64,000 bases of DNA from Candidatus Micrarchaeota archaeon (GCA_015522475.1 WAMF01000019.1:5098-69097); one strand, 5' to 3'; shown: positions 1 through 64,000, numbered from the stretch's first letter. Notes: generated from the sequence alone by a model not told the origin. Numbers and translations are program-made.

Positions 1-1
1 A

Positions 2-760
2 CTATTCATAAAGCGCTATGACATACTCTCTGCTAAAGTGTTTTTCGGCGAGCTTATAAAAGGCAGGAAGCCAGAGGAGATCTGCCCGAAGATGGTATGC
101 GGCACTTTAAACAAAGAGGATTGGCTAGAGATTGTCAAAAGTGAAGCGCCACTAAAAGCATTTATGAGAAAAGTATTTGGCAACTCTGGTTCTAATGAAG
201 CAGGTAAAGTAAGCAAATTAGATGTGGACATGAAAACACTCAACGCAGATAACTTTGTAAAGCTAGCCGAGGCTTTGGACACGCTCTATTTAGAAGAGCT
301 CAAAGACAAAGCGGCGCGATCCAAGGCCTTCCAATTGCTTTTATATGAAGCGGATATTCAGAGGTTGCTGTTAGTAGTGAAGATGCAGAGCAACAACGCG
401 AAGCCAGATGAATTTAAGGAGGCATTGGATGAGATCAAAGCGGGCCTATTAAGCAAAAGGGCTTTTATACAAGCGTTCAAAGACAAGAAGAGGTTAAAAG
501 AGTTGTTGAAGCTGTTTGGCATAGAAGGCAAAGCTGGAGAAAACGAAGGCCAAGAAAACATGGCTGAGCTTTATCATAAGATAAAAAGGCAAGTGGCTAA
601 GCAGAACAAACATACATATTCTATGACATATTTCTCTATAGACAGGACGCTCACGTTCCTCTTACTGCTAGAAGAGGAAATCAAAAATATAAAGCGCATA
701 GTGGTGGCAAAGCAGCTCGGCATGAGCAAAGAAGATGTGCTGAAAAGTATAGTCGTATAA
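2..760 (+). CDS. atpC: A/V-type ATP synthase subunit C (5' end outside window)
   Basis: Frame is open to the window edge. C-terminal 'LLLEEEIKNIKRIVVAKQLGMSKEDV' is typical of AtpC/NtpC. Lies directly before subunits F, A, B, D. Confidence 0.8.
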   Translation, partial: LFIKRYDILSAKVFFGELIKGRKPEEICPKMVCGTLNKEDWLEIVKSEAPLKAFMRKVFGNSGSNEAGKVSKLDVDMKTLNADNFVKLAEALDTLYLEELKDKAARSKAFQLLLYEADIQRLLLVVKMQSNNAKPDEFKEALDEIKAGLLSKRAFIQAFKDKKRLKELLKLFGIEGKAGENEGQENMAELYHKIKRQVAKQNKHTYSMTYFSIDRTLTFLLLLEEEIKNIKRIVVAKQLGMSKEDVLKSIVV

Positions 761-787
761 AAGAGAGAAATGAAGAGGTGGGCAGTG

Positions 788-1195
788 ATGAAAGACGAGA
801 GGAAGGCTGTAGAAAAAGAGAAAGGAGAGAAAAAGATAGAAAAGCAGGAGCTACAGACAGACAAGAGAATAGCAGCCTGTGGGGACAAGTTGTTTGCCAC
901 AGCATTTAAACTAGCGGGCATAGAAGACGTGTTCGAGTTGGATCCTCAAGGGAATGAAGCAGAGCTTGTTAAGGCCATAGAAGCATTGTTAAACGATGAA
1001 ACGGCAAAAGAACGCTTCGCCTTAATAATACTCCAAGACAGCGTCGCCGAAAGACTGTCACATAGACTAAGGAAGGCTGTAGAAGCTTCAACACAACCCC
1101 TATTCATAATCATTTCCCTCGAAGGGAGGGAGATGGAAGAAGGCGGCTCCATAAGAGAGCTTGTCAAAAAGGCTCTCGGTATAGAGCTTAAGTAA
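788..1195 (+). CDS. atpF: A/V-type ATP synthase subunit F
   Basis: 'IAACGDKLFATAFKLAGIE...IRELVKKALGIEL' and operon position. Start chosen downstream of the GAGGTG SD at 775-780 (ORF track starts at 770). Confidence 0.88.
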   Translation: MKDERKAVEKEKGEKKIEKQELQTDKRIAACGDKLFATAFKLAGIEDVFELDPQGNEAELVKAIEALLNDETAKERFALIILQDSVAERLSHRLRKAVEASTQPLFIIISLEGREMEEGGSIRELVKKALGIELK

Positions 1196-1269
1196 GCGGT
1201 TGGTTAAATTGAACCGAATAGACAAGTTGGCATAAGTTGAACATGTTAATGAATGTTAATGGTGATCAT

Positions 1270-3003
1270 ATGGTAAAGAAAGGAAAGATCGTGAGGGTTG
1301 CTGGCCCTGTAGTGCAGGCAAAAGGTATAGATGCTAGCATGTACGACGTGGTTAGAGTCGGTGAAGAACAACTCATAGGAGAAGTGATAAAAATCGTCGG
1401 CAATGTGAGTGTCATACAGGTTTACGAAGACACGGCTGGCCTAAAGCCCGGAGACCCCGTCGTAGGAACGGGCATGCCTCTAGCTGTTGAACTAGGCCCT
1501 GGTATACTGAAGAACATATACGACGGCATTCAAAGGCCCTTGGAAGTCATAGCAGAAGAGAGTGGTACATACATAAAAAGAGGCGCCGTTGCTGCGCCCT
1601 TAGACAGAAAGAAGAAATGGACCTTCAAGCCCCTTGTCAAAAAAGGCGACAAAATAAGACGAGGAGCGATCATAGGCACTGTCCAAGAAACAGATCTCAT
1701 AGAGCACAGAGTGCTTAGCCCCTACGACGGCACAGTAAAAAGCATAAAGGAAGGCTCCTTTACAGTCGAAGATGAGATTGGCGAGATAGAGCACATGGGC
1801 CAAAAGAAGGCGCTCAGATTAAGCCACCGTTGGCCCGTCAGAAGGGCAAGGCCTTTTGTAGAGAAGCAGCCGCCCAACGTGCTCTTAACTACAGGTATGC
1901 GTGTCATTGATACATTTTTCCCCATAGCAAAGGGCGGCACGACAGCCATTCCAGGACCATTCGGCAGCGGAAAAACTGTTACACAGCAGAGCCTAGCTAA
2001 GTGGAGTGACGCAGATGTCGTCGTATACGTAGGCTGCGGAGAGCGTGGCAACGAGATGACAGAAGTTCTGCATGAGTTCCCCAAGCTAACAGACCCACGC
2101 AGCGGGAAGCCACTCTTAGAAAGAACTGTCCTTATAGCCAACACAAGCAACATGCCCGTCGCTGCTAGGGAAGCAAGCATATACACAGGCATAACGCTAG
2201 CAGAGTACTATAGAGACATGGGCTATTCAGTAGCGTTAATGGCAGACTCAACAAGTAGATGGGCTGAAGCACTTCGTGAAATCGGCGGTCGTTTAGAAGA
2301 GATGCCCGGCGAGGAAGGTTATCCTGCTTATCTAGCTAGAAAACTAGCGGAGTTCTACGAGAGGAGTGGAAGAGTGGAAACGCTATCCGGTAAAGAAGGA
2401 AGTGTTACAATAATAGGAGCTGTATCGCCTCCTGGCGGAGACCTTTCAGAGCCTGTGAGCCAAAACACACTCAGAGTTGTCAAGGTTTTCTTAGCTCTCG
2501 ACGCGAGCTTAGCCCAACGCAGGCACTTTCCAGCCATAAACTGGCTAACCAGTTATTCTCTATACAAAGACGGCTTGATGGAGTGGTTTGCTAAAAACGT
2601 ATCAGAGGAGTTTGTGCAGAGAAGAGATGAAGCCATGAAGCTTCTGCAAAGAGAAGCAGAGCTGCAAGAAATCGTTCAGCTTGTCGGGCCGGACGCGCTT
2701 CCAGACAAAGAGCAGCTCATACTCATAGTGACGAGGATGTTGAGAGAAGACTTCTTACAACAAAACGCCTTCCATGAAGTAGATATGTACTGCACTCTCG
2801 AGAAAGCAGATGCCATGCTTGCAAACATACTCGAGTTTTACAGGCAAGGATTGGCCACGCTCGAGAGAGGTGTGGAAATAAAAAGCATAGCAAACGCCAA
2901 CGTCGTAGAAGAAATCGGAAGGATGAAGTACTTAGAACACGTGAAGGATGTTAAAGCCATAAAGGAGAGGATTGCCAAAGAGCTGGGCAACCTCTCTGCA
3001 TAA
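1270..3003 (+). CDS. atpA: A/V-type ATP synthase catalytic subunit A
   Basis: Walker [47 protein letters not shown] before ATG 1270. No intein. Confidence 0.98.
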
Positions 3004-3045
3004 GGTATAATTAAGGTGAGATGAAAAAGTAAAGCTGGTGGAAAC

Positions 3046-4446
3046 ATGAAGGAATATACAAGCATTTCAGAAATCGCGGGTCCTCTTGTATTCGTAGAGG
3101 ATGTTGAAGGTGTCGCTTATGGCGAGATTGTAGAAATAGAGCTAGGCAACGGCGAAAGGAGAAAGGGGCAGGTCCTCGACATTTCAGAAAAGATAGCTGT
3201 GGTCCAAGTCTTTGGCCCTACAGAAGGTATAAGCACGGGCAGCGCCGTCCGCTTTTTAGGCGAGACGATGAAGATAGGTGTAAGCGAAGAAATGCTGGGC
3301 AGGGTTTTCTCTGGTCTCGGCGTGCCCATAGATAATGCTCCGGCTCCTGTAGCAGAAGAAAGGCTAGACGTGAATGGACTGCCTATAAACCCAGCAAGCA
3401 GGGCCCCTCCTTCTGACTTTATACAGACGGGCATTTCAACAATCGACGGCATGAATACGCTAGTCAGAGGACAAAAGCTCCCCCTATTCAGTGCTGCTGG
3501 TTTACCCCACAACAAGCTAGCTGTGCAAATAGCAAGGCAAGCAAAGGTCCTCGGCGAAAATGAACAGTTCGTAGTCGTTTTCGCTGCCATAGGTATTACT
3601 CACGAAGAAGCCCACTTCTTCATCCGCGACTTTGAAAGAACGGGTGCTTTGGAAAGGGCTGTGCTCTTCTTAAACCTAGCCAACGACCCATCTGTCGAGA
3701 GGCTCATAACACCACGTATAGCGCTCACAACCGCTGAATACCTAGCTTTTGAAAAAGACATGCACGTCCTAGTAATCATGACAGATATTACAAACTACGC
3801 AGAGGCTTTGAGGGAAGTTTCAGCAGCTAGAAACGAAGTGCCCGGAAGGAGAGGTTACCCCGGTTACATGTATACAGATTTGGCCATGCTTTACGAGAGG
3901 GCAGGAAGGGTTCAAGGCAAGAAGGGCACACTCACACAGATTCCCATACTAACGATGCCCGGCGACGACAAAACACATCCCATTCCAGACTTAACGGGCT
4001 ACATTACAGAAGGCCAAATAGTGCTCAGCAGAGATTTGTATAGAAAAGGCATATATCCGCCCGTAGATCCCTTGCCCAGTCTCAGCAGGCTTATGAGCTC
4101 TGGTATAGGCCCTGAAAAAACAAGGGAAGATCACGCGAGGCTTAGCGACCAGCTCTACGCTGCATACGCCAACGGTAGAGACTTAAGGGCTTTATCCGCT
4201 GTTGTTGGTGAAGGAGCACTCTCAGACACTGACAGAAAATACTTGCACTTCGCCGACGCATTTGAAAAGCAATTCATAACCCAAGGTTACAGAGAAGACC
4301 GCTCAATAGAAAGAACGCTCGACATAGGCTGGGAACTCCTGTCAATACTTCCAGAAAGAGAGCTCAAGAAGGTCAAGAAGGAGTTCATAGAAAAGTACAT
4401 GAAGAAAGCAGTGGAGAAGGAAAAGAAAGAGGCAGGCAAGCAGTAA
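3046..4446 (+). CDS. atpB: A/V-type ATP synthase subunit B
   Basis: [50 protein letters not shown]. Confidence 0.98.
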
Positions 4447-4559
4447 CACGGGCAACAAGCAGAACACAGCAGATAGTAGCGGCTAGAAAAGAGTAAGAAG
4501 ATAGGTAATAAATGTGAGGAAGCAAAAAGAATACTGGACCAAAAGAAGAAGGTGGAGAA

Positions 4560-5168
4560 ATGGCGCAGATTATACCGACGAGAATGGAGTTGCTTAAAGT
4601 AAAGGGGCGCATAAAGCTAGCCTCAAAGGGGCACAGCTTGCTCAAGCGCAAACGAGACGTACTCATAATGGAGCTTTTCTCCATACTCAAAAAGGCAAAG
4701 GATGTAAGGGCTGAGTTGAACGAGATGTTAAAAGAAGCGCATGTATATCTCTACTACACACTCACTGAATACATGGATGCTGAAATAGCATCCTTTGCTG
4801 CATCGACGCTCTTGAACTACACGCTCGAAGTAAAGACAAAAAACGTCATGGGTGTGCACATACCGGAAATGGCATTCAAAGTTAAAGGCTTAAAGAGGCC
4901 CAAGAACATGCCTCCCCTCGTCGACTTTGTGATTGAAAAGTACATAGAAATCCTCAAGCACATAATAGCTACAGCAGAAGTAGAGGTTGTAGTAAAACGC
5001 TTACTGGCTGAGATAGAAACGACGAAGAGGCGCGTGAACGCCCTCGAATATGTGGTTATACCCTCTCTAGAAGAGCAGAAAAAACTCATTTCTCAAAAGT
5101 TAGAAGAGCTCGAAAGAGACGCGTTTGTGAGCCTCAAAAGCTTAAAAAGCAAGATGGCCAATAGATAA
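4560..5168 (+). CDS. atpD: A/V-type ATP synthase subunit D
   Basis: PTRMELL...GHSLLKRKRD and EIETTKRRVNALEYVVIP motifs. Confidence 0.96.
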   Translation: MAQIIPTRMELLKVKGRIKLASKGHSLLKRKRDVLIMELFSILKKAKDVRAELNEMLKEAHVYLYYTLTEYMDAEIASFAASTLLNYTLEVKTKNVMGVHIPEMAFKVKGLKRPKNMPPLVDFVIEKYIEILKHIIATAEVEVVVKRLLAEIETTKRRVNALEYVVIPSLEEQKKLISQKLEELERDAFVSLKSLKSKMANR

Positions 5169-5251
5169 GGTAAAAGTTAAGTAAGCAGAAGAGTTGCAAG
5201 ACTGGCCCACTATAAGCGCCATGAGCAACTTTGCTGATAGTAAGAGGTAAG

Positions 5252-5318
5252 CTGCGTGCAGTGATGATATGAACAATCTCTGAATCGTGATGAGGCTGAC
5301 AGCGGCTGATGCACGCGG
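5252..5318 (+). ncRNA. Box C/D 2'-O-methylation guide sRNA
   Basis: C box GTGATGA 5261-67, D' CTGA 5280-83, C' GTGATGA 5287-93, D CTGA 5306-09. Two 12-nt guides. 9-bp terminal stem CTGCGTGCA/TGCACGCGG. Confidence 0.92.
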
Positions 5319-5450
5319 AACACAAGCCAAGGGCAACGTTTAAAAACAAACAGAGAGCTTAATCATTAAGGCAAGTAAGATATCATGCTAATAACATACC
5401 CCTACAACAATACAGCAAGATAAATAAGAAAGTAGGAAGGGGGTGAGAAG

Positions 5451-5876
5451 ATGAGGGTTTTTGACCCTGAAGAACATATGAAGGCTTTTGAGGAATATAT
5501 GAAGCACGTCTTTGGTAGGGATTTTGGCAAAGAGATTGGTGTGTTTGGCATAAAACGCGCACCAACGCTAAACACATATAAAGAGAAGAACGCCATTGTG
5601 TATGAGCTAGACTTCCCCGGCTTCAAAAAGGACGAAGTGAAAGCCTATGTAGAAGACGGCTTATTAATTATTGAGGGACAGAAAAAGGAGGAGAAAAGCG
5701 AAAAAGAGAAACATTATATATATCAAGAGAGAGCCATATCAAAGCTCAGACGAGAGATTGCACTCCCGGAGAATGCTGACGAGAAAAAGATATCTGCTGA
5801 ATTCAAAGACGGCGTGCTTCGTGTGAAAGTGCCCTTAAAGAAAGAGAAGAAGGCCAAGCGCATAAGCATAAAATAA
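5451..5876 (+). CDS. Small heat shock protein Hsp20
   Basis: Alpha-crystallin motifs DFPGFKKDEV, AEFKDGVLRVKVP and C-terminal ISI. TATA-like TTTAAAAA near 5339 and a GGGTGAG SD. Confidence 0.95.
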   Translation: MRVFDPEEHMKAFEEYMKHVFGRDFGKEIGVFGIKRAPTLNTYKEKNAIVYELDFPGFKKDEVKAYVEDGLLIIEGQKKEEKSEKEKHYIYQERAISKLRREIALPENADEKKISAEFKDGVLRVKVPLKKEKKAKRISIK

Positions 5877-5968
5877 AGTAAGCACAACGGAAAAAGTAGC
5901 GCTAGAATAGAGCAAATAAAAAAGAAAAAGAGCAGAAAAAGGAGAGGGGTTAGGAAAGTTTCCCGCCG

Positions 5969-6793
5969 TCAGAAAAGCAATACAGTCCCATAGAAAAGCG
6001 CCAACAGAAAGCCGCCTAATAAAAAGGGCATGAAGGGCAGCATGCCCCCATACACTTTAACTTTTTTTATGCCCGCTTTTTTCAAACGCTCTATAACGCT
6101 AGCGGTGAGCACGTTTTTCCAGCCTATATATGAAGAAAGCTTCTCTACTTCTTCGTCGGCAAGCACCTCCTCCCTGGCCTTCTTAAGAGGCATCTCAACA
6201 ATCATAAGATCTTTAACATCATCAACAAATAGGCCAACAAACGTCGCTGCAATGGAGAGAATGGCGAGCATAGCCAAGAAGAGCATATTCTGCATGGGCA
6301 ACTGCGCGTACACATACCAAAAGAGAAGGAAGCTTATGAATATGAGGAGGTTCATCCACTTTATCTTCTTCTTTATGCCGCGCTTCCACAGCTTAAATCC
6401 AAAGTAAAGCGCCGCAAACAAGGCAAAGAATACGCCCCCGTATATAAGCACGACAAGTATAAAGGGAAAGGCAAAGAGTGCATTAGGAAGCGTCGGTATA
6501 AGGACAGAGATCTCCGCTAATAAGATAGGGTCTGCCAACCCCATAACACCCTTAATATAAAGTAGATAACCGAAGGCAACAATGATTAAAGCCTGTATAG
6601 AGCCATACAAGAAGTCAGAAGATGGAAGTGTAAAGAAAGCTACTAAGAAGGAAATGCCAAGGCTCCAAACAAGGAACTCATCAGGAATATTTTTGTTATT
6701 CAACAAGTCATAAGCAGAAGCTATAAGCAGAAAGAGGCCACCGAGGCTAGCCCTAACAAGAAAAGAGAGCGCTGTCGACAAAGCAAGCATCAT
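5969..6793 (-). CDS. Class III signal (prepilin/prearchaellin) peptidase, A24 family
   Basis: 'ASAYDL...IPD' and 'MGLADP' (GxGD-like) aspartates. Multiple TM helices. C-terminal 'PFMPFLLGGF'. Confidence 0.85.
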   Translation of the reverse strand: MMLALSTALSFLVRASLGGLFLLIASAYDLLNNKNIPDEFLVWSLGISFLVAFFTLPSSDFLYGSIQALIIVAFGYLLYIKGVMGLADPILLAEISVLIPTLPNALFAFPFILVVLIYGGVFFALFAALYFGFKLWKRGIKKKIKWMNLLIFISFLLFWYVYAQLPMQNMLFLAMLAILSIAATFVGLFVDDVKDLMIVEMPLKKAREEVLADEEVEKLSSYIGWKNVLTASVIERLKKAGIKKVKVYGGMLPFMPFLLGGFLLALFYGTVLLF

Positions 6794-6844
6794 AGGGACA
6801 TGTTGAGTGGAAACATATATAAATGCTTTTTATCCATCTCCTTT

Positions 6845-7735
6845 GTGTTATATGAGCTTATACTAACCCTCTTGCTCTATCTTGGAGTGGAGACCTTCAT
6901 AAAGTACAGAGAGGAGGAAAAGCTTAGCTACCTCCTCATAGGTGGTGTCTTTCTCTTTGCCTTCTTCAACCTCTGGCTTTTCTTATACGGCAAAGTGCTG
7001 AGAGAATTCTACACTATATTCAACATAGGCCTGAATGCTTTACCCATACTTGTGCTTGTTCTCCTTTACTACATAGAGGCACAGCGCCGGAAAACACTCA
7101 GCTATTTCTCACGCTACGTGGACGAAAGCCTAGTTAAGGAACTGCTCAAAAAGCCCATAAAAATGGGAGGTGAGAAGAGAGAAGCGCTCATTATATTCAC
7201 AGATGTGAGGGGCTTTACAGCCATGTCTGAAAGGCTAGAGCCGGAGGACGTCGTCGAAATCCTCAACGGCCACTTTCATATCATAACAGACAAAGCCAAG
7301 AAGTGGAAGGGGACACTCCTCAAATTTATAGGAGACGCTGCCATGATTGCTTTCAATATTCCCTATTCACAAGAAGACTTTGAGGAGCGGGCCTTTGCCA
7401 TGTCAAAAGAAATTATAGAGGGGTTGAAGGTATATGCCAAAGAGATTAAGGGAAAGTATGGCTTAGACTTTGCCATAGGTATAGGTATGAATGAGGGCGA
7501 GCTCGTCGTCGGCAATATAGGTTCGGAGATGCAGATGGATTATACAGTCATAGGTGATGTCGTCAACACAGCCTCACGCCTCAACGGTGTGGCAAAGGCA
7601 TGGGAAATTGTTATGCCTCTTGCCTTAGCTAAAAAGCTTGAAAAGAAGGGAAAACTAAAAATAAGCAGAACGCACATAAAAAAGGTTGAGGTTAAAGGCA
7701 AGAGCAAGCCACTGGAGGTGTATGTATGGAGATAA
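6845..7735 (+). CDS. Membrane-anchored class III adenylyl cyclase
   Basis: FTDVRGFT, KFIGDA, GNIGSEMQMDYTVIGDVVNTASRL, VKGKSKPLEVY. K and D specificity residues indicate ATP. About 3 N-terminal TM helices. Probable GTG start at 6845 after TATA ATATATAAA (ORF track starts at 6800). Confidence 0.93.
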   Translation: MLYELILTLLLYLGVETFIKYREEEKLSYLLIGGVFLFAFFNLWLFLYGKVLREFYTIFNIGLNALPILVLVLLYYIEAQRRKTLSYFSRYVDESLVKELLKKPIKMGGEKREALIIFTDVRGFTAMSERLEPEDVVEILNGHFHIITDKAKKWKGTLLKFIGDAAMIAFNIPYSQEDFEERAFAMSKEIIEGLKVYAKEIKGKYGLDFAIGIGMNEGELVVGNIGSEMQMDYTVIGDVVNTASRLNGVAKAWEIVMPLALAKKLEKKGKLKISRTHIKKVEVKGKSKPLEVYVWR

Positions 7736-8190
7736 AATGGCCGTCCTTCCTATTCGGAGAATGCCTATACAAACAAGCAGGTCTTTTAATCTTGGCTATC
7801 CTCCTCATAGGCATTCCGACGCCCTTTTCTCTGCCCAGCTCTCTAGGCCCCTATATAAACAACATTGGGTGGCTTCTCGCCTTTACAACGCTCATACTCT
7901 TCGCGGCCCATCTCAGCCACATAGATATAGACCTCTATGCCAGCATTATAGGAAGCGTGCTCCTCTTCACATACGTCCTTGTTTTGGTCGTTAGCTTCAT
8001 AAACGGATGGATCAAGGCTGGAGGCATCGTCGTAAAGATGTTCGCAACCATCGTCACATACTATGCAATAGTTGTTTTGGCTTATCAAGCTCGCCGCCTC
8101 ACAGCTATGAAGAGAAAAACGCTCATAGGCCTTCTCTTTGCCATCTTATGGTTCTTGTTCTACTTCGTCGGTATTTCGCAGCTCAAGTAG
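7726..8190 (+). CDS. Hypothetical polytopic membrane protein (about 5 TM)
   Basis: Hydrophobic 154-aa ORF overlapping the cyclase 3' end by 10 nt, with a GGAGGTG SD inside the cyclase gene. Confidence 0.75.
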   Translation: MEIKWPSFLFGECLYKQAGLLILAILLIGIPTPFSLPSSLGPYINNIGWLLAFTTLILFAAHLSHIDIDLYASIIGSVLLFTYVLVLVVSFINGWIKAGGIVVKMFATIVTYYAIVVLAYQARRLTAMKRKTLIGLLFAILWFLFYFVGISQLK

Positions 8191-8343
8191 GTAGTTAACA
8201 GATGGAGCAAATGCGGCAAATGGGGCAATGAGATAGAAAGTACTTGCAAAAAGGACCGTAAAAGAGTATGTGAGTATATGAAAAAGCAAGCTAGGGGGTG
8301 CGCAAGGGGAAAGTTTTTAAGCCTTCTATACAAACGTGTAAGC

Positions 8344-8949
8344 ATGGCAATACCAACAGGCATTGAAGATCTGAATAGTGTCCTCTTGGGTGGAATACCC
8401 GATGATTCCATAGTGCTTATTTCCTTCGACAACCTAGATATGGCAAAGCTCGTAGCTGATTTGATATATGGGGGCCAAAAACAAGCCGCTCTCGTCACTA
8501 CAGATGCATCACCAGCTGATTTCAAAAACGAAAAGTATGTGTTTGTCGACGCATACTCTGAGCAAAATGGCCTAACGCCACGCACAACAGACTTCCCTGT
8601 TACAGGGGCTGGCTACATAAACGATATGTCACTCAACCTTTCTGAAATTAAAGGCAAGTATAATTTAGAAGCGATCGTCGTATTTACTCTATCAACGCTG
8701 CTCAAAGAAAATCCAAAAGACGCCGTTTACAAGTTTATAGATGTGACAAAGGGTAGAGTGCCCGACGGCTTCCTGGCTCTTTTTGTTAATAGGCTGGAAA
8801 CAAGCAATCAAGACATGGCAAAGCTCAAAGCGCTCGCCACACTCACAATGGAGCTAGCCATAGCAGAAGACAAGCTTATAGTCACAAGCACGCGCTTCCC
8901 TCTGCCATTAAAGTTCGAAAGAGAAGGCAGAGCTTTAGAGGCTATTTAA
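8344..8949 (+). CDS. KaiC/RAD55-like RecA-superfamily protein with degenerate Walker A
   Basis: N-terminal 'IPTGIEDLNSVLLGGIP', plus 'FVDAYS' and 'TLSTLL' as in KaiC/RAD55. The GxxGxGKT position reads 'SFDNLDMAKL'. Start is after TATA TTTTTAAG near 8314. Confidence 0.75.
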   Translation: MAIPTGIEDLNSVLLGGIPDDSIVLISFDNLDMAKLVADLIYGGQKQAALVTTDASPADFKNEKYVFVDAYSEQNGLTPRTTDFPVTGAGYINDMSLNLSEIKGKYNLEAIVVFTLSTLLKENPKDAVYKFIDVTKGRVPDGFLALFVNRLETSNQDMAKLKALATLTMELAIAEDKLIVTSTRFPLPLKFEREGRALEAI

Positions 8950-8973
8950 GCCATTCAAAAAGAAGGTGAAAAC

Positions 8974-9237
8974 ATGAAAATCCTTATAGTCGATTTTGAT
9001 GGCAACATAATACAGGGCGACAAGAATGCACTAGATGAGATTACTATTAAATCTATACTTAAGACGGCGCTCGCAGCTAGGAAGATTGCCAAAGCTGTGA
9101 AAGACGAGCTTAGATATATTAAGCTGAATATGAAGGATAACGCTATTGTCCTTGGCTTCGAAGACGCGCATATCGTAATAAACATAGCGGAGACGCCTGT
9201 AGAAGTGGCAGAGGCCATAGACCGCTTCTCAAAATAA
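8974..9237 (+). CDS. Small protein, possible Roadblock/LC7-like fold
   Basis: 'ILIVDFDGNII'-helix-three-strand pattern. AAGGTGA SD. Follows the KaiC-like gene. Confidence 0.5.
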   Translation: MKILIVDFDGNIIQGDKNALDEITIKSILKTALAARKIAKAVKDELRYIKLNMKDNAIVLGFEDAHIVINIAETPVEVAEAIDRFSK

Positions 9238-9307
9238 GGAGAGGTCTTAAGGGCATCTAATTTAACTAATTAACTGATTGGGCAAACTGAGCCTCAGCTT
9301 TATCTTG

Positions 9308-10981
9308 TCAATCCGCTTCGATTCTTGCAAAACTCGACAAAAGGACAGTGGCGTAGCTTCCTGCAGGAAGAATGAAGCTGACATAGCACGTGCCTTCAGT
9401 AGTGTCTTCAGATAGGTTGGATAAAGGATTAAGAACATCTAGATTTAAGCTATCGCGCGGGAGAAAGGCCAGCCTATAGCTGCCCTTTGAAGAGAGCTCA
9501 GGCATGGACTTAAGCTCAAATGAAGCAGAGGAGAGGCCCATAGATGCCATGAGCTCTTTCTGAATAGATGTGGGCTCCACTTCGTATCCTGGCACAGCTT
9601 TACATGTATATGCCTTGCCTTCCTTTACAAAAGGCTTTGCCCATGCCCTAATGGTTTCGCTCTTGCCTTCTAAAGGAAACGACAGCCCGCCTATATATGT
9701 ATTGCAGTGAAGAGTGCCTTTATCCCTTCCCCAAACATTGCTGCTACCGCCGTTACCGTTGTTGTTGTCTTCACTACCCTTACTGTTCTTGCCCTCCTCA
9801 GAAAGTGTTTCCTTAAGGGACTGATTAAGCGACATATAAAGGGCTCTGTTAAAGATGAAGGACTGAAGGGCATGAGGAAACATTAAAGCTAGAGACCTTG
9901 GTAACTTTCTAATGGCATTGACAAAGTCATTGGGTTGTTGGCTAAGATGCGCTGCCAATGTGCGCTCAGCACACATCCATTTTGGGAAAGCTTTCAGCAC
10001 GTATGCAAAGGCATCTTTGCCCTCTAACTCTAAAAATTGGGCCCTAATTTTTTGCATGCTTTCTTTTTCTGTGGAGATGCTCTTGCCCAAATACCAAACG
10101 ACCGCTTCTTTAAATAGACCCTTTGCCATGAAATAACCTATGATGTGTGTATCTAGCCTGTTTCCAAAGCGCTGCTTGCCAAAGTAGTTAGGTATGTTCT
10201 CGAGCGCTTTATCGGCTGATTGGGTAAGCACATGAGAAGGGCATGAGCTAAAGCCACCGACAATAAATGCATTGCCGGCTAGCTCGCCCAACTCAATAGG
10301 CCGCGGCATGTACACCAAAGGAATAAGTTCTATATCCTTCAGCTTAAGCTCATTTATTATCTCGACAAACCCCTTCTCAGCCCTTATGCTAATCAGTTGT
10401 GCCGTTAGAGCCCGCTTGTCTTTTGTGCCTGCAAAGCTCAGCCTTTTCCTGCTTATGCCGAGTCTGCGAGCTAAGCTCTTAACAGCGTCTGTTGTAGCCC
10501 AATTTCTCTTCAGCAAAACCGCCCAAATATAGCCTTTAGCCTTTCTGTCTTTCCTCTTCGTGCCTTTCTCTTTTTCCCTCTCTCTTCCATCCCCTACGGC
10601 CTCTTTATCTTCTTCTACGCAGTTCTCAACGTGGTCCTCGACACAATCCTCAAAAGACACGTGCTTAAGAGCTATCTCTTTCATGGCCTCAAGGCTAATG
10701 TAAGAGTCGTTAGCGTTGAAGTGGAGCTGCGCTTTTTTCAGTTCTTCAAAAAAGGACAGGAATTGCTGCCTAAAACGCTCATCCATGGGTAGCTCGACAA
10801 CAATAAAATCCTCTGCCTGCCTTTTCAAAAAAAGGAAGGGTGTTTTATTAGGCAAGTGAAATGAAGGCACGGGCGCCTCCTTGAGTAAAGGTGGCAAAGC
10901 CTGCTCAGCTCGCTTAAGCACGTCCTTGAAAGGCTTTGATGACATCGGTGGTGCATTGCTTACATTGCTCATGTTGCTCAT
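9308..10981 (-). CDS. truD: tRNA pseudouridine(13) synthase TruD
   Basis: EDFIVVE, FAGTKDKRALTAQ, GNAF, PNYFGKQRFG, FILPAGSYATVLL. Contains low-complexity inserts. Confidence 0.95.
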   Translation of the reverse strand: MSNMSNVSNAPPMSSKPFKDVLKRAEQALPPLLKEAPVPSFHLPNKTPFLFLKRQAEDFIVVELPMDERFRQQFLSFFEELKKAQLHFNANDSYISLEAMKEIALKHVSFEDCVEDHVENCVEEDKEAVGDGREREKEKGTKRKDRKAKGYIWAVLLKRNWATTDAVKSLARRLGISRKRLSFAGTKDKRALTAQLISIRAEKGFVEIINELKLKDIELIPLVYMPRPIELGELAGNAFIVGGFSSCPSHVLTQSADKALENIPNYFGKQRFGNRLDTHIIGYFMAKGLFKEAVVWYLGKSISTEKESMQKIRAQFLELEGKDAFAYVLKAFPKWMCAERTLAAHLSQQPNDFVNAIRKLPRSLALMFPHALQSFIFNRALYMSLNQSLKETLSEEGKNSKGSEDNNNGNGGSSNVWGRDKGTLHCNTYIGGLSFPLEGKSETIRAWAKPFVKEGKAYTCKAVPGYEVEPTSIQKELMASMGLSSASFELKSMPELSSKGSYRLAFLPRDSLNLDVLNPLSNLSEDTTEGTCYVSFILPAGSYATVLLSSFARIEAD

Positions 10982-11184
10982 CTTAACACGCCCACAACAT
11001 GCCTACGTCGCAAGAAAAATGTTTAAAAACCAACAAGACGAGGATGTAATAGAGCTAAGCGAAAATTTAATAAGGTGGACAAAAAGGAAAGGAAAAGTAA
11101 AGAAGGAAGAAATGGCAGCTGGCCTTTGGATGTTCAGATGGTCCTTCAATAGCTGAAATAACTAACGTTATTGCACGTCAGTCG

Positions 11185-12150
11185 TCAGTCCTTAATGCCC
11201 TCTTGGCCTACTCTGAATACAACTTCCCTTTCGGGCAAGTTGGGCGAATCTACAAGCCTAGCTATTCTCTTATCGTCCTTGCTCTTTCGGATGTATATCC
11301 TATAAGTAGCGGCATGGGCAAGCACATGTCCACCTATAGGGATAGTTGGGTCGCCGAACAGAATGCCTGGATTGTCCATAACTTGGTTTGTGAAATAAAC
11401 CGCTAGGTTATACTTGTCGGCTATTCTCTGAAGCGTGTGCACATGCCTGTTGAGTTTTTGCTGTCTCTCGCTAAGACTGCCTCTGCCCGCATAATCAGCC
11501 CTGAATTGACTTGTTAGGGAATCGACTACAATAAGTCCCACATTCTCTTTTTTGACAAAGTTCTCAAGCTTTTCAACGACAAGAATTTGGTGGTCGCTGT
11601 TCTCCACCTTCATAACATATATGTTTTCAAGCACCTTTTGAGGATCTAGGCCTTTAGCTTCGGCCATCTGCTTTATACGCTCTGGCCTAAATGTGCTTTC
11701 TGTGTCTATGAAGACAACTTTCCTACCCAAGCCGCCTTTGTCCGGGGGAAGCTGCACATTAACAGACAGCTGAAAACCCATCTGACTCTTTCCACTGCTG
11801 AACTTGCCGAAGAATTCGGTCAAGGCCTGCGTCTCAACACCTCCGCCAAGCAGCTCGTCCAGCTTTTTGCTGCCCGTTGTTATCTTTGTAACAACTTCCC
11901 TCTTTTTTAGGATGTCGAGACCTGTCTCAAAATCCACGTCTATGGCATCCTTTGCCGCATCCACGATCTTTTTGGCAATATCCACGCGTATATCAGCAGC
12001 TTCTGCCAGCTCACTGGGCAGCTGAGCGGCTAAATCTTCAAGCGTAGAGAAGCCCGCATGCCTTAACTTTTCAGCCGTTGCTTCACCCACGCCCGGCAGA
12101 TCTTCAATGTCCTTAACAACCTTATATTCTTCCTTCTTTTTATCGGCCAT
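11185..12150 (-). CDS. radA: DNA repair and recombination protein RadA
   Basis: N-terminal HhH LPGVG, FETG polymerisation motif, GKFSSGKSQ, IDTESTFRPER, PIGGHVLAH. Confidence 0.97.
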   Translation of the reverse strand: MADKKKEEYKVVKDIEDLPGVGEATAEKLRHAGFSTLEDLAAQLPSELAEAADIRVDIAKKIVDAAKDAIDVDFETGLDILKKREVVTKITTGSKKLDELLGGGVETQALTEFFGKFSSGKSQMGFQLSVNVQLPPDKGGLGRKVVFIDTESTFRPERIKQMAEAKGLDPQKVLENIYVMKVENSDHQILVVEKLENFVKKENVGLIVVDSLTSQFRADYAGRGSLSERQQKLNRHVHTLQRIADKYNLAVYFTNQVMDNPGILFGDPTIPIGGHVLAHAATYRIYIRKSKDDKRIARLVDSPNLPEREVVFRVGQEGIKD

Positions 12151-12212
12151 ACTTACACCTCCTCAATTTTTCTAGCCATCTCATTCCTTACGTGCATTAG
12201 CCTATGCCCAGC

Positions 12213-12488
12213 TTACTTGTTGTTAGGCCATACAAGGAGGCGTAGCTCGCCGATCTTCATAACAAAGAACTCTCTGCCGTCTTTTGTCGTTGTCTTCCAC
12301 ATAGCTCCAACGCTTCTTAAGATCTGCTTGCCGTTGGCGTCTGTGTCGGGCTGCAAAACCCTATAGTCTGGCTTATTGCCCTTTCTCTGTTGGCCCTCTT
12401 GGGGCTTATTGTTGTCTCCGCTATTTTTTGGCAGGCTTACCTTGCCCACCTCTTCAAATTCTTCCAATTCTGCTAATTCATCGGACAT
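12213..12488 (-). CDS. Small protein resembling DUF736 (putative nucleic-acid binding)
   Basis: 'NKPDYRV...VGAMWKTTTKDGREFFVMKI' resembles the DUF736 PDyRv...vGAaW....dG.ey pattern. Acidic N-terminus. AGGTGA SD. Confidence 0.6.
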   Translation of the reverse strand: MSDELAELEEFEEVGKVSLPKNSGDNNKPQEGQQRKGNKPDYRVLQPDTDANGKQILRSVGAMWKTTTKDGREFFVMKIGELRLLVWPNNK

Positions 12489-12747
12489 ACTTTCACCTGC
12501 GGCCTTCCCCTAGGCCACATAGACTTTAGAACCGAAGCCTTTATAAGCCCATATCGTAGTAGCGCTATTAAGCTTATAAGATTATTAGGTAATATAAGCA
12601 GGGCAACCAGCTGAGGCAATCAACATATGCGAATAAAGGTTAACTAAGGGCTGCGAAGAATGGGATGTAAATCCTATAAAAACACTAAAAAAGATCTGTT
12701 GTGAAAGCTCCCGGACCCCCTATCCCGCTAGAATGATCTACGGATTA

Positions 12748-13770
12748 CTAAGAAGGAAGAGCACATATACTTCCGCTGCCTTCGGCTTCGCTAGCATTGT
12801 CTTTGCCAGCTGTATTGTGTGTATTTTGGCATGGAGAGCTTTCATTTGTAGTTGATTGGGTTGTTTGCGACTTGCGACTGGCGTAGTGGAGTTCTAAGCC
12901 AAGTGCCTGAAGGAGCTCATCCTTTGAGGCGAAGCCTTCTATAACAGTCTCGCTCTTCTCGGCCTTACTGCCTTGCTTACCCGGGGCAGTGCTTAAGATA
13001 AGCGTAGGATAGCGCGTGAAGTTGTAGCGCAGCTTCAAAGCCTTGATTACAATATCGTCTGTAAGCGAGCCGTCAAATGAATATATGCGTATGCTGCCGT
13101 TAAGGGCTTGTCTCAGCTTCCACAGTTCTAAGCCTTCGTCTTTGCATTTTGGGCAAGTGCCTTCCTTGTTTGAATAGATGTAGATAATGTAGGGAGTTGA
13201 AAGATTGCACAGGGCTCTAGCCTTCTTTAACAGAATGAGGTCTCTATACTCGAGGTGGAAGTATTTATACTTAAGGTGTATATCAAAGCTTTTCTTACTT
13301 TCTTCAAAGTATTCGAGCTGCTCGCCTATCTGCCATGTCTGGCCTTCTAAACTCGGGGCAGCTAGAGGATAGAGTGTGCAGAAATCCTCTCTGCTAGCAG
13401 ATGTAAGCACGGTTTCCAAGCTTATGATGTCGTCGTTCAGCACGCTCATCTTCTTCTCTATGGGGCTCAAAGCGGAGTTTAGGAAGAGGTAAGACACGGC
13501 AGCCCCAGCTAAGAATACAACAATAGTTATAATGAAGGCAATGGTATAAACTTCCCATGTCCACTTGCGGGGTGTCTTTCTGCCTCTTGTCTCCCCCCAA
13601 ACGTCGTCTATGGCTTTGCCTTGTTTACTGCCTTGCTTGCTTTCTCCTTTGGCATTTTTGGCATCCCGCTTGGCATGTTGCCCTTGCCTCTCTTCTCGCC
13701 TCTTCTCTTGCTTCTCTTCCCTTTCTTTATTTTGCCCCTTATCTTGTTTCCCATCGCCTTTCATAACCAA
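12748..13770 (-). CDS. Membrane-anchored thioredoxin-fold protein
   Basis: Single TM helix, 'IYIYSNKEGTCPKC' CxxC and 'YPTLIL' cis-Pro motif. Low-complexity termini. Confidence 0.7.
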   Translation of the reverse strand: MVMKGDGKQDKGQNKEREEKQEKRREERQGQHAKRDAKNAKGESKQGSKQGKAIDDVWGETRGRKTPRKWTWEVYTIAFIITIVVFLAGAAVSYLFLNSALSPIEKKMSVLNDDIISLETVLTSASREDFCTLYPLAAPSLEGQTWQIGEQLEYFEESKKSFDIHLKYKYFHLEYRDLILLKKARALCNLSTPYIIYIYSNKEGTCPKCKDEGLELWKLRQALNGSIRIYSFDGSLTDDIVIKALKLRYNFTRYPTLILSTAPGKQGSKAEKSETVIEGFASKDELLQALGLELHYASRKSQTTQSTTNESSPCQNTHNTAGKDNASEAEGSGSICALPS

Positions 13771-14983
13771 TCACTTCCTTGAACAGGCTTTCAACCCATA
13801 CGTATGGCCATATGTAGCCATATACAAATATAAAGACTGCCAACTCCGGCAAGTTTTCCAAACCAAGGAGCTTATCCTCAATGCCTTCTCTAACGCGATT
13901 GACAGCATATATAGCCCAAAGAAAGGATATAACAAGGAGGGCTAAGCTCGTAGCCATAAGTGGGTCCGCAAATAGAGAGAAAAGAAAGCTCGGTATGCCC
14001 AAGCGGTCAACCCACATGTAGTTAGGTGTGGAGACGAGCTTGTATATAAGCGTCAATATGAGAATTGACGAAGGGATCATGAACATGAGGTCAAGTAACA
14101 TGCCGAATATGAAAAAGTCGCCCAGCGTCACATCGAAAAGGTCTATGTGCTTCCTCAAGCGCGTCCAAAAGCCCCCTCTCACCCATCTAACCCTCTGCTT
14201 TATGAGCTTGCCCCACGTAGGCTGCGCCCTTGTATAGACGGGAGCGTCAAGAGCTGCTTTTATCTTGTAGCCAAGGCGCTGCATGCGTATGGCTATTTCC
14301 AAATCCTCTGTTAAGCTGCGCGGGTCAAAAAGGCCCACCTTTTCAAAAACCTCTCGCCTAAACATGCTTAAGCCGCCGGGCGTAACATATATGCTGTCCA
14401 CAAGGCTCATAAGGCGCCGAAAGAAGAGGATTGTATCATACTCAAGCGCCTGCACCTTCTCCACAACTGTCTTTGGGTCGCGTATTCTTATTGTGGCAGT
14501 GACAGCCATAGTATCGGGCTCATATGCAAAATAGGAGGCGAGCCTTCTGAATGTGTCGGCATCGACTACACTGTCAGAGTCCAGAGTCGCTATAAGCTGG
14601 CCTTTTGCCGCTTTAACACCTGTATTTTTGGCTATAGCTGCGCCCATATTCTTCTCGTGGCACAAGACATGAATAAAGAGATAGCGCTCGTACTCTTTTG
14701 CTATAGCATAGCTGTTATCTGTAGAGGCATCGTCAACAACAAGCACTTCCAACTTATCCTTAGGATAATCGCAGTTGACAATAGCTGAGAGATTATCTCT
14801 TATGCTTTCGCCCTCGTTGTACACGGGAATAACAACAGAAAGTGTAGGCAGCTCATCGTCGCTCAGCTCCCTAGGCTGGTAGTAGACGCGCTTGTGGTAG
14901 AGCATGAAGAGCACAAAGAATAGCACTGTCAAATAGACAAGCACAAACACTTGACTGTATAAAAGCAAGAGGAGCAAATCCAC
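13739..14983 (-). CDS. Processive glycosyltransferase family 2 (IcaA/cellulose synthase-like)
   Basis: VIPVYNEG, VDDASTD, DSD, TED and QRVRW (QxxRW) motifs with TM helices. GTG start. Confidence 0.92.
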   Translation of the reverse strand: MDLLLLLLYSQVFVLVYLTVLFFVLFMLYHKRVYYQPRELSDDELPTLSVVIPVYNEGESIRDNLSAIVNCDYPKDKLEVLVVDDASTDNSYAIAKEYERYLFIHVLCHEKNMGAAIAKNTGVKAAKGQLIATLDSDSVVDADTFRRLASYFAYEPDTMAVTATIRIRDPKTVVEKVQALEYDTILFFRRLMSLVDSIYVTPGGLSMFRREVFEKVGLFDPRSLTEDLEIAIRMQRLGYKIKAALDAPVYTRAQPTWGKLIKQRVRWVRGGFWTRLRKHIDLFDVTLGDFFIFGMLLDLMFMIPSSILILTLIYKLVSTPNYMWVDRLGIPSFLFSLFADPLMATSLALLVISFLWAIYAVNRVREGIEDKLLGLENLPELAVFIFVYGYIWPYVWVESLFKEVIGYERRWETR

Positions 14984-15262
14984 GCAACTCTATAAAGACG
15001 GAGCCTTTAAAAAGGCACTCGAAGAGCTGAAGAGCGAGCAGATGCGCAAAGAAGAATAGAGGAGCGAGGCTAGTGACAAACAAATAGATGGCGGAGCTGG
15101 ATGGAGTGCTAAGTAAGGAAAGGCTAAGAATACAGCGACTGATTGAATGCACTGAGGCAGAATAGGTCTGCACAGCCAAGCCCATGTGCAGCTAGTTTTG
15201 AGTTGGCAATAGCCGAAAGGCGAGGGTGGAGCTTTTTAAGTGCTTGCCCAAAAACCACTGCC

Positions 15263-16435
15263 ATGGCAGAAAGAAGAAGGGTTGCTATTATAGGTGTTGG
15301 ATTCTCACGCTTCGGCGAACGATGGGACAAGGGGCTAAGAGATCTAGCCTTAGAAGCAGGCGTAAACGCTATAATGGACGCTGGCTTGAAAGGCGAGCAG
15401 ATAGATGCTGGCTACGTTGGCAACATGGGTGGCGGAGCACTTACAGGACAGGAGCACTTGGGCTCACTCCTAGCTGATTACTTAGGCTTAAACCCCATAC
15501 CCATAACACGTGTCGAAGCTGCTTGTGCCAGCGGGGGCGTAGCCTTAAGGCAGGGTTATATGGCTGTAGCTAGCGGCATGCACGATATTGTCGTCGTGGG
15601 CGGCGTGGAGAAGATGACGGATTTAAACACAGCCCAAGTCACAGAAGTGCTAGGGGGAGCAGGTGACCAAGAATGGGAGCTCTTCTTAGGAGCGACATTC
15701 CCCGCTCTTTATGCGCTCATAGCACGCGCCTATATGGAGAAGTTCGGCGCCACTGAAAAAGAGTTAGCTGCTGTAGCCGTTAAAAACCACAAACACGGCG
15801 CAATGGTGCCCTACGCCCAATACAGGCGCGAGATAAGCTTAGAGGCGGTGCTTAACAGCAAGCCCGTGGCCTCTCCCCTTAAGGTATTTGACTGCTCGCC
15901 CATAAGTGACGGTTCTGCAGCTGTTATTCTAGCGCCGCTTGACGAGGCTTATAGCTATGCAAAGGAGCCTGTGGAAATAGTGGCTAGTGCACATGCAACA
16001 GATACTATAGCACTTCACGACAGGGAAAGCCTCGTAGAGCTGAAGGCAACAAAGGTTGCTGCAGAAAAGGCCTATAAACAAGCGGGCATCTCTGCCAAAG
16101 ACATTGATGTAGCGGAAGTCCACGACTGCTTTACAATAGCTGAAATTCTAGCCATAGAAGACCTCGGCTTCTTCCCAAAAGGCGAAGGAGGTAAAGCCAC
16201 GCTTGAAGGCAGAACAACATTCGGCGGGGACGTCGTCATAAACACAAGCGGCGGCTTAAAGGCAGCGGGCCATCCTGTGGGTGCAACAGGCGTCAAACAG
16301 GCAGGAGAAATAGCCCTCCAACTAAGGGGCGACGCTGGCGAAAGGCAAGTGAAGGATGCGCGCTTCGGCCTTACGCATAACGTTGGAGGAAGCGGAGGCA
16401 CAGCTGTTGTCCATATTATGAAGAAAGTAGAGTGA
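15263..16435 (+). CDS. Archaeal acetyl-CoA acetyltransferase (thiolase)
   Basis: VEAACASG, GVEKM, DCSPISDG, EVHDCF, GHPVGATG, HNVGGSG. Leaderless ATG after TTTTTAAG. Confidence 0.95.
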   Translation: MAERRRVAIIGVGFSRFGERWDKGLRDLALEAGVNAIMDAGLKGEQIDAGYVGNMGGGALTGQEHLGSLLADYLGLNPIPITRVEAACASGGVALRQGYMAVASGMHDIVVVGGVEKMTDLNTAQVTEVLGGAGDQEWELFLGATFPALYALIARAYMEKFGATEKELAAVAVKNHKHGAMVPYAQYRREISLEAVLNSKPVASPLKVFDCSPISDGSAAVILAPLDEAYSYAKEPVEIVASAHATDTIALHDRESLVELKATKVAAEKAYKQAGISAKDIDVAEVHDCFTIAEILAIEDLGFFPKGEGGKATLEGRTTFGGDVVINTSGGLKAAGHPVGATGVKQAGEIALQLRGDAGERQVKDARFGLTHNVGGSGGTAVVHIMKKVE

Positions 16436-16686
16436 GAAGTAGCTGCCTCCGAGAGAGGAGGCGCGACGTCGACGTGAGCTCCAACAGTTGGGATGCCTGC
16501 TTGAATTAAGCCAATTAAGCCTGTTAACAGTATTGATATTAAAATGGCAGAACAAACAGTAAAAGAGAAAAAGAGGAACTAAGGCCGCGCTATAAAAGAC
16601 AAAAGAACAAAAATAAAAAAGGGATCAAAGGCCTAACAGACCTCTCCCAATTTTAAGTACTCAGTCATTGCACTCATTGTTCAGTA

Positions 16687-17124
16687 TCAAGCCCACTGCT
16701 CCACAAAGTTGCCTATGAAGGGGATTTTGTACATCTCTCCCTTATACACCTTGTAGAGGAGGAAGAGCCAGTACACAAACACGCCCAAGAAGTAGAGCAA
16801 TGAAATAAGTCCCATTATTAGAGCTAAAGCACCACCAACTGCTGGAATAAAGCCCAAGATCAAAGTGATTATCCAAAGCCCAATATCTACGATAATAGTT
16901 CCCCATCCAAAGGCAGTTGCCTGCAAGCTGTGAAAGCGTGTAAAGCGGTCGTTCTTGTCTGCTACAAAGTAGAAGACAAAGCCTATCAAGCTGAAAACGT
17001 ATGCCAACAGAGACAAAAGAATGCTGTTGCTCTTGCTGGAGGAGCTGCTCTTGCTCGGCAAAGAAGCTCCACTTTTGGCTTGCGCCTTTGCACCTCCTTT
17101 TGTCTTTCCTTTCTTATCTGCCAT
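16687..17124 (-). CDS. DUF4870/Tic20-like membrane protein
   Basis: 'LAYVF...DKNDRFTRFHSLQA...KVYKGEMYKIPFIG'. GGAGGTGA SD. Confidence 0.85.
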   Translation of the reverse strand: MADKKGKTKGGAKAQAKSGASLPSKSSSSSKSNSILLSLLAYVFSLIGFVFYFVADKNDRFTRFHSLQATAFGWGTIIVDIGLWIITLILGFIPAVGGALALIMGLISLLYFLGVFVYWLFLLYKVYKGEMYKIPFIGNFVEQWA

Positions 17125-17407
17125 AAATTCACCTCCGAACATAAATTTAAGATGTTTCAAAGAGAACGTTTATAAAACTTCCTTTTGTCTTTCTGCCACA
17201 CATCAGGCACTTACTGAGAAGGCAAAGAGAGTGAAAAGAAAACGCGGAAAGGCAGAGGAGGAAAGAAGGAATAGAGAGTAAAGAGAGTAAAAAGTAGAGG
17301 GGAGAAAGAAAATGCCGAAATAAAAAAGAAAAAGCTGTTGATCTGCTGTTGCTTGTGTTTGTGTGGCCAACGTTTAGGCTGATTTATCGGCTGCTTTATC
17401 GATTATA

Positions 17408-17770
17408 TTAGCTAGACCACTTATCTGCCCAGGCACCGACAAGCCAAGCCTTGTAAAGCTCTCCAACAACCACCTTGTACAGTATGTAAAGCCAATATAT
17501 AAGATACACCAGCATAATTAAAAGGTCTAGTAGGCCTATGATTGGTGCTGCGCCGGGTATAAATGCAAACAAGCCCACAACAAACACAACGACGAACACT
17601 TCTATAGAGAAAAGCGTTGCCTGTATGCTGTGGAATCGCAGGAACTTGTTCTTCCTGTCTGCTACAAAGTACAGCAAGAAACCGAATATGCCTAGAAGGT
17701 ACGCTATTATCGCTAACACCTTATCTCCTCCCGATGGTTGGGAGGCAGCTGCTTTTTTACCGTCAGCCAT
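17408..17770 (-). CDS. DUF4870/Tic20-like membrane protein (tandem paralog)
   Basis: 'IAYLL...NKFLRFHSIQA...GELYKAWLVG'. Clearly similar to the neighbouring gene. Confidence 0.85.
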   Translation of the reverse strand: MADGKKAAASQPSGGDKVLAIIAYLLGIFGFLLYFVADRKNKFLRFHSIQATLFSIEVFVVVFVVGLFAFIPGAAPIIGLLDLLIMLVYLIYWLYILYKVVVGELYKAWLVGAWADKWSS

Positions 17771-17839
17771 GGTTTCACCAAGAGAACGTGGATTAAGAAA
17801 GTTTATAAATCTTACCATTCAATTCTCGTTGGTGAGAAA

Positions 17840-18556
17840 ATGGATCCCACTGTACTTATAACGACGACATTTATGCAAGGTCTGATCCTTGCTGTCGGTT
17901 TTGTAGTATTCCTTGTGTTGGGTGCAATCATAGCATGGATTGCTGGCCTCATAATAAGAAAGTTATCTGCGATGGCTCGGCTTGAGAAATACATAGAAGA
18001 AGCGGGCTTAAAGGAAGCGTTGCTTGGCTTTACGCTCACGGATCTCATTGCATGGACAACTGAACTATACATATTGCTACTAACGCTGGCCATAGGTGGA
18101 GATTGGGTTAAGCTCAGTTCACTCACGCAGTGGTCCATGGCGGGCTTGCTTTATCTTTCATCTGCAGTTCAAGGCCTCGCAATACTCGTCGTGGGCTTAT
18201 TCATAGGCGAGTATATAAGCGACAGAATAAAGGAGAGTGGCATATTTGGAGCAGGTTTTTGGGGCATACTTACTGAGATCTTCATAGCCTACAATGCGCT
18301 TGTTTTGGCTTTACCCGCCATTTTGCCAGAGGTGGATACCTCCTTATTAAAGTGGAGCTTCATGCTGTTCATAGGAGCTGTGCTTTTAGCGCTGGCTATA
18401 GCAGGAGGCATAGCATTTGGCTTTGGCCTCAACAGAGTCATAGAGAAAATCTCCCTTTCATATGAGAAGGACATAGAAGAGGCCATATTCGGCAAGAGCA
18501 GTCCATCGAAGACAAACGCTGGTGGAAGAGCTAGAGGCAAGAAAAGGAGAAGGTGA
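17840..18556 (+). CDS. TM-helix-repeat membrane protein (CmpX / MscS N-terminal-like)
   Basis: Several TM helices. 'LALAIAGGIAFGFG' C-terminal motif. GGTGA SD. Confidence 0.7.
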   Translation: MDPTVLITTTFMQGLILAVGFVVFLVLGAIIAWIAGLIIRKLSAMARLEKYIEEAGLKEALLGFTLTDLIAWTTELYILLLTLAIGGDWVKLSSLTQWSMAGLLYLSSAVQGLAILVVGLFIGEYISDRIKESGIFGAGFWGILTEIFIAYNALVLALPAILPEVDTSLLKWSFMLFIGAVLLALAIAGGIAFGFGLNRVIEKISLSYEKDIEEAIFGKSSPSKTNAGGRARGKKRRR

Positions 18557-18598
18557 GGTTTTTAAAGGGTAGAGCTCAATAAGGAAAGAGGTGGAAGA

Positions 18599-18853
18599 AT
18601 GGTGAAGTATCTGCTTGCCAAGCAAATAACTGGAAAAATGGTTATAACCAACGAGGGCGAGGACTTTGGTAGAGTCGTAGATGTAAATGTGAACGAGCTT
18701 ACAGGAGAGCTGGAAGACCTTGTCATAGATCCAAATCCAGACAACCCCATGATAGAAAAGCTTAGAGTGGAAGATGACTACGTGCTCATCCCCTTCAACA
18801 GTGTCCTAGCTGTGGGTGACTACGTTATTGTAGACAAAAGGCACCTTCTCTGA
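18599..18853 (+). CDS. PRC-barrel domain protein (archaeal CdpB-like)
   Basis: 'GKMVITNEGEDFGRVVDV...TGELEDLVI...IPFNSVLAVGDYVIV'. Confidence 0.9.
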   Translation: MVKYLLAKQITGKMVITNEGEDFGRVVDVNVNELTGELEDLVIDPNPDNPMIEKLRVEDDYVLIPFNSVLAVGDYVIVDKRHLL

Positions 18854-18880
18854 TCCTCTATTTTAGCTTTCTGATTTTTT

Positions 18881-19558
18881 ATGATTATTGCAGGCATAGA
18901 CGAGGCTGGAAGGGGTGCGCTCATAGGCCCCCTTGTCGTAGCCTTTTTTTCCATACCAAAAGAAAAAGAGACTGCGCTGGTTAAGCTCTGTCTTAAAGAT
19001 TCTAAACAGCTCTCGCCCAAACAGCGCTCATATCTTTATCGCCGTCTAAAAGAGCTAGGCTCATTTGAAGTGGTCAAGCTGCAGCCAACACAGATAGACA
19101 TGAGAAACATAAACAAGTTAGAGCTTTCAGTCATAGAAAAGCTCGTCGAGAAACACAAACCCGGTAGGCTTTTTGTAGATTGTTTTGTCAAAGACTGCTC
19201 TTCCATTCACTTTCCCGGCGTCGACGTCATAGCAGAGTATAAAGCAGACGAGCGCTATCCTATTGTGTCCGCAGCTAGCATTATAGCAAAGGTCGTCAGA
19301 GATGCTGAAATAAGAAAGCTCCGCGAGAGGTTTGGCGATTTTGGCAGCGGCTACCCCTCAGACGAGAAAACCGTAAGCTTCGTCAAGGAACATCTTAAAG
19401 AGCTCGAAGCAGCCCATGCCATAAGAACAAAGTGGGACACGTACAAGAGGCTAGCTCACAAACCCAAGCAGAGCTCTCTCACAGGGCTTTTAGAAGAGCA
19501 AGAGCAAAAAGAACAACACACAAAGAAGCAAAATGAAAAGAATAAAAAGAAGAATTAA
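18881..19558 (+). CDS. rnhB: Ribonuclease HII
   Basis: GIDEAGRG, DSKQLS, VSAASIIAKV, GSGYPSD. Confidence 0.96.
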   Translation: MIIAGIDEAGRGALIGPLVVAFFSIPKEKETALVKLCLKDSKQLSPKQRSYLYRRLKELGSFEVVKLQPTQIDMRNINKLELSVIEKLVEKHKPGRLFVDCFVKDCSSIHFPGVDVIAEYKADERYPIVSAASIIAKVVRDAEIRKLRERFGDFGSGYPSDEKTVSFVKEHLKELEAAHAIRTKWDTYKRLAHKPKQSSLTGLLEEQEQKEQHTKKQNEKNKKKN

Positions 19559-19602
19559 ATAAACGACCGGAGAGGGAAACAAAAAAGAGGGGGAGTGGAA
19601 GA

Positions 19603-20067
19603 ATGAAAAAAACATACTTAAGCAATAAAGAAATCCGGGCCTTGGAAGAAAAGCTGCCCTTTAAGCTGGGAAAAGGCAGGGCCGTTTATTGGTTAGAGCA
19701 TCCAAAAGGTAAGGTACTTATCATAGACAACATACCGGCTTTTTTCGAATACGAAAATAAGCTCCTACCGACTTTGGCCTTAATCATGGAGACGGGGGAA
19801 GAGTTCCCTGCTATTTATGTAGACAGAGGCGCAATACCTTATGTAGCTAAAGGAGCCGACGTAATGCGCCCGGGCATAACGCAAATAGGTGGGGATGTTA
19901 AAAAAGGAAAAGTCGTCGTTGTAAGAGACTCTGCGCATGGCCAAGCCCTCGCTGTAGGCTTAGCCTATTTAGATGGAGATGCTATGCAAGCTAGCAAGAA
20001 AGGCAAGATGGTTAAAACGCTGCACCACGTCGGCGATTGGATATGGCGCATGTATAGGGGCCCGTAG
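19603..20067 (+). CDS. PUA-domain RNA-binding protein (MCT-1/TMA20-like)
   Basis: 'VDRGAIPYVAKGADVMRPGI...KGKMVKTLHHVGD'. Confidence 0.92.
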   Translation: MKKTYLSNKEIRALEEKLPFKLGKGRAVYWLEHPKGKVLIIDNIPAFFEYENKLLPTLALIMETGEEFPAIYVDRGAIPYVAKGADVMRPGITQIGGDVKKGKVVVVRDSAHGQALAVGLAYLDGDAMQASKKGKMVKTLHHVGDWIWRMYRGP

Positions 20068-20079
20068 AAGTAATAAGTA

Positions 20080-20622
20080 TTAATCTGTCAATCGGCCGTC
20101 GCCCAACTCAATTACAGAGATGGGCTCATATATGGGGCCTTGGCGCGTGAGCATGCTCTTGTAAAGAGTTAAGTGGTCAACGGCAAAGCTGCCAAACACG
20201 TCGTTTTTGTGCCTCTCTAAAAACGCTTTAAGGTCTGCTTTGCATTTAACCCTGGCAAGCGTTAAATGGCAATGATCTGCGCACTTTCCCTTCATGCGCG
20301 TCTGGCAAGCGGCTTTAGCAAGCTCTTCACATCCTTCTATACCTATCCACACAACGCGCACATAAGAAGGCGAGGGAAACACACCCACAGAGCTAAGCAC
20401 TATTGTCGTTCTTTTGAGCACCTTTTCTTGCTCCGCCTTTTCCTTCAAGTCTTCAATTATAGAATCAGCTGCTTCTTTACTTATCTCTCCGTAGAAGTTA
20501 AGCGTTATGTGCATGTTCTCAGGCTGAACAAGCCGCATGCATTTCGTTGGCAGCTCCTTCTGAAGAGCTAAAGCCTTCTGCTTCAGCTCTTGAGGCACAT
20601 CTATGGCCAAGAAGGCGCGCAT
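20080..20622 (-). CDS. thpR: RNA 2',3'-cyclic phosphodiesterase (2H family)
   Basis: MRAFLAID start, two HxT motifs (HITL, HLTL), 'LYKSMLTRQGPIYE'. Confidence 0.93.
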   Translation of the reverse strand: MRAFLAIDVPQELKQKALALQKELPTKCMRLVQPENMHITLNFYGEISKEAADSIIEDLKEKAEQEKVLKRTTIVLSSVGVFPSPSYVRVVWIGIEGCEELAKAACQTRMKGKCADHCHLTLARVKCKADLKAFLERHKNDVFGSFAVDHLTLYKSMLTRQGPIYEPISVIELGDGRLTD

Positions 20623-20775
20623 ATCTTTATTCCCCCATCCAAGCAGGCCTGAGCAGCGTCGATGAAGCAAATAAAGCCAGACGAGATAAAAAGGAAAAAA
20701 GGCAAAGCTGCGTTGCTGCATCTGCTCTTTTGTTGGCAGTTCTTTTTGCCATCGATTAGTTGCTTAGCTGATAGA

Positions 20776-21987
20776 TTAGCTGCTGACACTTGTGTTTTCG
20801 CCCGACGAGCTCTCGTTGGCTGTTGAGTTGTTTGCTGAAGTGATGTTGCCAGTGCCAGTGGCGCTGCTGTTTGTGGCATTAGCATTGTTCATGTGAAACG
20901 CTTCATGGCAGCGCTCTTTCATCGTCTCGTTTAGCATTAGATTGCAAGCACTCTCGTCGCCTTTGCTAGCGGCATAGTTTGCTAAACACTTATCTATATC
21001 TTTAGCGTGATAGCATATAGCAGCTAGATTGTTGTCTATGGCTATAGCCCTTATTTGTGGGTCTTGTCCTTCTTGAATGCCTTGAACAATGTGTTGCCAA
21101 TGATTGAATAGGCCTTCGTAATCTATCTCGCTGATTTTTGGCATTGCAGGCATAGAGGAGAGGTTGCTTATATTGACAATCCACGTGCTCTCATTGTGGA
21201 AGACACCAGCAAAGGTGTAGGCCTTGTTGAAGTAATAGATGTAATGCTTATCGAGGCAGAGCGTGCTTTTGTAGTGTATGCCAATAAGGGGTGTGTGCGT
21301 CGGAAGATTCATCTCGTCTAGCACTTTAACGGGCAATTCCTCGAAGGAATAGTTGTATATATAACAAGTGGCATTGGGTGCCGAGTAAGCGGGCTCGAGG
21401 CCATAATCTGAGGGATTGTAGGGCTTAATAGCTTCGATGTGGAGAGCGTTGTTTTCAGCTAGAACCTTTATGTCCTTCAAGTAGCTCTTCATAAAGAAGG
21501 CCATCTCGTTGCCCGGCAATGAAGCAATAACAGTGTATTTATAGGGATCGCCACAAGCCTCTGCCGAATCGTTTGAATAAAGCCTAAAACAACCAACGCT
21601 GAGATTACCTTCATGTATAAACTTGGCCTCGTACAGCCAATAGGGATCGACGAGATCTACCAAAAGGTCCTTGCCATTCTTGACTATGGAAAGCTTACGA
21701 TTAATCACTTGGGTGGAAGCTGTCCCATTCTTGCTTAGAATAACCTCCTTCTTGGATATATTGTAAGTGGAGAAGGGCTCAAAGTCCTCTAAGGCTGCCA
21801 TAAAGGCTTCGACGTTCTTGGACATCTTGCCCACTTCGCCCTCACCCTCTGATGAGCCGTGCATGTAAGGCGCTAGAACGATGTAGGCAAGACCTACCAA
21901 TACAATCGTGGAAATCGCTATTATAGCATACCACTTTACTGTTTCGTTATCCATGGAGCTAGCTCCACTTCTTTTTTCAGCTGACAT
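20776..21987 (-). CDS. Hypothetical membrane-anchored extracellular protein
   Basis: N-terminal TM helix, Cys-containing C-terminal region, S/T/N-rich tail with many NxS/T sequons. Confidence 0.75.
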   Translation of the reverse strand: MSAEKRSGASSMDNETVKWYAIIAISTIVLVGLAYIVLAPYMHGSSEGEGEVGKMSKNVEAFMAALEDFEPFSTYNISKKEVILSKNGTASTQVINRKLSIVKNGKDLLVDLVDPYWLYEAKFIHEGNLSVGCFRLYSNDSAEACGDPYKYTVIASLPGNEMAFFMKSYLKDIKVLAENNALHIEAIKPYNPSDYGLEPAYSAPNATCYIYNYSFEELPVKVLDEMNLPTHTPLIGIHYKSTLCLDKHYIYYFNKAYTFAGVFHNESTWIVNISNLSSMPAMPKISEIDYEGLFNHWQHIVQGIQEGQDPQIRAIAIDNNLAAICYHAKDIDKCLANYAASKGDESACNLMLNETMKERCHEAFHMNNANATNSSATGTGNITSANNSTANESSSGENTSVSS

Positions 21988-22114
21988 GGAGCTAATCTGC
22001 TAGCAAAACAGTTAAAAACATAGGCCATGAAGCGAAGAGGGGGCAAAGAGAGTGAAATGAGAGGATAAAACTTAAGTAACACTCAATTTTATAAACTCTC
22101 CTTCTATAGGTTAT

Positions 22115-22675
22115 ATGGGCACAAGCAAAGAACAAGTTTCTCTTCAGATAAAAGAGCAAAAGAAGGCTCTATTAAATGCCGCAAAAAACACCGTAGGAGT
22201 AAGAAAAGTAACAGAGGGTAAGCGGTCTTTCTTTGATTGGGAGCCAATAGAGGAAAGCCAACTCAAAAACGCTCGCACAAACAGCATTATAGATCACGCG
22301 GGATATGCTCCCCTCCAACATGCACGTGAAAGAGCGTTTAGCAAAATCCTCGCTAGTATAGAAGACCTTTTTGAAAATCGAGATAGAGTAAAAGACATAT
22401 CTACAACGTCTAGAGACGCAAAGACATTTGATTACCATGCAAGCTTTGCAAGGCTCGTCGTAGATTGGATGCTCGGAGAAGTAAGTGAAGCAAAGGAGCT
22501 GGAGAAGAGAATCAAAGCAATTGTAAGGGCTGCTTGGGAAAACGGCACGCCCATAAACACGAATACAACATGGTGGATGCACATATTAAGCGACGTGAAG
22601 GGTGCTATTGAAGAAGAGAGAAGAAAAGAAAAATACATGAATAAAAAGCGGGCTCGAGGGGATTCGAACCCCTGA
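22115..22675 (+). CDS. Hypothetical protein
   Basis: 186-aa ORF after TATA TTTATAAA near 22089. Its 3' end runs into the antisense of tRNA-Lys. Confidence 0.65.
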   Translation: MGTSKEQVSLQIKEQKKALLNAAKNTVGVRKVTEGKRSFFDWEPIEESQLKNARTNSIIDHAGYAPLQHARERAFSKILASIEDLFENRDRVKDISTTSRDAKTFDYHASFARLVVDWMLGEVSEAKELEKRIKAIVRAAWENGTPINTNTTWWMHILSDVKGAIEEERRKEKYMNKKRARGDSNP

Positions 22676-22723
22676 CCCCCCGGTTAAGAGCCGGGTGCTC
22701 TAACCAGGCTGAGCTACGAGCCC
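22649..22723 (-). tRNA. tRNA-Lys (CTT)
   Basis: GGGCTCGTAGCTCAGCCTGGTTAGAGCA-CCCGG CT CTT AA CCGGG-GGGTCAGGGGTTCGAATCCCCTCGAGCCCG. No intron and no encoded CCA. Confidence 0.97.
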
Positions 22724-22783
22724 AAACAAAATAGGCTTAATTGCGTTCCTCTTATCCACCAAACTCTTATTAAAGCTTCCTTT

Positions 22784-23731
22784 TTACCCTTTTCTCTTTG
22801 CAGACCTAGCAAATTCTGCCTTGAGTATTGAGTGTTCAAGAGCGTCGAGCTCTTCAAGCAAACGCTCTACCTCTTTAACGTAACGTATGAGCTGCGATAT
22901 AGCTACAAACTTCGCCAATAGAATGAAATGATCCGCTATAAACAGACTGTTTTCCTTTTCTCCAGGAAGGGGCTCGTTTAGATACCTATTAATAATCGTC
23001 TCGAGGTTGCTGTGGCACATGGGGCAAAGAGGAAACACATTACCTCTGAAATTTTTATTGGGCAGCCTACCTATTTGCTTGTATTCTTCTTCATGCTCGT
23101 CGAAAAAGGCTTCGAGAGCGCCCTTAGGTATGATATGATGGCCAGTCATAGTCGTGGAAGCACCGCACACAGGGCACAAGCCTCGCTTTTTCTTTCCCAC
23201 GAAGGAGAAGGTATAGAACTTCGGCCCAACGTCGCACGTTTTATAGTAAAAATCCTTTGTTATTGTGCCGTTGACTATAATCATTCTGCCAGGGTGGAAA
23301 TGGCTATCTTCCTTCACTGCATGAAGTGCGTCTGAATGAAGAGACGAAAGCACCTGCAAGATCTCGTTGACTGTAGCGCTCACTTTGTCGGCAAATGAGC
23401 CTGCTCTTCGCTTCACATTGGAGAGCTCCGCTTGGTATAGAGCAGGAAAGAAGTAGCTTTTCTTGCCCACGTAGAAAAAACCGGAAACCTCTACCTTTGT
23501 AGTAGGTGATACGGCGTTTGCCTCAAAGAGGGGTGTCTTATGCTCAAGGGCATAGTTGAAGAGCTCCCTCAAGAAGAGAGAGTATGAAGCATCTGCAATT
23601 TCTTGTGAGCTATGAGATAAAAGAGGAAAGGTCTCTGAAAAGAGTTTGAGAAGAGGCGTTTCCTTCGACGAAGAGATGGGATAGAGCTCCCTCGCCTTTC
23701 TAAGAAGGACATAGCGCCTCTTTACGCCCAT
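22784..23731 (-). CDS. HNH endonuclease domain protein
   Basis: CPVCG...HHIIPK...N..PLCPMCH zinc-bound HNH motif. Confidence 0.75.
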   Translation of the reverse strand: MGVKRRYVLLRKARELYPISSSKETPLLKLFSETFPLLSHSSQEIADASYSLFLRELFNYALEHKTPLFEANAVSPTTKVEVSGFFYVGKKSYFFPALYQAELSNVKRRAGSFADKVSATVNEILQVLSSLHSDALHAVKEDSHFHPGRMIIVNGTITKDFYYKTCDVGPKFYTFSFVGKKKRGLCPVCGASTTMTGHHIIPKGALEAFFDEHEEEYKQIGRLPNKNFRGNVFPLCPMCHSNLETIINRYLNEPLPGEKENSLFIADHFILLAKFVAISQLIRYVKEVERLLEELDALEHSILKAEFARSAKRKG

Positions 23732-23914
23732 ATCTTCGCCTCATAACAATTTGGGCAAAGGTCTTAAAAAGCGATTGCATACCCACACTATCGACACCTA
23801 TATAGAGCTTTATAAACAGCCATAGAGAGAATGAGCATCTCGACGAAACACAGATAAGAAGGGATTTGACAACCTTTTTAAAGAGAAAGGCGCAAATGTA
23901 GGAGGGGTGAGCAT

Positions 23915-24481
23915 ATGAAGAAGCGCAGAATAGATCCTTTTTTTGAGATCTTTGAGCAGATGAGGCGAGAGATGGAAGAGCTGATTAAAGGCACATTCAT
24001 GGAGGAAGACCTCTTCGAGAAAGCGTTTAGGGACATGAGTAAAAAAGGCAAGAGCAAGGTATATGGTATTCACATAACTGTAGGGCCAGACGGTAAGCCC
24101 ATCGTCAAGGAGTTTGGCAACGTTAAGCCAAAAACAGAGGTCATAGGCAGTGAAGAAGAGGCAAGCGCAGAGACGCCAAAGGGTTTAGAGGAAGCGAGAG
24201 AGCCTCTCGTCGAGACGCACGTGGAAAAGGATACTGTCAGCATAGTTGCAGAGGTGCCCGGAGTCCAAAAAGAGGACATAGACTTGGAGCTCGTCGAGGA
24301 TGATGTGCTTGTCATAAAGGTAGATACGGCGGAGCGTAAGTACTACAAGAAAATAAAGCTTCCAGCACATGTCGACGAGAAAAGCATAAAAGCTACGTAC
24401 AAAAACGGCATACTTGAAGTAAAGCTTAAGATAAAAAAGGCAAAAAAGAAATCAAAGAAGAAGTCCGTAAAAGTAGAGTAA
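23915..24481 (+). CDS. Archaeal small heat shock protein Hsp20
   Basis: 'YGIHITVGPDGKPIVKEFGN', REPLV, AEVPGV, ATYKNGILEV. Confidence 0.95.
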   Translation: MKKRRIDPFFEIFEQMRREMEELIKGTFMEEDLFEKAFRDMSKKGKSKVYGIHITVGPDGKPIVKEFGNVKPKTEVIGSEEEASAETPKGLEEAREPLVETHVEKDTVSIVAEVPGVQKEDIDLELVEDDVLVIKVDTAERKYYKKIKLPAHVDEKSIKATYKNGILEVKLKIKKAKKKSKKKSVKVE

Positions 24482-24660
24482 GTGACATGGACAGTTGGCG
24501 GAATAGAAGAGCTGGCAGTCAGCAGCAGCTAATCTGCAGTAAATAGCGTAGCAGAGGGATATAACTGCACATAATGCACATGAGCCTGTATGCATAAGTC
24601 CGTAAAAACACCGTCAGTGTATTTTTGAGCTTCTGTAACCTGCATAGAAGGGGCGAGAGG

Positions 24661-26511
24661 ATGTCAAGCAAAAAATCAAGCAACGGAGATAAAAGAGAAG
24701 AAAAAAACGAAGCAACGAAGGAAGTTACGAGAGAAGGCAAGCACTACATCCGCTCGCCCATAGTTACAGTTATGGGACACGTCGACCACGGAAAGACGAC
24801 GATACTTGACAGAATACGCGGCAGTAGAGTAGCTGAAAAAGAAGCTGGTAGAATAACCCAAATGGTGGGCGCCAGCCTTACAACAAAACAATCTATAGAA
24901 GCAATAAGTAAAGAAATAAAAAAACAGTTGGCCATTGAACTGCATATACCCGGCCTTCTCTTCATAGACACGCCCGGCCATGAGGTTTTCACAAGCTTAA
25001 GAGCTAGAGGAGGTAGCATAGCAGATATAGCTATACTTGTAATAGACATAAAACAGGGCATACAACCTCAAACAGTCGAGAGCATAGACCTGCTGAAAGA
25101 ATACAAAACGCCCTTTGTTGTAGCAGCCAACAAGATAGACCTCATAGACGGATGGCGCACGACGAAGCACAACAGCGTCTTAAAGGCCCTGGAAGAGCAG
25201 CCCAGCCATGTAAAAGAGCGCTTCGATGAGCTCATATACGACTTGATGGGCCAGCTCTCCATGCACGGCTTCAATGCTGAGCTTTTTTACAGAATAAAGG
25301 ACTTCACAAAAGAACTTAGCATTATACCTGTGTCAGGCAAAACGGGGGAAGGGTTAGCGGAGCTTCTCCTCTTAGTCGCGGGGCTCAGCGAGCGCTACCT
25401 AAAGGACCGCCTGTACATACACCCCAAAGCTGAACCAAAGGGCACAGTCATAGAAGTAAAGGAAGAAAAGGGTTTGGGCATAACAGTAGATGCCATATTG
25501 TACGACGGTGTTTTGAGAGAAGGCAGCGAGATTTACTTTATGGCCAAAGACGGCCTTGTAAAGCGGAAAATTAGGGCGCTTCTTATGCCCAACGTCTCCG
25601 GCAACAATCCTCGCGAGAAGTACACGCGGATAAAAGAAGTTGTGGCAGCTGGGGGTGTTAAAATAGCTGCTCCAGAGCTCGACAACGTCTTGCCTGGCTC
25701 GCCCTTTGGAGCAGGACAAGAGTTGGAAAAGGCACTTGAAACAGATATGAAGCACATTATATTCGAGCACGAAGGCAAAGAAGGTGTAGTTGCTAAAACA
25801 GACAGTTTAGGCAGCGCCGAGGCCCTTCTAAACCTCCTGAGAAAAGAAAACATAAAGGTCGCTAAGCTTGACGTAGGGCCCGTTAACAAAGACGACATTG
25901 TGTTTGCTGCTGCCAACAAAAAAGACGAATACAGAGCTGTCTTAGTCTTCAATATGCACGTCCAAAAGGAGATAATAAGCGAAGCAGAGGGATTGGGTGT
26001 TAAGCTCATTGTTTCTGACGTTATATACAAGCTGCCGGAGCTCTACGAGGAATTTAAGAAGGAAGTGCTTGAAAAGGCTAAAAACAAAATGGCGGAGCAG
26101 CTGCCTTTTCCGGCTAAACTCAAAGCGCTTAGAGGCTTTTTCTTTAGAAAGAGCAAACCGGCTGTATTCGGAGTGCGTGTGCTCGGCGGCGTTCTAAAAC
26201 CCTCTATTTATCTTATGAACGAAAACGGCGAGACTGTCGGCCAAATAAAATCCATACAGAGTGAAAGCCAATCCATGAAGGAAGCAAAAGAAGGTGAGGA
26301 AGTTGCCATAAGTGTAGAGGGAGCAGAGCTGGGCAAAGACATACATGAAGACGAAGTTTTCTACACGAGCATGGGCAAGAAGGATGTGGAGAGATGGGAA
26401 GAAAAGCAAGCGGTTTTAGAAAAGGGCAGTGCAGCAGTCTTAGAGGAGATAAAGGCCATTCTCTTAAAGCGACAGCTTCGCCGCATAAAGGAAAGGGCCA
26501 GAAAAACCTAA
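24661..26511 (+). CDS. infB: Translation initiation factor aIF5B (IF-2)
   Basis: RSPIVTVMGHVDHGKTT, FIDTPGHE, ANKID. No intein. Confidence 0.97.
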   Translation: MSSKKSSNGDKREEKNEATKEVTREGKHYIRSPIVTVMGHVDHGKTTILDRIRGSRVAEKEAGRITQMVGASLTTKQSIEAISKEIKKQLAIELHIPGLLFIDTPGHEVFTSLRARGGSIADIAILVIDIKQGIQPQTVESIDLLKEYKTPFVVAANKIDLIDGWRTTKHNSVLKALEEQPSHVKERFDELIYDLMGQLSMHGFNAELFYRIKDFTKELSIIPVSGKTGEGLAELLLLVAGLSERYLKDRLYIHPKAEPKGTVIEVKEEKGLGITVDAILYDGVLREGSEIYFMAKDGLVKRKIRALLMPNVSGNNPREKYTRIKEVVAAGGVKIAAPELDNVLPGSPFGAGQELEKALETDMKHIIFEHEGKEGVVAKTDSLGSAEALLNLLRKENIKVAKLDVGPVNKDDIVFAAANKKDEYRAVLVFNMHVQKEIISEAEGLGVKLIVSDVIYKLPELYEEFKKEVLEKAKNKMAEQLPFPAKLKALRGFFFRKSKPAVFGVRVLGGVLKPSIYLMNENGETVGQIKSIQSESQSMKEAKEGEEVAISVEGAELGKDIHEDEVFYTSMGKKDVERWEEKQAVLEKGSAAVLEEIKAILLKRQLRRIKERARKT

Positions 26512-26868
26512 GAAAGAGGCAATGGCCATAAAAAGAGTGAAGAAAAGGCAAAATAAGAAGAAGGGGCTTTCTTGGTTTTTCTCATAAAATTTAGCGTGGT
26601 TAGCAGCATAGAGGGTAAGGGTAAATGGTTAGTGTAAGTATTAGATTAGATAGGATTAATAGCGCCAATTTAACATTAATACACATTACTACAAGGTACT
26701 ACAAGGTAAATGAGAGGATATTAAAATAAAAGGTTACAAAAGATAACAGGGACAACTAACAGTAATAACACAGAAGACGATAGTAAGGCTTAAGCCGAGT
26801 TCAAAGGATTAAAATGGGCTAAGGTATGAAAAAGCGTACAAAAACAACAAGGTTTTAAAACTGTTTGC

Positions 26869-26883
26869 GAAAAACTTATATAT
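26869..26883 (+). promoter_or_regulatory. BRE-TATA promoter not followed by a CDS
   Basis: GAAAAAC-TTATATAT about 20-25 nt upstream of a GC-rich hairpin element. The downstream CBS gene has its own TATA near 27075. Confidence 0.55.
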
Positions 26884-26900
26884 GCCCTTGGCCCCTATAG

Positions 26901-26975
26901 TACCGCCACTCTTTTTAGGGTGGGGGGACTGGCTACCTTGCCAGCGTCGGGCCTCCCGACGCTGGCCTCCTTTCC
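26901..26975 (+). ncRNA. Putative structured small RNA of unknown class
   Basis: Hairpin CCACTCT-TTTT-AGGGTGG (26906-23) and perfect 12-bp GC hairpin GCCAGCGTCGGG-CCT-CCCGACGCTGGC (26940-66), then a pyrimidine tail, within AT-rich intergenic DNA. Confidence 0.5.
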
Positions 26976-27105
26976 AAAAGTCGGGAAAAACAGGGGAAAC
27001 CTTAGGGAAGCAAGGAAGTAAGTAATAGCCCAAATAAAAAAAGCCAAAAAATGGCTAAAAGCCGCCCACATAGCTTTAAAAACATGACTTAGGATAATGT
27101 AAAAC

Positions 27106-27537
27106 ATGGAAAATGTGGGAAGTGAGGTAACTATTGGAGAAATTATGAAGAAGAAAGTCATATTCCTTCCGCAAGAGGGTACTGTCAAGGAAGCTGCAAA
27201 GCTCATGAAGGAGAACAGAGTTGGCTCTGTAGTTATCGTTGAAGGCAGTGCTGTGCGAGGCATAGTAACAGAGCGAGACATAGTAAGAAAAGTAGTAGCA
27301 AAAGGGAAGTCCTATGATACAAAAGTTGAAGAGATCATGAGCTCACCAGTTATAGTAGCAACGCCAGACACAACCATTGACCAAGCAGCTAGAGTTATGA
27401 AAGAAGAAGGTATAAGGAAGCTACCTATTATAGATAAGAATGGCTATTTGCAAGGCATCGTCACAAGCGACGACATAGTGCGTGTTTTCCCGAGCATTGT
27501 GGAGCTCATAGAAGAAGAGGCATTCCTCACAAGCTAA
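27106..27537 (+). CDS. CBS-domain pair protein
   Basis: 'EAAKLMKENRVGSVVIV...GIVTERDIV' repeated twice. Confidence 0.95.
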   Translation: MENVGSEVTIGEIMKKKVIFLPQEGTVKEAAKLMKENRVGSVVIVEGSAVRGIVTERDIVRKVVAKGKSYDTKVEEIMSSPVIVATPDTTIDQAARVMKEEGIRKLPIIDKNGYLQGIVTSDDIVRVFPSIVELIEEEAFLTS

Positions 27538-27610
27538 TAGCAACCGATAGCAAAAAACGACGGTAAAAGGAAGCCGGAAGAACCGAAAACGGCTAATAAG
27601 CTTATACTCA

Positions 27611-27673
27611 TGCTGGGTGTTGGATGGCGGGTGCGATGGGTGAACACCGCTGCCAACGCCACCCAGCACATCT
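27611..27673 (+). ncRNA. Probable single-hairpin H/ACA pseudouridylation guide sRNA
   Basis: Basal stem GCTGGGTG/CACCCAGC immediately followed by ACA (27668-70). Internal pocket, upper GCGG/CCGC stem and apical GA...TGA K-loop. Confidence 0.65.
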
Positions 27674-27694
27674 GTATGCTAAGAAGGCAAAGAA

Positions 27695-27967
27695 ATGGCC
27701 TGTATAAAGATAAAGGTTGCCCCTGGAAAAAAGAAAAGGGGTATTATTCTCGAAAAAGGCCGGGAAGGCCTTCCAATAGTTGCGCTCACTTCTCATCCCA
27801 CCAAAGGAAAAGCCAACAAGGAGCTCTTAGAGTTCCTTAAGGGGGTGTTTGGAAAGCAGGTGGAAATAAAGAGGGGGCACAGCTCCAGAGAAAAGCTCAT
27901 ATGCGTTGAGCTTAGTGAAGAGGAGCTGTTCGCCGCTCTAAGAAAAGCCGCGCGAAGCGAAGCATGA
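27695..27967 (+). CDS. DUF167 (YggU-like) protein
   Basis: 'IKVAPG...PTKGKANKELLEFL...IKRGHSSREK'. Confidence 0.9.
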   Translation: MACIKIKVAPGKKKRGIILEKGREGLPIVALTSHPTKGKANKELLEFLKGVFGKQVEIKRGHSSREKLICVELSEEELFAALRKAARSEA

Positions 27968-28005
27968 GCGCGAGGAATAAACAATAAGAAGAAAGAGGTG
28001 AAAGT

Positions 28006-29283
28006 ATGGGAAAAACATATATAGATACAGTAAAGTACACAATATACGCCTACTTTGAAGTGGATGGTATGGTTGAAAAACCCGACGTAGTAGGAGCTGT
28101 ATTCGGCCAAACAGAAGGCTTGCTAGGAGAGGATCTTGACTTAAGAGAGCTCCAAAAGAACGGCCGCATCGGCAGGATAGAGGTTGAGCTCGTCAACGAA
28201 AGAGGGAAAACGAAGGGTGTCATAAAGATTCCATCAAGCTTGGACATGGTCGAAACAGCTATTATAGGAGCAGCCCTAGAAACTGTCGATAGAGTTGGGC
28301 CATGTGAAGCCAAAATAAGCATAGACAGAATAGAAGACAACAGGAACGAAAAGCGAAAGAAGATCATAACAAAGGCAAAGCAGCTCTTGAAAAATCTCAT
28401 AACGACGCAGATACCAGAGACAAAGGAGCTTACAGAGATGGTTAGGAAAGAGGTGAAAATAAGCGAGCTCGTCACATATGGCCCAGAGAAGTTGCCAGCG
28501 GGTCCAACCATAGACATATCTGACTCTGTAATCTTCGTCGAAGGAAGGGCAGATGTAGTGAATCTCCTAAAGAACGACATAACAAATGTTATAGGCATAG
28601 GAGGGGCAAAGGTGCCCAAAACCGTCGTAGAGTTATCCAAGAAGAAGGAAACAACCGTATTCCTCGATGGCGATAGAGGTGGAGACATCATACTAAAGGA
28701 GCTGCTAAACGCGGGCGTTGACATAGACTACGTGGCAAGAGCTCCAACGGGCAAAGAAGTAGAAGAGCTTACGAGAAAGGAGATAATAAAGGCGCTGAGA
28801 AACAAGACGCCAGTCCACCAGGAGCATCCACACCCCATAAAAGAAGGACAACTTAGAGAGCAAACAAATGCAACAAACAACGGCAGACAAAAACAAAAAC
28901 AAGCCAAACGAGAAAACAGAGAAGCGGCGGTTGAACGAAAAGAAAACGGAAGCAGAGGAAAAGCAGATAAAAGCGAAGGCAAAGAAGAAAGAAAAATCGA
29001 ATTCAACAAAGCCAGCTTCCTCGACGAGCTCAAAGACCTCAACGGAAGGCTTAGGGCCAGAATCTACGATGAGAATCAGACACTCATAAAAGAGGTCTCA
29101 GTGCGCGAAATGCTACCTACACTTCAATCCATGGATGAAGTGGGTGCAGTTGTCTTTGATGGCATAGTGACACAACGCCTCTTAGATATAGCTGCAGCAA
29201 AAGGCGCTAAGTATGTAGTTGGCGCAAGGCTGGGCAACATAAACAAAAAGAAAGAAGGCCTAACTGTCATAACTGCTAAATAG
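28006..29283 (+). CDS. dnaG: Archaeal DnaG (TOPRIM; exosome-associated)
   Basis: EKPDVVGAVFGQTEGLLG, FVEGRADV, FLDGDRGG, DGIVTQRLLD. Confidence 0.97.
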   Translation: MGKTYIDTVKYTIYAYFEVDGMVEKPDVVGAVFGQTEGLLGEDLDLRELQKNGRIGRIEVELVNERGKTKGVIKIPSSLDMVETAIIGAALETVDRVGPCEAKISIDRIEDNRNEKRKKIITKAKQLLKNLITTQIPETKELTEMVRKEVKISELVTYGPEKLPAGPTIDISDSVIFVEGRADVVNLLKNDITNVIGIGGAKVPKTVVELSKKKETTVFLDGDRGGDIILKELLNAGVDIDYVARAPTGKEVEELTRKEIIKALRNKTPVHQEHPHPIKEGQLREQTNATNNGRQKQKQAKRENREAAVERKENGSRGKADKSEGKEERKIEFNKASFLDELKDLNGRLRARIYDENQTLIKEVSVREMLPTLQSMDEVGAVVFDGIVTQRLLDIAAAKGAKYVVGARLGNINKKKEGLTVITAK

Positions 29284-29412
29284 ATGGGTAGGAAGGAGTA
29301 GGAAAGAGCATCTGAAAAGCCATCGTAGATGACTAAAAAAGAAAGGTAGAAAGAGTGGAATCCCTCAACAGGAACCTGCAAGGTGAGTAAATAGTAGATG
29401 GTGAGGGGCAAA

Positions 29413-30093
29413 ATGGCTAAAAAGACGACAAAAATAGACTTGCACAATCACACAGTTTATTCCTTAGATGCACTAACCACGCCGGAAGAGCTTGTTAGGC
29501 AGGCTGTTAAGAAAGGCATAAGCAGCATTGCATTGACAGACCATGACACCATGAAAGCCCTCCCCTACGTCGAAAAAGCTGCAAAAGGCAAAGTCATCAT
29601 AATCCCTGGTGAAGAAATTATGTGCAGAGAAGGTGAGGTTATAGGCCTCTTTCTATTGGAAGAAATAAAACCGGGGCTTTCTGTTGAAGAAGCGCTCGTC
29701 GAGATAAGGGGGCAAGGAGCTCTAGCCTATGCCCCTCACCCCTTTGACAAGATGCGCCACGGCATAAAGAATGAAGAGCTCTTGAAAAAAATGGACATTA
29801 TCGAAGTGGGTAATGCAAAGTGCACCGCTGCCTTTGATAAAGAGGCAGAGCGATTTGCGGATAAATACGGCTTATTGAAAGGAGCCGGCAGCGATAGCCA
29901 CAGGCCCAAAGAAGTGGGGCGCGCTTATGTAGAAGTGGAAAATCCCGTCGAGTCGCCAGAAGAGCTGTTGGTAGAGCTGAAAAAGGGCCACATAGTGGTT
30001 GAGAGAAGGACAACACTTCTGGAGAAGCTTTCTCGTCATGCAACGCTTTCATGGAAAAAGATCTCAGAGAAATTCAGGAAACAGCAAGAATAG
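29413..30093 (+). CDS. PHP-domain metal-dependent phosphoesterase
   Basis: DLHNHTVYS, ALTDHD, PGEEI, APHPFD, GSDSH. Confidence 0.93.
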   Translation: MAKKTTKIDLHNHTVYSLDALTTPEELVRQAVKKGISSIALTDHDTMKALPYVEKAAKGKVIIIPGEEIMCREGEVIGLFLLEEIKPGLSVEEALVEIRGQGALAYAPHPFDKMRHGIKNEELLKKMDIIEVGNAKCTAAFDKEAERFADKYGLLKGAGSDSHRPKEVGRAYVEVENPVESPEELLVELKKGHIVVERRTTLLEKLSRHATLSWKKISEKFRKQQE

Positions 30094-30218
30094 TAGAGTT
30101 GATGTAAGCTGTTAAGCCATAGACATCGAGCCATTAGGGCCCGATCACAAATTGGCTCAAGCAAGCTCGAGCGTCCCAAAGAGAAAGCTTTATAATGCAT
30201 GGCTTTGTATATTATACA

Positions 30219-31046
30219 ATGCTGTCCACCCCCACCAAATCTGCTGAAAGCGAGCTAGCCACTGCCTTAGCCAAGGAGCAACAGCTAGCCCCATTCAAGG
30301 AAGAAGAACTAGAGACGCTCGTTAAAGAAGAGAATTGGCGCGCCGAGCTTGTGGAGCTTATCATATCAAACAAGCTTGACCCATGGAATATAGATATAGG
30401 ACAGCTAGCAAAGGCCTTTATGGAAAGGCTCGACACTTATATCGCAGAGGGTTTTGAGCTCCCTTCTAACTTAGTACTTGCGGCAGCAATCATACTCAAG
30501 TTCAAAAGCATGAGTTTGAAGCTCAAAGAAGAGCCAAGCGAAGACATAAACTTGGATGTAGATGAGCAAACACAAATAAAAGAAACCGGCCTCCTTATAC
30601 GGAGAGCACCCCCAGCACCCATAACACTCAAAGAGATTGTTAAAGCTGTGGAGAGGGCTTTAGAGCGCATGAGGAAGAGCGCTCCGCCCAAAAAGACACC
30701 TACCTTAAAAGAAACTGTCATAGAAATCAACGAGGAAGACGTGCAAAAGGAGGTTGCGACCCTATATGAAAGGCTCGTCGAGATGTACAAGGCAAGAAGA
30801 GAGAAAATCCTTCTCTCCCATCTGCTAAACGACAAAAATGACTATCCAAAGGGGCAAGGAAATGACAACATGCAAGGGATGCAAGACATACAAAACATGG
30901 CCTTTTCGGAAAGGCTAACAAAAACCCTACTCAGACTTTTGTTTTTGGCCAACGAAGAGAAAGTAGAGCTCATACAGGAGGAGCTATTTGGAGAGGTAGA
31001 GGTGAGGCTTTTTGAAGAGGCAAGAGAAGCTGGAGAAGTTAATTGA
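30219..31046 (+). CDS. scpA: SMC kleisin ScpA
   Basis: LDPWNIDI, 'NLVLAAAIILKFKS', C-terminal 'LLFLANEEKVELIQEELFGEV'. Confidence 0.9.
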   Translation: MLSTPTKSAESELATALAKEQQLAPFKEEELETLVKEENWRAELVELIISNKLDPWNIDIGQLAKAFMERLDTYIAEGFELPSNLVLAAAIILKFKSMSLKLKEEPSEDINLDVDEQTQIKETGLLIRRAPPAPITLKEIVKAVERALERMRKSAPPKKTPTLKETVIEINEEDVQKEVATLYERLVEMYKARREKILLSHLLNDKNDYPKGQGNDNMQGMQDIQNMAFSERLTKTLLRLLFLANEEKVELIQEELFGEVEVRLFEEAREAGEVN

Positions 31047-31476
31047 AGGCCTGCTTTTCCTAACGGCAAAAGAGTGGAAAGCTGAAGAGATAGCCAAACT
31101 TCTAAAAGCAGATGGACAAGAGGTTAAAGAAGCGCTCCAAAAGCTAGCCGAGAGATTTAACAATCTAGACATAATTATAGCTGTACGCAAGATCGGCGAT
31201 TACTACAGTATGAATGTAAAGCCTGAATACGTGCCCCTTCTCAAGCGATTCATAAAGGCAAAGGAACTCACACGCAAGCAGGCGAGGCTCCTCGCCATTA
31301 TAGAGGCAAACAAGGGCATTAAAAAAAGCGTGCTCGCAAAGAAGCTGGGCTCAGCAGTATACGAAAGCATAGGCGAACTCGTGAAAATGGGCTTTGTCAC
31401 AGAAGTAAAAGAGGACAGAACGTCTCGCCTTTTCACAACAGAGAAGTATAAAGAGTACAGAGAGCTTTACAAGTAG
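31012..31476 (+). CDS. scpB: SMC-Scp complex subunit ScpB
   Basis: 'LIEGLLFL' winged-helix, 'LAII', 'LFTTEKYKEY'. Overlaps scpA. Confidence 0.85.
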   Translation: MKRQEKLEKLIEGLLFLTAKEWKAEEIAKLLKADGQEVKEALQKLAERFNNLDIIIAVRKIGDYYSMNVKPEYVPLLKRFIKAKELTRKQARLLAIIEANKGIKKSVLAKKLGSAVYESIGELVKMGFVTEVKEDRTSRLFTTEKYKEYRELYK

Positions 31477-31547
31477 GCAACCAACAAATAAACAGTGGGA
31501 CTGGCGTACAGTGAAGGTTTATTAAATATCTCTACAAAGGTGGAAGT

Positions 31548-32230
31548 ATGGAAGAAGATAATAAAAAGAGCAGCGGGCCAATCAAGATAGAGGTCAACTC
31601 TATCAAAATCAGCCCCCATCTATAAGGGTTATAGACAAAAATGGGAAAGAGATTTCATTTAAAAACGAGGAGGAATTCAAGGAGTGGGCTAAAGAGAACC
31701 TATCTGAAGAGGAGTATGCCACGCTTATAGACGAGATAGACAACGTTAGAAAAGAAGAGTATGTAGAGGAAAGTCCATCGCCTGCTGCCAAAAGAACAGG
31801 AGTTGAAATGAAGCTATCTGCAAGCTGGGAAGAGAAAGGAACACATAATAAGAAAGGATCTTTTCCCACCCTTAGAAGATTAGAGGAGGGAAAGGGAAGT
31901 AAAGAGAAAATTGTGAAAGTATCTGCGGATTTATCAATCGTCCCAGCTATTTTTGGAGGTATTCTAAGCATAATGCTAGCCCCACTTTTTACCCATTTCT
32001 CTCAGTCGTCTGCATCATCCTTTCAGGACAAAAAGGTTGAGAATTTCCTCAACGCCGTTGAGAAGCGACTGGCTTATACAAAAGAGCTAAGTGAAAGTGA
32101 AGTTAAGGAAATGACAAAAGAGAAAGGTCTCCATTACAATAAGCCTTTAGAGAGCGTGTTGAAAGCAAGAGGAATAAAGAAGAAAAGCCAAGGGTTGTTT
32201 AGAGAAGCTATGTATGTAAGGGAAGTGTAG
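31548..32230 (+). pseudogene. Hypothetical membrane-associated protein with a 1-nt frameshift at a C5 run
   Basis: TATA and AGGTGG SD precede ATG 31548 (MEEDNKK...ISPHL*). One extra C at 31613-17 joins it to the open frame PSIRVIDKNGKE... that continues into ORF 31808-32230. Confidence 0.65.
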
Positions 32231-32523
32231 GTGTACGAATGGGGTGAGCTCTGTCAATGTTACTTTAATGCTAACTTAATGTTGATTTAACTACTAACCT
32301 GATCCTTCTACCGCTTGCCTATGTATTGCTTGTATTAAGCTTGCATTGACGCCCAACTATAAGGCTAAACGTACGATGGTATAAATTGCTCGTAAATCCT
32401 ATAAAGGAGGAATCAGTAACGACTAGTTGAAACAAGCAGCTTTAAAAAGATTTCCCCAGGGAAGATAGACAAGCTCTGCTATATTTGGCAGATGGAAGAA
32501 AAAATGTTTAAGGAGGGATATGT

Positions 32524-33768
32524 ATGGCTAAAAAGGAACACATGAATATAGTCTTTATCGGCCACGTAGATGCCGGTAAGTCCACAACAGTGGGTAGGAT
32601 CTTGTACGAGACGGGAAAGATCGACGAGCAGGTGATCCGCCGCTTAAAGGAAGAGGCAGAGAAGCACGGGAAGCAGACCTTTGAGTTTGCCTACGTCATG
32701 GACCGCTTAAAGGAAGAGAGAGAGCGTGGTGTTACTATCGACATCAGTCACCAAGAGTTCGAGACACCAAAGTACTTCTTCACAATTATAGACGCTCCTG
32801 GCCACAAAGACTTTGTTAAAAACATGATTACGGGCGCGAGCCAAGCTGACGCCGCTGTCCTCGTCGTCAGCGGTAAGGATGGTGTACAACCACAGACAAA
32901 GGAGCACACATTCCTTGCCAAGGTTCTAGGCATTAATCAGCTCATTGTCCTAGTAAGCAAGATGGACGCCGTTGATTACAGCCAAGATGCTTACAACAAG
33001 GTAAAGGCAGAGGTAGAGCAACTCCTTAAGGGTGTGGGCTACGACGTAAGCAAAATCCCCATCATCCCAGCCTCAGCTTACTACGGAGACAACCTAGTCA
33101 AAAAGAGCGAGAAGATGAGCTGGTACAACGGCCCAACGCTCTTCGAAGCGTTCGACACACTCCAATCCCCAGAGAGACCTGTAGATAAGCCTCTCCGCTT
33201 ACCTATACAGGATGTGCTCACAATTACAGGCCATGGCCTCGTTCCAGTAGGTAGAATAGAAACAGGTACAATGAAAGAAGGACAAAAGGTTATTGTTATG
33301 CCTAGTGGGGCTGTTGGTGAAGTTAAAAGAATAGAGATGCATCACCAGGAAGTGCCAGAAGCTATTCCAGGAGACAACATAGGTTTCAATCTAAAAGGCG
33401 TTGACAAGAAGGATGTTAAAAGAGGTTATGTCGTCGGCCCAACAGACAATCCCCCAACGATTGCAGAGGAGTTCACAGCTCAGATCATTGTGCTTAACCA
33501 CCCTACAGCCATAAGCGTAGGTTATACACCTGTCTTCCACATACACACAGCTACATTCCCAGGCCGCTTTGTAGAGATAAAGGATCCACAAGGCAATCCT
33601 AAGGACTTCCTGAAGACAGGCGAAGCAGGCATAGTAAAAGTACAACCTCTTAAGCCCGTCGTTGTCGAGAAGTACAGTGAGTTCGGTCCATTGGGCAGGT
33701 TTGCCATACGTGATATGAATATGACTGTGGCTGCAGGTGTTGTGTTGGACGTTAAGAAGAAGCAGTAA
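32524..33768 (+). CDS. tuf: Translation elongation factor EF-1alpha
   Basis: [43 protein letters not shown]. Confidence 0.98.
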
Positions 33769-33819
33769 ATCAGCAAATCTACGTGAATAAAAGACGGGAA
33801 ATAGAAAATAGGTGAGTAT

Positions 33820-34131
33820 GTGGCTCGGGCACGTGTAAGACTTGAAGGTGGAGATAGCAAGGATCTCCAATACATCGTCGACCAGCTCAGAATGATGGGC
33901 AACGCCCTTAACATAAAAGTAAGGGGACCTATTAGACTGCCCAGAAAAAACCTCGTCCTTCCAACGAGGCGGACGCCTTGTGGAGACGGCAGCGACACGT
34001 ACGAGAAGTGGTGGGCGCGCATATCCCGCTGGCTTGTTGAGCTTGAAGGCGACGAGAAAGCCCTTAGGCAAATTCTCCGCATAAAGGTGCCCGACAAAGT
34101 CTACGTCCGCATAATACTGCTTGGCAGCTAA
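33820..34131 (+). CDS. rpsJ: 30S ribosomal protein uS10
   Basis: 'RGPIRLP...PTRRTPCGDGSDTYEKW'. Conserved tuf-rpsJ order. GTG start. Confidence 0.95.
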   Translation: MARARVRLEGGDSKDLQYIVDQLRMMGNALNIKVRGPIRLPRKNLVLPTRRTPCGDGSDTYEKWWARISRWLVELEGDEKALRQILRIKVPDKVYVRIILLGS

Positions 34132-34173
34132 AGATAAAGAGTATTGGACTGAAGAGCAAAACTAGCTAAGTCC

Positions 34174-34186
34174 TTTTTTATTTTTT
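34174..34186 (+). terminator. Oligo-T terminator after tuf-rpsJ
   Basis: TTTTTTATTTTTT tract about 40 nt after the rpsJ stop. Confidence 0.55.
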
Positions 34187-34204
34187 ATGTCTTATTTTTA
34201 CAGC

Positions 34205-34753
34205 ATGGCCAAAAGAAAGAGGAAAGCTAAGAGAAGGCTGCTCGCTCCATCAACAAGAAATATACCTAATATGCTGAAGTTCGTCGTAGACGAGATGCTG
34301 TTAGATGTTGCCAAATATCTGCGCATAATAGGCTATGATACTATTTGCCCCGTGCCAGGCACGCAAGATCGCTTTATTTTAGAAGATATAAAGAAAAGGG
34401 TTCTTATAACTGCGGACAAGGAGTTCTGCAGGTTAACACGAAAAAAAGGCCGGCGCTGTATATATGTCGATGTTCAGTCCAGCCTTAATAAAAAGCTCTC
34501 TCACGTCATAGGTAAGCTCCACCTTGTTCCGCGCTATAAGCATTCTAGGTGCCCAAAGTGCAACGGCACACTACGAAGAGAGAAAAGCGAGAACGTGGAT
34601 GTGGATGAAGGCATAAGAAGAAGGCATCGCTATGTTTACGTGTGCGAGGTTTGTGGCCACATCTACTGGAAAGGTAGCCAATGGCAGAGGATGATTGCAC
34701 GCATCTGGCGTATAAGAAAAAAGCTAGGCTTAATAAAACCTCGTCGGAAATGA
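34205..34753 (+). CDS. Mut7-C RNase domain protein
   Basis: 'FVVDEML...YLRIIGYD', LITAD, RCPKCN...CEVCGHIYWKGSQW. Start could also be 34270. Confidence 0.9.
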   Translation: MAKRKRKAKRRLLAPSTRNIPNMLKFVVDEMLLDVAKYLRIIGYDTICPVPGTQDRFILEDIKKRVLITADKEFCRLTRKKGRRCIYVDVQSSLNKKLSHVIGKLHLVPRYKHSRCPKCNGTLRREKSENVDVDEGIRRRHRYVYVCEVCGHIYWKGSQWQRMIARIWRIRKKLGLIKPRRK

Positions 34754-34807
34754 AGCTGGGAGGCAAGCGAAGCTTTTAAATTATTCCGCTAAATAGTAGT
34801 AAAAGCT

Positions 34808-34880
34808 GCCTCGGTAGCTCAGGCGGTAGAGCGTTCGCTTGGTAAGCGAAAGGTCGAGGGTTCAAATCCCTCCCGAGGCT
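34808..34880 (+). tRNA. tRNA-Thr (GGT)
   Basis: GCCTCGGTAGCTCAGGCGGTAGAGCG-TTCGC TT GGT AA GCGAA-AGGTCGAGGGTTCAAATCCCTCCCGAGGCT. TATA near 34775. Confidence 0.97.
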
Positions 34881-34884
34881 CTCT

Positions 34885-35682
34885 TTATTTCTGAGTGGCT
34901 TTTCCAATCGCATTAAGCGTTTCGTCCAGTCTAAGCAGCTTGCTTCTAAGCGCCCCGTCGAGAGGCAAGTGCTTAAGCCGATCTATATTCCACAGCACAG
35001 AGTCTATGTGGAGTGCTGGCAAATTGGCTAGTTGGGCCACATCTTGCCAAAAACCTATAGCTTGCTTAATAGGAAAGGTTTTCCTCGGTTGTGCAGAAGA
35101 CAAAGGAGTTAAGCACTTTATACGCGAGTCTAATGGAATAGGAATAGAAAAAGGAAACATAACGAATTCAGCTGTTATGACACGTCTGGCATAGCCAAAC
35201 ATCTTAACAGCAAAACTAGCTGTCTTTGAATAAGGCGCATGAAAAGCAGAAAGCAACGCCTTATAAAGTTCTGAATATGTTGTATCGAGGCGAATTTCGT
35301 TTATAGAAGGAAGGGCCTTCCTAAGCCGCCCTAACTTTACATTGTGTAACCGTCTATTATGGTGACTCTCTCTCAAAAAGTTGGAGATAGCTTCATACAC
35401 ATCTGCATAACGGCGAGTAGAAAAGAAGGTTGAGAATTCCTCCCAATAAAGTTCGCCCTTTCCAGAAGGTTGATATGAAACTAGAGCATTAGCAACGACT
35501 AATCTAGTGAACAATTCACATGAAGAGGAAGAAAAAGCGGAAAGCTGTCCTTTATTCCATAGGTCAAATAGAGCTCTGTATTGGAGATCGGACACTTCTA
35601 TTTTCTGTATATCGTCGAAGGAGAATTGTTTTAGGCTATTGGCCAAGCACCTCTTCAGCTCTTCAATTGCTTTCTGCATCAC
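34885..35682 (-). CDS. AGOG-type 8-oxoguanine N-glycosylase/DNA lyase
   Basis: 'NALVSYQPSGKGELYWEEF', 'KTASFAVKMFGYA', 'IPIPLDSRI', 'LHIDSVLW'. Confidence 0.88.
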   Translation of the reverse strand: MMQKAIEELKRCLANSLKQFSFDDIQKIEVSDLQYRALFDLWNKGQLSAFSSSSCELFTRLVVANALVSYQPSGKGELYWEEFSTFFSTRRYADVYEAISNFLRESHHNRRLHNVKLGRLRKALPSINEIRLDTTYSELYKALLSAFHAPYSKTASFAVKMFGYARRVITAEFVMFPFSIPIPLDSRIKCLTPLSSAQPRKTFPIKQAIGFWQDVAQLANLPALHIDSVLWNIDRLKHLPLDGALRSKLLRLDETLNAIGKATQK

Positions 35683-35754
35683 AACACGCTCCTACCGTTT
35701 CAACTTTATCAGCACTCTCTATCATTTCATCTCACCCTTCCCATCACCATTCCT

Positions 35755-36177
35755 CTATTTAAGTTTTTCCACTAAGATGGCCGGACAGACCTTCAAAACA
35801 CGCTTGTCCTTCTCAAGCTTTTTTACGAATGAATAGAGCTCTCTACTATCTTTGAAAAAAGTCCTAAACATGATCATATGGCCTCCAGTAGAAGACCAAA
35901 GATGCACAACGTGCTTATCCTTCTTCAAGAGGTCAATAATAGACAAAAAGCCCTCTGGTGTCGTATCCACACCTGTTACAGTGTCTACCTTTCTTGCCAT
36001 GGCTGTCGGCTCAACATCTGCATGGTAGCCCTTAATTACACCCTCCTTCTCAAGCGCCTTTACACGCTTCCTCACAGCGCCTTCTGTAACACCCAACTTC
36101 TTCGCTATCTCTGTAAAAGAAAGCCGCGCATTCTTCTGAAGGAGCTCCAAAAGCCTTTTTTCCGAAATTCGGACCAT
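35755..36177 (-). CDS. Lrp/AsnC family transcriptional regulator
   Basis: HTH 'LQKNARLSFTEIAKKLGVTEGAVRKRVKALEKEGVI' plus RAM domain ending CPAIL (LrpA-like). Confidence 0.93.
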   Translation of the reverse strand: MVRISEKRLLELLQKNARLSFTEIAKKLGVTEGAVRKRVKALEKEGVIKGYHADVEPTAMARKVDTVTGVDTTPEGFLSIIDLLKKDKHVVHLWSSTGGHMIMFRTFFKDSRELYSFVKKLEKDKRVLKVCPAILVEKLK

Positions 36178-36238
36178 AAAGTAGTAAGATAGGAAATGTT
36201 TATAAGGATTTCGTAATTAATAGAGCAAAGGTGATAAT

Positions 36239-36910
36239 ATGGAGAAAGAAGAAGTAAATGTAGGTCTACCTCTTTTAGGCGAAAAATTTCCTGAACTAGA
36301 GGTGCAAACAACACATGGAAAGATGAAGCTGCCAGAGGTCTTCAAAGGCAAATGGTTCGTTCTCTTCAGCCATCCAGCTGACTTCACACCCGTCTGCACA
36401 ACGGAGTTCGTTGGCTTCCAAAAACGCTACGACAAATTTAAAGAGTTGAACACGGAGCTTATCGGGCTAAGCGTCGATCAAGTGTTTAGCCACATGAAGT
36501 GGGTTGAGTGGATAAAGGAAAAGCTCAACGTCGAAATAGAGTTCCCTATTATAGCAGATGATATGGGGGTGGTAGCAGAAACGCTTGGCATGATTCATCC
36601 CAATAAGGGAACAAATACTGTTAGGGCTGTGTTCATCGTGGATGACAAGGGTATTATACGCCTTATCATGTATTATCCTCAAGAGGTTGGCAGAGATGCA
36701 GACGAGATTTTAAGAGCTGTTAAAGCTTTACAGACTGCAGACAAGTATGGAGTGGCCACGCCCCACAAATGGCCCAAGAATGAGCTTGTAGGCAGCGACG
36801 TTATAGTGCCTCCTGCAAGCGACGAAGAGATTAAGGCTAAGCGCGAGGAAGCTGCTAAGAAAGGCGAGATCGAGTGCTTTGATTGGTGGCTCTGCCATAA
36901 AAAAGTGTGA
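36239..36910 (+). CDS. Peroxiredoxin (Prx6-type)
   Basis: [14 protein letters not shown] and C-terminal CFDWWLC. Confidence 0.97.
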
Positions 36911-36926
36911 GCTTTCATAGCAACCC

Positions 36927-36949
36927 TTTTTATTCATTTCTTTTTTATT
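36927..36949 (+). terminator. Oligo-T terminator after peroxiredoxin
   Basis: TTTTTATTCATTTCTTTTTTATT. Confidence 0.55.
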
Positions 36950-36956
36950 GTAACAC

Positions 36957-37751
36957 ATGGTAGTTTATGAGTACGTAGCCACACTTTCCTTCCTAGCGAA
37001 GGAGTGGGCGGACATCTTAAAAAGAATAAGGCAGAGTGTAGCATCCTATGCGAAAAAAACGATGAGGGATGGAAAAAGCATCCATGCATCGGAGAACTAT
37101 GGACCTTTCAATTATTCTGTGTTTGTACAACTGTACAAAAATGATATGTGGGTTGAAGTTTATGGGGAAGTGCAGAGCTCTCTTGATGAGGTCCTCAGGG
37201 ATAGAGGGATTAGAGAAGCAGCAAGCTTATCTATAGAGATGGACTTTTTGAGTGAGATGGACGATGGAGTTGTGAGGACAGGAGCATACAAGGCTATGGT
37301 TAAAGAAGGCAATATCATTTATGTCCCTCCTGCAATCCGCGTGTGGTGGCCCCTTAAACACCTGTCTCACAAAGGTCTAGATCATACGTTCGTCCACGAG
37401 ATTATGCACTTTATCCAAGATGCTATGATAGAGGAGATGGACAAAAAGGACAAAGAGATGTACGCAACAGTGGAAGGGCTTTTGGCCGTGTCTCACAAAC
37501 TAAGAAGCGTGAAAAGGGAAGTTAAGGGTATGGTGCAGGCCTGCAGTCATGTTGGGGGAGAGTGCAAAGCTGTGGGCAGTTTTCTAAAGAGTATTAAGGG
37601 TATGAAGGAGATCTCTATGTTGAGAGAGCTGGAAGAGAAAAGCCTGCAACTGCATAGGAAGTATGGATGGAAAGGAAGAATATACGAAATGCTAAAGAAC
37701 ATGAAGCCCAACGAAGTGGTGCTGGTTAAGGGAGCTAACTACGCTAGTTAA
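36957..37751 (+). CDS. Hypothetical protein with HExxH zinc motif
   Basis: 'TFVHEIMHFIQ' followed by a downstream E. Confidence 0.65.
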   Translation: MVVYEYVATLSFLAKEWADILKRIRQSVASYAKKTMRDGKSIHASENYGPFNYSVFVQLYKNDMWVEVYGEVQSSLDEVLRDRGIREAASLSIEMDFLSEMDDGVVRTGAYKAMVKEGNIIYVPPAIRVWWPLKHLSHKGLDHTFVHEIMHFIQDAMIEEMDKKDKEMYATVEGLLAVSHKLRSVKREVKGMVQACSHVGGECKAVGSFLKSIKGMKEISMLRELEEKSLQLHRKYGWKGRIYEMLKNMKPNEVVLVKGANYAS

Positions 37752-39088
37752 CGAGAGCTTTTTGAATAGATCTCTTTAAATGGCAAATAAGGCCATAAAG
37801 CTTTTGGCACGTGTATAACACCTTCCTCGTCTTGATAGTTCTCGATTATAGCCACCATGGTGCGCTCTGTGGCTAAGCCCGTACAGTTCAAGGCGTGCGC
37901 TATCTCAAATTGCCTATTGCGCCTAACAAGCCGCACGTTGAGTTTCCTTGTCTGGTAGTCTGTCGTGTTTGAGCAGCTAGCTAGCTCTCTAAATGTGCCT
38001 TGAGCAGGCATCCATGCTTCTATGTCGTATTTTTTGGCTGCTGTGTCGTTCATATCACCAGAGCATATGCTAACGACGCGATAAGGTAGGGCTAGCTTTT
38101 GCATGAGCTCTTCTGTGTTGCGCGTTATCTCTTCCAAAAGTTGCCAGCTTTCCTCGGGCCTTGCAAAGACATACTGCTCAACTTTGTCGAATTGGTGAAC
38201 ACGAAATATGCCTTTTGTGTCCTTGCCATGCGCACCCGCTTCCCTTCTAAAGTTTGTGGAAAAGCCGACGTAGCACATAGGGAAGCGCGTCTCATCTATG
38301 ACTTCATCCATGTGATAAGCAGCTAGAGGTTGCTCTGCTGTAGCAATTAAGTACATGTCTTCATTTTTTAGGCCGTAAAGCGTCTCCTCGAAATCGGCTA
38401 GTTCAGCGGCAGCGGCCATCACCGTCCTTTTAAGCATATACGGTGTCCACATAGGTGTAAAGCCCTTGGCGATGAGGTGGTCAAAGGCAAAGTGTATAAG
38501 GGCTAAGTTAAGGAAGACAAGCTCGTTCTTCAAGTAGTAAAAGCGCGAGCCAGCCACTTCTCCTGCTTTTTTTGTGTCTGCTAAGTTGTAATCTTCAATA
38601 ATGTCCGCGTGGCTCTTAGGCTTCCAGCTTATCTCGACGTATTGGCCTTTGCCTTCCGTTAATTTGAGGAACTGCTCTACATCTGCCTTGAAGACCTTTG
38701 CTTTTCCCCAAAAACGCACGAACACGTTGTCCTCGTCGCTCTCCCCAACGGGCACGGACTCGTGGAGAATGTTGCCTATGGTGTAGAGTGTAGCGTTGCG
38801 CCTAGCCAGCAAGTCCTTTTCGCGCTTCTCCAACTCAGCTATTTTATCTGTTATGCCCTTTAACTCTTTTATGAGAGATGAAGCATCCTCACCTGCCTTC
38901 TTAAGCTTTGCTACTTCTCTTGTCTTCTTGTTCCGCCCTGCCCTCAGTTGATTGAGCTCCTCGAGTGTGTCTCGCCATTCCTTGTCGTAGCGAAGCACCT
39001 CGTCCACTACGCTTGGATCTTTACCGCGCTTTTTCTCGCTTTCCTTCACTATATCAGGGTGCTCTCTCACAAAGTGAATATCCAACAT
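37748..39088 (-). CDS. serS: Seryl-tRNA synthetase
   Basis: MLDI start, coiled coil, LIATAEQP, FRREAG, RVHQFDKVE, ELASCSN. Confidence 0.97.
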   Translation of the reverse strand: MLDIHFVREHPDIVKESEKKRGKDPSVVDEVLRYDKEWRDTLEELNQLRAGRNKKTREVAKLKKAGEDASSLIKELKGITDKIAELEKREKDLLARRNATLYTIGNILHESVPVGESDEDNVFVRFWGKAKVFKADVEQFLKLTEGKGQYVEISWKPKSHADIIEDYNLADTKKAGEVAGSRFYYLKNELVFLNLALIHFAFDHLIAKGFTPMWTPYMLKRTVMAAAAELADFEETLYGLKNEDMYLIATAEQPLAAYHMDEVIDETRFPMCYVGFSTNFRREAGAHGKDTKGIFRVHQFDKVEQYVFARPEESWQLLEEITRNTEELMQKLALPYRVVSICSGDMNDTAAKKYDIEAWMPAQGTFRELASCSNTTDYQTRKLNVRLVRRNRQFEIAHALNCTGLATERTMVAIIENYQDEEGVIHVPKALWPYLPFKEIYSKSSR

Positions 39089-39139
39089 GAACTTATTTGG
39101 TGGAGTAACCCTTTAAATCCCTTCTCCTCATTAACGACT

Positions 39140-40584
39140 ATGGCACTTCCCAAGAAAGAACAGTTTTCAGAATGGTATAGCGAGTTGATGAAAGAAGCGG
39201 AGCTCGTCGATTTGCGTTATGGCGTTAAGGGCTTCATCGTCATAAGGCCATGGGCCATGTACATTTTGAAGAAGATGTACTCTTACTACGAGGAGATTTT
39301 GGAGCAATACAACCACATGCCCGTCCATTTTCCTGTTGTGATTCCCGAGCGTTATTTGACAAAGGAAAAGGAGCACATAAAAGGCTTCGAGGGCGAGGTC
39401 TTTTGGATAACGCGAGCTGGGTTCAACGAGTTGGAGGAGCGCTTAGCCCTTCGACCAACGAGCGAAACAGCTATGTATCCCATGTACGCTTTGTGGACGT
39501 CTGGCAGAAAGGACCTGCCTATAAAGCTCTACATGAGCGAGCTCGTCTGGCGTTATGAGACGAAAGCTACTAGGCCCTTAATCCGCGGCAGGGAGTTCTG
39601 GTGGATAGAGGCGCACTGTGCCTTCGCTACTAAGGAAGAAGCTGAGGCGCAAGTTAGGGAAGATATGTTAACGGCTAAGAAGGCTATATGGGAGACCTTT
39701 GGCGTGCCCTTCCTCTTCTTTAAGAGACCGGAATGGGATAAGTTTGCCGGTGCCGATTACACCTTCGCCGCTGATACGCTTATGCCCGACGGCCGCGTCT
39801 TGCAGATAGCGACGACGCATCTCCTTGGGCAGAATTTCAGCAGACCCTTTGAATTCAAGTTCATGGATACAGATGGCAAGGAGAAGTATGCGTGGCAGAC
39901 GAGCTATGGGCCGGGCATGAATAGAATATTGGCAGCGATGATTTCGTGGTTCGGCGACGATAAAGGGTTAATACTGCCCTTCCACCTCGCGCCCGTTCAA
40001 GTCGTTATCGTACCCATCTTTAAGGACGAGAGTAAAAAGAAAGTACTCGGCTACGCTAAGGAAGTCGAAGGAAAACTTAAAGCGCTCGGCTATAGGGTAG
40101 AGCTTGACGACGCTGAAGATGAAACACCTGGCTTCAAATTCAACAAATGGGAGTTGAAGGGCGTGCCCATTCGCGTTGAGGTTGGGCCAAAAGAAGCTGA
40201 AGCTAAGGCTTTAACTGTTGTTAGGAGAGATAACAGGGAAAAGCAGCAACTCTCCCTGGAAGAAGCGGCGAAGATTGAGGAGATAGCCAAGCTGATGTTC
40301 GAGGAAATGAGAAAGAAGAATGAGGAAAAGATGCGCTCCTCCATCGTCGATGCCAAGAACTGGGATGAGCTGAAGAAGGGCATCGAAGAGGGCAAGATTG
40401 GAGGGTAGCGTTCTGCAGCGTCGATAAAGACGGCGAGGCATGCTACGCTAAAATAAAGGAAGAGTTAAAGGCAGAGGTACGAGGCGAGCTGCTAGAAAAA
40501 GAAGAAAAGCCCGAAAGCGGCGCTAAATGCGTCGTCTGCGGCAAGGAAGCGAAGCACATTGTTTATGTGGCGAGGCAGTACTGA
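39140..40584 (+). CDS. proS: Prolyl-tRNA synthetase (archaeal/eukaryotic type), frameshifted near 40400
   Basis: FSEWY, LRPTSET, REFWWIEAH, HLLGQNFS, WELKGVP. The C-terminal Zn domain (RVAFC...CYAK...CVVCGKEAKHIVYVARQY*) lies in the -1 frame after ATTGGAGGGTAG. Confidence 0.93.
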
Positions 40585-40594
40585 GGGGAAATTA

Positions 40595-41209
40595 ATGGCA
40601 AACCGTGAGAAAATAACTCTTGAGCAATTAAGAAAACCCCTAAAAAAGCTACCAAAGGATGTTGAAAGACTCTGGGAAAAGTACAGCCTTTGGGAGACAG
40701 TAAAAGAGCATTTGACATTAACTGCTGAGCTAGCCTTAGGCGTCGCGGATAGGTTAAGTATAAGGGGAATAAAAATAGATAAAGATCTGCTGATTAAAGC
40801 GGCGCTTCTCCATGATATAGGCAAAGTAGAGGATAAGCCATTACACCCATTAAAGGGCAGAGAGCTTTTAGAAAAAGAGAACTTAGCCGATATCGGGAAG
40901 ATAATAGCAACGCACGGTTATGCATATGAGATAACAAGGCAAGAGAGCGAGTTGCCTAGGAGCTGGGAAGCAAAAGTCCTCACATATGCAGATCTCCACG
41001 TCGATTTAGAGCTTCGCCCTTACAAAGAGCGTATATTGGATTGGGTTGAGAGAACTGCTAAGAACAAGGAGAAACGCGATTTGACCTCTGAGCAAATTAT
41101 CTCTGCCATTAAACGCTGGAATTCTCTCATAGCAGAGATAAACGCGCTCCTCGGCGTTGAGGAGGAGCTAATTAATATTCATGAACTTCACAATTTAATG
41201 AGGGGCTAA
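40595..41209 (+). CDS. HD-domain (HDIG) protein
   Basis: H...ALLHDIGK...HPLKG...H...YAD. Confidence 0.88.
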   Translation: MANREKITLEQLRKPLKKLPKDVERLWEKYSLWETVKEHLTLTAELALGVADRLSIRGIKIDKDLLIKAALLHDIGKVEDKPLHPLKGRELLEKENLADIGKIIATHGYAYEITRQESELPRSWEAKVLTYADLHVDLELRPYKERILDWVERTAKNKEKRDLTSEQIISAIKRWNSLIAEINALLGVEEELINIHELHNLMRG

Positions 41210-41211
41210 GG

Positions 41212-44091
41212 CTAAGAAAGCCTCTCATACTCCTCGACGACGCGGGTAAGAATATCCTTGTAGATTACAGCTGAATTGGGGAAGAAAGGCTTCTGCGAGA
41301 GCTCCTCTTTTATATCCTCTATTAACAGGTCTGGGTTGTTGACATAGGCAAACACATGCTTAATTTCGTCGATGAACTGCTAAATACTCACTGGCAGGTT
41401 TATTTTTCCTTTTTTCACCTCGGGCACAATCTCAACTTTATAGGAGTATATTGGGTTTCCCTCCTCATCAGTCACGTTAGAGCGAAGGGTAACATAGAAG
41501 ACAGCCAACCTTATCCTATTCGGATCGATGCCCTTCAGCCGAGAGTAAAGGAGTCTATAAAAGGCGAGCTGCTTAAAGTGGTCCGACTTATAATCTTTAT
41601 AATTTTTACTTGTCTTATAATCGACGAGCCAGAGGTATTCCCCCTTAAACACAGCATCGACCTTCGCCTTAAAGATTTTTACCCACTCTGGTATAGACTC
41701 GAATACATCTCTGAAAAGAGATGCTGGTGCTTCTATTTTCTCCTCAGCACTAATCTGCACAATCGACGGGTCTTCCTTCTTTAACTCAGCAACACAAGCT
41801 TCCCAATGTTTCTTCCATAGCTCTTCGTCTTCATTGGCAGGCTCTCTACCAACTCTAAAAATACTATCATAGAAATTATGAACGGCGTTCCCGAAGGATA
41901 ATGCAGAGGTTTCCTGTCCCGGCACACTTAACACAACCCTGAGGAAAATATCGGAAGCCGAACTAATCGAAGAGTAGGACATCTTAGATAAATTGGCCTT
42001 CAACCTATCGCGAATGGTATCTTTAAGCCAATTCTTTTTCTCGATACACTTGTTCAAGCTGCGAATGAGTTCATCAGCAGAGACATCGCCATTCAGATAC
42101 TTAACAGTTGTGGAAAAAGCTGTGGCATGCCTGTGATAAAAAGACTCTTCATCAGAGGTGAGAACGAGATTATCGGGAAGTTTATACTCCTTGATGCCGT
42201 CGAAAGATATGTAATCGGGAACCTTATTTTTATCTTTACCCGAGACGAGCGCATCTTCCAAAGCCACGAAGAGGACATCCTTTGGCCGTGTGAACGCCAC
42301 GTAATCCACCCTAAGTCCCTCCTCGTTTATCTCCTCTGGATTATACACATCAGGAACAAGAGTTTGGAGGATGGCCTTCTGAATAGACTCTATGGCTGCA
42401 TACCCCCTAGAACCTTTGGCTGGGAAATAAACGACAACATCAAAGGTTAAGCCCTTGGCCTTATGGGCTGTTATGACGGATACGCCTTTCTTTGCAAAGG
42501 CTCCGCCATCGGAGATATCAACAAGAGAGAGATACTCAAAGAGATTATGAATCCCCAAAACATCGTATTGCTCAAAGAACTCAACAACAGCCTCATAAAT
42601 TTTCGTGGCTGTTAGAAGCCCATCTCTACCGAAGGATACGCTGACGGGCAAGATGCGCTCTTTGAAGAGTCTGTCCAGCCCCTTATACAAAGTTTCTCTA
42701 TCCGGTTGGGAAAAATTGACGAGGTCAACCATCTCAACAAAGGGCTTGAACTCACCCCTACCCTTTATGTCTTCATAGGTAATCTTCACGTCATACCCAC
42801 CCTTATTTTTTTCTCTATTGAGAGCATAAAGGGAGAAGATTCCATGAAGATTTACGCCGGAGAAAGGAGAGGCCAAGCCGTTTATTAGCCTTGAATCATC
42901 GTCGTAGTGAAAGAGGCTATCCAAGAGAGTTAAAATACCTTCCTTAACGGTTACAGAGCCACTCTTCGGAGCAGAACAGTAATGCACTACACCGCGGGCT
43001 TCTAGAATACGAGATATCCTCTCGGCTTGGTCATTCGTTCTGGTTATGAAGGCAAGTTCCTTTCCTTTATATTTTTCCACAATGTGAAGTAAGAAGGCTT
43101 CGAGATTGTCATCGTCAGTATGTATAAAGTAAACTTCTCCACCTTCTTCCTTGGGTTGTAAGGCTTTTGCCTCCTGTATCATCTCATCATCCCGGGAATT
43201 CCGCTCCAAAAACCACGTAGAGTATTCGACGATGGCCCTCTTCGAACGATGATTTGTCGTCAGGGTATGCTTGGGATACATCTTGGAGAAGTTCTTGAAG
43301 TTGGCTAGGCTCCCACCTTGGAAGCCAAAAATGCTCTGCTTTGCATCACCGACGAGCACAAGGAATGCCTCCTTATCCTCAATACCGACGTTGGCGGCTA
43401 TCTTAGCAACCTCCGCTTCTAAAATATTGGCATCTTGGAGTTCATCGACGAACACATGGGAATAGGGGAAAACTTCCCCCCTATACTCTTCTATAAACTT
43501 CAAAAGCATGTCCGTGTAATCTATGAGATTGTGCTCGGCTTTGAACCTCTCATAGGCCTTATATATTGAAGTGAGATGGTAAAGGAGATGTTCGACGTCC
43601 TCAAAGGATGATTTCTTAGAGGATTTAGACGAGGCAGCCTTTATAGCGTGAAGGATTTCAGGCTTTTTGGTTTGAATATCATCAGGAGTTATGCCATAGC
43701 ACTTCAAGTAATCAATGAATGCCATGGTGGAACTTAATATGTCTCTTTTAAGGTAATGAGGACCATATGTGAAAGCTTTCTCCTTAACGATGAGGTCGTA
43801 TATGACAAAACGTTTAAGAGATTGAGGAATAACACTATTTTCTGCAACGTCCAAATAAGATAAGGCAAAGGAGTGGAAAGTGTGGACATTTACGAGTAGC
43901 CCTCTAGAACCATAATGGTCGTAAAGACGCTCCATGACTTCGCTCACAGTAGAGGTTGTGAAGGTTATAACGAGTATCTGGGATGGATCAGCTCCTTCCT
44001 CTAACACTTTACCTATCTTGTCGATGATTGTTTGCGTTTTACCTGTACCAGGTCCTGCTCGAATGAGCTCACCTTTCTTAGAAAGAGGCAT
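41212..44091 (-). CDS. UvrD/REP (SF1) helicase fused to a C-terminal PD-(D/E)xK nuclease; in-frame TAG at 41380-82
   Basis: AGPGTGKT, VDELQD, VGDAKQSIFGFQG, TAHKAKGL, YVAFTR, 'KVDAV...VDYKTS...QLAFY'. The frame continues 55 codons past the TAG. Confidence 0.88.
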
Positions 44092-44228
44092 ATGATGTCA
44101 TGGGCGATTGTGCTTTAAAGGTTTTTCCCGAAAGAACTTCGGGATATGTAAGTTTTAAAATGTGTTTGGAGACTTATACATATAACCATTTTAAATCCTT
44201 CGCCTCAAAAAGAAATGGGGTCGAGAAG

Positions 44229-44882
44229 ATGATATCAAAAAAGGAAATCGACGAGATAAAGGCAATGAGCAATGAGGAGTTTAAAAGATGGGTAGAGGAA
44301 AAGTTAGCAGATAAGGATCATATAACACAACTTGAGGATTTATACTTCGACGAGAATTTTAACGACACTGAAAAGCGATATATCCTTCTAACCTATGAGG
44401 CCAAGCGAGAGGATGCCCTATACAAAAGCTTCTGGGACTATCTCATCGACAACTATGGGTTGATTAAGCTGTTTGAGAAATATCTTACTGTATTAAACTT
44501 CTCGAGGACAGAAGGCACATCGATGAAGGAATTAGAAAAATGGGAAATTTACCTGTCACAAAAGCGAGAGATGGGCATGACTAAGCTAAAGGAGATTATA
44601 GAGCGGGGAGGCAGCATGGCGGGAAAAATCGAGGCTGCAAAGGCCCTAAAAGAGAATTGGGGGATGGAAAGACTAGGACAGGTGCTCAATAGCATAGCAC
44701 CGCCCATAGCCAGATATATACATGAAGCCATCGATGATAAAAATATGGAAAAGAAGGCAAAGGAAGTGACGAAACAAATGGAGAAAAAAGGGGCTAAGAA
44801 GGATAAGAAGGAAAGCATATGGAAGAAAGTGCTGAAGATAGGCGTGCGCGAACTCTTTAGTAAAGGCAGGAGGAAGAAGTGA
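44229..44882 (+). CDS. Hypothetical protein
   Basis: Charged helical ORF after TATA TTTTAAAT near 44189. Confidence 0.65.
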   Translation: MISKKEIDEIKAMSNEEFKRWVEEKLADKDHITQLEDLYFDENFNDTEKRYILLTYEAKREDALYKSFWDYLIDNYGLIKLFEKYLTVLNFSRTEGTSMKELEKWEIYLSQKREMGMTKLKEIIERGGSMAGKIEAAKALKENWGMERLGQVLNSIAPPIARYIHEAIDDKNMEKKAKEVTKQMEKKGAKKDKKESIWKKVLKIGVRELFSKGRRKK

Positions 44883-45448
44883 ATATGAGAATAAAAGATT
44901 TCTTATTTTTAGGTCTGCTGGCAACGGGCATGGCTATAGGCAGTGGCGTCCAAATCAGTAGGCAGCCTATGCTTTTAGAGAAAAGTAAGGAGGCTTTTAA
45001 AGACATGGAGATTGTAATCGAGAGAAAACTCACCAGCCATAGAATACCTCCGGAGAGAAGAGATATTAAGAACTATAAATTGTACATCATAGAGCTTGTG
45101 AAGAAAAAGCTGTCGAGTAAAGAAGGTGAAAAAATCATAAACAAAATGAAGAAGTCGGGAGTATTTCCTCTTAGCATTATCTCCGGGGAAGAGTTAGGCG
45201 ATTTCAACGATATGTACAGCGTAAAGGACAAAGAAAAAACATTCATACGAACGCGCATATTTGCAGAAGCCCTGTGGGAGAGCATCTCCAAACTAAACAT
45301 TGTCGAGCAGGAAAGGATTCGAATAGAAGCAGAGGATCTTGGCATATACTTAGAAAGCTGGGACAGCAGAACAGCCCCCTACATTACAGACCCAACCCTC
45401 TTCAACCTCGTGTGGGGCCTCTATTTAAAAGATGCTGTTGGACTATGA
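44879..45448 (+). CDS. Hypothetical protein with N-terminal signal/anchor
   Basis: 'RIKDFLFLGLLATGMAIG'. Overlaps the upstream stop. Confidence 0.65.
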   Translation: MNMRIKDFLFLGLLATGMAIGSGVQISRQPMLLEKSKEAFKDMEIVIERKLTSHRIPPERRDIKNYKLYIIELVKKKLSSKEGEKIINKMKKSGVFPLSIISGEELGDFNDMYSVKDKEKTFIRTRIFAEALWESISKLNIVEQERIRIEAEDLGIYLESWDSRTAPYITDPTLFNLVWGLYLKDAVGL

Positions 45449-45451
45449 TGG

Positions 45452-45931
45452 ATGATGCGCATCTGCATAAGCGGCGACGTGGCCAGCGGGAAGACAACTA
45501 TTGCCAGAGCCTTGGCTAAGCGCTTGTCTTTACCCTTGATTAGCTTGAAGGATTTCGTCGAGAAGGAAGGCTTGGCTGAAGGTTGGGACGAAGAGCTAGA
45601 CGCTGCCATTGTAGACGTGGAAAAGCTGCAAAAGACCCTAAAGGAAAAGCTGCCAGAAGAGTGCGTTGTTGAGGGACATCTTCTCGTCGAGTTTAAGCTT
45701 AGCGACGCCGTGCTCGTCCTCGTGAAAGGGGAGGCAAAAACGCTCTACGGACGCATGAAGGCCCGCGGCTATAGCGAAAGAAAGATTGAGGAAAACCTCA
45801 TAGCCCATTATCTCGACTACTTTGAGGAGCGTGCCAAGGAGGTGTGGGGGAGCTATATTGTCGTGGAGAATAAAGGCAGCGTTGAGGAAGCAGTGGAGCA
45901 CATCCTAGAGGCGTTGCAGGTGAGGAGTTAG
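45452..45931 (+). CDS. Adenylate kinase AK6/Fap7 family
   Basis: GDVASGKTT P-loop, 'VVEGH', 'RMKARGYSERKIEEN'. Confidence 0.9.
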   Translation: MMRICISGDVASGKTTIARALAKRLSLPLISLKDFVEKEGLAEGWDEELDAAIVDVEKLQKTLKEKLPEECVVEGHLLVEFKLSDAVLVLVKGEAKTLYGRMKARGYSERKIEENLIAHYLDYFEERAKEVWGSYIVVENKGSVEEAVEHILEALQVRS

Positions 45932-45932
45932 C

Positions 45933-46345
45933 TTACTTTTCTCTGAAGTGTTCTTTTAACCACCTAGCCAACTCGTCGAGGGCCGTTGTGGGGCCTCGCG
46001 TCTTTTCTCCACTCTAAAGAAAAGCTTAAGCCCCACAAAGCGGAGCCTATCCTCTAACTCCTGCCTAGAAGGACCATTGAGCTCCCACTCAGATTCCTCC
46101 TGCACATACATGTTGCGGAGGAACTTATGGTCCTTAACAGCAAGGAAAAGTTTAGGAGCTTTCCCTTCCTCTACAATCTCTCTCACCCTGATCCACCTAT
46201 GCTTTTTGAAGGCTTCCAATGATGGGCTATAGAAAGCCGAATACAGCTTACCTTCTAAAACCTTCCTGAAGCCCAGCTCAGCCATCCGCTTGAGCAGTTT
46301 TTCCTTATCAAAGGACAAAAACTTCCGCTCGACTTCCTTTGCCAT
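45933..46345 (-). pseudogene. CYTH-domain (class IV cyclase/triphosphatase-like) gene with internal deletion
   Basis: EVERKF, IRVR, LAVK, EESE and VEKRRE are present. The D...ExE C-terminal half is absent. An out-of-frame tail PTTALDELARWLKEHFREK* follows. Confidence 0.65.
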
Positions 46346-46395
46346 AGAGTCGTTAGAAAGAAAACGTTAATAAAAAGAATAGTAGAAAAAGATAT

Positions 46396-48730
46396 ATGAC
46401 ATCTATTGATTTGTACGGACTCATAAAAAGGTATCCTTTCTTACGGAAGAAATCTATGTATAACGAAGTGAATCAGCTCACACAGAAAATCCTTCGTGAA
46501 AGTTTTGAACACAAAAAGAAATCCTTTCTGGGCTTGGGTATATTCTCAACAGAGCCTAAGCCAGAGAAAATAGCTAGAGAAAACATGAGAGAAATCCTTG
46601 AAATTGTAAAGGTAACAAAAGGTATTGCAGTTAAATACCAGATTGTAAGCTACTTCAGAGATCTAATCAAAAGAATCAGAAAGTTTGAATTGAAGAGATG
46701 GAGCGAGACATACACAAGCAGCCTAGAAAGATATGTAGAAAAGAACTATGAGCGAATAAGAAGGAACTATATAAGATTTCTAAGAAAAAGAAAGAGATTG
46801 GCCTTGAAAAACTTATTTAATGAAAAGGTGGTACCAGCAGTTGAAATAATAGAAAAGCTAACAGAAAACAAAATTCCTCTCCTTTCATATAGTAGCTTAA
46901 CGAGGGAGAAGCTAACTGAGGACATAAAAGTCCTCCAAGAGTGGTTCAATAAATTAGGATTCGAAGTTAATGTATCTGGACAATGGGATGAAAAAACAGA
47001 AAAAGCTTATGAAAAGATAAGAGAGATGTATAGATATGTCAAGTCTCATGAGTGGGGTACATTAGATTTGGAAAAAACAGACAATTTCCAAAAATATTTA
47101 AAGATAGTAGGCATCGGAGAAGAAACGCCAGGTTCATACTGTGCCACAGGAGCTCATTTCCTACTTCTGGAGAGATATGGTTTGGACTTCTCAGAGATGG
47201 CAAAATATAGTTTTCCAGATACTTGGCAGTTTTTTCTTAATCCTGTAAAATATGGAAAAAAACAAGACAATGGTATACCGCTTTCATGTAGATGTCAGTA
47301 ATAAAAAAGGGAATGAGATAAATGTAATGGATTTAGAAAACATCCACGATGGATCTATACTATTCCTATATTTTCCGTGGAGCGAATATAATAAATTAGC
47401 TGAGAAGTTTGGTAAAAAAATCAATAAAAATAAGCCAATCAAAGATGTTCCCACACACATGATTGTAAAAATAGGAGGGTTGTTTTATCATGTGATTGGA
47501 AAGAGGGTTTACAGACTAAATAGTATAGAATTGAAGAATTTACTTGTAAAGAATAATGCTATACTGCGTGGTATTGGGATCCCTACTGAAGGTGTATATG
47601 CTCAAGGAGTTAATGGAAGTAAACAAGCAAATAAAAAGAAACAGATAGAAATCAAGCAATTGTTGGACAGAACAAGATTGTGGATATCTCATTATTACAA
47701 CACAGATGAATTTTACAATAAAATTACTACACTAGTTAAAACAACCAAAAGAGAAGAGGTTAAGCTAGCAACCATGTACATTCTATGGAATGAGATACCT
47801 CCTACAAAGGAAACTAAACCCCTAACTAGAGAAAGGGTGAAGAGATATGCTGCATGGTTAAGTGCAATGGTTGAAAAATCTGGAAGTTCTTTAGCCAAAA
47901 AGATTCTTGAAAAAATGGCTGAAGATATCGTTGGAAAACATTTACCTACGAGTCTCACACCTTTTCAAATGAGGGCCCAATACATATACTCCGAATTTAA
48001 AAAATATCCATCTGTCCTTAAGAGAATGGTAAGTATAATAAAAGTATGGTATGGCAACGCCAAGCCCATAAAAAAGTTGCTTGAAGAGATTCAAAAAGCC
48101 AAAACAGAAGAGAAGAAAGACACAGCCTACGTTGCTCTCTTTCATACGGCTCTTTTGTAAGAAGAGTGGGATAACAAAATAGAAGTCTCTTCTGTTTTAG
48201 CTAAGACGTATCTCAACCTAATTTCCAAAGATTTGGAGATGTTTAGGAATGGCGTTCAACAAAAAAGTATATTAGTTATGAATACATTAACACCGAAGAT
48301 GTCTTTAAACACTATTAAGTATGAAAGTGTACGAATAGAGGATATGGCATTAAGTATAGCTCTTAGATACCACTTTGGAGATTACATTAAAGTATGGATT
48401 CAATACTCCACTGCCTTGATAGCTCTTCAACTCATAAAAGAAGGCTCATTGAACTTAAGAAGTAGTTATACTATTGGCCCTACAAGTAATAGATGGCGCG
48501 ACCTTTATAGGAAAATTTATGGAACAGAAAATCCCTTTGTAGATTACGTTATAAAGAAATATATAGAAGTCAATCATGCTGTCCCAAGTGGTATCGTAAA
48601 TGTGGAAAAGATGGTGCAGCTCACCTCTACTCAATGGTTCAAAATGAATTATTCAAGGCATATAGAGGAGTTGCTAAGATTGAAAGGAAAGAATCCAAAG
48701 GAAGAAAAGAATGTTCAATTAGAAAAATGA
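46396..48730 (+). pseudogene. Interrupted ~780-aa protein with a peptidoglycan-binding-like domain and a putative Cys-His peptidase domain
   Basis: Three ORFs joined by a frameshift at the A7 run (47256-62) and an in-frame TAA (48158-60). Motifs 'EDIKVLQEWFNKLGFEVNVSGQWDEKTEKAY', 'GSYCATGA' and 'PTHMIVKIG'. AT-rich. Confidence 0.65.
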
Positions 48731-48775
48731 TGCACATTTTAAGAGTGGCGCAGAGATAAAAGCTAGTTGAACTAA

Positions 48776-49435
48776 TTATCTTTTCCCATCCCACTCAGCA
48801 AAGAACTCCTCTAAGAAGAGCTCCATGAAACGATGCCTGTGAGCGGCCAGCTCCTTAGCAGGCTCGGTGTAAAGCATGTCTTTGAGCTTGAGCAGCTTCT
48901 CGTAAAAGTGAGTTATAGAAGTAGGAGAGGGTTTCTTCCTGTAAGCTTCTGTGGTAAGCTCCTTCCTAGCTTTTACTTCTGGCAAGTGGATGGGCCTATT
49001 GTGCTTCCCACTGTAGGCAAAGACACGAGCTATACCTATAGCACCGAGTGCATCCAGTTTATCAGCGTCGGATACGGCTTTCCCTTCCAAACTTAGCTCT
49101 TCCGAGGAGCTGAGCTGCTTACCGAAGGACATATTGTCAACTATGTGAAGGATGTGCTTCTTTTGCTCATCGGATAAAGGCAAGCTTTGCAGGAAGGCTT
49201 CTAATCTTTTTCTCCTCTCAGCAGCGTCTGGAAACTTGTGGTCTGCCACATCCTGGAGAAGGGCACTCAGCTCTACCACTTCCAAGTCTAGCTTGGCCCC
49301 TCTCTTCTTAAGCTCCTCGGCTATACGCTTGGCTAAGCGCCACACACGAATGGCATGCCAGTAGTCGTGGCTCACATCTGTGGAAAGTTCTTGCTCAACG
49401 AAAGTTAGAGCTTTCTTGGTTAAGGGCTCATCCAT
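48776..49435 (-). CDS. HD-domain phosphohydrolase (YedJ/YpgQ-like)
   Basis: SHDYWHAIRV, SDADKLDALGAIGIARVF, HFYEKLLKL. The HD motif reads QD. Confidence 0.9.
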   Translation of the reverse strand: MDEPLTKKALTFVEQELSTDVSHDYWHAIRVWRLAKRIAEELKKRGAKLDLEVVELSALLQDVADHKFPDAAERRKRLEAFLQSLPLSDEQKKHILHIVDNMSFGKQLSSSEELSLEGKAVSDADKLDALGAIGIARVFAYSGKHNRPIHLPEVKARKELTTEAYRKKPSPTSITHFYEKLLKLKDMLYTEPAKELAAHRHRFMELFLEEFFAEWDGKR

Positions 49436-50605
49436 CTAAGCCACATCCAACTTGCCTTTAACAAAATCCTCTGTTACCTGCTCGATGTTGTCGAGGCTGT
49501 AGCCTATAATATAATCGACCTTTGCCTTAACGCTCTCGGGATCGACACCGTAGAGCTCCACATTGGCTATTTTCGGATCATTTATGGGCCTGCCTATCTG
49601 CGAAAGTAAGAAGACATCGACGTTTTGTACCTCTGCCAACTCCTCTTCTATTTGCTTGGCCATGCGGAAGGCCAAAGCCGAGTAGATTTTGCCAGTGTGC
49701 GTTACAGGATTTTTTCCTGCGGCAGCCTCCAGTGTCATGGGGCGCATCGGCGTTATTATGCCATTGATACGGTTGCCCCTGCCTACGCTGCCATCGTCGC
49801 CTGCTTCAATACTTGTGCCTGTTACTGTTATGTAAGGCGCTTCTCTGCTGTCGCCGGTGTTTATGAACACGTCAAAATCGTCGAAGAATTCGGCAGCAAG
49901 CTTTTCTACCTCAGCCTTTAACTGGTCTTTTTTGGCAAAGTAATCATCTACATCGCTGACGTACTTGGACACAAAAGCAACGGCCACTGTTATAGTGGCT
50001 TTTTTCCCTTCCCTTAAAGCCATAACCTTTATGTCTTCACCGACAAAAGGATATTTTGCCTTAAAGTCGTCGCTGTTCAACACAGCCTCGATGTGCAACG
50101 CGGCTTTTTCCAAGTTGCTGAAGGGAGCGAAGCCTACGCCAAAGCTTGTGTCGTTGGCTAGATGCTTCTCGCTACGCATGAAAATTTCGACGAGGTCTTT
50201 ACTGCCAGGCCTTATCTTTGATTCATACGTAGCGTGAACACGAGCGTCGAAGTTTCTTACTTTGCTAAGTTCCTCTTGGGCTACTTCTATAGCTATTTCA
50301 TCGACGGGAATCTCTATGCCTTTGTATTCGTTGGTCGCTCTACCTGTCAAGAATACATGCACGGGACTTATAACCTCTCCACCACCAAACTCGGGCTTAG
50401 CCTCCCCACCGACGATAAGGCCCTTGTCAACGTTGTGATGGGCTATCTTCCCAAACTTACTCAAGTACTCGTCGCAGAGCCTTCTGCTTATCCCTTCCAT
50501 AATGTGGTCTATGAGAGTATCTGGATGGCCTAAGCCCTTCCTCTCGACAATCTCTACTTGCCTAAACGGAGCTGGTAAGCTCTTAGCCTGTTGAATAACG
50601 CGCAT
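49436..50605 (-). CDS. mat: Archaeal methionine adenosyltransferase
   Basis: VERKGLGHPD, HHNVDKG, ANDTSFGVG, GEDIKVM, GDDGSVGRGNR, EAAAGKNPVTHTGKIY. Confidence 0.96.
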   Translation of the reverse strand: MRVIQQAKSLPAPFRQVEIVERKGLGHPDTLIDHIMEGISRRLCDEYLSKFGKIAHHNVDKGLIVGGEAKPEFGGGEVISPVHVFLTGRATNEYKGIEIPVDEIAIEVAQEELSKVRNFDARVHATYESKIRPGSKDLVEIFMRSEKHLANDTSFGVGFAPFSNLEKAALHIEAVLNSDDFKAKYPFVGEDIKVMALREGKKATITVAVAFVSKYVSDVDDYFAKKDQLKAEVEKLAAEFFDDFDVFINTGDSREAPYITVTGTSIEAGDDGSVGRGNRINGIITPMRPMTLEAAAGKNPVTHTGKIYSALAFRMAKQIEEELAEVQNVDVFLLSQIGRPINDPKIANVELYGVDPESVKAKVDYIIGYSLDNIEQVTEDFVKGKLDVA

Positions 50606-50705
50606 AAAGGCTATGGGAAGAAAGTTTTTATAGAGTTATGCTTGTTCGACTGATGTCTGGCGGCTACCACCAACTAGTAGTCACTACACACTTCCACTTA
50701 CAGCG

Positions 50706-50820
50706 CTAGTCTCTAACCCTCTCCTTCAGGAGCGTATATGCTTCGATAGCCCTCTGAACATCCTTCTCGTCTATGATTAAGTCTATCTCGGTATAGGCGG
50801 ATTCCCGCTCAGAGAAGGCG
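50706..50820 (-). pseudogene. C-terminal fragment of an ACT-domain-like protein
   Basis: 'SAYTEIDLIIDEKDVQRAIEAYTLL*' has no plausible start and is cut off by the tRNA promoter. Confidence 0.4.
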
Positions 50821-50856
50821 TGTTTTAAAAGCCTTTCCTCTATATAAAGAGCTAAC

Positions 50857-50931
50857 AGCGGGGTAGGGTAGCCTGGAGTGCCCGCCGGGCTCATAACCCG
50901 GAAATCGGTGGTTCAAATCCACCCCCCGCTA
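50857..50931 (+). tRNA. Initiator tRNA-Met (CAT)
   Basis: A1-U72 pair, CCGGG CT CAT AA CCCGG anticodon arm with three G-C pairs, GGTTCAAATCC T-arm. TATA TTTTAAAA at 50823. Confidence 0.96.
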
Positions 50932-51093
50932 CTCCTTGCTGACGAAACAGGAATAAACATTGAAAAAGAACTTGAGAGAAATAAGGTAGGCATATACATA
51001 TATGAGGAAGAAGCTACAGAATGGAGTATAAAAACAGGTATAGCAAAGGAGTTCGCAACCGTTCCATGGCGTGAATGGATAGATTCTGATTAG
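50932..51093 (+). pseudogene. Start-less gene remnant abutting the tRNA 3' end
   Basis: Protein-like 53-codon frame LLADETGINIEKELERNKVG...WIDSD* begins exactly at the tRNA discriminator. Confidence 0.4.
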
Positions 51094-51099
51094 TCTGAG

Positions 51100-51696
51100 C
51101 TAAGCCCGCGAGCCAAACTTCTCCTTATACCAATATGCACCGAACACGATAAGAACGAGAATGAGAAGGAAAAGCGTAACCTCCGACGTGTACTTTGATA
51201 TGAGCGCTTGATTCAAGCCCACGAAATAACCGATAGCCAAGAGAAAAATGTCCCACAAGAAGGAGCCTGCAAAAGTATAGAGGAAGAATTCCTTTAAGTC
51301 CATCTTTGCCAGACCTGCCGGAAAAGAAATATACTCTCGAACGATGGGAATTAACCTGCCCGTGAATGTTATGATGGCGCCGTGCTTATTGAAAAGCTCC
51401 TCTGTCCTTTTCAAAATGCGCTCGTCTATAAAAAGGAATTTTTTGTACTTCAACAGAAAGGCCTCGCCGAACGTCGCTGCGAGCCAGTAATTGATGTAAG
51501 CGCCGACGAGATTGCCGAGAGTCCCTACAGCCAACGCTATGATTAGGCTCATGTGGCCCAAAGCCGCTAAATAGCCAGCAGGAATCATGACGAGCTCAGA
51601 GGGGAAGGGAAAGAAAGAGCTCTCCAATGTCATAAAAAAGAAGATAGCCACATAACCGTAGGTATTCAGATAAGGAAGGAGAGCTACATAGTCCAT
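51100..51696 (-). CDS. DedA family membrane protein
   Basis: 'LESSFFPFPSELVMIPAG', 'GRLIPIVREYISFPAG'. Confidence 0.95.
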   Translation of the reverse strand: MDYVALLPYLNTYGYVAIFFFMTLESSFFPFPSELVMIPAGYLAALGHMSLIIALAVGTLGNLVGAYINYWLAATFGEAFLLKYKKFLFIDERILKRTEELFNKHGAIITFTGRLIPIVREYISFPAGLAKMDLKEFFLYTFAGSFLWDIFLLAIGYFVGLNQALISKYTSEVTLFLLILVLIVFGAYWYKEKFGSRA

Positions 51697-51812
51697 TGCT
51701 ATCGCCTTAATATAGGTTAATGTGAATAGTAACCACACACTTTTTATAGGTTGGGGTAGGTGATGATGGCAGCTACATGTTTATATGTTTGACGTAAGAG
51801 ATAGCTTTTTAT

Positions 51813-52403
51813 ATGCTTACGTTCTTTTAGACTCATACGAGCCTATCACATCTTCATAATCACGTTGGTCTTAATAGGTGTTATACTAACGAGTGGTGTG
51901 AAAGCAGCGATTTGGACGTAAAAGGAATAAAAGCAAGCTGCACAACCACAACAGGAAAGAGTGTTACAGTGGATGCAAAGGTTCACAGGGTATGTACCTC
52001 TACAGCCTTTGGAGCATGTGTGAGTGGGTATGCTGTTGTCGATGGCCTTTGGATTAAAATAGATAATGTAAATTACCCAACCAATTATGCCACTCAATTG
52101 TATATTGCAAATAGCAGTGGCTCTATGAACTTCTTCTTAAGGCTGCCAGCCCAGGTGAATGGATGTAGTTGGGTAAAGATCCCTAACTCGCAAATAAGTT
52201 CAATAAGCACATACACTCTTTCCCAGGATATAAACTACATTAAAGATGTAGACACCATAGATGATCTTAAAAACAGGATAAATGAAAGGCTTTTCTGTGG
52301 AGGGTCGGACCAAGTCTCAATAACAAAGTATTATGAAAACTCAACATTTTATTCTGTAAAGTCAAGCGACATGCCGGATGTCAGTGGCAGAGCTGCAGTA
52401 TGA
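51813..52403 (+). pseudogene. Secreted Cys-containing protein, apparently frameshifted at the 5' end
   Basis: ORF 51912-52403 lacks a signal peptide. An out-of-frame signal-like segment RLIRAYHIFIITLVLIGVILTSGVKA lies immediately upstream. Confidence 0.45.
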
Positions 52404-52593
52404 GTGATATATAAGTAATGAGACAAGTAAAGCTTTGGAGCAACATTAATTAGAAAAGAGCAAAGGGTAAGAGGTTATACTACCTTCCTAGTAGTAGATG
52501 ACAACCATTTTAAATGGGCTCATGAGTAAGTCACCACGCAATCTCTAAAACCTCTGGAAGTTTTAAGCATGAAATTTGTCCCATTTGTCCCAA

Positions 52594-55500
52594 TCATCCC
52601 CAATACTCTTTGTATAGCTTTCTCCCAAAGGAGATGAACACTATGGCCAAAAGCAACAAGAAGAGCAAAAGAGCCCAATTTGTGCCTCCAGCCTGTTCTT
52701 TGCTGGATGAAGTGCTTGGATTTTCTACACCTTGTTCCGAGAGAACGGCGTACTGCATACATGTTCTCAAGCCGTTGCAGTAATCTGATGTGCTTTTTCC
52801 GCAAACATCCTGGAAATACTTAACAGCACATGTTTCATTCTTAGCCTCTATGCATCCTTGAAGCACATCACACTTGTACTCATCTGTGCAGTCCTTTATG
52901 TGCTCTGTGAGGCACTTAAAAAATTGATCTTGGCAAGTTAGGAAAAGATGGTCATCAGAAAAAATTTTTATGGGCACATCTCCGCCAAAGTAAGAGTAAA
53001 GTTCTATGTCATAAGTACTCGTTTTATCAATGTGGAAGCGAGCTGTTCCTTTGCCAGAAAATGCAGGTATTTCAACTTTAAATGGATGAGAACCTGCTCG
53101 CTTTACTGAAAGCATACCTCCAGTCCCTTTGAAGAATCCCGAGATATCATCTATTAGTGTAAGGATGTCATTGTCAGGGCAAATCAACGAATAATTTACA
53201 TTCAGTTGGCAAGAATTAGGCAAGGAAAGAGGCTCAATCAAAGGCTGGAAGCCAAACTTGTAAAGAGAAAGATTTCCTTTTCCACCTGAAACTGCAAAAT
53301 CCACATTTCCTCTTGCATTCGTCTTGTCATCCGCTGTATAGTTGGTTCCATCTTCTTGAAGAAGCTTCAGCTCAGCAGACACCTCCGCCACAGGCTGCGA
53401 CTCATTTTCTACATGAACATGCAAGACGGTTTGACCATCTGCACAATAAGACATAGAAACATTGAATCGCGGATCATTGGGGTTGGCTATTGCAACTTTC
53501 TTTTCAATACCTGTCTTACAATCTGAGTTTAATACACCCTTGCCTAAGACAGTGTAGATGCCAGAGTGAACTTCTTTGGCTTTGCATGTTATGTTATCCA
53601 CTTGTTCATGGGCACATACAAATGCGGACTCTTCACCTGTAGGGTTCGGCACAACAGCCAGAGACAAATAAGGCTTTTTACTACCTGTGTATGTGGCTTT
53701 TAATGTGAAGTTGTAGGATGTGGCAGTAATCTTGGAAGGTAAATCGCCAAAGGAAAGTTGAAGCGCATCGCAGTTATTTTGTAATATGGATTGACCTGAA
53801 GAGGAGTTACCTGAACCTGAAGATCCCTGGCCAGGAGCTGAAAAGCCACTTCCTTTTCCACATAGGTCCACTTCTATGCCTTTTGAAGTACTGAAATAAT
53901 TTCTTTCTTCGATGTCTGGAATAACAAATGTAACGTTACCTTCATATCCCTGTCTTTCGAAAATTAAATACAAGGTAGCAGGATAGCAAGAATATAATCT
54001 CCCAAACAAGCTGTGGGGCCGATAGAGAGTAGTGCTCCCTTTTCCTGCATTATCCGTGTAGATTTCTGCAGTTACATCCCTGTAAAAACAAGAATCTTCA
54101 CGATGATTAAGAACTAATTTAACGGTAATTTTTGTGTTTGGGATGCCTTGGGATTCATTAGATACATTCAAAACGTGTACAGATATATCAATAGGATATT
54201 TATAGTGAGTAAAAAATCTATGGATTTTTACTTCTCGTCCTACTACATCATAATTTATAATGCCGAAAGGCTCACATCCCTTATCGCCCCAAATAGATGG
54301 GCCACCTCCTCCATTGTTCCCATTGCTTCCATTACCTCCCCCTCCGCTCGTGCCTCCACTGCCAGAAGCAGAGACGCCCGGGCCGGAAGGCACGCAGTTA
54401 TCACTCTCATTTACAGAAGGATTCGAAACCTCCGTTACATAAGGATATCCGTTGGCGTTTACACCTATGATAAGGGCTGTATCGCTCGCATGATAGCCTG
54501 CCTTGGCCAAATGCAAAGTAGCCTGCTCATAATCGCCGGGGTTAGGTGCGGGAATGTCTGCTATTAAGACATTTCCGCTTTCATTAGAAGTGTTTGTATA
54601 TACTTGGCCATCGGCTGTGGTAAGCCATGCTTGAGCGTTTGCTAGATGTTTGTTATTTTCATCCACAGTAAAGAAGGAGAGGTTTAATTTTGAGCCCTCT
54701 TTAAGTTTTGGCAAGGCAAAATATTCTACTGTTAGATTACAAGTTTCAGTAGAGCGACCATAATAATACGGTGAGAATCCGATGTGAACTCCAGAAGCTT
54801 TCTCTGGTTTGCATACATCCGAACTTATATAAGTTAGCTTACTATAAGGATCACGGAAAGACGCGCTCATCTCACCAATGTATGCGCATGCCACGCCTTT
54901 CAGCCAATTAGGATCTGACTGTTGAAGCTCTGCAGGATATACTTTGCATGCACCTTTCCCTTCATAAGATCCCTTTAAGAAATCAACACAGTAATCAGCT
55001 TCGCCATTATAATTTGAAAAACAGTTCTTATTATGATCCGGAAGAATTTGGCATAACTGTTGAGTGAAATATGAGTTGGATACGTCAAAGCCCATATATT
55101 CTGGAGTGTAAAAATCGGGGCCAGCATAATGGGCGTCACAGCTTTTATCTAAAGAGATCTCGCAAATACTGTTGCCTACTATTGTTCCATTGGTCTGACT
55201 CGAACAATAGAAAGATCCCCATTTAGTTTTGTGTAAAGTAGTGCACTTTGGACATATGAGATCACCGCCTACTGCCAAACCATCAGAGAGAACTCCACCA
55301 ACATTGCCACTCAAACATGCGCTGTTCCCGCTGCTTTCTCTAGGCGGCGGGCATGGTCTAGAAGGATCGCATGAGCAGACAACAATATCTTGAGCTGCGC
55401 CATAGCTGCCTTTTGTAGCTACAACGTAGTAATAACCCTCATCCACATCAGGAAAGATAGCTGAACCGTCACTGTCTGAATAGGCAGAGGTGTTTGTACC

Positions 55501-55974
55501 ATCAGGATACGTAAGATCTATATAAGCGCCAGAAACAGGTTCCTTGCCAGAGCTATCATAAACTGTTATCTCCAAGGACTGTGTTGAGCCCCGATTACAT
55601 ATTATATGTGACTGGATGACTAAAGGTTTAGCCGAAGTAGCACCAGCTGTCATGACAAGAGGCTCGGACATGCCTTTGTTGCCGTCGACATCTTCTGCCA
55701 CAACGAGCACGACGTACGCCTTTCCCACTTCCAAACCTTCAAATGTGTGCTGTATCACAACATGTTGGGTTGAGACCTGCTGCGTGTATTTATCTACTTG
55801 TTGGCCATCCAAATAGAGATAAAATGTTACGCGAGCTATATTGCTGTCTGGATCCGTAACGCTCGCATTGACAGTTATAATACCATTATTTGTTTGCTCA
55901 TCACCGTTCTGAGCAAAGATATATGGCATAAGAAGCAAGAGAAGCAAAAACACAAACACTGCTTTTCTTCTCAT
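52594..55974 (-). CDS. Large surface protein (~1126 aa) with Ig/FN3/carboxypeptidase-regulatory-like beta domains, Cys-rich segments and a C-terminal TM anchor
   Basis: Signal MRRKAVFVFLLLLLLMPYIFA, 'VSGAYIDLTYPDG...SDSDGSAIF' type repeats, G/S linkers, C-terminal 'WALLLFLLLLAIVFISFGRK'. ATGA overlap with the upstream gene. Confidence 0.85.
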   Translation of the reverse strand: MRRKAVFVFLLLLLLMPYIFAQNGDEQTNNGIITVNASVTDPDSNIARVTFYLYLDGQQVDKYTQQVSTQHVVIQHTFEGLEVGKAYVVLVVAEDVDGNKGMSEPLVMTAGATSAKPLVIQSHIICNRGSTQSLEITVYDSSGKEPVSGAYIDLTYPDGTNTSAYSDSDGSAIFPDVDEGYYYVVATKGSYGAAQDIVVCSCDPSRPCPPPRESSGNSACLSGNVGGVLSDGLAVGGDLICPKCTTLHKTKWGSFYCSSQTNGTIVGNSICEISLDKSCDAHYAGPDFYTPEYMGFDVSNSYFTQQLCQILPDHNKNCFSNYNGEADYCVDFLKGSYEGKGACKVYPAELQQSDPNWLKGVACAYIGEMSASFRDPYSKLTYISSDVCKPEKASGVHIGFSPYYYGRSTETCNLTVEYFALPKLKEGSKLNLSFFTVDENNKHLANAQAWLTTADGQVYTNTSNESGNVLIADIPAPNPGDYEQATLHLAKAGYHASDTALIIGVNANGYPYVTEVSNPSVNESDNCVPSGPGVSASGSGGTSGGGGNGSNGNNGGGGPSIWGDKGCEPFGIINYDVVGREVKIHRFFTHYKYPIDISVHVLNVSNESQGIPNTKITVKLVLNHREDSCFYRDVTAEIYTDNAGKGSTTLYRPHSLFGRLYSCYPATLYLIFERQGYEGNVTFVIPDIEERNYFSTSKGIEVDLCGKGSGFSAPGQGSSGSGNSSSGQSILQNNCDALQLSFGDLPSKITATSYNFTLKATYTGSKKPYLSLAVVPNPTGEESAFVCAHEQVDNITCKAKEVHSGIYTVLGKGVLNSDCKTGIEKKVAIANPNDPRFNVSMSYCADGQTVLHVHVENESQPVAEVSAELKLLQEDGTNYTADDKTNARGNVDFAVSGGKGNLSLYKFGFQPLIEPLSLPNSCQLNVNYSLICPDNDILTLIDDISGFFKGTGGMLSVKRAGSHPFKVEIPAFSGKGTARFHIDKTSTYDIELYSYFGGDVPIKIFSDDHLFLTCQDQFFKCLTEHIKDCTDEYKCDVLQGCIEAKNETCAVKYFQDVCGKSTSDYCNGLRTCMQYAVLSEQGVENPSTSSSKEQAGGTNWALLLFLLLLAIVFISFGRKLYKEYWG

Positions 55975-58900
55975 CCACCTCCACCTCCTGAGGAACCTTG
56001 CCCTTGAGAAGAGCTCGTTGTGACACACTTATTGTCTCGGACAGAGCCACCCCTTTCTTCGCAAACAGTTGCAAAGGCCTTTGCATCATAGTAACATTTA
56101 TTGCCGCTCAGCAAGTCAGCTATATTTTCTGTTCCATCTGAGTCGCCACTTGCCGTGCCAGTCAAAACATTAGGTGTAAGCCAATAATTAGCGCATATCT
56201 CCTCGTTTGTTGCTGATTGGGTATAATAAGCGGTGTCATTCTTCTGACAATATGTATTGGGAATTGTCTTGCTTTCAGCAGGCTCGACTACAGCAGAAGC
56301 ATTGAAGCAGATGCCATTGCAAAGCACATAGCCTGAGTTGCCATCTCTGCCTTCACAGAATTGCTCTGTTCCCACATCAATGGAAGCATTGAAGCAACTT
56401 GTATCAGAGCTGTAATCGCAGCTTGCATCAACTGGCTGGCCAGCAACAAGATTCTTAGACGGCGTTTCTATTACAACAACAGGAGGCTTTCCGCCCTTGC
56501 TTTTCTCCTCTGTATACCCGCCTTTTGTGCAAAGCAGATCTTCCTGTGTCTCTGTCGTATGCTTATCATAACAAACACCATTCGGCGCAACAAAGCCACC
56601 TCTTTCTTCGCAAAGCTCTGTGAAGTTCTTGGCGTTGTAGTAGCAAGAGCCACCATCAAGCAATCCAGGTATGTCCAAAGTTCCATCTTCACTGCCATCC
56701 GAGTTACCTGTAAGAACATGGGGTGTTTTCCAATCATTTTGACAGATGGTTTGATTAGAAGACAATTCAGTGTATAGATAATAGGTGTCGTCTTCTTGAT
56801 TGACACAACCACTTGCTGCATTAGAAAGATCTGTGATATATCTATTTAGCAACTCGTCATATGAATGATAGGTCGTACAATCATGAGTATAATAAGAGAT
56901 CAGTGCAATATGAAAATGGTTAACACATTCATCGCAGTTACTATCCCAAAAACAACTACCAGATAAATCTTTTTCAGTACTACTGCAGCGAGCATCGCCC
57001 GATTTGCTCCCATTCCAATCATAATTATAATGCTCACAGAGAAGTTGGTAATTTGATACGTCGTTTATTTGCAGTGTCCCAGCACATGCAAGTAATCCTG
57101 TATGACAATGGGGTTCGCAAAGTATACCTCCATATGAATAATTCTCATCTCTACACAACTGTTCCCAGTTCAACAGATATGACTGCTGTCCATAACAATT
57201 CCCTCCACAGATATAATCAGGAACTTCTCCATCTGATCCCTTGCAAAACTGCGCCGTTCCAGTAGAAACAGAGTTCTTAAAGCAGCTTGTGTTAGAGCTG
57301 TAATCGCAGCTTGCGTCTATAGTTTTATAGTAGCAAAGGCCACTGCTTTCATTGAACCAACCACCCTGATCTTCACAACGCTTCTTAGCTGGATAGCTCT
57401 CGTTCATCGTATATTCACACGCTTTATCAACAATGTAGCAGCGGAAGTTCTCTAGACTCTGCCCTGTTATCTCCTGAATACGCTGGAGGGTCATGGGCTC
57501 TTTGAAGCAAGGTTGCTTTTTCGTCTTGTTCTGCATAGCTATAGGCATCTCACCAAGAGGTTCATATTGGGGCATGAGGTCATATGTATAAACGTAATCT
57601 AGGATAGGATATGTACAAACGTACTTTGTAACATTTGTTGTCTCGTTTATAGGAATCTGTTTTTCCGAGCAGTTTATTGCTTCTGGATACTTGTTCATAA
57701 AGGGCTGAAGAAGCGCCTTATCGGGGCCAACTGAAGTCTGTAGACCAGGATACTCCTGCTCAAGCTGAGCCCTGTAAAACCTATCAATATACTGAAGGAG
57801 ATCAAGAGGTGGATTCGTTAAAATACCGCAATCGTTAGTTTCATTCTCCGGCGTAGGATCGCAAATAGCGAAGCCTGTTGTATTACCAGCAACACATATG
57901 GACATGCCAGAGTCCTTTGACACAGAAGCTACAACAGGAGCAAACACGTCATAAACGCTCGTTGTAGAGAACTTTGCTGCTATGGATTGCGGAGACATAG
58001 TTGTTAACACTGGATGTCCCTTCTTATCCAATGAGTAGCAAATAATGGAATGGTTAGTTTCATTGAACCAGGTGGGCGAGGTACATAGAGAACTAGGCAT
58101 AAGTGTCGACTGCACTTTATTGAACATGTTTATAGGTGTCTCATTTGTGCCATAGGGCTTAGGCACAACAGATTTTTTGAAAAGGGCATAAGTAATGTGT
58201 CTTCCAGAAAGTGCATCAAACATAGGCCCATAACCACAGAAGTTGTCTTCCATCTTCGTTAAGTCGCCCTTAAGGATAAGGCCTGCAATACCCATATTTG
58301 TAAGATTAGCTCTATATTCGCGTGCGAAAATAGTGGCGTTGAAAGGATTGCTAAATAGCGGGCTATTAACATCAACATCTACTAGAGAGGGAAAGCCAAG
58401 AGAACGGCCGCCTTCTGCAGTAGTAATTAATGTGGTTAGAGCATCCGTAAAGTTAGAGCTTAAGCTTAGAGTATTCGAAGAATTGTAGAGCAATGTGGGA
58501 ATTTCTCCAGACTGCACCACTTTAGGCAGATTAGTTAAGCTCGTTATGAGCATACACTCAGGACAGTTTTGGGCAGCAGTTTTAACTTGAGCTCCATTCT
58601 CAACATATATACCCGTTGGCCCGCCGCGTAGATGTATTGTGTTCTTCAATTCAGAATCCACTTTGCTTTCATCAACTATGGGCAGAACACTTTGGTCAAG
58701 TAAGTGTTGAATAACATAGGATGTTCCACTGTTATAACTAGAGCTTGTGAAATGAGCGGTGTTGAGCTTGCTGCAACCTTCGCAAGCCCCCACATCAACA
58801 CGAACAAGGTTGCCATCACCGTCAACAAGACAATCGCCCAAAGCAGAATAATTGCCAAGCCCGGGCACAGTAATCTTCGCCTCGTCGTAAGGATAATCTA

Positions 58901-61900
58901 TAACAAGCATAGCCAGCGCAAACTCTTCGCATGTGCCAGTTCCATCATTGGATTTTTTCATGCACCAATCGTTTAATGAGAGTGTGGTGCAGGGATACTT
59001 GTAAACCATTAGCTGCGCGTCATTACCCACAACATCATTCCACAATGTGCTACTCCCCCACTCTGTATCTAAGAAGCTAGATAAAAAGTCTCTCAACTCA
59101 CTGTTAAGTCCAGGCTCCTCTAAAGTTTTTGCAATGTCTATATATCTATGCATGGCCAAAAAGTAAGGGTTTACACAATAATAGACATTAACAGTATAGT
59201 CATGCACACCCGCTGCCTTCATCCAATCAGGGATTGACCCAGAGTAGTATTTACCTTGCCATCCATTTATTGTAGGAAGATAGATCTCGTGAGGAAATTT
59301 GTCTAAACGGCAGGCTTTAAAAAGCTTATAATTATTGGACCATGTATCTCCTTCAAGCCTTTCTTCAATACTATCAGCGCTTCCAGCAAACGCCCAAAGA
59401 GAACCGGAAGGATCGCCTTGCGGTCTCAAAGGAAACGCTACACCGCTCACAAGAGAAGAAGGTGGCAAATACGTAAACTGTGGATATATAGGATGAAGAG
59501 GACCGTTGGGATTGTTGGAAGAGTAGCCCAGACTATCATTATACAGTATCATGAAACGTGCGACGGGTGACTCATCTATCTTATAGCTGCACTGAACACC
59601 AGAAATATCTCTATTAGCTTCACATCTCCCCTCACACGACGACCCTGTATTACTATTTACACTACATACCTTCACACGCTTATGAAAGCATGGAACATAT
59701 CCGCATATATCTGGAATGTATGCTCTTTCATATATACCATACTCTTCTCCATCAGATGAGATGCCTGTGAATGCAAGAGGAGTCACAACCCACTTAGAGG
59801 AGATACCTACTGGGACGAACCTCTTTACACTGATTTTGTTTCCATCCGAGCCACTCCAATCAATCCAACCACTGCTGTTGAAGTCAAACATGGAGGGAAA
59901 AATGAGATCTTTTAAAAAGAGAGAATTTGACCCTCCTATTGAGCGACTTGCTAGGTCTGTATTTGGAACCAGGGGGGTAAAATCTAGCACATAAATCGGA
60001 AGACTTTGTGTCATGGGCCAAGAAACTTTATTATCTTTAATCTTAGAGTAGATTTTCCAATACATTGGGCCCCCGCTATTATATAAATTTCCTCCACACA
60101 AACACCCTAGAGATTCAGTAGGCAAAGCATAGTTGCTACTAATAGGTGATTGTGAAGTAAGAAGAGACCCATAGAGATCAAAAGCTATTACTTTCACAGG
60201 TTCATTCTGCATAGCACTGTCAGCATCATCACCTAACTTAAGAGCGCACGTATCAGCTCCTCCATCAGCTCGTACAGGAAATCCGTCTGGATCCATAAAA
60301 ATAGGTCTCAATGATCCAAAGTAACATGAATCAAGGGTCTGCCATGAGCTATCTGAAAAATCGGGCACCTCATCTTTAGAAATGTCCTTAGAGAGATATT
60401 CAATAGTGAATTTTGGCTGGGCAACCCCTGTATAGGAGATACCTCTTGGTGGTGTAATTACACCTCTTACATAATAAGCCTTTGCAGTAATATCCCCTAC
60501 AGTTGTATCTTTTGTCGCATCCTCGATAGAATCCAAATATGAGCTTGTAGAAGATGTTGTAGAAGATGTATCGTACCATTTACCCTCCTTATAGTTATAA
60601 TAAGTAAGATCACAGTTGTAAGAAGCGTCCTTACATGATTTGCCTCCTGAATAAGGTAAGAAGTAATAAGTATACGAGCTCCCACCAGCAGTTAAAGTAA
60701 AGTGACTCGGGGTTGTTGGGCTGTCGAGTTTATATCGTATCCCATTGTGAAAAGAAAGACCTGACTCGCGGCCACCGATAAAGAATGTAATCGTGTAGCT
60801 CACTTTATAACGCTTTGAGCAGCCAGAAGCGGAGCACTTATCACATTTCTCATTATTACCTTTATAGCATCCAATATACTCTGTGGTCTTGGCACCTACA
60901 TTAGCCAATTTGTTCTCAAGAGACTCTCTGTCATTATCAGTAAGGTACGAATCTGATCCAGAAAAAGAAATATATGTGCCATAAAATGTGAGCTCTGGAC
61001 TGCCGTATTGCTCCACACGTTCCTGCTCGCACCTCTGATTAAGAAGGGAATAAGGCGCAGGAATAAAACCATTTATATCATAGTCTTGGAGAGGGAAAAG
61101 GAATACATAATCTTGAGAAATCTTGCTGGGCTTTACAAAGAGCCCTCCTTTGGTGCTCGGCTTATCTTGTAGGGAACTGTAGGAGATCCCATCGATACTG
61201 CCTCCATACAACTTCCCTTCTACTGCCAAAGTATCTGGATCTATAGGTGGACCTAAAATTGCGTAACCTTTTAAGTTTACAATGGACTCATCTTTTGGGA
61301 ACGTGTTTTTGTCAGTTAGTTGTGCATCTGCTACTGTAGCAACAACACCCCGCTTGATTCCATTGACCTCTGCAGTCAAAAACTTTGTTTTTACCTTATC
61401 AGAGCTGTCATAATTACACTCATCAAATGTATAAGCGGTTATATTTGTATATTTACCAACATCCAACCCCCATCCAGGATATCTTGTAGGTATGTAACCA
61501 CTCGACTTTTCCCATGGAAGGGGAAGTAGAGCCAACTTGAAGTCTGTAGAGAAGCGGTTATAACTACAAGGACTATATGGAGCGAGTGGCAGATAGGACA
61601 ACACATAAGAGTTACCTGATTTATCCTTATTTTCGCCCAAGAGAACAAGAGGATGTTGAGGAGAAGTCTCTTTTATATTAGAATGCTTTTCACTATGAGT
61701 CCAACTACTAATCGATGGTGTTAAAGGATATCCACTATCATCTATAGAGAAAATAAAAGTGGATGAACACGTGCCGCTGACATGAGGCCAGTTATAGGTA
61801 TGTGTAGCATTGACTTTAAAAGTTATACTATAGCTCTCTTGCACAATATCTAGTGTAGAGACACTCCAAGCATCCACAATCTTCTTCTTATTCTTTCTCT

Positions 61901-63563
61901 CATAGTAGGTTGTATAAACAGGTGTAAAAGCATCTGCATTTTTTGCTCTAGCACGCATGTTCATGACCTCAAAATAAGGAGTATATATAAGATCTCGAGC
62001 TGAGGAACCAAATCTTCGTGTCTTAAGCTTCATACACCCATATTTAGAGTTTCTAGCATCGCTTTCCCAACCTTCTTTTGTGGTCCAGATTTCAGAAGAA
62101 ATAGATTCTTTTTTGAAGTTGGTTGGGCAGTGCACTCCAGAGTCATCGTAAAAGCAACCACAGTCTATCGTATCTTGCAAAAGTTCTTTTGGAAGGGTTA
62201 CTGTTCCAGCTAAAGAGCCTGCAGAAACAGTGGCCAGCTTATTAAGATTAACATTTCCGGCATGATATATGCTCATAAGGCTGTAAAGCCCTGAGGCCTT
62301 TACGCACGTGCTTCTAGCATGAAAGTGCGTCGTGCACCATCCAGACAAACATTGATCATTAGCAACACACTCAAAAGGCAGCATAGAAAACCTAAAAACG
62401 CCGTTGTCAAAGCTGCCCGTGTAGTTAAAATCTGGATGGGCCAAAAGCTTATTTGTTGTCTCATTGCCGATTTCTTCCGTCATGTGTATATAGCCACTGG
62501 GATAATCCAATATAATCTTTGAAAGAGCTGCCCCGCTGAGCTTTGGCCTAGCATATGTGCAAACATCCTCAGAGGGCAAAACATACGTGGTTTTCTTAAT
62601 TTTGTTGTTATCACCACAAGAGAGCTCACAGTCTATGTACCTAGAAAAAAGCTTGCCTTTGTTATAACCTTCTGTACAGTTGTATAGGTAAACCGAAGTG
62701 GGACTAAATTTTGCAGAAGATAAATTTACTAAAGTTTGGGAAGAAACGTTCCATTGCACAACACGGCACACATAGGGCTGTTTAAAGTTGTATAGATAGA
62801 AAGCATCCACATAACCTGCCGGATTTATAGAGCATTGTGTTGACGAAAGAGGAAAATAATTGCTGAACTGAGAGAAGGCAGCATAATTAGACACTTCCAC
62901 ACCAATTCTAAAAGGCAGGATTTTGACTTTTGGATTTGTAATGTAGGCATAGTTCTCTTTAGAGACCTCGTAAAGCTTACATGCCTTACCTAACAAAGAA
63001 TAAGCAGCAGAGACACCACTTACGCTTATCTTTGGAGCTAACTTAACATTCTTCAACTCTGCTAAACTAACGTTCCTTATTTGAGCTTCTCCCAAATCCC
63101 CTGCTGTTACAGGCACTTCCTTCCTGTTCGTAAGGCGCTTGTACAAATCGCTTGAGCAAGCAACCACTCTGCAGCCTTCTCCACACACTTTGCATGGCTC
63201 TCCTTGTGAACAGATATATGTCTCATTAACATTTGTGTAAACCTTACCACTACTCTTGTTAACTATTGTTAGGTTGCAAAGCCAATAGTTCTCTTGTGTC
63301 TGCTGATTCTCTACATACCAACAAAGATTTTTGGAGGGATCTGAAGAAAGCTGGAGTTGGCTTTTCACGCTAGAAGAAAGCTCGGACTTTATCTGCATGC
63401 TTTTACAGTAAGTGTGATTAACACCCCCCACAGTATAGTTATCCATTGTGTTACAACATGCACTAAAAGAAGGGCCAGATTCAGCTTTGGCTCTGCCATA
63501 GCAACCAGCTAAGAAAAGCAACACAAACAACAGCACAATAACTGTAAACCAAACCTTCTTCAT
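55971..63563 (-). CDS. Giant (2530 aa) Cys-rich predicted lipoprotein
   Basis: Uninterrupted 7.6-kb ORF. Lipobox MKKVWFTVIVLLFVLLFLAG-C. Many Cys clusters and NxS/T sequons. Internal C-terminal duplication. Confidence 0.9.
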   Translation of the reverse strand: MKKVWFTVIVLLFVLLFLAGCYGRAKAESGPSFSACCNTMDNYTVGGVNHTYCKSMQIKSELSSSVKSQLQLSSDPSKNLCWYVENQQTQENYWLCNLTIVNKSSGKVYTNVNETYICSQGEPCKVCGEGCRVVACSSDLYKRLTNRKEVPVTAGDLGEAQIRNVSLAELKNVKLAPKISVSGVSAAYSLLGKACKLYEVSKENYAYITNPKVKILPFRIGVEVSNYAAFSQFSNYFPLSSTQCSINPAGYVDAFYLYNFKQPYVCRVVQWNVSSQTLVNLSSAKFSPTSVYLYNCTEGYNKGKLFSRYIDCELSCGDNNKIKKTTYVLPSEDVCTYARPKLSGAALSKIILDYPSGYIHMTEEIGNETTNKLLAHPDFNYTGSFDNGVFRFSMLPFECVANDQCLSGWCTTHFHARSTCVKASGLYSLMSIYHAGNVNLNKLATVSAGSLAGTVTLPKELLQDTIDCGCFYDDSGVHCPTNFKKESISSEIWTTKEGWESDARNSKYGCMKLKTRRFGSSARDLIYTPYFEVMNMRARAKNADAFTPVYTTYYERKNKKKIVDAWSVSTLDIVQESYSITFKVNATHTYNWPHVSGTCSSTFIFSIDDSGYPLTPSISSWTHSEKHSNIKETSPQHPLVLLGENKDKSGNSYVLSYLPLAPYSPCSYNRFSTDFKLALLPLPWEKSSGYIPTRYPGWGLDVGKYTNITAYTFDECNYDSSDKVKTKFLTAEVNGIKRGVVATVADAQLTDKNTFPKDESIVNLKGYAILGPPIDPDTLAVEGKLYGGSIDGISYSSLQDKPSTKGGLFVKPSKISQDYVFLFPLQDYDINGFIPAPYSLLNQRCEQERVEQYGSPELTFYGTYISFSGSDSYLTDNDRESLENKLANVGAKTTEYIGCYKGNNEKCDKCSASGCSKRYKVSYTITFFIGGRESGLSFHNGIRYKLDSPTTPSHFTLTAGGSSYTYYFLPYSGGKSCKDASYNCDLTYYNYKEGKWYDTSSTTSSTSSYLDSIEDATKDTTVGDITAKAYYVRGVITPPRGISYTGVAQPKFTIEYLSKDISKDEVPDFSDSSWQTLDSCYFGSLRPIFMDPDGFPVRADGGADTCALKLGDDADSAMQNEPVKVIAFDLYGSLLTSQSPISSNYALPTESLGCLCGGNLYNSGGPMYWKIYSKIKDNKVSWPMTQSLPIYVLDFTPLVPNTDLASRSIGGSNSLFLKDLIFPSMFDFNSSGWIDWSGSDGNKISVKRFVPVGISSKWVVTPLAFTGISSDGEEYGIYERAYIPDICGYVPCFHKRVKVCSVNSNTGSSCEGRCEANRDISGVQCSYKIDESPVARFMILYNDSLGYSSNNPNGPLHPIYPQFTYLPPSSLVSGVAFPLRPQGDPSGSLWAFAGSADSIEERLEGDTWSNNYKLFKACRLDKFPHEIYLPTINGWQGKYYSGSIPDWMKAAGVHDYTVNVYYCVNPYFLAMHRYIDIAKTLEEPGLNSELRDFLSSFLDTEWGSSTLWNDVVGNDAQLMVYKYPCTTLSLNDWCMKKSNDGTGTCEEFALAMLVIDYPYDEAKITVPGLGNYSALGDCLVDGDGNLVRVDVGACEGCSKLNTAHFTSSSYNSGTSYVIQHLLDQSVLPIVDESKVDSELKNTIHLRGGPTGIYVENGAQVKTAAQNCPECMLITSLTNLPKVVQSGEIPTLLYNSSNTLSLSSNFTDALTTLITTAEGGRSLGFPSLVDVDVNSPLFSNPFNATIFAREYRANLTNMGIAGLILKGDLTKMEDNFCGYGPMFDALSGRHITYALFKKSVVPKPYGTNETPINMFNKVQSTLMPSSLCTSPTWFNETNHSIICYSLDKKGHPVLTTMSPQSIAAKFSTTSVYDVFAPVVASVSKDSGMSICVAGNTTGFAICDPTPENETNDCGILTNPPLDLLQYIDRFYRAQLEQEYPGLQTSVGPDKALLQPFMNKYPEAINCSEKQIPINETTNVTKYVCTYPILDYVYTYDLMPQYEPLGEMPIAMQNKTKKQPCFKEPMTLQRIQEITGQSLENFRCYIVDKACEYTMNESYPAKKRCEDQGGWFNESSGLCYYKTIDASCDYSSNTSCFKNSVSTGTAQFCKGSDGEVPDYICGGNCYGQQSYLLNWEQLCRDENYSYGGILCEPHCHTGLLACAGTLQINDVSNYQLLCEHYNYDWNGSKSGDARCSSTEKDLSGSCFWDSNCDECVNHFHIALISYYTHDCTTYHSYDELLNRYITDLSNAASGCVNQEDDTYYLYTELSSNQTICQNDWKTPHVLTGNSDGSEDGTLDIPGLLDGGSCYYNAKNFTELCEERGGFVAPNGVCYDKHTTETQEDLLCTKGGYTEEKSKGGKPPVVVIETPSKNLVAGQPVDASCDYSSDTSCFNASIDVGTEQFCEGRDGNSGYVLCNGICFNASAVVEPAESKTIPNTYCQKNDTAYYTQSATNEEICANYWLTPNVLTGTASGDSDGTENIADLLSGNKCYYDAKAFATVCEERGGSVRDNKCVTTSSSQGQGSSGGGGG
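56030..57390 (-). repeat. Internal duplication of Cys-rich modules in the giant protein
   Basis: DASCDYSSNTSCF vs DASCDYSSDTSCF (shared 21-mer AGAGCTGTAATCGCAGCTTGC near 57295 and 56406). ICxNxWxTPxVLTG...CYYxAK.F..xCEERGG occurs twice. Confidence 0.85.
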
Positions 63564-64000
63564 ATGAAACCTCCTAGCTTGCGAAGCATGACACTGCCCA
63601 GCATGCCCCTAGTCAATATAAGGTATGTGTGGTATATGAATAAAAAGGTTACTGCAAGAGCGACGCCATGTCGTATTAAGAAATTGAAATATAAATCATT
63701 AAGGAATTGGAGGAGATTGCTATCGCTAACAAGTATTTTGGTGGCTGCGCTTGGAGAAGAAGCACTTGTTTGCTGAACAGCTTGAACTGTGGCTTTACTG
63801 TATGTGATGTATGAAGAGGGAAATGTCGATATGCCACACCACCTAGCAGAAGCTATATTCAAAACAGTACTGCTTTTCAATAGGGCGCTTATATCTATGC
63901 GAGGCGAGACTAAGAACGCTTGGTACGTAACGGGATAAACATAGTATGCTCCAAGGGCTATTGTAATCATAGCAGCACCCGCAGGCCGCGTAATGTCAAA
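63560..64000 (-). CDS. Membrane protein, CedA/VirB6-like C-terminal part (5' end outside window)
   Basis: Frame is open to the window edge: 'FDITRPAGAAMITIALGAYYVYP' then a second TM ending 'LTRGMLG'. ATGA overlap with the giant gene. Confidence 0.55.
   Translation of the reverse strand, partial: FDITRPAGAAMITIALGAYYVYPVTYQAFLVSPRIDISALLKSSTVLNIASARWCGISTFPSSYITYSKATVQAVQQTSASSPSAATKILVSDSNLLQFLNDLYFNFLIRHGVALAVTFLFIYHTYLILTRGMLGSVMLRKLGGFI

Follow-up and report, generated by a model that had tools for sequence, protein, structure and literature searches.

Three genes packed together at the edge of a contig from a Candidatus Micrarchaeota archaeon raise the question of whether they belong to a secretion-like machine that faces a host cell, serve in the transfer of DNA, or simply build the cell envelope. 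All three lie on the minus strand of the window, by which we mean the entire 64,000-nt stretch of DNA that was analysed: gene 1, the 3' part of an ORF open at its 5' end (63560..64000); gene 2 (55971..63563), encoding a secreted protein of 2530 aa with a single hydrophobic segment, at its N-terminus; and gene 3 (52594..55974), encoding a secreted, C-terminally anchored protein with a signal peptide and Gly/Ser linkers. A first-pass annotation of this DNA had described the genes as coupled by ATGA stop/start overlaps, and both the ORFs and the reading of the junctions, with GGAGG before each downstream gene, bear this out. The gene 1/gene 2 overlap (63560..63563, minus strand) follows a ribosome-binding-like GGAGGT (63569..63574, minus strand) that lies 5 nt ahead of the gene 2 start codon (ATG) and still inside the last part of gene 1; it is kept in G001 (ORFs 15526-16602 and 16599-...) and G003 (ORFs 1791-2903 and 1-1794), the two same-genus genomes in which the junction is assembled, and is therefore not a product of chance. 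The gene 2/gene 3 overlap (55971..55974, minus strand), evident by direct reading of the junction, is preceded by two overlapping GGAGGTGG sites (55975..55988, minus strand; copies at 55988-55981 and 55982-55975) upstream of the gene 3 start, which double as coding sequence for the Gly run at the end of gene 2, just as had been proposed for the Shine-Dalgarno sequence of gene 3.

Gene 1 had been taken to open this operon, but orthologous loci reveal it to be the last member of a six-paralogue membrane array (array 'a'). The contig continues for only 105 bases beyond the window, so that the gene is cut by the contig end; 181 residues are assembled, 146 of them inside the window, and comparison with orthologues, which cover the fragment at 37-51% identity and indicate a full length of about 355-396 aa, shows that about 186 N-terminal residues are absent. 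The fragment includes FDITRPAGAAMITIALGAYYVYP, and carries the family signature R..G...hG...Y.hYP together with a C-terminal TM helix. It belongs to a family of paralogous polytopic membrane proteins that is absent from Pfam and NCBIfam, in which LLPxGxxLRxFPxT[RK]xxG...P forms a strongly conserved signature, and the R, G and P of a second motif (R-x-x-G-A-x-h-I...Y-h-x-x-P) are kept in at least 90% of 119 sequences. An iterated profile search of the ORFs of this genome converges on exactly 10 paralogues, of which three lie terminally on contig C1, as gene 1 does on contig C19, and the other six are consecutive on contig C18. G001, from the same genus, has this locus in full, with six paralogues followed by the giant gene in an order collinear with that of the C1 end plus the C19 end; from this synteny we infer that these two ends, which have no common sequence, probably adjoin, and two expected paralogues are missing from the assembly. 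There are two six-gene arrays, and genes 1-3 lie at the distal end of one of them. In this genus this second array is fast-evolving, and the genes for the giant Cys-rich lipobox protein and then the Cys-rich Ig-like anchored protein follow it by translational coupling.

The array family is specific to Micrarchaeota and near-universal in the sampled phylum, as it is present in 178 of 201 genomes, a tally that counts the unpublished genomes G216 and G061. In 18 of the 24 arrays examined, six tandem genes score against the profile; in two more the profile detects five, and a similarly sized ORF that it does not score stands in the same row; the remaining four are truncated, either at a contig end or where the retrieved sequence stops. 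When the position label is mapped on a tree of 134 core domains, 13 changes suffice (minimum 5), while shuffled labels need 87.2 on average and none of 200 shuffles is as low as 13; as judged from this tree, the six positions are shown to be ancient orthologue groups in a fixed order.

Does this family correspond to the VirB6/TrbL/CedA channel proteins, as the first-pass annotation had suggested on the basis of a motif, R-x-x-G-A-x-h-I...Y-h-x-x-P, that it attributed to CedA and VirB6-like proteins? At the level of sequence, a link did not emerge. When 10 gene 1 orthologues were compared with Pfam, TrbL and TrbL_3 were absent at E <= 10 and nothing else of relevance appeared; TrbL (PF04610) has no match in a whole-genome search, and TrbL_3 (PF19590) matches no family member in this genome, its sole genome match being 28 positions (E 0.075) of an unrelated 68-aa frame. 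Comparison with NCBIfam gave single marginal matches only, which disappeared with full-length proteins; among the Ced models, CedE reached 0.0071 on one of 15 core slices, and none matched any of 22 full-length members. An hhalign comparison of the 119-sequence profile with the VirB6 protein of R388, TrwI, returned a probability of 0.2, the score of TrwI against the family profile was reached by 269 of 994 and 61 of 986 of its own shuffles, and neither the R-x-x-G-A-x-h-I...Y-h-x-x-P motif was evident nor the LLPxGxxLRxFPxT[RK]xxG...P signature found in TrwI.

The predicted structure may point to such a correspondence. With the confident AlphaFold2 model built from the 119 sequences (pLDDT 75.9, pTM 0.71), the top two matches among 48,161 chains are R388 VirB6 (TrwI; PDB 7o3v) and Legionella DotA (PDB 9ngy), which are also the sole two full-length structural matches; both score modestly, and the VirB6 match was not reproduced when a poorer model was used. 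The first named structural neighbour in the ESM Atlas is a TrbL_3 cluster (TM 0.40, 216 aligned), and among the ESM features a CedA1-domain cluster ranks 18th with a score of 0.87. The N-terminal hairpin of the family gives weak, sub-threshold matches to VirB2-type pilin models (PF04956, 5.3e-4, in P0007; PF18895, 0.016), and the G001 orthologue of gene 1 a sub-threshold match to the NCBIfam Mbov_0395 pilin-like model (0.007). These weak matches are consistent with the N-terminal homology of VirB2 with VirB6 and of CedA1 with CedA that has been published (PMC9905601).

A second line of evidence comes from gene neighbourhoods. In five genomes (G127, G043, G106, G123 and G132) from three families, loci that were mostly chosen since array and operon were already known to share a contig, the array directly adjoins an ATPase operon and is read in the same direction, the genes abutting on one strand with tiny gaps or none; the operon runs from two 276-aa-type genes through the VirB4-like ATPase gene to 213-, 236- and 833-aa-type genes. 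The array adjoins the first two operon genes in G168, where the contig then ends, and in G009 and G066 no more than about 4 kb separates it from the operon; among 14 loci picked regardless of the operon, adjacency is seen in G168 alone, the other 13 being apart. The linkage to a secretion ATPase expected of a T4SS-like locus is found as a contiguous operon in other families, but it is absent from the complete G001 locus; arrays in the genome under study and in its order are not adjacent to the ATPase, whose operon here sits on a different contig from gene 1. This genome's ATPase scores above the Pfam cut-off for DUF87 (47.8 bits versus 23.2), further matches AAA_10 (E 1.4e-10) and P-loop_TraG (E 7.6e-09), and matches the NCBIfam models CedB (4.9e-22), Mbov_0397 ICE VirB4-type (1.6e-19) and CedD (4.5e-18), all below their curated cut-offs. 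The operon-specific 833-aa protein occurs in 175 of the 201 genomes, and at the level of families its distribution is that of the array proteins, both being missing in f16, f20, f22-25 and f28; shared descent alone may account for this co-occurrence across families.

It is against these data that an envelope module unrelated to secretion has to be weighed, an explanation that we consider unlikely. The six membrane proteins would then be a transporter, or else a lineage-specific complex that builds or anchors a surface layer; nothing more than ordinary adhesins or surface-layer proteins would be seen in the giants, and the adjacency to the VirB4-like gene would reflect synteny without functional coupling. 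The negative sequence searches and shuffle tests, the modest and model-dependent structural match, and the separation of array and ATPase in this order and at 13 of the 14 operon-blind loci all speak for it, as do the large surface proteins, making up a sizeable genome share, that are known from a cultured relative among the Micrarchaeota (PMC5498576). However, array and ATPase genes abut on one strand at five loci of three families, and in G168 up to the contig end, the family-level distribution of the array is that of the operon's 833-aa protein, and the only two full-length structural matches among the 48,161 chains are T4SS channel subunits. Since the row of six stands in one operon with a conjugation-type ATPase elsewhere in the phylum, we are probably dealing with the outer, host-facing end of a secretion-like machine.

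Such a machine might carry protein, lipid, metabolites or DNA. In the last case it would be a Ced/Ted-like or conjugative system, with the array as a CedA/VirB6-type DNA channel and the giants as mating adhesins that would join cells, whether of one species or of two, so that DNA could be taken up or exported. The ATPase is nearest to the CedB, CedD and ICE-type VirB4 models, a second, VirD4/TraD-like ATPase is encoded at the start of contig C3, Ced itself employs paralogous channels (CedA, CedE) and ATPases (CedB, CedD) as laid out in PMC11868833, and gene exchange between a relative within the Micrarchaeota and its host is proposed in PMC5498576. Nevertheless, we judge DNA transfer to be rather improbable: in the loci read, neither a relaxase nor an integrase nor a recognisable pilin gene was seen, the system is kept throughout the sampled phylum and seems to have been passed on vertically, unlike a mobile element, and a reduced obligate symbiont more plausibly retains a machine for interaction with its host. 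Such a case is reported for Patescibacteria, one cultured strain of which requires its T4SS genes to grow as an epibiont (PMC12102498).

Large Cys-rich proteins recur near the array and the operon. In G043 (2133 aa, 51 Cys) and G127 (861+ aa), the operon closes with such a protein, bearing a signal peptide, and others were found in the vicinity in G106 and G132 (786 aa and 18 Cys each; an N-terminal hydrophobic segment was not seen in the G106 ORF) and in G187 (710 aa, 23 Cys).

Gene 2 encodes a giant of this kind, with 100 Cys residues (3.95%, compared with 0.83% in ORFs of at least 150 aa in this genome) and 39 N-x-S/T sites. Its N-terminus, MKKVWFTVIVLLFVLLFLAGC, contains a predicted signal peptide (63501..63563, minus strand) whose hydrophobic segment is closed by LAGC (Cys21), a sequence that conforms to the lipobox pattern [LVI][ASTVI][GAS]C. 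The lipobox-like site and the richness in Cys noted in the first-pass annotation are thus confirmed, and xAGC is kept in all three orthologues of the genus (LAGC in this genome, FAGC in G001, SAGC in G003). No Pfam family reaches its curated cut-off on gene 2, homologues of which were detected in the same genus only; for both giants, searches beyond the genus gave weak matches but no clear homologue, and these proteins are confined to one genus and fast-evolving. A block conserved within the genus (residues 1500-2110; 57234..59066, minus strand; 37-40% identity) retains 18 of 19 Cys invariant over the columns filled in all three sequences, compared with 114 invariant columns of 466 in the same alignment overall. 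Further downstream, a C-terminal Cys-rich module is present twice, as copy 1 (residues 2082-2328; 56580..57320, minus strand) and, lacking an insert of about 150 aa, as copy 2 (residues 2378-2511; 56031..56432, minus strand); their local alignment scores 226, far above the shuffled values (mean 40, sd 6.6, maximum 75).

The conserved block has also to be considered as a potential weapon. If residues 1500-2110 held a module resembling MACPF proteins and cholesterol-dependent cytolysins, the gene 2 product would be a pore-forming attacker of the host membrane, exported beside the array and no structural part of the machine. ESM Atlas features do rank MACPF and thiol-activated-cytolysin clusters nearest to this block (scores 0.85-0.82), and the ten best named matches all fall into the MACPF/CDC family or clan. 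Yet these scores stay below the 0.9 bar, few features are in common (103-123 of 256), recognition likewise falls short of its bar, one third of shuffled proteins likewise give ten of ten named matches within one family or clan, Pfam MACPF and Thiol_cytolysin are absent at E <= 10 from the three orthologous segments, and a profile search of PDB sequences returned nothing relevant. We therefore regard a pore-forming role as very improbable.

Gene 3 encodes 1126 aa when read from its ATG and 1144 aa from an upstream GTG, with 38 Cys and 21 N-x-S/T sites. Of the Ig-like domains and the C-terminal anchor ascribed to it earlier, the anchor is present (a hydrophobic stretch at residues 1094-1122, 52609..52695, minus strand, followed by a short basic tail), and Pfam recognises a single prealbumin-like/Ig-like domain at residues ~133-195 (151-213 in the longer form; 55390..55578, minus strand), and the remainder of the protein matches no family. 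This domain is detected by SpaA (PF17802; 5.9e-12, 46 bits, cut-off 23.1) and CarboxypepD_reg (PF13620; 3.9e-11, 43.6 bits, cut-off 32.3), whereas Big_7 stays under its cut-off. The second giant of G002 contains a gene-3-like C-terminal module (E 2.7e-20), and so does a 1031-aa ORF of G001, the gene of which is convergent and 3.3 kb away; co-conservation of the three genes is found within the genus.

Taken together, we favour, as somewhat better than evenly supported, the reading of a type-IV-secretion-like apparatus with lineage-specific surface proteins that mediate host contact. The six paralogues would form its membrane channel, as VirB6 or CedA do in other systems, probably by assembling one copy of each into a hetero-oligomer, and the VirB4-like ATPase, whose gene lies at another site of this genome, would power it; the two giants, predicted to be disulfide-stabilised and glycosylated, would constitute its lineage-specific extracellular part and touch or recognise the host cell. 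The proposal of the first-pass annotation that the genes form the distal end of a Ced/T4SS-like locus is thus partly sustained, by the ATPase within the operon of other lineages, the VirB6 and DotA matches and the conservation within the genus, but weakened by the lack of a robust sequence match and of an ATPase at the G001 locus, and by the restriction of the giants to one genus. The secretion-like machine is probably undescribed. One could go further and envision the six VirB6-like paralogues as a one-of-each hetero-hexameric channel fitting a six-fold VirB4-type motor, the duplicated, fast-evolving copy of the whole hexad as specialised in this genus, and the coupled 2530-aa disulfide-rich lipoprotein, which may hold a perforin/cytolysin-like module, as the partner of that copy, the two jointly providing a conduit through the membrane of a wall-less host that feeds the symbiont. 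We deem this combination decidedly improbable; if true, the one-of-each hetero-hexameric channel would be a design not known from any secretion system.

Among known systems, VirB6/TrbL proteins such as TrwI and DotA share with the array proteins a polytopic helical architecture of about 300-400 aa with long helices, a structural match of the confident model over most of the chain, a position beside a VirB4-type ATPase (here in several lineages), and large extracytoplasmic extensions in some members. They differ in that their sequence similarity to the array proteins is undetectable, and that R388 has a single VirB6 gene with a homo-oligomeric product whereas the array has six distinct paralogues in fixed order; unlike in VirB6 systems, homologues of VirB2, B3, B5 and B8-B11 were not recognised. 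The T4SSs of Rickettsiales (Rickettsia, Anaplasma, Ehrlichia) possess tandem VirB6-type genes, some with very long hydrophilic extensions, that stand in reduced, host-dependent genomes apart from the other T4SS genes, as does the array; these proteins are bacterial, are recognised by TrbL/VirB6 profiles, and number four or five copies against six orthologue groups.

The Ced and Ted systems of Thermoproteota (CedA/CedE or TedA channel, CedA1 or TedC pilin, CedB/CedD or TedB ATPase) are likewise archaeal, chromosomally encoded T4SS derivatives with a channel component in paralogues, and it is to CedB that this genome's ATPase scores best, followed by the Mbov_0397 ICE VirB4-type model and CedD. 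Even between Ced and Ted, plain sequence search fails to recognise the components, as set out in PMC9905601 and PMC11868833. These systems have one or two channel paralogues versus six here, belong to another phylum with another lifestyle than that of an obligate symbiont, lack the giant surface proteins attached to the array locus, and transport DNA, for which the array system offers no evidence.

A further comparison is with the SPEARE-type giants of Nanohaloarchaeota, which PMC10266531 portrays as membrane-anchored proteins with Ig-like domains, a VirB4/TraG-like ATPase domain and a proposed action on the host. They are likewise giants of DPANN symbionts genetically tied to VirB4-type ATPases; their ATPase is fused into the giant, whereas the Cys-rich giants studied here have no ATPase, stand behind a membrane-protein array and are unrelated to SPEARE in sequence (the search returned the query itself only). 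Finally, the epibiotic Patescibacteria (CPR) possess, in the account given in PMC12102498, a VirB4-centred machine with a divergent VirB6 and amplified small membrane components. This bacterial machine is of the monoderm-conjugation type and is found by curated T4SS profiles, whereas the array proteins are not; in both cases, an ultra-small symbiont with a reduced genome has retained its machine.

The source genome (G000; 0.91 Mb in 23 contigs, 88% complete) belongs to the Anstonellales, an order of the Microcaldota (= Micrarchaeota) within the DPANN kingdom Nanobdellati, and the window, which spans G000:C19:5098-69097, ends in three coupled minus-strand genes. As read from the ORFs, these are gene 1 (63560-64000; open at its 5' end), gene 2 (55971-63563; 2530 aa) and gene 3 (52594-55974; 1126 aa counted from its ATG). 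Each junction is an ATGA overlap with a GGAGG-type site ahead of it, and the site in front of gene 3 is made up of the codons for the terminal glycines of gene 2. The gene 1/gene 2 overlap is found again in both of the same-genus genomes in which this junction has been assembled. Direct reading of the ORFs and junctions thus bears out the layout proposed in the first-pass annotation, and the features that it had ascribed to the three proteins are present as well: the peptide TRPAGAAMITIALGAYYVYP in gene 1, a LAGC lipobox and 100 cysteines in gene 2, and 38 cysteines, a prealbumin/Ig-like domain and a C-terminal anchor in gene 3. Elsewhere in the window, the minus strand encodes a 903-aa protein in which a UvrD-type helicase is fused to a C-terminal PD-(D/E)XK nuclease (41380-44091; weak AddB/Csa1-like matches). 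The G+C content drops to 0.36, against about 0.44 elsewhere, in the segment 46001-48730, which carries three plus-strand ORFs (301, 302 and 165 aa) that belong to no Pfam family except for one weak peptidoglycan-binding match.

The contig stops 105 bases past the window, and the gene 1 ORF is still open there, with 181 residues visible. A search of all 1.84 billion cluster representatives yielded nine relatives of this fragment; since the three closest are 355-396 aa long and align to it by their C-terminal halves (37-51% identity), about 186 N-terminal residues of gene 1 are absent from the assembly. A profile of the gene 1 orthologues picked up paralogues in the same genome and, when iterated to convergence over all genome ORFs, retrieved from it exactly ten members of a membrane-protein family. 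Six of them stand in a row on contig C18 (array b), gene 1 closes contig C19, and the remaining three (367, 422 and 798+ aa, of which the 798+ aa one is truncated) occupy the very end of contig C1. That gene 1 might be the C-terminus of the 798+ aa ORF is ruled out by the length of its orthologues.

The same-genus genome G001, assembled in five contigs, contains an intact locus in which a 1764-aa gene is followed by six family members (380, 383, 890, 361, 384 and 358 aa, in this order) and then by a 2091-aa homologue of gene 2. This locus is collinear with the end of C1, two genes left unassembled in G000, and the end of C19, and the trio thus forms the far end of a larger locus that the assembly has split, here called array a. 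The join rests on synteny, since the two contig ends have no sequence in common; nor does any contig end of this genome overlap the end of C19. Directly upstream of array a lies a gene for a 2202-aa protein without a Pfam family (G000:C1:210050-216658; locus L006:8582-15190, plus strand), which has hydrophobic segments close to its N-terminus, a Lys/Gly-rich stretch and, judged by eye, very long coiled-coil-like Lys/Glu/Gln-rich repeats; its residues 1-280 are 25% identical to the divergently oriented 1764-aa gene beside the G001 array. Array b lies outside the window (G000:C18:57848-66072; locus L025:9848-18072, minus strand) and is better conserved than array a. Its genes (432, 344, 576, 555, 434 and 328 aa) overlap by 1-41 nt or are separated by less than 80 nt at four of the five junctions, the last gap being 176 nt; no giant gene is attached to it, and a PIN_5 ribonuclease gene lies downstream.

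The membrane-protein family is widespread in the phylum. A core alignment of 15 sequences gives the signature LLPxGxxLRxFPxT[RK]xxG...P, in which R, G and P are nearly invariant, and the core profile matches 178 of the 201 sampled genomes, a tally that takes in the unpublished genomes G216 and G061. With at most 12 candidates scored per genome, mostly 12 matches per genome were found in the window's order and mostly 6-8 in the families f13 and f14. The nearest ESM Atlas clusters are from Microcaldota; a word-indexed search with the family profile, which is nearly blind to these proteins, returned only three. Among 24 arrays that were read, 18 have six profile-positive tandem genes, two have five and, in the same row, a similarly sized ORF without a score, and four are cut by a contig end or by the end of the fetched stretch. 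When array position was mapped as a label onto a tree computed with FastTree from 134 core domains (gene 1 and one other short fragment were left out), it required 13 changes, as compared with a minimum of 5 and a shuffled mean of 87.2, and none of 200 shuffles was as low. The six positions are therefore old orthologue groups that have been kept in order, the pattern that one expects of subunits required one of each. Array b of this genome has close orthologues at each position, and the giant-bearing array a sits on long branches.

A gene of about 910-940 aa (about 900-940) stands beside the array in five genomes (loci L034, L036, L037, L038 and L043); it is divergent and upstream of the array in G025, G109 and G128, and lies on the opposite strand, overlapping a long first-position ORF, in G218 and G069. 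By eye, its N-terminus resembles a class I aminoacyl-tRNA synthetase and, if it is one, its position reflects conserved synteny only. A relationship of these genes to the 2202-aa coiled-coil protein was ruled out, as BLAST gave no match.

The first-pass annotation had viewed the trio as part of a Ced/T4SS-like locus, and a linked VirB4/HerA-type ATPase was the test that it set. Such linkage is absent from the complete array locus of G001, and the DUF87/HerA-type ATPases of the window's own genome are found only on contig C3; array and ATPase genes do adjoin in some other lineages. One of the two C3 ATPases (525 aa) is encoded inside a five-gene operon and matches best, among NCBIfam models, CedB (4.9e-22), followed by the Mbov_0397 ICE VirB4-type ATPase and CedD. 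An 833-aa protein of this operon occurs in 175 of the 201 genomes with the same family-level distribution as the array family, both being missing from f16, f20, f22-25 and f28. In five genomes (G127, G043, G106, G123 and G132) the ATPase operon comes straight after the six-gene array on the same strand, in G168 this adjacency holds to the contig end, and in G009 and G066 array and operon are no more than about 4 kb apart. The loci showing adjacency were mostly selected because array and operon shared one contig; among loci picked regardless of the operon, it was seen in one of 14 (G168). Counted by family, adjacency was found in 4/4 loci read from f15, 2/3 from f14 and 1/1 from f13, and in none of those read from the window's order, save for the nearby placement in G009.

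In f13-f15, a distinct ORF of about 99 aa stands behind the gene for the VirB4-like ATPase (loci L032, L033, L048, L050, L051 and L053); since this ORF matches the C-terminal end of the single 525-aa ATPase of G000, the ATPase gene is split there and fused here. The ATPase ORF of G043 comprises 1047 aa. The second C3 ATPase is a VirD4/TraD-like protein of 626 aa (G000:C3:1-9582; locus L028) with DUF87, FtsK, TrwB and TraG-D_C matches, which is flanked by a Peptidase_C39-like protein and by two further ORFs, one of 536+ aa that is truncated at the contig start and one of 1141 aa that belongs to no family; this locus may be a further part of the same transfer system or belong to a second one.

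The similarity of gene 1 to CedA/VirB6 claimed at first reading finds no support at the sequence level, and the structural comparisons are suggestive without being conclusive. Pfam, TrbL, TrbL_3 and NCBIfam gave nothing robust for the array family. A by-eye likeness between the family signature and residues of about 178-200 of TrwI, the VirB6 protein of plasmid R388, was dropped because neither hhalign against the single TrwI sequence nor hmmsearch with 1000 window-shuffled controls gave a signal, TrwI being indistinguishable from the shuffles. Likewise, NCBIfam matches of core slices to CedE and to mycoplasma ICE membrane proteins were treated as noise since they were not repeated with full-length proteins. 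An AlphaFold2 model from 10 sequences reached a pLDDT of 61, and structure searches with it were uninformative; with 119 sequences, a pLDDT of 75.9 and a pTM of 0.71 were obtained. The comparison of the membrane protein with the PDB by Foldseek returned nothing at E <= 0.001 for either model, and VIA-align with the shallower one gave only generic helical hairpins, neither VirB6 nor the Legionella channel subunit DotA. In the ESM Atlas, the first named structural neighbour is a TrbL_3 cluster (TM 0.40). The N-terminal hairpin has three sub-threshold matches to models of VirB2-type pilins, which fit the pilin-like region with which CedA and VirB6 begin according to PMC9905601. A complex prediction for positions 1 and 2 of array b (score 0.01 against a mark of 0.32, run without controls) counts neither way. 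Homology of the array family to VirB6/CedA is, in our view, about evenly balanced; given the gene context, we consider a VirB6-like role somewhat more probable than that.

The products of genes 2 and 3 (the giants) are secreted, lipobox-bearing and anchored proteins with conserved cysteines. Homologues of gene 2 were found only in the three other genomes of the genus, plus two weak matches elsewhere; a word-indexed search, nearly blind to these proteins, returned the query itself only. Within the genus, residues 8-532, 1518-1900 and 1991-2100 are 37-48% identical and the middle, from about residue 533 to 1500, is variable, the lipobox is kept in all three orthologues, and 18 of 19 alignable cysteines of the conserved block are invariant, as compared with 114 of 466 columns overall. 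The C-terminus of gene 2 is a duplicated Cys-rich module. The segment comprising residues 1500-2110 (57234-59066, minus strand) has as its nearest ESM Atlas feature clusters exclusively MACPF/thiol-activated cytolysins (scores 0.85-0.82), a language-model lead that found no support from Pfam or PDB sequence profiles. The C-terminal 330 residues of gene 3 have a match (E 2.7e-20) at the end of a further giant, of 2036 aa, which comes after the first in the same-genus genome G002, and a weak one in a convergent 1031-aa ORF 3.3 kb downstream in G001. Given these homologues and module matches, the co-conservation envisaged for the trio holds within the genus and ends there. Unrelated large Cys-rich proteins, most of them with an N-terminal hydrophobic segment, are encoded where the array or operon ends, or close by, in G043, G127, G106, G132 and G187, and some array members themselves carry Cys-rich ectodomains of 400-500 aa, e.g., the 798+ aa protein of G000 and the 890-aa protein of G001. 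A variable Cys-rich exterior therefore seems to be a recurrent attachment of the machine.

Dependence on a host is a trait that Micrarchaeota share with other DPANN archaea. We suggest that the six paralogues might together build the membrane channel of a T4SS-like machine, with the VirB4-like ATPase as its motor. Array a would be a diverged duplicate, and translation of its last gene would be coupled to that of the giant lipoprotein and the anchored Ig-like protein; these two proteins would constitute the portion of the machine that lies outside the cell and contacts the host. This proposal gathers three sorts of unannotated genes into one testable candidate apparatus, namely the six-gene membrane row that recurs across the sampled phylum, the VirB4/CedB-like motor operon and the lineage-specific giant Cys-rich surface proteins; the fast-evolving giants are natural candidates for host-range determinants.

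In the literature consulted, mostly outside subscription journals, neither the Micrarchaeota array nor its connection with the ATPase was found to be described. The closest known systems are VirB6-containing T4SSs, the tandem extended VirB6 genes of the Rickettsiales, the Ced and Ted machineries of archaea (PMC9905601; PMC11868833), the T4SS of epibiotic Patescibacteria (PMC12102498) and the VirB4-bearing giant proteins of Nanohaloarchaeota (PMC10266531). None of these is known to possess six fixed channel paralogues or this family. Viewed against these systems, the locus is a candidate apparatus of the T4SS/Ced type whose channel family is new and multiplied and whose giant surface proteins are lineage-specific, and six fixed paralogues in place of a single VirB6 gene would give such machines a new architecture.
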